From NCBI RefSeq assembly GCF_019464535.1, contig NZ_CP080507.1, forward strand, positions 3,690,001 to 3,722,000: 32,000 nucleotides of DNA, in the 5' to 3' direction. The notes under the pieces were generated by a model. It was not told the DNA's origin. It was given only the letters and a program-made list of their open reading frames with translations, and did not search any database. This DNA is from Horticoccus luteus (GTDB lineage Bacteria; Verrucomicrobiota; Verrucomicrobiia; Opitutales; Opitutaceae). Shown piece after piece: positions 1 to 32,000 of this stretch; position 1 is the first letter of the stretch, and each line of letters starts with the position of its first letter. A program made the translations under genes and the position numbers.

Positions 1-1506
1 GCGGGCATCGCCGGGTATTTGATTCTCACCGTTTCCGTCTGGCTCTTCGTTCGGTTTCACAGCGGCTTTTCAGACGCGACGCTGACGGACTACCTCACTC
101 TTCCGCTTCGATGGGATGCCTATCGCGAAAAACGCGGACGGTGGGAGATTCGCCACGGCCTGCGCTTATTCGCGGAAGGTAAAGTACGCGATGCGCTGCC
201 GCGTTTGCGCGCGGGTGTGGCCCGCGTCCCACGCGATGTGGAGGCACGTCTCACGCTTGCGCGCGGCTACGCGATCGGGCGCCGGCTCGATCTCAGCGAG
301 GCTATCTTGCTCGATGGCGCTTCTTACGTGGGCGACGACCCGCGTTACGTCGGCGAAGTGCTTGAGTTTCTGTTTTTCCGTCAGGAAGACGACAAGGCGC
401 TGGCATTCTGCGCCCGAGAGTTGGCGAACTATCCTCACCTCAATGAAGAAACCAGAACGCTCCTCCAGCGGGGAGCGGCCACCGCCTGCTTTTTCCGCGG
501 CCATTTCGACGCCGCCGAAGACTGGTTGCAACGCGGCGGGCATCCTCTCGATCCCGTTTCCCGACTGCTGACGGCGCAGATCGAGTGGGAACGCGGTTAT
601 CCGGCACTCGCTATTACCCAGCTCGAAAGCCTCCTCGCCGACGCGCCGCCGGCGGCCGACGCCTACGATCTTTTGGTCAACTATTTGGTTGAGCAGCGCC
701 GATTTGGGGATGTTCAACGCATCAGCATCCAGCAACAGGTCGCTCAACCGCATCGAGCACGTCCGCGGGTGGATTACCTCCTCGCGTGTGAGCGACTTGG
801 AGAACGTCGCCGGGTCGACACCGAGACCGCCTCGATCTTGGCCGAATTCGCCGCCGACAACGATGGGGCCGCCAGCCTCGCGAGCTTCGCCGCGCAAAAC
901 GGCAACGTGCCGTTGGCCGCAGCGCTTGTGCAGCGGCGCACGGCGCTCGGTCTCGACGCTGTGCCCGCGCGCTTCGCGCTGGCAGAAGCTCTCACCAAGA
1001 TCCACGACTTCAAAGCCGCCCAAGTCGAACTGCAGCAACTGGCCGCGCCGGCCACCCTGCTTCCAAGTCAGGACGCGCTATTGCTCGGCCTTGAGGCCGT
1101 CGTCGCCGCTGGCTTGGGCGATTCCGGCGGCGTCCAACTCCATCTGACCGCGTTTCTAAGCCACCCGGCTGTTCGCGCCGACAATGTCGTCGCCGTCGCC
1201 GTTCGACTTCAAGAGCAGGGCGCTTCCAACTACGCCCGCTCCGCTCTTGAGACTGCCGTGCACCTCGATCCTCAAAATCAATTCGCACTCATGCACTTGA
1301 TCGACCTCGACGTGCAAAATACCAACCTCGCCGCGCTGCCATCCAATCTTCGCTCCTACCTGCAAACGCGGAAACCTTCCCCCACCGTCCTTGCGGCGGC
1401 GCGCACTAAACTTAGCAGCGATGCGTTTTTGTTTTCCGCCGACCGCACGGCCACCTTGGAGCTTCTCCGCGATGCCGCCCCGCGCTCATCGGCTCCGCGC
1501 GGCTAG
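1..1506 (+). CDS. TPR-like repeat protein with N-terminal hydrophobic segment; 5' end probably lies upstream of the window
   Basis: Open frame from base 1 with no upstream stop (track start at 19 is a TTG). Hydrophobic ILTVSVWLFV segment, then Ala/Leu-rich helical repeats resembling TPR. Stop TAG at 1504-1506. Confidence 0.55.
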   Translation, partial: AGIAGYLILTVSVWLFVRFHSGFSDATLTDYLTLPLRWDAYREKRGRWEIRHGLRLFAEGKVRDALPRLRAGVARVPRDVEARLTLARGYAIGRRLDLSEAILLDGASYVGDDPRYVGEVLEFLFFRQEDDKALAFCARELANYPHLNEETRTLLQRGAATACFFRGHFDAAEDWLQRGGHPLDPVSRLLTAQIEWERGYPALAITQLESLLADAPPAADAYDLLVNYLVEQRRFGDVQRISIQQQVAQPHRARPRVDYLLACERLGERRRVDTETASILAEFAADNDGAASLASFAAQNGNVPLAAALVQRRTALGLDAVPARFALAEALTKIHDFKAAQVELQQLAAPATLLPSQDALLLGLEAVVAAGLGDSGGVQLHLTAFLSHPAVRADNVVAVAVRLQEQGASNYARSALETAVHLDPQNQFALMHLIDLDVQNTNLAALPSNLRSYLQTRKPSPTVLAAARTKLSSDAFLFSADRTATLELLRDAAPRSSAPRG

Positions 1507-2589
1507 CACGTCGTCGAGCGCTTCCAGCAAACGGCGGTTTTGGCTCTCCGTGCCGACAGTCACCCGCACCCATTCGGGCATGCCGTAACCGCGCAATGGC
1601 CGCACAATCACGCCGCGCGCCTGCAAGCCGTTGAAAACCGCCGCGCCATCGCCGACGTGAATCAGCACGAAGTTCGCCGCACTCGGCACGTAGGTTAGCG
1701 CGCGGCTCCGGCAACCCGCATACAATTGCTCCAACCCTGCGGCGTTGGCCTCCCGGCACCGCTTCGCAAATTCTCCATCCGCCAGCGCAGCCGTCGCGGC
1801 GGCTTGCGCGATCGCATTAACGTTGAACGGCTGACGCACCCGTTCGAGCAGGCCGATCAACTCCGCATCGCCATAACCGTAGCCCACTCGCAACGCGGCG
1901 AGGCCGTAGATCTTGGAAAACGTCCGCAGCCCGATGACCGCTCTGCCCTCGGCGATCAACGGCCGAATATCGGGCGGCTGGGCGAGAAATTCCGCGTAAG
2001 CCTCGTCCACCACGCACACCACATGCCCCGGCAGAGCCCGCACGAATGCGCACAACTCCGCCTCGCTGTTCGTCACGCCCGTCGGATTGTTCGGCGTGGC
2101 GACGAAGACCAGCTTCGTGCGCGGCGTGATCGCTCGTCGCATCGCCGCCAAGTCATGCCCGTATTTCACGAGGGGCACTTCCACCGGCGTCGCCCCGAAC
2201 AGCAATGTCACGAGTTTATAGACGACGAACGCCGGCGCGCCCATCACCACTTCGTCGCCTGGCTCCAAAAAGACATGCCCCAAGAGCTCGATCACTTCGT
2301 TGGACCCGTTGCCCAACACGAATTGATCCGGCTTCAACTGCCAGTGCTTGGCCAACGCCTGCCGCAGCCGGTAACACCCGCCATCCGGATAAAGTTGAGC
2401 CTGATCGAGCGCCGCCCGCGCCGCGATGAGCGCCTTCGGAGAGGCTCCATGCGGATTCTCGTTCGACGCCACTTTGATGATCTCCGCTGGATCCAGGCCC
2501 AGCTCACGCGCCACGTCCTCGATCGGTTTTCCCGGCTCGTAGACCGGCTGTTGCAACACCGATTTTTTGGCCAGACCAGCGAAATTCAT
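1486..2589 (-). CDS. hisC: Histidinol-phosphate aminotransferase (class II PLP aminotransferase)
   Basis: Translation from MNFAGL carries hallmark HisC motifs: SNENPHG, GNGSNE, NPNNPTG, and TFSKIYGLAALRVGY with the PLP lysine. I chose the internal ATG at 2589 over the track start at 2625. Confidence 0.9.
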   Translation of the reverse strand: MNFAGLAKKSVLQQPVYEPGKPIEDVARELGLDPAEIIKVASNENPHGASPKALIAARAALDQAQLYPDGGCYRLRQALAKHWQLKPDQFVLGNGSNEVIELLGHVFLEPGDEVVMGAPAFVVYKLVTLLFGATPVEVPLVKYGHDLAAMRRAITPRTKLVFVATPNNPTGVTNSEAELCAFVRALPGHVVCVVDEAYAEFLAQPPDIRPLIAEGRAVIGLRTFSKIYGLAALRVGYGYGDAELIGLLERVRQPFNVNAIAQAAATAALADGEFAKRCREANAAGLEQLYAGCRSRALTYVPSAANFVLIHVGDGAAVFNGLQARGVIVRPLRGYGMPEWVRVTVGTESQNRRLLEALDDVLAARSR

Positions 2590-2671
2590 GCCCACCAGTG
2601 CAACGCCATCGCGCTGCCAGCCCAAGCAATTAATCGCGTGTGACGGAGTCGCCAGCCGCGCCTCGCCCGCC

Positions 2672-3286
2672 TTACTTCGTTCCGCGTGCCGGACTCACCG
2701 ACCGACTCGCCACGCGCACGAACTGCATCCCCGCAGCTCGCGCCGCCGCAATTCCCGGCTCAGCGTCCTCAAACACCAGACAACGCTCCGGTGCCACCCT
2801 CATGCGCTCAGCGGCCAGGAGGAAAGAATCCGGAGCCGGCTTCCCGTGCGTCACATCGTCCGCCGTGACGACGATCGAGAACAGTTGATCGAGCGCGTGA
2901 TGTTTCAACGTCCTCAGCACCACGTCACGCGGTCCGCCCGAGGCGACGCTTACCGGCGCAAATTTCGCGGCCTCCCGCGCAAACGACACCACTGCATCGA
3001 TCTGCTCTGCCCGCGGCAGTAGCGTCTGGAACCGCGTCTCCTTCGCCTCCCTCGCCGCTCGAAGATCGAAGCTCGCGCCGTAGTGAGCGCGAAACACCTC
3101 CGCCACTTGGAGCGCCGGCATCCCGCCCAGCGAATAAAACAACTCCTCATCCAGCTCGCGATTCACGCCGTGGTCGCGCAACGCATCGCGCCATGCCAGA
3201 TAGTGCAACGGCATCGTGTCGATCAACGTGCCATCGAGATCGAAGATATAGCCCTCAAAGCGTTCGCGGGGGAGATCGAGTTCCAT
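2672..3286 (-). CDS. HAD-superfamily hydrolase (beta-phosphoglucomutase-like subfamily IA)
   Basis: Starts MELDL at ATG 3286. HAD motif I is FDLDGTLIDT, motif II SGG, and motifs III/IV are GKPAPD ... VFEDAEPGIAAA. The upstream 50 aa of the track ORF is Gly/Arg junk. Confidence 0.8.
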   Translation of the reverse strand: MELDLPRERFEGYIFDLDGTLIDTMPLHYLAWRDALRDHGVNRELDEELFYSLGGMPALQVAEVFRAHYGASFDLRAAREAKETRFQTLLPRAEQIDAVVSFAREAAKFAPVSVASGGPRDVVLRTLKHHALDQLFSIVVTADDVTHGKPAPDSFLLAAERMRVAPERCLVFEDAEPGIAAARAAGMQFVRVASRSVSPARGTK

Positions 3287-3490
3287 CGAAACGTGCAAGC
3301 AGAGAACAGTCTCCCTCGAAGTAAAGCGAAACCCCGTGCCGCGGCGCCTCATCATCGGCCAGCAGCCAGCGCCGGCGCCTCCGCCGCCCCACGTCTCACC
3401 GAACCAACGTGCTGGCGCGCGCCGACCAGCCGACACGCCCCCGCCCCCGCGCTACACCCGCCCCGCACCTCACTCGCCTTCGTTCTCCAC

Positions 3491-3518
3491 AAAAAACCCG
3501 CTGCGAAACCGCAGCGGG
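3491..3518 (-). terminator. Rho-independent terminator downstream of the DUF5069 gene
   Basis: Perfect 9-bp stem cccgctgcg / cgcagcggg (3497-3505 / 3510-3518) with a 4-nt loop. On the minus strand it is followed by a T6 run (A6 at 3491-3496 on plus). It lies 28 nt after the stop at 3546. Confidence 0.7.
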
Positions 3519-3545
3519 CTTGTCCAAACTTGTTCGCGCTATCGC

Positions 3546-3992
3546 TCAGCGCAACTCTTGCGCGTGAAAGGCCGTCCAGTCGTCCAGCGCGTTGAGCTCC
3601 ACCGCCGAACCCGTGACCGACCCATCGCTCGGATAACCCGCCGCCTTCAAAATCCCCCCGCGCGTCTCGTCGTCGTGGTGGTAGTTGAGGATCGCCTGGT
3701 TGAGTTTGTAAACCGACGCCCGGTCGAGCTTCACGCCCGGCTGTGCCTTCACCCACGCCTCAAATTCCGGATAAGACGGATGTTTCTCCGTGATGAATTT
3801 CCGCACCGCGTCGGCCTGCAGCCCCAGACCGGTGATGACCATCTGGTCAAAACCCTTGCCGATCCCCGGATAACCCGCCGCGAGTTTGCCCCGCGCCTCC
3901 AGCGACACTTTCAGCCACAGCCGCGGCAGGTGTAAAACACCCAGCGGACCGGACACGTTGCACGGGATCATGGGAATAATCGAAGAACTCAT
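3546..3992 (-). CDS. DUF5069-like protein
   Basis: Start MSSSIIPM at ATG 3992. The segment GVLHLPRLWLKVSLEARGKLAAGYP resembles the conserved hLPR..dK...G.L motif of DUF5069. Assignment is by recollection only. Confidence 0.55.
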   Translation of the reverse strand: MSSSIIPMIPCNVSGPLGVLHLPRLWLKVSLEARGKLAAGYPGIGKGFDQMVITGLGLQADAVRKFITEKHPSYPEFEAWVKAQPGVKLDRASVYKLNQAILNYHHDDETRGGILKAAGYPSDGSVTGSAVELNALDDWTAFHAQELR

Positions 3993-4252
3993 AATGAAAA
4001 ACGCCGCGTTTGTGGTGATGATCCGGACCGCCGGCGGCAGACGGCGGTTGAATCGAAAAGAAAGGGGTCTCGTGAGCGTGCGCCCCTCCGCCCCAAGCGC
4101 AAGCCCGCCGCGCAACCATCGCCCGCTCCTGCGCCTTCATCGCGGTTTCTGGCGGACCCTACCGCCTTCACGGCAACGACCTTGCCCATTCTGATGACGG
4201 TCTTGCGGGAGCCGCGCCCAGGCAAATCCCCCTGCGCGGCCTCGTCATCGCG

Positions 4253-6609
<2,357 letters not shown>

Positions 6610-6756
6610 GTTCCCACGTTCCTCCGCCGCCTTCCCGAGTCAACCACCGCTCGTCGCGCCACCCCGCCCTCGGCCCAGATGGCACAACACCTCTCACTGC
6701 CTCCGCTGTGGCGAATCCCCCGCCGCAAGCCGTTTCCCGCCGGGCGCGCCTTCGCC

Positions 6757-8250
6757 TTACCGCGCCTTCTCCTTCGGCATTTGCGGCGGATGATGCAGCA
6801 CGTCGAGGATCTCGCTCTGCTTCGCTTTGTAGTTCGCCCACGCCGTCACGTCGTCGTTCGTCAGTCCGGCCTTCAACTGCTGGTAAGCCTCAACCTCCAA
6901 ATCCAGCATCCGCGTCATCCAGTCCCGCCGCAACGCCGTCAGCTTGCCCGGCGTGAGCTGCAACGCCGCCAGCCGGTCGCGAAAATTTTTATAAAACGGC
7001 AGACCTGTCTCCCCCAGCCACGTCGCGAGCGCCTTCGCGTCATGCGTTTGCTCATAGGCGGTAAACGCCTTCCGCTCCTCCTCATCGATCGCCTTTTCGC
7101 TCGCCGCGGCCGTCGCCGTCGCCTCGTCCCACGCAAATTCCTCCGTCGGCAGATAATTGTAACGCGGTGCGAAGTGCACGCCCACCGCGATCGCGATCGC
7201 CAGCACGACCACTCCCGCGAGAAATCGCCGCGGCCAGAGCGCCGCCCGCTGCTGCAAATCCAGCGGCAACGCCACGAGCCAGCCCAGCACGAACCCGCTC
7301 GCAAAACCGCCGATGTGCGCCGCGTTGTCGATGTGCGGATTCACGGCACCGTAAAACAAATTGAACGCCGCGAAGATCAACGTGCTCTTCATGATCGGCT
7401 GAAACACGCTGCGTGGCACCCCGTGCTTTTCACGCACGAAATACCCCAGCAGCGCTCCATACACGCCGAATACCGCACCCGAAGCGCCCGCGCTCCAAAG
7501 CGTATCGCCGTGCCAGCAGATCGTCGCGAGACTGCCCACCACGCCCGTCCCGAAATAGACCAGCGTATACAGCGATCGCCCCAGCAGCCGCTCCACCAGA
7601 TGCCCCGCTTGATAGAGCGCCCACATGTTGAACGCCACGTGCAGCACGCCGAAATGCAGAAACATGCTCGTGACGAGCCGCCACCATTCGCCATTCGTCG
7701 TCGCCGCCGCATTGTTCGCGCCGTAAAAAATATACGGTTTCATGCTCGCGGCCTCAAACCACCCCGCGCCGAGCAGCCCCATGGCGACAAACACGATCAA
7801 GTTCGCCGCCACGATGAGATTCGTCACCCACGCCATCGTCCCGCGCGGCCCGGCCAGGCGCGCCACCTGATCTTGAAACGCCAGCCCCTCGACAAACTCC
7901 GGGTCGTGCGTCGCCGGAAAAAACCGCGTCGCCGCGATCGCCTCCTCCTCGCTCGCGCAAAAGAACACAAACGGCCCGCGCTTCGCATCAGTCGACGCCT
8001 TCGTGCTGGTGAACTCCACCCGCCGCCCGCCGATCGCCACGTTGCGCACATCCTCCGCCAAAAACGCCAGTTCGATCTCGGGCCCCCGCGACATCATCCG
8101 CCGCACGTGTCCCCTGAAGACGAAGCGCCGCGGCGTCCGCTCGATGCGCAACACCCCCCGACCGCTCAACTCGCGGTTGGAGTCGCGCCCGGCTTGATAC
8201 TCGATCGGAAAAGTAAGGTCCGGCGCCCCCGCGCCCGCGTCTGCATCCAT
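6757..8250 (-). CDS. Rhomboid-family intramembrane serine protease with long N- and C-terminal soluble extensions
   Basis: Catalytic GASGAVFG serine motif and downstream AHIGGFASG histidine motif. WRLVTSMFLHFGVLHVAFNM segment and multiple TM helices. Start taken at ATG 8250 (MDADAG). Confidence 0.8.
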   Translation of the reverse strand: MDADAGAGAPDLTFPIEYQAGRDSNRELSGRGVLRIERTPRRFVFRGHVRRMMSRGPEIELAFLAEDVRNVAIGGRRVEFTSTKASTDAKRGPFVFFCASEEEAIAATRFFPATHDPEFVEGLAFQDQVARLAGPRGTMAWVTNLIVAANLIVFVAMGLLGAGWFEAASMKPYIFYGANNAAATTNGEWWRLVTSMFLHFGVLHVAFNMWALYQAGHLVERLLGRSLYTLVYFGTGVVGSLATICWHGDTLWSAGASGAVFGVYGALLGYFVREKHGVPRSVFQPIMKSTLIFAAFNLFYGAVNPHIDNAAHIGGFASGFVLGWLVALPLDLQQRAALWPRRFLAGVVVLAIAIAVGVHFAPRYNYLPTEEFAWDEATATAAASEKAIDEEERKAFTAYEQTHDAKALATWLGETGLPFYKNFRDRLAALQLTPGKLTALRRDWMTRMLDLEVEAYQQLKAGLTNDDVTAWANYKAKQSEILDVLHHPPQMPKEKAR

Positions 8251-8474
8251 AATTGAAAATCGACCGTCAAGCTGACCCGCCGCCTCCCACACGCAAGCGC
8301 CGGTTGCAGGTTGGCGGGAAGAACGACTTTTCGAAGCTCGCGATCCCGTGACAGGTTTGCCGATGCGTTTCGCCCGCCGCGTGCCCGCCAACCTCGCTCA
8401 CAACTCCGCTTCCAAAGGAAACGTCTTGGGATTCCTCACCCATCGGCACGCGATTTTTCTCCCAACCGTTGTCC

Positions 8475-8488
8475 GCGTGTATACACGC
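8475..8488. promoter_or_regulatory. Perfect 14-bp palindrome GCGTGTATACACGC in the divergent promoter region (candidate operator)
   Basis: Read directly: gcgtgta/tacacgc are exact reverse complements. It lies 142 bp upstream of the 8630 start and 225 bp upstream of the rhomboid start. Confidence 0.3.
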
Positions 8489-8629
8489 ATTCCACCCCAT
8501 CACCGATGATTTGGCGGGCCACCCCTTTCCCTTTGCTCCGTTCCGCTTGGCGATTCCCCCTTGGCCGGCCCGCTGGTTCGTCGCCCGCTTGCTTTCACCT
8601 GCGATCATCCGCCCCGCGCGGCTTTGCCC

Positions 8630-9613
8630 ATGACTCCGCCGAACCCGCCGCGCTCTGACAACGCGTCGCCACTCCGGCTGGCGATGCTGGGCATGATCGA
8701 TGGCAACGGCCACCCGTGGTCCTGGTCCGCGATCGTCAATGGCTACGACCCGGCGCGGATGTCCGCCTGTCCCTATCCCGTCATCCCGCGATACCTCGAC
8801 GCTCAGCCGCCCGGCACGGTCGGCATCGCTGGCGCCCGCGTCACTCATCTGTGGACCGATCGCCCCGCCGAGGCCGCGCCCGTCGCCGCCGCCACCTTTA
8901 TTCCACACGTCGTTGCGCGACCTGAGGACGTGATCGGTCAGGTCGACGCCGCCCTCATCGCCGTCGACGATGGCTTTGACCACGTCGAGCGCGCCCGCCC
9001 GTTCGTGGAGGCCGGCCTGCCGGTCTTCGTCGACAAGCCTCTCGCTCTCACCGTGGCCGATCTGCGCACCTTCATCGCCTGGCATCGCGCCGGCGCCCGC
9101 ATCTTCTCTTCGAGCGGCCTACGCTTCGCGCCGGAACTCGACACCCTGCAATCCCGCCTGGCCGAACTCGGAGCCCTGCGCTGGATCTCCGCCGTGAGCT
9201 GCAAAACGTGGGCGCGTTACGGCATCCACCTTCTGGAACCCGTCTTCCGGATCCTCGGACCAGGCTTCGTCTCCATCCGCCTCGAGTCCAGCTCCGCCGC
9301 CGAAATCGCTCACCTCGTCCACGCCAGCGGCGCCGAGGTCACCCTCCCCGTCATCAAAGACGGCGGAGCGACGTTCGGCACGCTGCATCTTTGCGGCACC
9401 GGCGGGCAGACTCATTTTCAATTCGCCGACACCTACACGAGTTTCCGGCGGCAGCTGGTCAACTTCATCGCCTACGCCCGCACCGGCGTGGAAACGTATC
9501 CCTTTACCGACACGATCGAACTCATGAGCGTCCTCATCGCCGGTCTCCGCAGCAGCACCGCCGGCGGCCGTCACGTGCCCATCGCCGAAATCCAATCCGA
9601 ACTTGCCCCATGA
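8630..9613 (+). CDS. Gfo/Idh/MocA-like oxidoreductase (divergent)
   Basis: Start MTPPNPP at ATG 8630. N-terminal LRLAMLGMIDGNGH nucleotide-binding-like strand-loop and FVDKPLA motif typical of the family. The stop overlaps the next start (ATGA at 9610-9613). Confidence 0.55.
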   Translation: MTPPNPPRSDNASPLRLAMLGMIDGNGHPWSWSAIVNGYDPARMSACPYPVIPRYLDAQPPGTVGIAGARVTHLWTDRPAEAAPVAAATFIPHVVARPEDVIGQVDAALIAVDDGFDHVERARPFVEAGLPVFVDKPLALTVADLRTFIAWHRAGARIFSSSGLRFAPELDTLQSRLAELGALRWISAVSCKTWARYGIHLLEPVFRILGPGFVSIRLESSSAAEIAHLVHASGAEVTLPVIKDGGATFGTLHLCGTGGQTHFQFADTYTSFRRQLVNFIAYARTGVETYPFTDTIELMSVLIAGLRSSTAGGRHVPIAEIQSELAP

Positions 9614-10431
9614 CCACTCGCCCGAGCCGTATCCTCCAACGCCTGCGTGCCGGAGCCCTGGCCACCTCGCTCAAAATCAACCTCTCGGATCCTCGCGTGA
9701 CGGAGATCGCCGGCCTCTCCGGCGTTGACGGCGTCTGGCTCTGCAACGAGCACGTCCCCAACGACTGGATCGGCCTCGAAAATCAAATTCGCGCCGCGCG
9801 CGTCCACGACATCGATACGCTCGTTCGCGTGAGCCGCGGGAGTTACAGCGACTACATTCGCCCGCTCGAAGCCGGCGCCACCGGCCTCATCGTGCCGCAC
9901 GTCGCCAACGCCGACGAAGCCCGCCAGATCGTCGAGTGGACGCGTTTCCATCCCCTCGGCAAACGCGCGCTCGATGGCGGCAACATCGATGGCCAGTTCT
10001 GCCTTCTGCCCCTCGAAGACTATCTTCACCAGTCCAACACCGAGCGCATCGTCGTGCTCCAGATCGAATCCCCCGAAGCGCTCGAACACGCCGAAGCCAT
10101 CGCGGCCGTGCCGGGCTTTGATGCGCTGCTTTTCGGCCCTGGCGATTTCAGCCACCGTCTCGGTCAGCCCGGCAAACTTGACGCCCCGGCCGTCGTCGCC
10201 GCGCGCAAACGCGTCGCCGCCGCCGCCCGCGCCCACGGCAAGTTCGCCATGACCGCCGGCCTCATCGCGCCCTTCGACGTCCTGATCGACGAAGGGTATC
10301 GGCTTTTCAACGTCGGCGCCGATGTCGTCGGCCTCGCCTCCTACGTCCGCCAGCGGCTCGACGTCATCACCCAGGCGGCCGACGCCCTCCCGCCCGGCAA
10401 GATCGCCCGGTCCCATTCCCCTTATGCCTGA
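9610..10431 (+). CDS. HpcH/HpaI-family aldolase (2-keto-3-deoxy sugar acid aldolase-like)
   Basis: Start MTTRPSRILQRL. Family-typical LKINLSDPRVTEIAGLSGVDGVWLCNEH, VRV, LQIESPEAL and FGPGDFS segments. The track ORF's 134 aa N-terminal extension is Arg/Pro junk. Confidence 0.8.
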   Translation: MTTRPSRILQRLRAGALATSLKINLSDPRVTEIAGLSGVDGVWLCNEHVPNDWIGLENQIRAARVHDIDTLVRVSRGSYSDYIRPLEAGATGLIVPHVANADEARQIVEWTRFHPLGKRALDGGNIDGQFCLLPLEDYLHQSNTERIVVLQIESPEALEHAEAIAAVPGFDALLFGPGDFSHRLGQPGKLDAPAVVAARKRVAAAARAHGKFAMTAGLIAPFDVLIDEGYRLFNVGADVVGLASYVRQRLDVITQAADALPPGKIARSHSPYA

Positions 10432-11197
10432 TCTCCGTTCGTTTTCGCTGCAGGATAAAGTCATCCTCCAGTTCGGCGGCTCCGGGCTCCTGGGCCGCGC
10501 ATTGATCGCTGATCTCTCCGCCGCCGGCGCCACCCTGGTCGTCGCTTCGCGTCAGGCCGGCGTCCTCGCCACTGAAACCAAACCCGCCGCCAACCTCCAC
10601 CTCGAAACCGTGGACCTGCTGGACGAAGCCTCCCTCCACGCCCTTCTCGAGCGCATCGCGCGCGACCACGGCCAGCTCCACGGCGTTGTCTACAATGCCG
10701 TCAACCGCCCCATGTCGGGCATGGATGCGCCACTCGCCGCCTGGGAAGAATCGATGCGCCTCAACGCCACCGGATTCTTCGCCGCCGTCCGCGCCTGCGG
10801 CGACGTGCTCGCCCGCGCAGGCCGCGGCAGCATCGTCAACATCTCCTCCCAAATGGGCGTGATCGGCCCCAATTATTTTCTCTACGAAGGCTCCGCGGCC
10901 AACATCTCGCCGGACTACTTTTTCCACAAGGGCGGTATGAACAACCTCACCCGGTATCTCGCCGCGCACTACGGCCGCAGCGGCGTCCGCGTCAACACTG
11001 TCTCCCCCGGCGGCATCTACAATCCCGTTAAGCCGCAGGCCGCCTCCTTCCTCGAGCGTTACGCCAAAATGACCATGCTCGGCCGCATGGCCGAGGCCCG
11101 CGAAATCGGCGGCGCCGTTACCTTCCTGCTGAGCGACGCCTCCACTTACATCACCGGCGCCAATCTCCCCGTCGACGGCGGCTACACCGCAAAGTAA
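10424..11197 (+). CDS. Short-chain dehydrogenase/reductase (SDR)
   Basis: GGSGLLG glycine-rich loop, NAV motif, and an S...Y...K-type region (ISSQMG ... YFFHKGG). C-terminal ITGANLPVDGGYTA. Overlaps the previous gene by 8 nt. Confidence 0.85.
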   Translation: MPDLRSFSLQDKVILQFGGSGLLGRALIADLSAAGATLVVASRQAGVLATETKPAANLHLETVDLLDEASLHALLERIARDHGQLHGVVYNAVNRPMSGMDAPLAAWEESMRLNATGFFAAVRACGDVLARAGRGSIVNISSQMGVIGPNYFLYEGSAANISPDYFFHKGGMNNLTRYLAAHYGRSGVRVNTVSPGGIYNPVKPQAASFLERYAKMTMLGRMAEAREIGGAVTFLLSDASTYITGANLPVDGGYTAK

Positions 11198-11348
11198 GCC
11201 ACTCGCGAACGATCGGCTGAACTCACACTCATTGTGAGCCGCGCGATTACCCGGCCGGAAATCAACGCCCGTTTCGACGCCCTCGACCGCGGCAAACGCG
11301 CGCCCCAGGTCATTGATTTCGCCTCCTGACACTCACTCCCTCTCCACC

Positions 11349-12119
11349 ATGTCATCCCTTGCAGGAAAAGTCGTCTGGGTCACCGGCGGCGCCGGTTATC
11401 TGGGCTCCCCCATCACGTGCGCGCTCGATGCCGCCGAGGCGAAAGTCCTCTGCATCGAACTCCCCGGCCGCGCCGCTCAACTCGTGCAGGACGAATCGCT
11501 CCGGCACACGATTCCCGTCGAACTCGACATCGAGGATCTCGCCGCGCAACCCGCCAGGATTGCCGCCCTCATCGCCGCTCACGGCGCTCCCCACGGCCTG
11601 ATCCATCTGCCCTTCGCCTCCTCCTCGGGCAAAACCATGGAGGAAATCACCAGCGACGACATGAACGCCACCCTCACGCGTTCGCTGACGCCCGCCTTCG
11701 CATTCTGCCGCACCGTCGCGACCGCGATGTCCACCCACGGTGGCGGCAGCATCGTGCTTTTTTCCAGCATGTATGGCTTGGTGTCGCCCGACCCCAAAAT
11801 CTACCTTGCGCCGATGGCGCCCAACCCCATCGACTACGGCGCGAGCAAAGCCGCGCTCATCCAGATGTGCCGCTATCTCGCGGTGCATTTCGGCCCCCGC
11901 AACGTGCGCATCAACTGCATCGCTCCCGGACCTTTTCCGAATCCAAAAATCCAGGCGCAACTGCCGCAATTCATCGAGAACCTCAAGGCGAAGACCGCGC
12001 TCGGCCGCATCGGCCGCCGCGACGAAGTCGCCGGCCCCGCGCTCTTCCTCATCTCCGACGCCGCCTCCTACGTCACCGGTCAAACCCTCGTCGTCGACGG
12101 CGGTTGGACCGCCTGGTGA
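11349..12119 (+). CDS. Short-chain dehydrogenase/reductase (SDR)
   Basis: TGGAGYLG cofactor loop, SSMYG ... YGASKAA catalytic triad region, and C-terminal VTGQTLVVDGGWTAW. Confidence 0.85.
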   Translation: MSSLAGKVVWVTGGAGYLGSPITCALDAAEAKVLCIELPGRAAQLVQDESLRHTIPVELDIEDLAAQPARIAALIAAHGAPHGLIHLPFASSSGKTMEEITSDDMNATLTRSLTPAFAFCRTVATAMSTHGGGSIVLFSSMYGLVSPDPKIYLAPMAPNPIDYGASKAALIQMCRYLAVHFGPRNVRINCIAPGPFPNPKIQAQLPQFIENLKAKTALGRIGRRDEVAGPALFLISDAASYVTGQTLVVDGGWTAW

Positions 12120-12121
12120 AT

Positions 12122-12714
12122 TAAAGGCCGCACCTCGGCGTTGGCAGCCGCGATTGAAACATGGCGTTTCACTCCGGCCTGACGTGCGACGGTGCAATAT
12201 GTGATCGATGCTGCGCGGAAACGCTGGCTCGAAAAATAACCCTAACACAGGCGGGATGTCGTAATCATACTCTGGCGGCAGGTCCTTCGGCTTGATCGGC
12301 GAAGTAGCCGGCAGATCGCCGATCGAATGCGTCGTTTGAAAGTCCTGCACGTCAAACGTGCTCGGTATGATAAAGTGACACTCCTCCGCGGTCTGCCCCC
12401 TGCGCGCCGGCAGAAACTTGCTCGCCACGATCGACTCGAGCGAAGGCGCAATAAACGCCGGATGCGTCGTCGAAAGCAGCCGCGCCGCCGTCACCTGCCC
12501 GCTTGCGTCCAAAGTCACGTCGAAGCGCGTTTCATCGCGTATCAAGTTCTGTCGATGCACCAGGTATTCCGGATATTTCAGCGGTCCTCGCGATTTATCT
12601 GCGGGGCACCCTCTCCGGCGTGCCCCACCCAGCGCTTTGCGCCATCGTACTCTTTCCCGTTACAACGGCCGTCCACAAGAGGAGCCCTGCACCCCACCAG
12701 GGAAAGAACTTCAT
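12122..12714 (-). pseudogene. Disrupted gene for a secreted TonB-C-terminal-domain-like protein (frameshifted, 3' truncated)
   Basis: ATG at 12714-12712 opens MKFFPWWGAGLLLWTAVV (signal-like) and stops after 39 codons. A one-nucleotide frame change within the run GGGG at 12603-12606 joins it to ADKSRGPLKYPEYLVHRQNLIRDETRFDVTLDASGQVTAARLL...FLPARRGQ (TonB_C-like). A second domain start (DIPPVLGLFFEPAFP) then runs without a stop into the antisense of the SDR gene. Confidence 0.4.
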
Positions 12715-12876
12715 CCGTCAGACTTCCCGCCGTCGCGCGCTCCGGTCAACCTCGTTTCCTCCACCCGCATCGGTGAAAAACCGGTCAATCCGCCGCGGGG
12801 CGCCACTCTGCCCTCGCGCGTCCGGCATCGCCGCTTCTTAGAGTCACCGGCGCGCGGGTTTTCCCGCCCGCGGTAG

Positions 12877-13770
12877 ATGGCCCGCAAGATCGCATTCATT
12901 AACTACAAGGGCGGCGTCGGCAAAACGTCGCTCATCGTCAACGTCGCCGCTTCGCTCGCCAAGCTCGGCCGGCGCGTGCTCCTCTGCGACTTCGACACGC
13001 AGTCCAACGCCTCCATCTGGCTCCTCAAACTCGACCGTTGGAACGCCCTCAACGCCACCGGCGCCGGCGCCGTTTACTCCCTCTTCTCCCCGGGCCACTG
13101 CCACCTGCGCGACCTCGTCATCCCTGACGTCGTCGAAAACAAAACCGGCGAAAAAATCCTGCCCGGCCTCGCCCTTGTCCCGACCACGTTCAACCTCGTC
13201 GATCTGGAAAGCGAATACACCGGCGCCCCCGACCGCCCCGCGTATCTCATCTTCCAGGAACAGCTCGCTGCCCTCGAGGCCGACTACGACTTCATCCTCT
13301 TCGACTGCCCGCCCAACATCCTGCGCGCGTCGCAATGCGGCATCTTCGCCGCCAACGAAATCTACGTCCCCGCCAATCCCGATGCCCTGAGCCTCATCGG
13401 CTTTACCCTCCTCGTCGAAAAGCTCGGCCGCTTCCACCAACTCTCCGCCGGCTTTCGCACCGCGCGCATGGGCCCGCCCGCCCAAGTCGAAGGCATCATT
13501 TTCAACGCCATCAAAACCGGCAGCGATATCGAGGTGCCTCGTCTGCGCATGCAGCTTCGCCTCAACCAATTTCGCGCCGCCAAACGCGCCGGCCGCCACG
13601 CCGCCCTCTTCACCTCCGTCGTGCGCGACGCCATGATCGTGCGCCGCGCTGTCGCCCTCGGCCTGCCCGTCGTCCTCCTCGCCCCCGAGCACACCGACCC
13701 CGCCGCCGACAACGTCGTCAACGACTACCAACGCGTCGCCGCCGAGCTTCTCCATCACCCCCTCGCTTGA
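12877..13770 (+). CDS. ParA/MinD-family P-loop ATPase (orphan ParA-like)
   Basis: Deviant Walker A NYKGGVGKTS with signature lysine, DFDTQSNAS (Walker A'), and ILFDCPPN (Walker B region). Length 297 aa. Confidence 0.85.
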   Translation: MARKIAFINYKGGVGKTSLIVNVAASLAKLGRRVLLCDFDTQSNASIWLLKLDRWNALNATGAGAVYSLFSPGHCHLRDLVIPDVVENKTGEKILPGLALVPTTFNLVDLESEYTGAPDRPAYLIFQEQLAALEADYDFILFDCPPNILRASQCGIFAANEIYVPANPDALSLIGFTLLVEKLGRFHQLSAGFRTARMGPPAQVEGIIFNAIKTGSDIEVPRLRMQLRLNQFRAAKRAGRHAALFTSVVRDAMIVRRAVALGLPVVLLAPEHTDPAADNVVNDYQRVAAELLHHPLA

Positions 13771-13811
13771 ACCATGCTCCGCTGATCGCCCCTGCCTTCC
13801 ACCCCTCCCCT

Positions 13812-14711
13812 ATGTCCACCACCCTCGCTCCCCACGCCACCGCCGCCGAATGGAACCGCGTCCGCGCGGCGTTCGCCACCTCGCTGCTCGTCGACACCTC
13901 GCTCACCAGCCTGGCCCTCAATCTCGACGGCCCCGGCTGGCCGATCAACGACCCCGCCGAAACGCCCTCCGCTTACCTCGACCTCACGTCCGACGAGGTC
14001 ATCGCCGCGCTCGCCCGCCAAGGCCAGCCCCCGGAACGCTTCGATCAACTCGTCGCCATCCTCCGCGACACCCTCGCGTTCGACGAACCCTTCAGCGAAA
14101 TGGTTGCCCAAAGCGAAACCGCGGCCGCCCAGGAAAACCCCGTCGTCCGCAATCTCGCCAAGCTGCAGATTCCGGAGACGTTCCCGCTGGCACTCGCGGC
14201 ACTCACGCCTGACACGCTGGAATTCTGCCGCCGCGAAAACGTCGCCACCCTCGGCGAGTTCGCGCTCCTCGCCCAACGCTTCTCGCAAAAGATCACGCTC
14301 GCCGGCGACTTCCGCGCGCTGCTCAACGCCCTCTCCCACATCGACGAACCCACCCTCGCGCGCTACCTGCCGTTTCGCCCCGGCGCCAAAGGCCTCCATC
14401 TCATCGAAGCCGTCGCGCTCGCCGTGCGCGCCCTGCCGCCCGCGGAACGCGCCATCCTCGTCGCCTCCCCCGCCGCCGCCTCGCCTTCGCTTCGCGCCCG
14501 CGTTCGCCAACTCGCCGTTTACTTCGCCGTCGAGTGCACCGACCTCGCCGCCATGATCGCTCACGGCGTGCCGCTCAGCCGGCTCGTCATGGTGCTCAAC
14601 GCCCCCGGCTTCGAATCGACCGTCGCTGCGCTCCTCGATCCCCACCTCCCCGCCGGCCCGCACGGCTCACCGACAGTGAAACGCAACTGGTTCTCGCGCT
14701 TCTTCCGCTGA
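13812..14711 (+). CDS. Hypothetical protein, first partner gene downstream of ParA-like ATPase
   Basis: ATG at 13812 (MSTTLAPH), 41 nt after the ParA stop. Non-repetitive, helix-rich composition unlike shadow ORFs. The segment LTPDTLEFCRRENVATLGEFALL weakly resembles a helix-hairpin-helix / RpoA-CTD-like module. Confidence 0.55.
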   Translation: MSTTLAPHATAAEWNRVRAAFATSLLVDTSLTSLALNLDGPGWPINDPAETPSAYLDLTSDEVIAALARQGQPPERFDQLVAILRDTLAFDEPFSEMVAQSETAAAQENPVVRNLAKLQIPETFPLALAALTPDTLEFCRRENVATLGEFALLAQRFSQKITLAGDFRALLNALSHIDEPTLARYLPFRPGAKGLHLIEAVALAVRALPPAERAILVASPAAASPSLRARVRQLAVYFAVECTDLAAMIAHGVPLSRLVMVLNAPGFESTVAALLDPHLPAGPHGSPTVKRNWFSRFFR

Positions 14712-14716
14712 CGCCC

Positions 14717-15478
14717 ATGTCTCCGACCGCGCCGCCCTTCGATACCCGCCACGCGCCGCCGCCGCGGCCGCCCAAACCCCTCGCGCTCCCTCGCCGCCGG
14801 CTTTCCTCCGCCGGCGCGCGCGACCCCTTCGAGCCCTCCGTCGCTTCCGCCGCCACCCGCCGCCAAATCACCGCCTTGATGGCGGCCACACGCTCCCCGT
14901 TTCCCGACGATTCCGCCCGCCGCGACCGCGCCGCCGAACTCGAGCGCTCCCTCCTCCAACTCGAAACCCAGCTCGCCGAACGCGAACGCGCCCTGCACGA
15001 CTGGCAAGTCTGGCTCGAAGAGCAGCAACGCGAACTCGCCGAAAGCGAAGCCCTGCAATTCGCCCACGAGAAACTCCTGCGCGCCGAACGCGCCGCGCTC
15101 CGCCACTCGCCCCCCTCCGCCGCCGCCACTCCCGCCGAAAGCGCCGCGCTGGCCGCCCTCAAAACCGCCCTCGACCGCCAGGAAACGTCGCTCGAAGAAG
15201 CGCGCGCCACGATCAAGGAACGCGAAGCGTTTCTCGACGAAAGCGAAACCACCCTCTTCGCCAAAGTGCAGGCGCAACAGGAGCGCGAGATCGAGCTCGA
15301 CCAACGCGCCGAAGACCTCGCCGAACGCGAACGCCGTCTCCTCGCCCGCGAATCTGCGTCACCTTCGCCGGCCGTCCCCATCGCCTTGCGCGCCCCGATC
15401 GATGCCGCGCGCACTCCCGTGCCGTCCCCACTGCGCGTCGCCGCGCCTGCGCGCGTGTTCGACGAGTTCAACGAATAG
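14717..15478 (+). CDS. Coiled-coil protein with basic Pro-rich N-terminus, second partner gene of the ParA-like ATPase
   Basis: ATG at 14717, 5 nt after the previous stop. N-terminus PPPRPPKPLALPRRRL, then about 150 aa of heptad-like Glu/Leu/Arg/Ala sequence (ELERSLLQLETQLAERERALHDWQVWLEEQQRELAESE...). Confidence 0.55.
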   Translation: MSPTAPPFDTRHAPPPRPPKPLALPRRRLSSAGARDPFEPSVASAATRRQITALMAATRSPFPDDSARRDRAAELERSLLQLETQLAERERALHDWQVWLEEQQRELAESEALQFAHEKLLRAERAALRHSPPSAAATPAESAALAALKTALDRQETSLEEARATIKEREAFLDESETTLFAKVQAQQEREIELDQRAEDLAERERRLLARESASPSPAVPIALRAPIDAARTPVPSPLRVAAPARVFDEFNE

Positions 15479-15538
15479 CTTTTCCGCCCCGTTTCCGATC
15501 GGGCCCCTCTCGACCGCGCCTTTGCCGCTCCGCTGCAC

Positions 15539-16525
15539 CTACCGTGCAAGGCTGCGCGTTAACGCCTGCTGGGGCACCGCCGCGATATCGTAAGCGACAA
15601 ACGCCAGGAGTAACTGAATTCCCAGGATCACCGGCAGGGCCGCGAGCATGATCGTGCCGCTGGAGGCAAACACGCCCCGTTGCGCCGCGTGCGCCCACTC
15701 CACCGCCCCGAACACCACGCCAAACATCAACAACACGAGCCCGGCCACGATCTCCACCGAGGCGATCGAAAAATCGCGGATGAAATAGTGATAACCGATT
15801 CGCTTCATAAAATTCTTCCCGTTGCCGAGGAGAAATCGCGGAATCGCGCGCCCCGCATGCAGACTGCTCCGCTCGCCCCCGTAACGCGCCGGCAGCGGCA
15901 CGTCGACTACCCGCGCGTAAAGCAGGTAAAGGCGGAAGAGCATGTCCGATTCGAAGAAAAATCGATCGGCGATCTTCTCCTCCGGCAGTCGTGCCAGCAC
16001 CGCCGCGCTGATTGCGGTGAACCCATTCGTCGGGTCGAAAATATTCCAATAGCCGCTCGATAACTTCGTGATGAACGAGAGCAGCGCGTTGCCGATCAAG
16101 CGCACGGCCGGCATTCCCCTCAACAGTTCGGGGCTGAAAAATCGGTTCCCTTTCGTGTAATCCGCCCGGCCGTCCGCGATCGGCGCCACCATCTTCGCTA
16201 TATCGCTCGGCGCCATCTGTCCGTCGCCGTCAAGCTTCACCACCACGGTCAGGCCGTCCGCGAGGGCCTGACGATACCCCGTCTTGACCGCCGCGCCCAC
16301 GCCGCCGTTCGCCTCGCGCCGCAACAACACGATGCGCGCATCCGCGTTCGCCACCCGCAACACCTCCGCCACCGTCTCATCGGTCGAACCATCATCCACC
16401 GCGTAGACGCGTTCACACTCCGGCCCAATCTCCCCCAGCACCGCCGCAATGTGCCGCGCCACGTTGTAGCAAGGGATCACAACTCCGATGCGCGGAGGCG
16501 GCACGGCGGCAGAAATGGAAGACAT
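15539..16525 (-). CDS. GT2-family glycosyltransferase, GtrB/ArnC-like polyprenyl-phosphate sugar synthase with C-terminal TM helices
   Basis: Start MSSISAAV at ATG 16525. VVIPCYN, AVDDGSTD and KLDGDGQ (DxD) motifs. Two hydrophobic helices near the C-terminus. The 356 aa N-terminal extension in the track is shadow sequence. Confidence 0.85.
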   Translation of the reverse strand: MSSISAAVPPPRIGVVIPCYNVARHIAAVLGEIGPECERVYAVDDGSTDETVAEVLRVANADARIVLLRREANGGVGAAVKTGYRQALADGLTVVVKLDGDGQMAPSDIAKMVAPIADGRADYTKGNRFFSPELLRGMPAVRLIGNALLSFITKLSSGYWNIFDPTNGFTAISAAVLARLPEEKIADRFFFESDMLFRLYLLYARVVDVPLPARYGGERSSLHAGRAIPRFLLGNGKNFMKRIGYHYFIRDFSIASVEIVAGLVLLMFGVVFGAVEWAHAAQRGVFASSGTIMLAALPVILGIQLLLAFVAYDIAAVPQQALTRSLAR

Positions 16526-16660
16526 TATATAAAGTGGCGGGCCAGGTCGCGCGCTCGCAACGCCCGCCCCGGCGTCGCACCATAGAAAACCCCGCCGCCT
16601 CTGCACGCGAAAACCGCCTGCATCGCAACGCGCAACGCCGCGCCCAGTTCGGAATTTCCA

Positions 16661-18229
16661 TTGTGTCGCTTTCCGGGTGAGTGCGAGGCTGCGCCTGTGA
16701 CGACCCCCGCGCCGCAGCCCACCGAGCGTCCTCCGACTTCCCTGCTGTTTCCTCGCTCGCGGTTTCGCCCGCCCCACCTGATCGCGTGGTGCCTCGTCGC
16801 CCTCCTCGCCCTCGGCTACCTGTGGTTCGTGCGCAAACACTGCTCGCCTTACGCGAGCAACGCCGATGCTTCGTGCTACCTCAACCTTGCGCAATTCTGG
16901 CGTGAAGGTCGCCTCAGCGCGCCCGTGCCATCGTTGCCCGGCCTGCACGCGCCGGAGTGGCGGGACTACTACTATCTCCCGATCGATTTTCGCCTCACGC
17001 ACGACCCCGCGCGCATGACGTCGCTCGGCGCGCCCGGTTATCCCCTCCACCTCCTCCTCGCGTCCTACTTCGTCGGGCTCGATTGGAGCGTCGTGCTGGT
17101 CAACGTCATCGCTTCCGGGGCGGCCGCGCTTTTTCTGCTCCTGCTCGCCCGCCGTTTTGGTCTGCCCTGGCTCTGGGCGCTCAGCGGCGTCGTGCTGCTC
17201 TGGGCCTGCCCGGTCTTTGTTTACATCGCGACTCAGCCGATGACCGACGTGCTCAGCATGTCCTGGTGCCTCGCCGCGTTGTGGTCGGCGTTGCGCGCGC
17301 GTGACCGTTGTCGGTGGGCGCTCGCCACCGGCTTTGCCATCGGCATCGCCGTGCTGATCCGTCCCGCCAATCTTGTGCTGGTGCTCCCCGTCGCCGTCAC
17401 GCTGGGACTGCGCTGGCGCGCCTACCTGCTGCTCGGCCTCGCCGGCCTGCCCGCCGCCGGATTTCAAGTCTGGTATAACCTGCAACTCTGGGGACGGGCG
17501 CTCACGACGGGTTACGGCGACATCAGCAGCGCCTTCGGCCCGCAATTTATCGCGGCGAACGCCCGCTATTTTGCCACCGGTGTTTTCGTCCATCTCGGAC
17601 CCTGCGTGGCGCTGGCCGCCCTCGCGTTTCCGTTTGTTAAACGCCGCGCCGCGTTACCCTTCGGCCTGCTGGCCTCTTGGTTCGCGGCTTTCATCGGCTT
17701 CTACTTCCTGTGCTTTTACTCCAGTCTGGAGTGGAGCCTGCGCTATTTTCTCCCCGTTTTCCCCGCTGTCATTCTCGTCGCTTTGTGGGTGGGGCACTGC
17801 GCCACCGCCCACGTGGCCACGGCTTGGCGACGGCACGTCATACTTTTGATCGCCCTCGCACTATCGCTCACCTGGCAGATTCATGCCGGCCGCGTGCTCC
17901 ACGCTTTGATCATGAAGCGCGGCGAAATCATCTACCCTCAATCCGCCGCGTGGATCCGCCAGCACGGCCCCGACGCCATTGTCTTTGCCAATCAAGTGAG
18001 CGGCGCACTCTGGTATTACACGGATGCGGTGGTCGTCCGCGTCGATTACGTCGACGTTGCCAACGTCCAGCGACTTTACGCGGCCGCCGCACAAACGCAC
18101 CGCCCGGTGTATGCCGTCCTTTTCGGCGCGGAAAACGCCCCCGTTTTCCCCGACCGGCTCCCCGGCACCTGGATTCCGCGCGCCCGTTTCGGGATCATTG
18201 AAATTTTTGAACTCGTCCCGGCGCCGTAA
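16661..18229 (+). CDS. Polytopic membrane glycosyltransferase (GT-C fold, ArnT/PMT family 39-like)
   Basis: At least 9 hydrophobic helices, an early periplasmic loop with acidic/aromatic residues, and family-like LIRPANL segments. Divergent from the GT2 gene. Start uncertain (TTG 16661 or GTG 16697). Confidence 0.6.
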   Translation: MCRFPGECEAAPVTTPAPQPTERPPTSLLFPRSRFRPPHLIAWCLVALLALGYLWFVRKHCSPYASNADASCYLNLAQFWREGRLSAPVPSLPGLHAPEWRDYYYLPIDFRLTHDPARMTSLGAPGYPLHLLLASYFVGLDWSVVLVNVIASGAAALFLLLLARRFGLPWLWALSGVVLLWACPVFVYIATQPMTDVLSMSWCLAALWSALRARDRCRWALATGFAIGIAVLIRPANLVLVLPVAVTLGLRWRAYLLLGLAGLPAAGFQVWYNLQLWGRALTTGYGDISSAFGPQFIAANARYFATGVFVHLGPCVALAALAFPFVKRRAALPFGLLASWFAAFIGFYFLCFYSSLEWSLRYFLPVFPAVILVALWVGHCATAHVATAWRRHVILLIALALSLTWQIHAGRVLHALIMKRGEIIYPQSAAWIRQHGPDAIVFANQVSGALWYYTDAVVVRVDYVDVANVQRLYAAAAQTHRPVYAVLFGAENAPVFPDRLPGTWIPRARFGIIEIFELVPAP

Positions 18230-18313
18230 TAACCAAGCGCCGGCGCCTATCAGCCGGCCATCGTCGCTCACCCACGTATCGACACGCCTTCGCCGCCGCG
18301 TTTCTTTTCGGCG

Positions 18314-19333
18314 ATGAACGTTCTCCTCCTCGGCGGCACCGGCCAGATCTCCTCGGGCATCGTCAAAGCCCTGCTCGCCCGCGGCGCCGCCGTTACGGTT
18401 CTCAATCGCGGCCAGTCCGACGACCGCCTCGGCCCCGACGTCCGCCGCCTCGTCGCCGATCGCAACGACTCCGCTGCCCTCGAACGCGCGGTCGCCAGCG
18501 CCGGTCCGTGGGACGCCGTCATCGACATGATTTGCTTCCGTCCGGACCAAGCCGCCGCCGCCCTGCGCCTCTTCCGCGGCCGTTGCGCTCAATTTATTTT
18601 TTGCAGCACCGTCTGCGTTTACGGCAACACCCAGACGATCATTCCCACGACCGAGGCCACCACGCCCTCGCCGCATTCCTCCTACGGCCGCGACAAACTT
18701 GCCTGCGAGCAACTCTTCCTCGCCGCCCACGCCCCCGGCGAGTTTGCCGTCACGATCTTTCGCCCCTCGCATACGTTCGGGCCCGGCGGCGGCATCATCA
18801 ACAACCTCGGCTTCTCCGCCACCTTCGTCGACCGTCTCCGCCGCGGCCTGCCGGTCATCGTCAGCGGCGACGGCCACGGCCTCTGGCAAAGCGCCTTCGC
18901 TGACGACGTCGGCCGCGGCTTCGCCCATGCCGTCGGACGCGCCGCTTGTTTCGGCCAGACCTATAACATCGTCGGCGACGAAGTCGTGACCTGGGACGAC
19001 TACACCCGCCGCACCGCCGCCGCGCTCAACGCCCCCGCGCCGACAATCGTGCACATCCCCTCCGACCTGCTCGTCGCGCTCGATCCCATCCGCTTCTCCG
19101 CTCTCGACGAAATTTTCCGTTATCACGGTGTCTATTCCAACACGCACCTTCGCCGCGACGTGCCCGAATTCGTCAACGCCACGCCCTACGCCGACGCCGT
19201 GCGCCGCACCGTCGCCTGGATGGATGCCCATGGAAAAATCGGCCCCGCCGAGTCCGACGGCTTCGACGACTGCGTGCTCGCCGCGTGGCACCGCGCCACC
19301 CGTGCCATCAGCCAACGCGAAGCCGCGTCCTGA
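18314..19333 (+). CDS. NAD-dependent epimerase/dehydratase family protein
   Basis: N-terminal LLLGGTGQISSG Rossmann loop, and a CSTVCVYG ... YGRDK catalytic S/YxxxK region. Confidence 0.8.
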   Translation: MNVLLLGGTGQISSGIVKALLARGAAVTVLNRGQSDDRLGPDVRRLVADRNDSAALERAVASAGPWDAVIDMICFRPDQAAAALRLFRGRCAQFIFCSTVCVYGNTQTIIPTTEATTPSPHSSYGRDKLACEQLFLAAHAPGEFAVTIFRPSHTFGPGGGIINNLGFSATFVDRLRRGLPVIVSGDGHGLWQSAFADDVGRGFAHAVGRAACFGQTYNIVGDEVVTWDDYTRRTAAALNAPAPTIVHIPSDLLVALDPIRFSALDEIFRYHGVYSNTHLRRDVPEFVNATPYADAVRRTVAWMDAHGKIGPAESDGFDDCVLAAWHRATRAISQREAAS

Positions 19334-19369
19334 TCCCAGCGTTCGCCCGCCGCCGCACGTCGCCCGACC

Positions 19370-19400
19370 CCGACTCAACGCGCCTTCCACGCTGAGTCGG
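19370..19400. terminator. Hairpin between convergent genes (possible bidirectional terminator)
   Basis: ccgactcaacg (19370-19380) pairs with cgctgagtcgg (19390-19400), 10 of 11 positions, with a 9-nt loop. There is no U-tract, so the call is weak. Confidence 0.3.
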
Positions 19401-19423
19401 AGCGAGCGATGCGCTTTGCCTCG

Positions 19424-20584
19424 TCAAACCGGCAACCGTAGCTTCGACGCCAACTTGGTGCCCGACCGCCGCAACCGTTCGCGGCCGGCCACCAACGCGC
19501 ATAACCCCAACCCGGCCAACCCCCACGTCGCCGGCTCAGGCACCGGCGTAAAGGGACAGTCGAACGGCGTGAAATGCAGTTCCGCATCCGCATGGGTATA
19601 ATTCATCGCCACAATCTGGCCGTTCAACGCCGTGCCTCCCGCGTTACTCAGATTCACATTCGGCGCCAGGATGCTCCCGTAAAACTGCCCGCCATTGCCC
19701 AGCGACAACTCGAGCGGCGCGTCCGCCGTGCCTCCGGCGACGTTCCACAACACCCGTTCGTAACCCGAGCCCGTGTTAAAATTCACCCCGGTGCCGGTGC
19801 CAAAAAGCGTGCGACCATCGGCATTGCGCACGTTGATCACGTAAGTCACCCCGTCCGGCACATCGAATTGCACGTTCGAAAAGAGCTGCCCCCCATACGT
19901 ATTACCCGAAAGCAGGCTCGCATCAAAATTGAACACCGCGACCCCGGACGTTTGCGTGGTCACGAACTGCAGTTTCTGCCCGGTGATCTCGATCGTGCCA
20001 AACGCCGGCGCCGCCGCGAGCGTGTTCGAAATCGACACCGCCTGCGTGTGCATCGTATCCCAATCCCACGCCGCCGGCGCGGGATTCGTGCGTGGATCCA
20101 CGTGCGCCAGCGCGTGCGAAGAATTCACCGTGCTCAGCGTGCCGCTGCCCGTCGTCAACCGCCGCTGCGTCGCGTCCCACGTGCCGGTCGCGTTTGGCGT
20201 CGACGCATACCCGCTTTGCAAATCCGTGTAGGCGTTCAGATGCAGATTCCCGCTCACATACAAAGTCGGATTGGTGTCGGGCACATACTTCGACGGCTGG
20301 GTCGCGATCGCGCCTGCGCCGTTCAACGTCAGATCGCCGCGGATGGCCAGCGGCCCTTCGGTATCGCCATACGAGGTGAACTCGGCATCGCCGAAGGCGA
20401 TTAAATTGTAGTTACGCACGAGCGTGTCGAAGTCGGAGACTCCCTGATCCACCAGACCGGCCCGCAGCGAGGGAGCGGCGGCGCCCAGCGAAATCACCAG
20501 CGCGCAAAGACCGGCCGCGCGGGCGAGTGGAGGTAGCGAAGGCACCGGACGCAAACAGCGGGCCGGGCCGGACAATATGTTCAT
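19424..20584 (-). CDS. Choice-of-anchor-A domain protein with PEP-CTERM sorting signal
   Basis: Start MNILSGP at ATG 20584 with a signal peptide. YNLIAFGDAEFTSYGDTEGPLAIRGDLTLNG is typical of choice-of-anchor A. C-terminal VPEPATWGLAGLGLCALVAGRERLRR is PEP motif + TM + basic tail. Confidence 0.8.
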   Translation of the reverse strand: MNILSGPARCLRPVPSLPPLARAAGLCALVISLGAAAPSLRAGLVDQGVSDFDTLVRNYNLIAFGDAEFTSYGDTEGPLAIRGDLTLNGAGAIATQPSKYVPDTNPTLYVSGNLHLNAYTDLQSGYASTPNATGTWDATQRRLTTGSGTLSTVNSSHALAHVDPRTNPAPAAWDWDTMHTQAVSISNTLAAAPAFGTIEITGQKLQFVTTQTSGVAVFNFDASLLSGNTYGGQLFSNVQFDVPDGVTYVINVRNADGRTLFGTGTGVNFNTGSGYERVLWNVAGGTADAPLELSLGNGGQFYGSILAPNVNLSNAGGTALNGQIVAMNYTHADAELHFTPFDCPFTPVPEPATWGLAGLGLCALVAGRERLRRSGTKLASKLRLPV

Positions 20585-21229
20585 ACTATTCCTTTCGTTG
20601 GTTGACCTGTAGTGCCGGTCTCCGAATGAGCCCGGCTCGTGGTCGTGCGCGCGTCCACCGGCAGGGCAGATGGTCTCGCAACCAAGCACCCCGCCGCGTC
20701 CTAACTTCAGCGCAGAACTACGTTTTGTATATAGCCACACTATCGCCGCTTCCTCAAATTGTATATACAGCGCAACGCCCTGCTTTTGGCGTCCCCCTTT
20801 CCCTGAACGCCTTTCCTCCATACCACGACGCGACTCAGGCCGCCGCTGGCCGCGAAATCCGCCTCCCGCCCGCAGTGATTTACGCGTATCCGGGATTGAC
20901 GCACGGCCGCTCGGGCGGCGGCGGAGCCTTCGTCCGGGGCGGCCGCGGCAGGTTAATCGCTCGGCCCGCCCGGCGCCTCGCTGGCCGGCGGATGGACTTT
21001 GATTTTATGTCACTGTTTATAGCCCGATTTCATTGGCATCAAAACCATCAACCCCGGTCTGCGGGAAACCCTTCGCCGCATCGGGGCCTGCGCTACGTGC
21101 CCATCGAATAACCCACGCCGACGCGCCCTCCGCGTTCGCAGCGGTCCGCGTCACACCGGCGCTTTCGACGCGCAGCGTCCGCGCGGTCGAAAAGCTTGAG
21201 CGCGCGCCCTCCGCGTCGTTCGCTTCGTC

Positions 21230-23041
21230 ATGCCTCCGACCCCGTCCGCTCACCGTCACGCGTTTCTCCTGCTGGCGCTCGTCGTGGTGTTCGTCCTGCG
21301 CCCGGGCGCGACCGCGGCGCCGAAGCCCTGGCTCAAACTCGAAGCGGACGACTTCACTATCTATAGCGATGCCTCGGAGAAGCAGATCCTCCGCTGCGCG
21401 CTGGATTACGCCGCCTACCGCCGCGCTTTTGCCGACCTCTTCGTCTCGCCCGACCGCACCCTTCCCCGCTCGGTGCTGTTGCTTTTTCGCAACGACGCCG
21501 CGTTTCACGACTACGTTCCCGACCGGACCGAGAGAGGCTCCAATGCCCGCCTCAGCAACTATTCCTTCACCGTCGATGGTTCGCCCGTCAGCGCGTTTTC
21601 CCTCGAGAGCGGCCGCTCCCGCGCCCTGGAACTGACATTTGAATTCGAGACCGTCTGGGCGCTGGAACGGCTCGGCTACGCTGTCCCCATCTGGATGTCG
21701 CAAGGCGCGGGCGAGGTGCTCTCGTCAGTCACTTACGGAAAAGGCGTCTGCATTGTCGGCGGATCCGCTGGCCGCAACGCCCGCACCGACCTCGCGTGGC
21801 CGGAGTTCTTCGCCGTCGGCACCTTGTCCGACTCGTATAACGACCCCAGGAACCTCTCCGACTTCCTCGCCCAATCGTGGGGGCTCATGCACTGGATCCT
21901 GCTTTCCGACGCGCAGGCCCGCGAACGTTTCACCGCGCTCGCCGCGCGCCTCGCCCACTCGTCCGCCGCCGACGCCGTCGCGGAGACCATGCAGACTCCC
22001 CTCGCCCGTTTCGATCGCGCGATCCAGGCCAGCCTTCGCTCCGGCGCGCGGCGCAAAATCCCCTTCGACGATGCCGCCGTGCGCGCCTCCTTTCACCTCG
22101 TCCCCGCACCGCCCGCCGAAGTGCTCATCCAAAAATCCAACATTTGCGTGGCCCTCGACGATGTCTCCCGCGGCGACGAGCAGCTCGATCTCGCCCGCGG
22201 GCTCGCGCCCGATCTCCCCATGGCGCAGGAGGCCTGGGCGCGGCGCATGCAACGCGAAGGCCAGCGCAACGACGCCCTCCTCGCCTATCGCGCCGCCATC
22301 GCCGCCGGCTCCAAAAACGTCACGGCCTACCTCACTTCTGCTGCCGCGCGACTCGATGACAATCGTTCGCGAGGTTTCGACGAAGCCGGTGAGGGCGGAA
22401 CGCAAGGCACCCTCGCCCTCGCGGAGCTCCGGCAAGCCATCGCCCTCGATCCCTTTAACCCCGCGGCCTACGCGCAACTCGGCCGCGCCTTCTACGTGCA
22501 GAAAGAGGTCACGCCCGCCGACCTCGACGAACTCAGCGTCGGCCTCGTGCCCGGACCCGCCGGCGTGCCGGTTCGCTACTACCGCGCCATGTTGTCGGTG
22601 CGCCTGCACCGCTCCGACGACGCCATCGCCGACCTCGATTTTCTCGCGGCTAGTCCCGACTCCGATGAACGCCTCCGCGAAATTGCCCGGGACCGCGCCG
22701 CCATCGAACGCGTCAATCGCGACGTGGTCGTGGGCGAGTCTTTTCTCAAGGCGCATAACTACGCCGCGCTCCGCGTCCTCGCCTCGGCGGGCCTCAGCGG
22801 CCCCTCGATCAGCGACGACGCCCGCACCCGCTACGCCCATCTCCTCGCCCTCGCCGCCGAGGAAGAAGCTTGGGACAAAGTGAAGGCGCTCGACGACGGC
22901 GCCCACGCCGCCGCGCTGGATAAAGCCGTGCGCGACTTCCTCCAAGGCTACCCTGACAGCCGCCACCGCAACGACGCCTACGAGCTCCTCATGCGCACCG
23001 CCTTCCCGGATCGAAAGCCCCCGCCTCCACCCGTCCGCTGA
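21230..23041 (+). CDS. Secreted hypothetical protein with C-terminal TPR-like repeats
   Basis: Signal-like AFLLLALVVVFVLRPGATAA. The C-terminal half has Ala/Leu-rich helical repeats (ALLAYRAAIAAGSKN, AYAQLGRAFYVQ). Confidence 0.6.
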   Translation: MPPTPSAHRHAFLLLALVVVFVLRPGATAAPKPWLKLEADDFTIYSDASEKQILRCALDYAAYRRAFADLFVSPDRTLPRSVLLLFRNDAAFHDYVPDRTERGSNARLSNYSFTVDGSPVSAFSLESGRSRALELTFEFETVWALERLGYAVPIWMSQGAGEVLSSVTYGKGVCIVGGSAGRNARTDLAWPEFFAVGTLSDSYNDPRNLSDFLAQSWGLMHWILLSDAQARERFTALAARLAHSSAADAVAETMQTPLARFDRAIQASLRSGARRKIPFDDAAVRASFHLVPAPPAEVLIQKSNICVALDDVSRGDEQLDLARGLAPDLPMAQEAWARRMQREGQRNDALLAYRAAIAAGSKNVTAYLTSAAARLDDNRSRGFDEAGEGGTQGTLALAELRQAIALDPFNPAAYAQLGRAFYVQKEVTPADLDELSVGLVPGPAGVPVRYYRAMLSVRLHRSDDAIADLDFLAASPDSDERLREIARDRAAIERVNRDVVVGESFLKAHNYAALRVLASAGLSGPSISDDARTRYAHLLALAAEEEAWDKVKALDDGAHAAALDKAVRDFLQGYPDSRHRNDAYELLMRTAFPDRKPPPPPVR

Positions 23042-23190
23042 CGTTCGCTCAGCCCCCGTAGCGGGCAGCGTTTTCCTTCCGTGCTCCATGTGGGCGGGGT
23101 GCCCTCACCCCGCATCTCCGCGACTCCGCTTCTCCGCGCCCTCGCGCCTCCCTCGCCCCGGCTCCGCGCCCCGGCTCCGCGCCCCGCCCT

Positions 23191-24702
23191 CTACGGATTC
23201 TCGATCTTCTCCAACGGCTCCTCCGCCGGCCCCGAAATCACTTCGCCCTGTGGCGTGAAACGCGAGCCATGGCACGGGCAATCCCACGTCTTTTCCGCCG
23301 CGTTCCAGCCCACGATGCACTTCAAGTGCGTGCACACCGGCGAGCACATCGTCACCGCGCCCGCCGCATCGCGATATGCCGCCACCTTGCGCCCATCCAA
23401 TTCCAAAATCTTTCCCTCCTCGCGCGCCAGCTCCTGCAACGAAGTCCCGTCGCCGCGCGCGAGCCAGTCCCGCAGCATATAAAAAGGATAATCCTTGTTC
23501 TCCGCCACGTAGTTCCACGTGCCGCCGACGAGATGCTTTCGCTCCGGAGAGAATAATTGCTGCCACGGATTCTTCCGCCCCAGCATCGCATCCGCCGCCA
23601 TCATTCCGCCGAGCGTGCCAAACGTCATGCCGTTGCCCGCGAACCCCGTCGCCGCAAATTGCCGCGGCGCCGTCTCTCCGATAAACGGCAGCCCATCGTT
23701 CGTCGTGATCACCTGCCCCGACCAGCGATGATCCACCGCCGCATCTGGCAAGAACTCCCGCAGCCGCGCCTCGAGCCGCGCATAGGCGTCCGCTTCGTCG
23801 CCCTGCCCCGTCTTGTGATCTTCGCCGCCGAAAATCACATAGTCATGCCCGCGCTTCCGTTCCACGCGCACATAATAATACGGCTCGGTCGTATCCCAAA
23901 ACGCCGCCTCCGGCACCGTGCCCGGCGCGAGTTTCGCACCCAGTGCATAACTCGAATAGAGCGCGAGCTTCGTTTGAAAGAGCAACGCATCCGTCAACCC
24001 CGTGATGCCCATCAACGGCGTATGCGTCGCGAGGACCACGTAGCGGCACCGCACCGCAAATTTATCCGCCTTCACCGTCAACGGCTCCGCCTGCACCTCC
24101 GTCACCGCCGTGTTTTCGAAAATTCGGCTGCCGTCGCCGTCGATCCGCCGCGCCAATGCCGCGAGGTATTTGCGCGGATGAAAAATCGCCTGATGCGCGA
24201 ACGCCACTCCCGGCCGCGCCACAAACGGCACGCTCGCCCGAAACTCCGCCGCGATGCCCAGTTCCCGCGCGGTCTCCGCCTCGCGTTCAAATCGTTCCGG
24301 ATCGCCCGCCGCTTCCGCCAGCGAGCCGTGCCAGTAACCCGTCACCCACCGGAAATCGCACGCGATGTCCTCTGCGCGCATGTTGCGCACGATCTGGTCG
24401 ATCGCCGCCGCGCCTGCATCCCACACCGCACGCGTGTGGTCCGAGCCAAACTGGTGCCGCAGCTCCCCCAGCGATTTATCCGTGACCGACGTCAAATGCG
24501 CCGTCGTGTGCCCCGTATCGACGCTCGCGCACCGCCGCCGCTCCAGCACCACCACCGTTTTCCCCGCCTGCTTCAGCAGATACGCCGCCGTCAATCCCGT
24601 GATGCCGCCGCCCACGACCACGGCATCCACGTCGAGATCCATGTTGAGTTTCGGAAAACGAGGCAGGGAAGCGGTGTCGATCCAGTAAGGTGTAGTATTC
24701 AT
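23191..24702 (-). CDS. FAD-dependent oxidoreductase (DAO family) fused to a C-terminal Rieske [2Fe-2S] domain
   Basis: VVVGGGITGLTAAY dinucleotide-binding motif. C-terminal CTHLKC ... CPCHGSRF is the Rieske CxH...CxxH signature. Confidence 0.85.
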   Translation of the reverse strand: MNTTPYWIDTASLPRFPKLNMDLDVDAVVVGGGITGLTAAYLLKQAGKTVVVLERRRCASVDTGHTTAHLTSVTDKSLGELRHQFGSDHTRAVWDAGAAAIDQIVRNMRAEDIACDFRWVTGYWHGSLAEAAGDPERFEREAETARELGIAAEFRASVPFVARPGVAFAHQAIFHPRKYLAALARRIDGDGSRIFENTAVTEVQAEPLTVKADKFAVRCRYVVLATHTPLMGITGLTDALLFQTKLALYSSYALGAKLAPGTVPEAAFWDTTEPYYYVRVERKRGHDYVIFGGEDHKTGQGDEADAYARLEARLREFLPDAAVDHRWSGQVITTNDGLPFIGETAPRQFAATGFAGNGMTFGTLGGMMAADAMLGRKNPWQQLFSPERKHLVGGTWNYVAENKDYPFYMLRDWLARGDGTSLQELAREEGKILELDGRKVAAYRDAAGAVTMCSPVCTHLKCIVGWNAAEKTWDCPCHGSRFTPQGEVISGPAEEPLEKIENP

Positions 24703-24883
24703 AAAACGCGTCCGCCGATGGGCGGTTGTCCACCATACTCCCCCGCGTCGCCGCTACCATCGGGCCGTTGCTGAAACTCCGTGGGGAGTCGCCCCGCCAT
24801 CGCCCCCGCGAACGAAGCCACCCCGCCGCGGTCTGCCCTCCTGCGCCCTCGCATCCGGATGCGCATCAACCGGCGCATCCTCT

Positions 24884-26113
24884 ATGAATCTGCTTTCGCC
24901 GCATCCTTTCTGGCCGTGGCAGGACGGCCTGCCGGCGAACTTCCCCGCCCTCGAGCGCAACATCACCTGCGACGTCGCCGTGCTCGGCGCCGGCGTCACC
25001 GGCGCCCTCGTCGCGTGGCACCTCGCCGACGCCGGCTTCGATGTGGTCGTCCTCGACGCCCACGAAGCCGCGCACGGCAGCACCGCCGGCACCACGAGCC
25101 TTCTGCAATACGAAATCGACGAACCGCTGCACCGCCTCGCGCACACGTTTGGCGCGCCGTTTGCCACGCGCTGTTACCGCCGCTGCGATGCCGCGCTCGA
25201 TGGCATCGCGCGCCTCGTGCGCACCCTCAAGCTCTCATGCGACTTCGAGCGCAAATCCAGCCTCCTCCTCGCCAGCACCGCTGCGCACGTCCCGCGACTC
25301 CGCCGCGAATTCGAGGCCCGGCACGCCGCCGGCTTCGACGTCGAGTGGTGGTCGCGCTCCATCCTCGCCCGCCGCAGCACCCTCCCGCAACCGGCCGCCC
25401 TCCTCTCCGCGCGCGCCGCGCAAATGGACGCCTACCGTTTCACCTACGGCCTCCTCCAAGCCGCGCAACAACGCGGCGCGCGCATCTTTGATCGCACTCC
25501 CGTGCAACGCCCCCGCGTGCATCGCCGCGGCGCCGACCTGCGCACAGCCGCCGGCGTCCGCGTGCGCGCCCGCGAAGTCGTCGTCGCGACCGGTTATGCC
25601 GCCGACGCCTGGCTTCCCGAGCGCGCGACCGCGTTGCACAGCACCTACGCGCTCGCCAGCGAACCGTTGACGCAATTCGCCGGCTGGCCCGCCGACCGCT
25701 GCCTCATCTGGGAAACGCGCCGCCCATATTGTTACCTCCGCACCGCCCCCGACGGCCGCGTCATCATGGGCGGCTACGATGAACCCTTTCGCGATCCCGC
25801 TGCGCGCGACCGCCTCCTGCCCGCCAAGACGGCCGCGCTGCGCCGACGCTTCGCGCAACTATTTCCCGCGCTCCCTCCGCTCACCGTCGCGACGTCGTGG
25901 GCGGGCACCTTTGGCGAAACGCCCCACGGCCTCCCGCTCATCGGCCGGCATCCCGACCGCCCCCGTCTGTGGTTCGCGATCGGCTACGGCGGCAACGGCA
26001 TCACGTTCAGCCTGATCGCCGCCGAGATCATCCGCGCCGCGATGCTCGGCGACCCCGACCCCGACGCCCCCCTCTTCGGCTTCGACCGCCGGCCCGTCGC
26101 CGCGCGTCCCTAA
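24884..26113 (+). CDS. FAD-dependent oxidoreductase (DAO family), paralogue of the neighbouring Rieske fusion but lacking the Rieske domain
   Basis: VAVLGAGVTGALVAW motif. Its N-terminal segments, including a shared CDF motif, look similar by eye to the 23191-24702 product (alignment not run). Ends GYGGNGITFS. Confidence 0.8.
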   Translation: MNLLSPHPFWPWQDGLPANFPALERNITCDVAVLGAGVTGALVAWHLADAGFDVVVLDAHEAAHGSTAGTTSLLQYEIDEPLHRLAHTFGAPFATRCYRRCDAALDGIARLVRTLKLSCDFERKSSLLLASTAAHVPRLRREFEARHAAGFDVEWWSRSILARRSTLPQPAALLSARAAQMDAYRFTYGLLQAAQQRGARIFDRTPVQRPRVHRRGADLRTAAGVRVRAREVVVATGYAADAWLPERATALHSTYALASEPLTQFAGWPADRCLIWETRRPYCYLRTAPDGRVIMGGYDEPFRDPAARDRLLPAKTAALRRRFAQLFPALPPLTVATSWAGTFGETPHGLPLIGRHPDRPRLWFAIGYGGNGITFSLIAAEIIRAAMLGDPDPDAPLFGFDRRPVAARP

Positions 26114-26340
26114 CCCTCGCCGCCTGGCCTCAGTCTGCGCCAGTCGCGTAGCGGAATTGCGTCAGCATTTCGTCCATCCCGAATGAAAACGCTCCGCTCG
26201 CCCATACAGAAAGAGCTTACCCAAGCTGGGCAAGTATTGATACTCCGCGCGTTGTGTGCATGCCTATTCCCATGAACCCCGTTCGGGTAAGGCAATCGGG
26301 TAAGGGTGAATAACACTGATCGGCTGAAGAAAGTTCTCCC

Positions 26341-26577
26341 ATGGTGCTCCCGAAGGAACGCGCCAAGATTTTCCTCCTGCTTTTGGGAGTCGTCGTCGGG
26401 CTTTACGGTTTGTTCCTGCTCAGCCCATTTCGAAGCAAAGAAGACGGCGGTCCCAAGTATCAGAAGGGAATGTATGCAGAAGCAGCGGCTAGTGGTGCCT
26501 TGGAAGATTTTGCTCCGTGGATGATCGGGATAGGAGGAGCGGCGTTGTTTGGTGCCTACCTGCTTCGCGAGCGATGA
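26341..26577 (+). CDS. Small membrane protein with two predicted TM helices
   Basis: 78 aa. Hydrophobic IFLLLLGVVVGLYGLFLL and MIGIGGAALFGAYLL. Lower-GC codon usage than the core. A terminator-like hairpin follows. Confidence 0.45.
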   Translation: MVLPKERAKIFLLLLGVVVGLYGLFLLSPFRSKEDGGPKYQKGMYAEAAASGALEDFAPWMIGIGGAALFGAYLLRER

Positions 26578-26616
26578 AGAGCGCCGATCCAGTCGCCACA
26601 GCGCAACGCGGGCAGC

Positions 26617-26640
26617 CGTCCGTCTTCGGACGTTTCGTTC
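26617..26640 (+). terminator. Rho-independent terminator candidate
   Basis: cgtccg (26617-26622) / cggacg (26627-26632) stem with tctt loop, followed by tttcgtt. Confidence 0.45.
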
Positions 26641-26702
26641 GCATTCGAAACTCCGTCCTCGGTCGGCCCGCGTGGCTGAGCTGAATCGTTCGGCAGAAAG
26701 AA

Positions 26703-27083
26703 ATGAGCGCTGAACAAGTCATTCTCGTGGTCGACCGGATGTATGGCAGCAAGATCGTTGATCTGCCCGCGTCCGCAGCCCTCTGGATCGTCGATTCACC
26801 GGCAAATCAGCCATTCATCTCAGAAGTGAAGAAGAAGTTTACGCCGGCGGTTCGAGGCGATCTCAGCTGGTTTAAGGACTCCCCACAGCTCTCGCCCGCA
26901 AGTCTCGCAGCTCAAAAGATTGATACGATAGAAGATCACCACGGCGAGTATTCGCAGCATCCGGCCTATTCTCGCCTTACGATCATCGGCACATCTCCGG
27001 ACGGAGAGTTGTGTGCCCTTCTCGAAAAGGACGGCTTCAAGCTCACATTGTCGAACGACCGGGAGATCGAATTCGAACGATGA
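26703..27083 (+). CDS. Hypothetical cassette-like protein (126 aa)
   Basis: Clean ATG ORF with balanced amino-acid composition in the low-GC island. The stop is immediately followed by repeat/hairpin copy 1. Confidence 0.5.
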   Translation: MSAEQVILVVDRMYGSKIVDLPASAALWIVDSPANQPFISEVKKKFTPAVRGDLSWFKDSPQLSPASLAAQKIDTIEDHHGEYSQHPAYSRLTIIGTSPDGELCALLEKDGFKLTLSNDREIEFER

Positions 27084-27322
27084 AGACGCCCAACTCTGAG
27101 CGTTCAACTCTGAGCGTTCTGCTGCGCCGTAGCGCGCAGCGGGACGCGGGTTGAACAAGCCCGTTTCGAAGGCAGCAGGAGCTCCGGCCACCGCTTATGC
27201 GTTTTGTAGTGGCCGCCAATCGTTGGCGGACGCAGCGCCGGACGGCGACCGCCTTCGCCGGTTGCAGGCGCGCGTGCCGGCGGTGTCCGTTTTCGCCTGC
27301 CGAGAGAGCGCCCACCGCCGTC
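27084..27322. repeat. Copy 1 of island repeat: attC-like hairpin site (27088-27156, with 14-bp tandem duplication) plus GC-rich module
   Basis: Aligns by eye with 29779-30054 and 31032-31304. It contains caactctgagcgtt twice in tandem (27091-27104, 27105-27118), a hairpin at 27119-27142, and GGTTGAACAAG at 27149-27159. Confidence 0.8.
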
Positions 27323-27364
27323 AGGGCCGCGATCCGCCGCGCGGCGGAGCGCACGGCCCACCCG

Positions 27365-27520
27365 CAAACCGTCGACGCCGGTGCAATCGAGCGCGGCCGG
27401 ACCGCCGCCGTTGCGCGCCGCCATCTGGCGGACAAACCGCAGATACTCGGCCTGCGTCGCGGCCGCCAGCAAACGCAGCCGCATCGTCTCCGCTAAACGC
27501 TGCACCGACTCCGGATCGGG
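27365..27520 (-). pseudogene. N-terminal fragment of a tyrosine recombinase (phage-integrase SAM-like N-domain), truncated
   Basis: Minus-strand translation ESVQRLAETMRLRLLAAATQAEYLRFVRQMAARNGGGPAALDCTGVDGL follows the MRLR.L...T...Y...VR.....G..P..L pattern of integrase N-termini, including those encoded next to some IS91-family transposases. Downstream it fuses to the GC-rich repeat and loses protein-like character. Confidence 0.3.
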
Positions 27521-27751
27521 CGCGGCGATCTTCTGGCGCCACCCCGGAGGGTGGACGCATGCGTGGACTCTCTTCCCGTCGTTTTTGATTTAGGCATAGA
27601 CCCGCAGCCTTGCCATCCACCGCCCTCCCGCCCATCCTTCCGCTCGTGCCCCCCCCGCACTATATACACCCGCTCACCCGCGTCGCGCAGCCGCTTGGTT
27701 CAACCAGTCGGCACAGACAACTCCAGGGCTTCGCCTCTCCGTGTCCGACTA

Positions 27752-28162
27752 ATGGCGCTCGGCCAAAATATGAATCGTGGCCTTGTCGATCTATTGAAGC
27801 AGCTTCCTGACGACGTGACAGTTGTCGTTGAGCTATACCGCGCGCTATTCAGTGGGCGCTTCTGGGTATTGGCACAGCACACCGACCACTTTCACGCGAC
27901 GCAGTTTTTGACTTATCCGGCAGCGGATGGTGCCCGCGAGCTTCCAGTTTTCACAAGTGCGGATCGCGAGCTCTTGGTCGATCTTCATCGCCAAGTTTCA
28001 GCGGCGGAAGTTCGAGAAGTCGATGGCCGGACTCTTTGGCCGCGCCTCATTGATGTGTTGGATTCCGATACTTTCGTGGCTGTCGATGCTGCCGAGAAGC
28101 ATGGCATTCGACTTTCGAAGGCGATGATCATGGGCTTCGTGAAGTTACACGGCGAGCGATGA
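27752..28162 (+). CDS. SseB-like family protein
   Basis: MALGQNMNRGLVDLLKQL..., with FWVLAQH ... DGARELPVFTSADREL ... FVAVDAAEKHGIRL resembling the SseB N-terminal domain pattern. ATGA overlap with the next gene. Confidence 0.5.
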   Translation: MALGQNMNRGLVDLLKQLPDDVTVVVELYRALFSGRFWVLAQHTDHFHATQFLTYPAADGARELPVFTSADRELLVDLHRQVSAAEVREVDGRTLWPRLIDVLDSDTFVAVDAAEKHGIRLSKAMIMGFVKLHGER

Positions 28163-28605
28163 AAAGGCCGAACTCGGAGCGTTCTAGGCAAAGCCTATGC
28201 TCCGTTGTTTTTCTGCTGTTAGCTCTCGCTGGAGGAGGGTGCACGACGCCGCTAAGCTCTCCCCTCTCGGTGAAGTCGCCCGAGCTTGGGTTTGACCCAA
28301 AGTGGAAAGCGCACAGCGAGTATATAAACCGTATTGCGCAACAGGTACAGTCCGAATGGGAACGTCTTCTGGTAACAAACAAGATTTATCCTCCTTCGGA
28401 CTCAAAGGTCGTGGTTGTTTTCGTGATGAACGCAGAAGGAAAAATTACGCGCATCAAGCAAGTGAAGAATGAATCATCCAGGGAAGGGGCGATAGCGTGT
28501 CTTTCAGCGATCATTAACCCAGCACCATACGGGAAATGGTCAGACGCGATGAAAGCGCTCTTGGGAGAAGAGCAGGAGGTGACTTTTACTTTCGTATACC
28601 AATAA
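28159..28605 (+). CDS. Lipoprotein with TonB-C-like C-terminal region
   Basis: Signal peptide with lipobox LLALAGGGC. The start codon and first 9 codons (MKRPNSERS) are encoded by the conserved island motif AAAAGGCCGAACTCGGAGCGTTCT. Confidence 0.6.
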   Translation: MKRPNSERSRQSLCSVVFLLLALAGGGCTTPLSSPLSVKSPELGFDPKWKAHSEYINRIAQQVQSEWERLLVTNKIYPPSDSKVVVVFVMNAEGKITRIKQVKNESSREGAIACLSAIINPAPYGKWSDAMKALLGEEQEVTFTFVYQ

Positions 28606-28815
28606 GAGAAAGCTTAAACCGCAGAGAACCGCTAAGACCGGAGAAAGGGAAAGCCGCGCGTCCTGACTCTTGACCACCGAAGCGAATACATTTGTCCTTA
28701 GTTCCGATTGCCTCGGCTACACGCGATGTCTTGGAGATCGGCGCTCTTCGAGCATAACCTGCATCGCCGGAGACGAGCACTCTCTTCGCTGTTCGCTCCG
28801 TCATCGCAGCTATAA
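28606..28815 (-). mobile_element. IS110-family-derived intergenic unit A (internally deleted copy of unit B)
   Basis: 28741-28815 aligns with 29291-29365, tcggctacacgc with tcggttacacgc, and cctgactcttgaccaccgaagcgaat with ccttgactcttgacaaacaaagcgaat. About 200 bp is missing relative to unit B. Confidence 0.5.
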
Positions 28816-28830
28816 GGTCTTGGGAAAACA

Positions 28831-28992
28831 ATGCATCGCGCTACCCTACTCATCATACTTACAATAAGCGCAGCTTTCCTGTCTGCGTGCGTTGAAATCT
28901 CGAGCTATAGTCTAGCTCAGACGAATTCAGGCTACCTGCTTACCGTGCGCAGGGACTACAAAGGGATCAGCTTTGGGATGGCAGAGACCTAA
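28831..28992 (+). CDS. Small putative lipoprotein (53 aa; below the ORF-track cutoff)
   Basis: My translation: MHRATLLIILTISAAFLSACVEISSYSLAQTNSGYLLTVRRDYKGISFGMAET, with lipobox LSAC and stop TAA at 28990-28992. Confidence 0.35.
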   Translation: MHRATLLIILTISAAFLSACVEISSYSLAQTNSGYLLTVRRDYKGISFGMAET

Positions 28993-29234
28993 AACCGCAC
29001 GCCTTGACTCTTGACAAACAAAGCGAATTGCGGGCACCCACGCCCAAGCTCGACGAGAGACGTTCGCATTGCTCGCGTTATCCGGATCTTGCGCAGCGTC
29101 TTCTCCAAGACCCACAGGTCTGAACTCACCTGTCTATACACGCGCAACTCGCCTTCGCGGCTGCCTTCGGTTGTCGCTATTGTGATTGTATCTTTATGGA
29201 CATCCAGGCGCACATATCTTTGCTTGAGCTTCAT
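28989..29234 (-). pseudogene. IS110-family transposase N-terminal fragment (DEDD domain start), truncated and decayed
   Basis: MKLKQRYVRLDVHKDTITIATTEGSREGELRVYRQVSSDLWVLEKTLRKI matches the IS110-family N-terminus (G.DVHKD.I.VA ... G ... L.KL). Only about 80 aa remain, and the EAGPCG region is degenerate. Confidence 0.55.
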
Positions 29235-29365
29235 GGGCTTGTCCTTGGTTTTGGTTGTTTCGGTTACACGCCACACCCCGGCGGATCTGCGCTCTTCGAG
29301 CGTAACCCGCGTTCACCAAGGACAAGCACCCTCTTCGCTTTCCGCTCCTTCATCGCAGCTATAAT
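29235..29365 (-). mobile_element. Non-coding left-end remnant of the IS110-family element (unit B)
   Basis: 130 bp upstream of the transposase-fragment ATG. Its distal 75 bp is repeated at 28741-28815. It contains a possible stem gggttacgc / gcgt(g)taacc, and ends in TATAAT (29360-29365 on plus). Confidence 0.4.
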
Positions 29366-29376
29366 GCCTCTGCAAA

Positions 29377-29814
29377 ATGAAACAGACCTCGCCGTTTGCG
29401 GTTACATTCCTCATGGCAGTCGCTGTGTTGTTCACCGGCTGTGCTCAGACCTACAAAGCATCGCTATTCATCGTAGACGATTGGGCACCGGGGAAGAATC
29501 CAACCCCCGAAATTATCGCGGATCCGGTCGGCGGCTACATTTGGGGCGCTCTATTGCGATCAGATAAGTTTTGGGTCCAGCACATCAGCAACTATTTTGT
29601 CGATCCTTCGGAGGTCATGAAGATTCGCCAGGGACTCACGGTGGATTGGTCCAAAGGAAAGGTGATGGGTCCTTACCAAACGACCGAGATCACGATTTCC
29701 CTTCACTATGGTCACGAATCCGCGTTCGAAGCGATTTACCGCGCGTTGCGAGACTACCATGCGCCTATACTCGCAGTTAAAAGGCCGAACTCTGAGCGTT
29801 CTGCTGCGCCGTAG
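29377..29814 (+). CDS. Lipoprotein (145 aa)
   Basis: Signal peptide with lipobox LFTGC. The C-terminal VKRPNSERSAAP is read through the island hairpin site. Confidence 0.6.
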   Translation: MKQTSPFAVTFLMAVAVLFTGCAQTYKASLFIVDDWAPGKNPTPEIIADPVGGYIWGALLRSDKFWVQHISNYFVDPSEVMKIRQGLTVDWSKGKVMGPYQTTEITISLHYGHESAFEAIYRALRDYHAPILAVKRPNSERSAAP

Positions 29815-30054
29815 CGCGCAGCGGGACGCGGGTTGAACAAGCCCGTTTCGAAGGCGTCCGCGGTTCCGACCGCCGCTTATGCGCTTTGTAGTGGCCGCTC
29901 ACCGCCGACGGGCGGAGCGCCGGACGGCGGCATCCTTCGCCGGTCGCGGGCGCGCGTGCCGGTGGCGTCCGTTTTCGTCCGCCGAGAGGGCGTCCGCCGC
30001 CCGTCGCCGGGGCCGGGAGCCGTCTTTCTGCCCCGGCGGCCAAGGCTGCCGCCG
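29779..30054. repeat. Copy 2 of island repeat: attC-like hairpin site (29784-29838) plus GC-rich module, contiguous with the IS91 transposase fragment
   Basis: Aligns with copies 1 and 3. GCCGAAC at 29784-29790, hairpin at 29799-29827, GGTTGAACAAG at 29831-29841. Confidence 0.8.
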
Positions 30055-30109
30055 GCAACACGGGGCGCGGGTTGCAATAATATAATAAGTTGGTCCCTGG
30101 TCCTTATAC

Positions 30110-30412
30110 TCATCGCGTGCAGAGGGGCGGCGCCCGGGCCTGCCGCGGCAGCGTGCCCACGCGCACGAGCGTGAAGCGTTCGCAGTGCGGGCAGCGCAAG
30201 TGCCAGCGCGGCGCCTCCGGCGGCGGTTCCGCGAGCACGATCGGCTTTCGCAGCACCGTCTCCACCATCATCCGGCGGCCCTGCGCCGCCGGGTACAGCC
30301 AGCCGAAGTAACGCACGCGATGCTGGCCGGCCGGCGGCACGTGCTGCAAATACCGCCGCAGGAACTCTTCGGCGCCGAGCACGCAGCGTTTCCGCTGCCG
30401 CCTGCGGGTGTC
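30110..30412 (-). pseudogene. IS91-family (Y2 HUH) transposase C-terminal fragment
   Basis: EEFLRRYLQHVPPAGQHRVRYFGWL ... CPHCERF matches the conserved C-terminal EFIRRFLLHVLP.GF.RIRHYG ... CP.C region of IS91-family transposases. The frame is cut by a stop at 30419-30421, inside the motif GGTTCAACAAG (30416-30426). Confidence 0.6.
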
Positions 30413-30530
30413 CGTGGTTCAACAAGTGTCCAGAGCCAATGTTGGGGCTGCGCCTCGCCAAGGCGCGTCTTTAACGCCTAGCCGCAAAGCCTCTTGCTCC
30501 GATGCCCGATTGGCCTATCGTTCCGTCACC

Positions 30531-30746
30531 ATGAGCATCGTTGAGTTACGTAAGCTTCCTGCCGAAGAGAAGTTGAGGATCATCGAAGCGTTGTGGGGCG
30601 ATGTTGCCGCAGATGACGAAGCGTTTCAGAGCCCGGCGTGGCACGAAGCTGAATTGCGGAAGACGGAGGTCGATCTGGCTGCTGGTCGGATTGAGATTCT
30701 GGATTGGGAAGATGCGAAGAAAGAGCTGCGGAAACGTGTCGAATGA
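30531..30746 (+). CDS. Type II antitoxin, putative addiction-module component family
   Basis: MSIVELRKLPAEEKLRIIEALWGDV ... AWHEAELRKTEVDLAAGR ... WEDAKKELRK matches the recalled pattern of the putative addiction-module component antitoxin family (TIGR02574, accession from memory). ATGA overlap with the toxin gene. Confidence 0.7.
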   Translation: MSIVELRKLPAEEKLRIIEALWGDVAADDEAFQSPAWHEAELRKTEVDLAAGRIEILDWEDAKKELRKRVE

Positions 30747-31048
30747 GAGTTCGAGTTCTCCGGCCAGCGCTCGAGGATATTGCGAGCGGCCGTCAGTTCT
30801 ACGACGCGCGCGCTCTCGGTGTTGGCGATTACTTTTTCGACAGCATCTTTTCGGAGATTGATTCGCTCGTGCTCTACGCCGGAACCCATCGTATTTGTTT
30901 CGGCTTTCAACGCCTTCTGGCGAGGCGTTTTCCGTTTGCGATTTATTACCGAGTGACTGCCGGCGAGGCTGTGGTTTTCCGTGTTCTGGATTGTCGGCGA
31001 GATCCGAACTGGATTCGCAGCGCGCTTGAGAAAAAGGCCGAACTCTGA
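30743..31048 (+). CDS. Type II toxin, ParE/RelE family
   Basis: MRVRVLRPALEDIASGRQFY ... RFPFAIYYRVTAGEAVVFRVLDCRRDP is the typical ParE/RelE core. The stop lies inside the island motif. Confidence 0.7.
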   Translation: MRVRVLRPALEDIASGRQFYDARALGVGDYFFDSIFSEIDSLVLYAGTHRICFGFQRLLARRFPFAIYYRVTAGEAVVFRVLDCRRDPNWIRSALEKKAEL

Positions 31049-31304
31049 GCGTCCTGCTGCGCCGTAGCGCGCAGCAGGATACGGGTTGAACAAGCCCGTT
31101 TCGAAGGCAGCGGCAGCGTCGTCCGCCGCTTTTGCGTTTTGTAGTGGCCGCCAACTGTCGGCGGACGCAGCGCCGGGCGGCGACCGCATTCGCCGGTCGC
31201 GGGCGCGCGTGCCGGTGGCGTCCGTTTTCGTCCGCCGAGAGGGCGTCCGCCGCCCGTCGCCGGGGTCGCGAGCCTTGCGTCCGTCGCGGCCAAGGCTGCC
31301 GCCG
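31032..31304. repeat. Copy 3 of island repeat: attC-like hairpin site (31037-31091, perfect 11-bp stem) plus GC-rich module
   Basis: Aligns with copies 1 and 2. Stem tcctgctgcgc (31052-31062) / gcgcagcagga (31069-31079). GGTTGAACAAG at 31084-31094. Confidence 0.8.
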
Positions 31305-31484
31305 AGAAAGCTAAACCGTAGTAACCTGACTTCCGAAACTCAAAGGCGAGTTGGGTAAGAACACTCGTCCTGCGGTAAAATGACGGGCGCGTTGGCCGAA
31401 TCGGTTGGGAGGCGTAACGTGAGCGCAGAGTGTTTGACGCGCCTCGGGCGTTCTTCCGAACCGCGCACCTTCCTTTCCAAAGCC

Positions 31485-31736
31485 GTGAAAAAGTCATTCA
31501 AAGTTGGCGACCATGTCTCGTGGAATTCCGAGGCCGGTCGGGTGCGGGGCGTGATCAAAAAACGGGTCACTGCCCCGATGGCCTTCAAAGGTTATACCGT
31601 GCGCGCTTCCGCCGACGAGCCGCAGTATTTGATCGCGAGCGACAAGACGGATCACCTCGCGATGCACAAGGGCGCCGCATTGCGCAAACTCGCTGCCCAA
31701 CGAAAGACGACCCATGGCCGCTCCTCGCGAACCTAA
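31485..31736 (+). CDS. DUF2945-like (hypervirulence-associated Tudor-like) small protein
   Basis: From GTG 31485: KKSFKVGDHVSWNSEAGRVRGVIKKRVT ... YTVRASADEPQYLIASDKTDHLAMHKGAALRKL matches the DUF2945 pattern. The track's upstream extension from 31380 is unlikely to be coding. Confidence 0.55.
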   Translation: MKKSFKVGDHVSWNSEAGRVRGVIKKRVTAPMAFKGYTVRASADEPQYLIASDKTDHLAMHKGAALRKLAAQRKTTHGRSSRT

Positions 31737-32000
31737 AGCGAAAGCACGGGCGCGAGAATCGAAGTCCATCGCGGCCGTGGACCCCGTCACCGTTCGGCCC
31801 GACGTCTACACGATCGGCCATTCCATCCGTGCCATCGACGAATTCATCTCACTGCTCCAAGCGCATGGCGTCACTTGCCTCGTCGACATTCGCACGGTGC
31901 CGCGCTCGCGGCACAACCCCCAGTTCAACCGCGACACCCTGCCCCTTTCGCTGACCGAAGCGCACATCGGCTATCGGCACTGCCCCGCGCTCGGCGGACT
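31714..32000 (+). CDS. DUF488 family protein (3' end beyond window; open ORF not in track)
   Basis: My translation from ATG 31714: MAAPREPKAKA...VYTIGHSIRAIDEFISLLQAHGVTCLVDIRTVPRSRHNPQFNRDTL...IGYRHCPALGG. This matches DUF488 conserved blocks (TIGHS, LVDVR..P.SR.NP.FN, LGG). Confidence 0.65.
   Translation, partial: MAAPREPKAKARARESKSIAAVDPVTVRPDVYTIGHSIRAIDEFISLLQAHGVTCLVDIRTVPRSRHNPQFNRDTLPLSLTEAHIGYRHCPALGG

Follow-up and report, generated by a model that had tools for sequence, protein, structure and literature searches.

The window, a stretch of 32,000 nucleotides of the Horticoccus luteus contig NZ_CP080507.1, harbours from 26.3 kb to at least 31.3 kb a degraded integron-type cassette array without intI, similar to a CALIN (cluster of attC sites lacking an integrase). 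The ORFs of this array are small, unrelated and located on one strand. The array opens with GGTAAGG repeats and an attI-like first recombination core, GAATAACACTG-ATCGGC (26285-26324, plus strand). Cassette 1 comprises an ORF for a membrane-like protein of 78 aa (26341-26577, plus; ORF list), whose homologue in the related locus L013 is followed by an R'' box with IS hairpin. Its own attC (26583-26694, plus) is intact, hairpin-less and built like junctions A and B of L038: R'' GCCGATC, CAGTC, L'' GCCACAGC..., L' GGCTGAGC, TGAATC and R' GTTCGGC, with R'' being the exact complement of the cassette's 5' start ATCGGC (26319-26324). The ORF of cassette 2 (26703-27083, plus; ORF list) encodes 126 aa matching no Pfam family, and stops 5 nt ahead of its attC R'' GCCCAAC (27088-27094, plus). 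This R'' is an insertion target, and takes the same position as the RYYYAAC-like box before 46 distinct element ends. Next is a 14-nt footprint or miniature IS, TCTGAGCGTTCAAC (27095-27108, plus), in which the first oriIS nucleotides are joined to the last terIS nucleotides. The same tandem arrangement is found independently in L011, L017 and L038 9481, and the duplicated unit has its own variant sequence in both L011 and L038.

An IS91-family element (copy 1, 27109-27704, minus), internally deleted with both ends retained, occupies the following positions. It consists of the oriIS end (27109-27355; hairpin 27114-27147 and GGTTGAAC), an N-terminal tyrosine recombinase fragment (27386-27645, 70% identity to the L021 recombinase N-terminus) and a terIS end ...GCCGCTTGGTTCAAC with its last position at 27704. 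The remainder of the cassette 2 attC resumes at 27705-27763 (plus; CAGTC GGCACAGACAAC...GTGTCCGAC...R' GCTCGGC), homologous to short hairpin-less attCs (L023, L005 attC2) and to post-IS flanks (L020, L021, L038). Cassette 3 carries an SseB-like ORF (27770-28162, plus; Pfam PF07179, E 3.4e-6), behind which lies a collapsed junction (28167-28189, plus; family D5) with R'' GCCGAAC, the IS-type footprint TCGGAGCGTTC and TAGGC, the hairpin being absent.

Behind the ORFs 28159-28605 and 28831-28992 the junctions are filled by two IS110-family remnants (28640-29376, minus; repeat families D9 and D17). Their end pairs are located at 28650-28687/28772-28828 and 28991-29028/29321-29377, with an N-terminal transposase fragment at 28989-29276 (60% identity over 53 aa to the L021 IS110-family transposase). 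The subsequent cassette ORF (29377-29814, plus; ORF list), a lipoprotein of 145 aa, reads through its R'' target GCCGAAC (29784-29790, plus) into the loop of the IS hairpin (...KRPNSERSAAP*). Copy 2 of the IS91-family element (29791-30423, minus), likewise internally deleted, displays the oriIS hairpin (29796-29829), GGTTGAAC (29831-29838), a GC-rich non-coding module and a C-terminal transposase fragment (30110-30385; Pfam Y2_Tnp, E 5.5e-9; 63% identity to aa 339-425 of the L021 transposase by tblastn), and ends terIS-like in ...GTGGTTCAAC at position 30423. Here, too, the attC continues behind the IS (30424-30482, plus), with AAGTG TCCAGAGCCAAT...GCGCGTC TTTAAC and a degenerate R' GCCTAGC, a segment homologous to L009 (AAGTCGCCAGAGCCAAG...TTTAAC GTTAGGC) and to the L038 junctions. 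A toxin-antitoxin cassette (30531-31048, plus) is composed of an antitoxin (30531-30746; PF09720 Unstab_antitox, E 9.1e-12) and a toxin-like ORF (30743-31048), which stops within the CTCTGA of the third site. Its R'' target GCCGAAC (31037-31043, plus) is followed by copy 3 (31044-31300, minus), which retains the oriIS end only (hairpin 31049-31082, GGTTGAAC 31084-31091, GC-rich module) and is without a recognisable terIS end.

The three near-identical hairpin sites at 27088-27156, 29784-29838 and 31037-31091, all of which start in or at the stop region of an ORF on the plus strand, had been predicted from the sequence as integron attC-like sites, and their positions are confirmed. They obtain 94.0, 98.8 and 88.6 bits, respectively (E about 1e-25 to 1e-28), with a covariance model trained on 26 related sites. 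The anticipated 6-nt loop is present (CGTAGC), but the stem spans 14 bp in every copy instead of 9-11 bp (arms 27114-27127/27134-27147, 29796-29809/29816-29829 and 31049-31062/31069-31082), with TCTGA before it and GG plus GTTGAAC after it, as described. Two T.G pairs occur in this stem; in copy 3 both (pairs 35-60 and 37-58) are turned into Watson-Crick pairs by one change per arm, again in line with the original prediction, and two outer stem pairs are weaker. With 55-69 nt, each site makes up only the beginning of a direct repeat that extends over about 260 nt (27097-27355, 29779-30037, 31032-31290). Copy 1 is distinguished by the 14-nt tandem duplication at 27095-27108, and a fourth, partial copy without hairpin is present at 28162-28185 (repeat family D5).

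The assignment to an integron or CALIN holds for the array, not for the hairpin sites as attCs. No intI adjoins the array start and no tyrosine recombinase gene was found elsewhere in the window; in two related loci (L038, L005), however, arrays with the same sites adjoin a divergent integron integrase. The intI of L038 is full length, divergently oriented from the cassettes, and scores 372.8 bits with TIGR02249 (NCBIfam cut-off 265) in one stretch (positions 10-313 of 315). The L005 sequence covers only an N-terminal intI start (40% identical to the L038 IntI over its first ~80 aa), and L135 contains an IntI-like gene about 7 kb upstream (49% identity to the L038 IntI over 313 aa). In L038 and L005, about 130-190 nt separate the divergent intI from an attI-like core GAATAACACTG-TT(C/G)GGC, which also opens the arrays of L022, L026 and L010. 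Integrons in Verrucomicrobia, where the original prediction was not aware of such arrays being common in the literature, are already on record (PMC4889954).

Genuine attCs of these integrons lack the hairpin, as in L038 (junctions A and B), L005 (attC1 and attC2) and the window (26583-26694). In the related loci the layout of such junction repeats is R''-CAGGC-GCCAGAGCC...GGCTCATC-TCTGAC-R'. Cassette 5' starts complement their own R'' (TTCGGC/GCCGAAC, TTGGGC/GCCCAAC, ATCGCC/GGCGATC; ATCGGC/GCCGATC in the window), and the R' partner of R'' is found downstream of the IS, e.g. in L009, where GCCTAAC...GTTAGGC forms a 7-bp R box. After removal of the hairpin module, the L009 attC folds with this R box, 9-nt spacers and an L stem. 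The box opening the hairpin sites (GCCCAAC or GCCGAAC) is, as predicted, the R'' core of a genuine attC. GTTGAAC and the hairpin, in turn, are not R' and L boxes; they belong to the first nucleotides of an IS91-family element directly behind the AAC of R''.

The 55-69-bp sites might alternatively be short attCs used by IntI (R'' GCCNAAC, R' GTTGAAC), with the IS91-like module as a passenger or separate insertion. They are located at ORF 3' ends in ORF orientation, their arrays adjoin intI in relatives, site 1 of L009 carries a hairpin without IS body, and their layout (GCCTAAC-TCTGAGC-GTTC...GGAC-GCCG-GTTGAAC) resembles that of a short class 1 attC (GTCTAAC-AATTC-GTTCAAGC...GCTTAAC-TCAAGC-GTTAGAT). 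Pairing between R'' and GTTGAAC, however, is limited to AAC/GTT, with a fourth pair in 16 of 26 sites, a partial complementarity already noted by the original prediction; spacers are unequal (5 nt versus 2 nt), and the extrahelical bases expected of a folded attC are missing. In copies 1 and 2 the more stable fold is that of the top strand, not of the bottom strand (-20.2 versus -18.4 and -16.2 versus -14.1 kcal/mol), the opposite of what is expected for attCs. GTTCAAC can pair with GTTGAAC in copy 1, but this is because the 14-nt footprint ends in a terIS-type GTTCAAC, which counts against a short attC. A model trained on class 1 attCs, which misses attCs longer than about 110 nt, matched no hairpin site at E up to 10; it did match the hairpin-less L021 241-302 (19.7 bits, E 0.016). 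As the hairpin sequence moreover varies with the IS lineage, and the same integrons possess junction repeats without hairpin and the complement of R'' beyond the IS, the interpretation as short attCs is weakened and appears very unlikely.

We instead regard the sites, with a probability of roughly 0.85, as junctions between a genuine attC and the oriIS end of a decayed IS91-family element. The opening RYYYAAC-like box is the attC R''; everything past its AAC (hairpin, GGTTGAAC, GC-rich module) is the oriIS end, and the attC remainder (L''...L'-R') resumes past the far end of the IS. Full elements beside the same hairpin in L021 and L016 encode an HUH (Y2) transposase (NF033538, 4.6e-104 and 5e-109; Zn_Tnp_IS91 also matched in L021) and, upstream of it, an integron-like tyrosine recombinase. 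The latter obtains 159-168 bits with TIGR02249 (cut-off 265) in two stretches, and lacks about 27 residues at the position of the VchIntIA insertion. It shares this gap with published tyrosine recombinases of IS91 elements, which are without the IntI-specific insertion (10.1101/542381). The transposase is invariably antisense to the site, with its 3' end toward the hairpin. The opposite end, terIS, reads ...GCCGC..GCGGCTTNGTTCAAC in the window and in L011, L016, L020, L021, L038, L044, L069, L076 and L087, with variants in L006 (...GGTTCAT) and L050 (...GTTCAAT). All three window copies are decayed.

An IS91-like module, permanent attachment to which the original prediction had itself set against an attC identity, follows all three copies in the window, and an IS body is recognisable behind 27 of 36 hairpin copies across related loci. 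Within an Oleiharenicola genome (L001, L002, L014, L017, L024) sequence identity begins right behind N-AAC and runs into the IS. Divergent hairpins accompany divergent IS bodies (L009 site 2, L016 site B, metagenome lineages). In the metagenome scan this architecture recurred across many lineages, whose transposases are as little as about 34% identical, and antisense transposase and recombinase occur wherever the flank is long enough. In total, genome and metagenome scans yielded 46 distinct elements, 43 of them with a hairpin z below -2 (median -4.0); the four bases ahead of AAC are G/A (83%), C/T (70%), C/T (74%) and T (48%). The conservation of the hairpin core, GGTTGAACAAGCCCG and AAC is partly by construction, because one collection scan fixed the hairpin core, the other GGTTGAACAAGCCCG, and the parse of the 46 elements demanded AAC; only the four bases ahead of AAC, the terIS ends and the hairpins count as independent evidence. 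Hairpins without IS body are found in L009 (site 1, the attC remainder following directly) and L022 (followed by other sequence); we read both as miniatures or deletion derivatives, and they could alternatively be attC variants. L025 contains a perfect palindrome, GCCAAAC...GTTCGGC, around the same hairpin, for which the IS91 interpretation has no account.

Solo modules (L009, L022 and the first module of L076) would be empty sites, not miniatures, if the hairpin module (about 55 nt, ending GGTTGAAC) were an independent small element or attachment site, whose palindromic GTTSAAC core an IS body (AAGCCCG...GCTTG) enters and leaves through site-specific recombination by the element's own tyrosine recombinase. 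The IS body of every complete copy indeed lies between GGTTGAAC(A/C)AG and GGTTCAAC(C/A)AG, with G always left and C always right of it in the core. GTTSAAC is a palindromic 7-mer between CTTG and CAAG, much like a tyrosine recombinase core, and the recombinase gene is present in all cases. Yet in L076 and the footprint cases the insert behind ...AAC starts with another complete hairpin module instead of AAGCCCG, hairpins and IS bodies co-diverge, and IS91-family miniatures with the oriIS end are known (PMC3189936). Furthermore, no IS body is joined straight to R'' without a hairpin, although the searches were biased against such cases. We consider an independent module improbable.

More improbable still, and hardly credible, is an origin of the hairpins as REP-like elements or intrinsic terminators that were selected at the 3' ends of genes and have nothing to do with DNA mobility. 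The hairpins do lie on the coding strand directly behind ORFs, an RNA copy would contain the conserved T.G pairs as G.U pairs, the hairpin is followed by a further small stem (CGGG...CCCG) plus TTT, and the L025 palindrome is free-standing, with no ORF ending there. Against this, a T-run is absent directly behind the main stem, IS91 sequences accompany 27 of 36 copies, many copies sit at contig ends, as is typical of multicopy mobile DNA, some junctions of the same arrays are devoid of hairpins, and an Rfam search returned no family matching them. Several upstream ORFs read through into the hairpin, which speaks for insertion and against a terminator under selection.

The junctions follow the rules of the IS91 family, whose members have distinct ends (oriIS with subterminal palindromes, and terIS), do not duplicate their target, insert with oriIS abutting the tetranucleotide 5'-GTTC or 5'-CTTG, and use a bottom-strand circle as substrate (PMC13181058, PMC3189936); their miniatures retain the right end (PMC3189936). 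Read on the transposase-sense strand, the present element likewise has oriIS followed by 5'-GTTN. On the cassette top strand it inserts directly 3' of the AAC of R'' (RYYYAAC), in antisense orientation to the cassette genes, and past terIS the interrupted attC continues with its spacer, L'', variable part, L' and R'. The hairpin represents the imperfect subterminal palindrome of oriIS, and GGTTGAACAAGC just inside it is the counterpart of the terIS terminus GCTTNGTTCAAC. The mobile form is presumably a circular single strand, namely the one antisense to the transposase (the window plus strand), in which terIS and oriIS would form an attC-like fold with an outer helix GTTCAAC/GTTGAAC, a small loop and an imperfect stem. 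Circle junctions reconstructed for four lineages adopt one common fold (z -3.7 to -6.0), and that of the window lineage folds better as plus strand than as complement (-22.5 versus -18.4 kcal/mol), a modelled preference that agrees with the conserved T.G pairs.

A folded cassette attC may offer an equivalent geometry of AAC followed by a bubble, which would account for the target specificity; cutting by the HUH transposase, the recombinase or both would be compatible with the sequence. Elements of this kind are known from the IS91 family, while their specific targeting of attC sites is barely documented.

Three hairpin sites, for which the original prediction proposed the architecture of integron attC sites, are present on the plus strand of the window at 27088-27156 (copy 1), 29784-29838 (copy 2) and 31037-31091 (copy 3). 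According to the ORF list, each begins where a plus-strand ORF ends, at or within its stop codon region, and all follow the layout A-rich stretch-GCC(C/G)AAC-TCTGA-stem-GG-GTTGAAC. The stem comprises 14 bp with two T.G pairs and the loop CGTAGC; in copy 3 both T.G pairs are converted into Watson-Crick pairs by one change per arm. In a set of 26 related sites a true compensatory change occurs in only one pair (32-63). A covariance model of these 26 sites (R1) scores the window copies with 94.0, 98.8 and 88.6 bits (E ~1e-25 to 1e-28); used as an array finder it gave few further copies, because its core had been fixed by the search pattern. No Rfam family matches at the gathering threshold, and an E-value search of 26000-32000 returned only a chance miRNA match. 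Behind every window site a GC-rich similarity continues for ~260 nt (repeat family D1). Copy 1 also carries a 14-nt tandem duplication, and a partial copy without hairpin is located at 28162-28185.

As attC sites the hairpins fail in several respects. The boxes GCCNAAC and GTTGAAC pair only via AAC/GTT, with a fourth pair in 16/26 sites. Full R-box pairing is found only where a 14-nt footprint, a miniature joining the two ends of the element described below, supplies GTTCAAC (window copy 1 and the related loci L011 and L017). The spacers measure 5 nt (TCTGA) vs 2 nt (GG or CG), where an attC is expected to have unpaired central spacers of ~5-6 nt on both sides. Eight class 1 attCs show the arrangement R''7-spacer5-L''8...L'7-spacer(5-6)-R'7, the right spacer being 6 nt long in seven and 5 nt in arr-3, and possess one bulged base each. 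The 14-bp stem has no bulged (extrahelical) base, and copies 1 and 2 fold better as top than as bottom strand (-20.2 vs -18.4 and -16.2 vs -14.1 kcal/mol, respectively). The two T.G pairs, kept in 25/26 and 23/26 sites, are C.A mismatches on the bottom strand, so that the hairpin is more stable on the window plus strand. A second covariance model (R2, not IntegronFinder's own model) was trained on seven plasmid-borne class 1 attCs. It recognises class 1 attCs withheld from training with 36-40 bits and native sites of 60-90 nt with 42-62 bits, and matches none of the hairpin sites at E values of up to 10. R2 matches a hairpin-less site at 241-302 of locus L021, GGCTAAC-CAGAC-GCTACAGCC...GGCTGATC-TGAAAC-GTTGATC, with 19.7 bits (E 0.016). 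This crude model is biased to aadA-type sites and misses attCs longer than ~110 nt, hence its silence on long Opitutae attCs is uninformative; weight is given only to its silence at the short hairpin sites and to its match in L021.

The supposed independence of the hairpin from other mobile elements is likewise contradicted. A recognisable IS91 body follows all three window copies and 27/36 copies overall, and an AAGCCCG-type IS start follows in 30/36. Behind copy 2 the minus strand encodes the C-terminal part of an IS91-family transposase (PF04986, E 5.5e-9). A genome scan with the exact 22-nt hairpin core, one genome per species, yielded 27 loci, almost all in Opitutae/Verrucomicrobia MAGs and many at contig ends. 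L012 (Turneriella), a chance match inside a coding region, was discarded. In seven of the 27 loci an IS91 transposase gene ends ~120-560 nt from the hairpin, always directed towards it and always antisense to the site. For the full transposases, the NF033538 match reaches 4.6e-104 in L021 and 5e-109 in L016; the L021 protein possesses Zn_Tnp_IS91 (PF14319) and Y2_Tnp domains. Upstream of the transposase, both elements carry a tyrosine recombinase gene with 'integron integrase' as its best NCBIfam match. This recombinase reaches 159-168 bits on TIGR02249 in these two elements and 159-170 bits among the IS-borne recombinases overall, in two stretches and below the cut-off of 265, and its alignment to VchIntIA (2a3v) skips chain residues 175-246 against query 225-269. 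Judged by its sequence it does not qualify as IntI, lacking the IntI-specific insertion and remaining below the TIGR02249 cut-off, in agreement with the report that tyrosine recombinases of IS91 elements form an integron-like subgroup without the IntI insertion (Smyshlyaev et al., 10.1101/542381). The complete 4.32-Mb Horticoccus luteus genome contains three copies of the IS-borne recombinase (P0008, P0010 and P0012) with 86-87% identity to the L021 protein.

The position of the IS relative to the attC becomes apparent in arrays with an integrase. L038, a 239.6-kb contig reached by protein search with the IS-borne recombinase, contains an intI of 436 aa, which scores 372.8 bits on TIGR02249 (cut-off 265) in one stretch (10-313 of 315), and holds the IntI-type segment KYQRAGEKWEWQWLFPS; the gene and a short cassette array are transcribed in divergent directions. 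The attI-side core of this array consists of GAATAACACTG followed by TTCGGC (cassette orientation). Two of the L038 junctions are hairpin-less, i.e. TCCGAAC directly followed by AAGTC-GCCAGAGCC...GGCTCATC-TTTAAC-GTTCGGC, and GCCGAAC directly followed by CAGGC-GCCAGAGCC...GGCTCATC-TCTGAC-GTTGGGC. At the third junction, GCCCAAC is followed by TCGGAGGG-hairpin-GGTTGAACAAG, the IS91 transposase and recombinase, and GCGGCTTGGTTCAAC, and then by CAGCC-GCCAGAGCC...TTTGAC-GTAAGCA; the IS including its hairpin consequently sits between the R'' box and the remainder of an ordinary junction repeat. The 4.4-kb contig L005 (JBAZUW010000290.1) presents the start of intI, then GAATAACACTG followed by TTGGGC, two hairpin-less attCs, a third R'' box and the IS. 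This contig, with its integron start and Opitutae-type IS91 copy, is yet binned in a Phycisphaerales MAG, which suggests mis-binning or horizontal transfer. In locus L135, an IntI with 49% identity to that of L038 lies ~7 kb upstream. Minus its hairpin module, the junction of locus L009 forms an R box of 7 bp (GCCTAAC/GTTAGGC), spacers of 9 nt and an L stem when folded. Opitutae attCs are mostly ~110-130 nt long with 9-nt spacers, and a short class of ~62-66 nt is also present.

The window itself contains a CALIN-like array at ~26285-31300, i.e. an attC cluster without integrase, as the original prediction had considered, with at least two attCs of the same orientation close together, each after a small ORF. 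Its junctions, all on the plus strand, comprise an intact attC without hairpin at 26583-26694, two interrupted attCs at 27088-27094 plus 27705-27763 and at 29784-29790 plus 30424-30482, and R'' boxes at 28167-28173 and 31037-31043. The window junction repeats are all homologous to those of L038 and L005. The 5' start of a cassette (TTRRRY) complements its own R'' box, exactly in window cassette 1 (ATCGGC, 26319-26324, with GCCGATC, 26583-26589) and at 6/7 positions in cassettes 2 and 3. The corresponding pairs are TTCGGC/GCCGAAC and TTGGGC/GCCCAAC in L038, and TTGGGC/GCCCAAC and ATCGCC/GGCGATC in L005. A DAO oxidoreductase gene ends at 26113, upstream of the array. Tblastn of the window with the L038 IntI and the L021 recombinase, a search that ended at position 32000, found only an IS-borne fragment at 27386-27645, and the lack of intI in the window renders the array CALIN-like.

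An array-start core, GAATAACACTG followed by (T/A)T(C/G)GGC, is common to the window (26285-26324) and the loci L038 (~13650-13615, minus strand), L005 (~3850-3815, minus strand), L022 (~880-915), L026 (~3190-3160, minus strand) and L010 (~2775-2745, minus strand). Judged by its place beside intI, it is attI in L038 and L005. Unrelated housekeeping genes (DAO oxidoreductase, histidine kinase/response regulator, lgt) precede it in the window, L010 and L026, no gene was identified upstream of it in L022, and none of these four has intI. GGTAAGG repeats precede the core in the window, L022 and L010, and are absent from this position in L026, L038 and L005. A second, shortened copy of the array-start motif, GTTGGGTAAGAACACTCGTCC, at ~31345-31378 lies after IS copy 3 and just before an Hva1_TUDOR ORF (31380-31736); it could represent a second array start or a rearrangement.

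The IS is bounded directly after the AAC of the R'' box, as evident from the hairpin-less junctions of L038 and L005 and from the tandem and footprint cases. The same observations speak against a boundary between GGTTGAAC and AAG, with the IS behind an attC-like hairpin and CAAG/GAAC as target. In five Oleiharenicola loci of one genome, identity starts right after N-AAC and runs through the hairpin into the IS; the sequences upstream differ. Diverged IS bodies carry diverged hairpins (GGGTTCACGGGGTCAGGGC/GCCCTGACCCCGTGAC at site 2 of L009, GTTCTGTG/CACAGGAC at site B of L016). The end with the hairpin is oriIS; the far end, terIS, is constant (...GCCGC..GCGGCTTNGTTCAAC), followed by the attC remainder, and reads GCCGC..GCGGC-TTN-GTTCAAC in 12 loci, in two of these with a one-base variant of the terminus. 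The insert behind ...AAC always opens with the hairpin module, even at an earlier solo module (locus L076) or at the 14-nt footprint, TCTGAGCGTTCAAC, which joins the oriIS start to the terIS end in window copy 1, L011, L017 and at 9481 of L038. In L076 (~750-850) a complete IS, including a hairpin module, directly follows a solo hairpin module ending GGTTAAC. The element apparently can target a GGTTGAAC-type box of its own.

Read in the sense of the transposase, the window elements begin with GTTGAACCAAGC, followed by a palindrome, and end with ...hairpin...CGCTCAGA next to GTTC (copies 2 and 3) or GTTG (copy 1). Overall, the tetranucleotide next to oriIS is GTTC, GTTG, GTTA or GTTT, and apart from the shared AAC the target is not duplicated. 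The window copies comprise two internal-deletion derivatives with both ends and one with oriIS only, plus the 14-nt footprint. They fit the pattern of IS801, whose miniatures retain the right end and can still transpose (PMC3189936), and by analogy the solo modules may be read as such miniatures. In locus L025 the same hairpin is the centre of a perfect palindrome of 60 nt (4186-4245), AGCCAAAC-TCAGAGCGTT...GGGACGCTCTGA-GTTCGGCT, at which no ORF ends and which lacks an IS body. It could be read like the IS801 miniatures by the same analogy; it fits none of the proposed models.

Further lineages were found in a metagenome scan with the motif GGTTGAACAAGCCCG, which returned 120 loci, in part real elements and in part chance matches in coding sequence. 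The genome and metagenome loci together provide 46 distinct element ends, composed of an RYYYAAC-like box, 4-9 nt, a hairpin, 0-3 nt and GGTTGAAC, and falling into at least four hairpin lineages. The hairpin has z < -2 in 43/46 elements (median -4.0). The four bases before AAC are G/A in 83%, C/T in 70%, C/T in 74% and T in 48% of the 46 ends, and many boxes coincide exactly with R'' boxes of class 1 (GCATAAC, GTCTAAC, GGCTAAC, GCCTAAC). The search motif and the AAC are imposed by the method; box composition, hairpins and terIS ends are not. In these other lineages terIS, read by eye, is GCCGC..AGCGGCTTNGTTCAAC, with GTTCAAT in locus L050. L050 and L044, the only two loci with enough flank, continue after terIS with a canonical attC remainder, which in L044 is AAGTC-GGTGGATGCG...GCATCACC-TTTAAC-GTTGTGC. 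Wherever the contig allows, a transposase (34-68% identity) and a recombinase lie antisense behind the hairpin. These observations point to an IS91 subgroup that would insert specifically behind the R'' box of attC, in many lineages and habitats and with transposase identities down to ~34%.

The subgroup shares with IS91, IS801 and IS1294, rolling-circle transposons of the HUH/Y2 type, the Zn_Tnp_IS91 and Y2_Tnp domains and the match to the NF033538 equivalog. Members of the IS91 family have two different ends and no target duplication, and have 5'-CTTG, 5'-GTTC or 5'-GTCC as target tetranucleotide next to oriIS; their oriIS contains one or two imperfect subterminal palindromes, terIS a palindrome by a GTTC-type cleavage site, and a bottom-strand circle serves as substrate (PMC13181058). 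The present elements likewise combine distinct oriIS and terIS with absent target duplication, an imperfect subterminal palindrome in oriIS, a terIS palindrome beside a GTTC-like cleavage site and miniatures keeping the oriIS end. The tetranucleotide abutting oriIS is 5'-GTTN in the subgroup, compared to 5'-GTTC or 5'-CTTG in the family. In contrast to the other members, the subgroup possesses, upstream of the transposase, a further gene for an IntI-like tyrosine recombinase; it targets the R'' box of an integron attC instead of any GTTC, and its terIS terminus complements a motif inside the oriIS hairpin.

Site- and orientation-specific insertion into attCs of cassette arrays is shared with IS1111-attC elements and group IIC-attC introns. 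The latter insert opposite to the cassette orientation (PMC9229058), and the IS is equally antisense to the cassettes. The enzymes differ, with an HUH transposase and a tyrosine recombinase in the subgroup vs a DEDD transposase in IS1111-attC elements or a ribozyme with reverse transcriptase in the introns. Locus L016 contains at ~850-1570 (Rfam 959-1122) a group II intron (RF02001, 117.8 bits), ORF-less or truncated and antisense to the cassettes, inserted after GGTTCAA of the terIS box of the IS. A parallel insertion, after GCGCCTAA, is present in a class 1 cassette of L037 (plasmid NZ_CP038280), whose intron matches the end of the L016 intron (TCGGGTAGCCGGGAG...). Judging from these sequences, the terminus of the IS apparently serves the L016 intron in place of an attC R'' box. 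Remnants of the IS110 family occupy cassette junctions in the window as well, at 28640-28830 behind ORF 28159-28605 and at 28991-29376 behind ORF 28831-28992. The former consists of an end pair without gene; in the latter, 53 aa from the N-terminus of the transposase remain, 60% identical to that of L021. Both terminate in ...CATCGCAGCTATAA(G/T) immediately before the ATG of the next ORF, and the same end precedes cassette ORFs in L021 and L010; by its sequence it looks like an outward -10 box.

The true junction repeats of the window correspond to the attC and CALIN concept of IntegronFinder in their R''/R' boxes, spacers, L stem and 5'-start/R'' rule; the hairpin sites, in contrast, are not the attCs of a CALIN as defined there (PMC4889954). 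Integrons in Verrucomicrobia are already on record, and 38% of CALINs have a neighbouring IS (PMC4889954). In a Shewanella integron, the IS91-like element ISShvi3 has been described as 'adjacent to an attC site' (PMC9229058), a single descriptive report without analysis of insertion point, hairpin or recombinase. Our literature search retrieved no description of an attC-specific IS91 subgroup, its insertion point or an attC-like junction. Since integrons of Verrucomicrobia, CALINs with IS and IS91-borne IntI-like recombinases are already known, the attC array as originally predicted is ordinary, and it is partly mistaken; the new feature would be the attC R''-specific IS91 subgroup.

Insertion point, orientation, end structures and decay products can be read directly from the sequences. 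The mechanism is modelled. A circle junction would join terIS to the oriIS terminus, ...GGTTCAAC to TCTGAGCG..., and would fold like an attC, given that the terIS terminus complements the motif inside the oriIS hairpin over 11-12 nt. Junctions reconstructed for four lineages adopt one fold (z -3.7 to -6.0), in which GCTTNGTTCAAC and GTTGAACAAGC pair as an outer helix of 11-12 bp, with a loop of 3 nt and the imperfect hairpin; in the window lineage the plus strand reaches -22.5 and its complement -18.4 kcal/mol. The plus strand is antisense to the transposase and thus corresponds to the 'bottom strand' of IS91. The strand bias and the junction folds lend indirect support to rolling-circle transposition, which would proceed through a single-stranded circle. 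The junction would place the cleavage site at the 3' end of the 5' arm, where the cut between AA and C falls in a folded attC strand, and the folded top strand of a cassette attC, with the AAC of R'' followed by the spacer, would offer the same geometry. Such a shared geometry would explain both the target specificity and the antisense orientation. An HUH cut behind AAC and a tyrosine-recombinase cut between AA and C are indistinguishable in sequence.

Tentatively, at a probability of roughly three in ten, the subgroup may represent a cassette-mimicking transposon, in whose single-stranded DNA circle terIS and oriIS would fold together and function as an attC analogue. In this mimic the 5' box GTTCAAC would pair with GTTGAAC, followed by a bubble and the imperfect stem, and it would be exchanged between AA and C with the folded top strand of an attC by the IntI-like recombinase of the element, alone or with the HUH transposase. 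Cassette mimicry would explain why the insertions are antisense and lie exactly at R''.

The insertions remodel cassette genes. Unrelated cassette proteins in the window (29377-29814) and in L005, L009, L010, L011, L018, L021, L022 and L023 share the C-terminal tail ...(P/A/F)N(S/H)E(R/G/S)SAAP, several of them ending ...PNSERSAAP from the IS hairpin, as their frames read through R'' into the hairpin and stop at TAG in its loop. Other cassette frames end with the TAA of R'' or with a TGA, either that of CTCTGA or that of GGTTGAAC. In the window ORF 28159-28605, the n-region of a lipoprotein signal peptide (MKRPNSERSRQS...) is encoded by the R'' box and the IS footprint of the preceding collapsed junction (28159-28200).

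For the reading of integron sequences, the hairpins, which resemble short attCs and occupy attC positions, can mislead, the real attC being hidden and split by up to ~2.6 kb of IS; the IS-borne recombinase, with its best match to the integron integrase model, is a known source of false intI calls. Recombination between IS copies would be expected to break arrays into integrase-less clusters like that of the window. Beside IS1111-attC elements and group IIC-attC introns, the subgroup would constitute a third class of attC-targeting mobile element, and its R''-specific insertion gives the unexplained tyrosine recombinase of these IS a testable role. If cassette mimicry is true, the closest relatives of IntI already act on folded single-stranded DNA inside integrons, which would bear on the origin of integron recombination.
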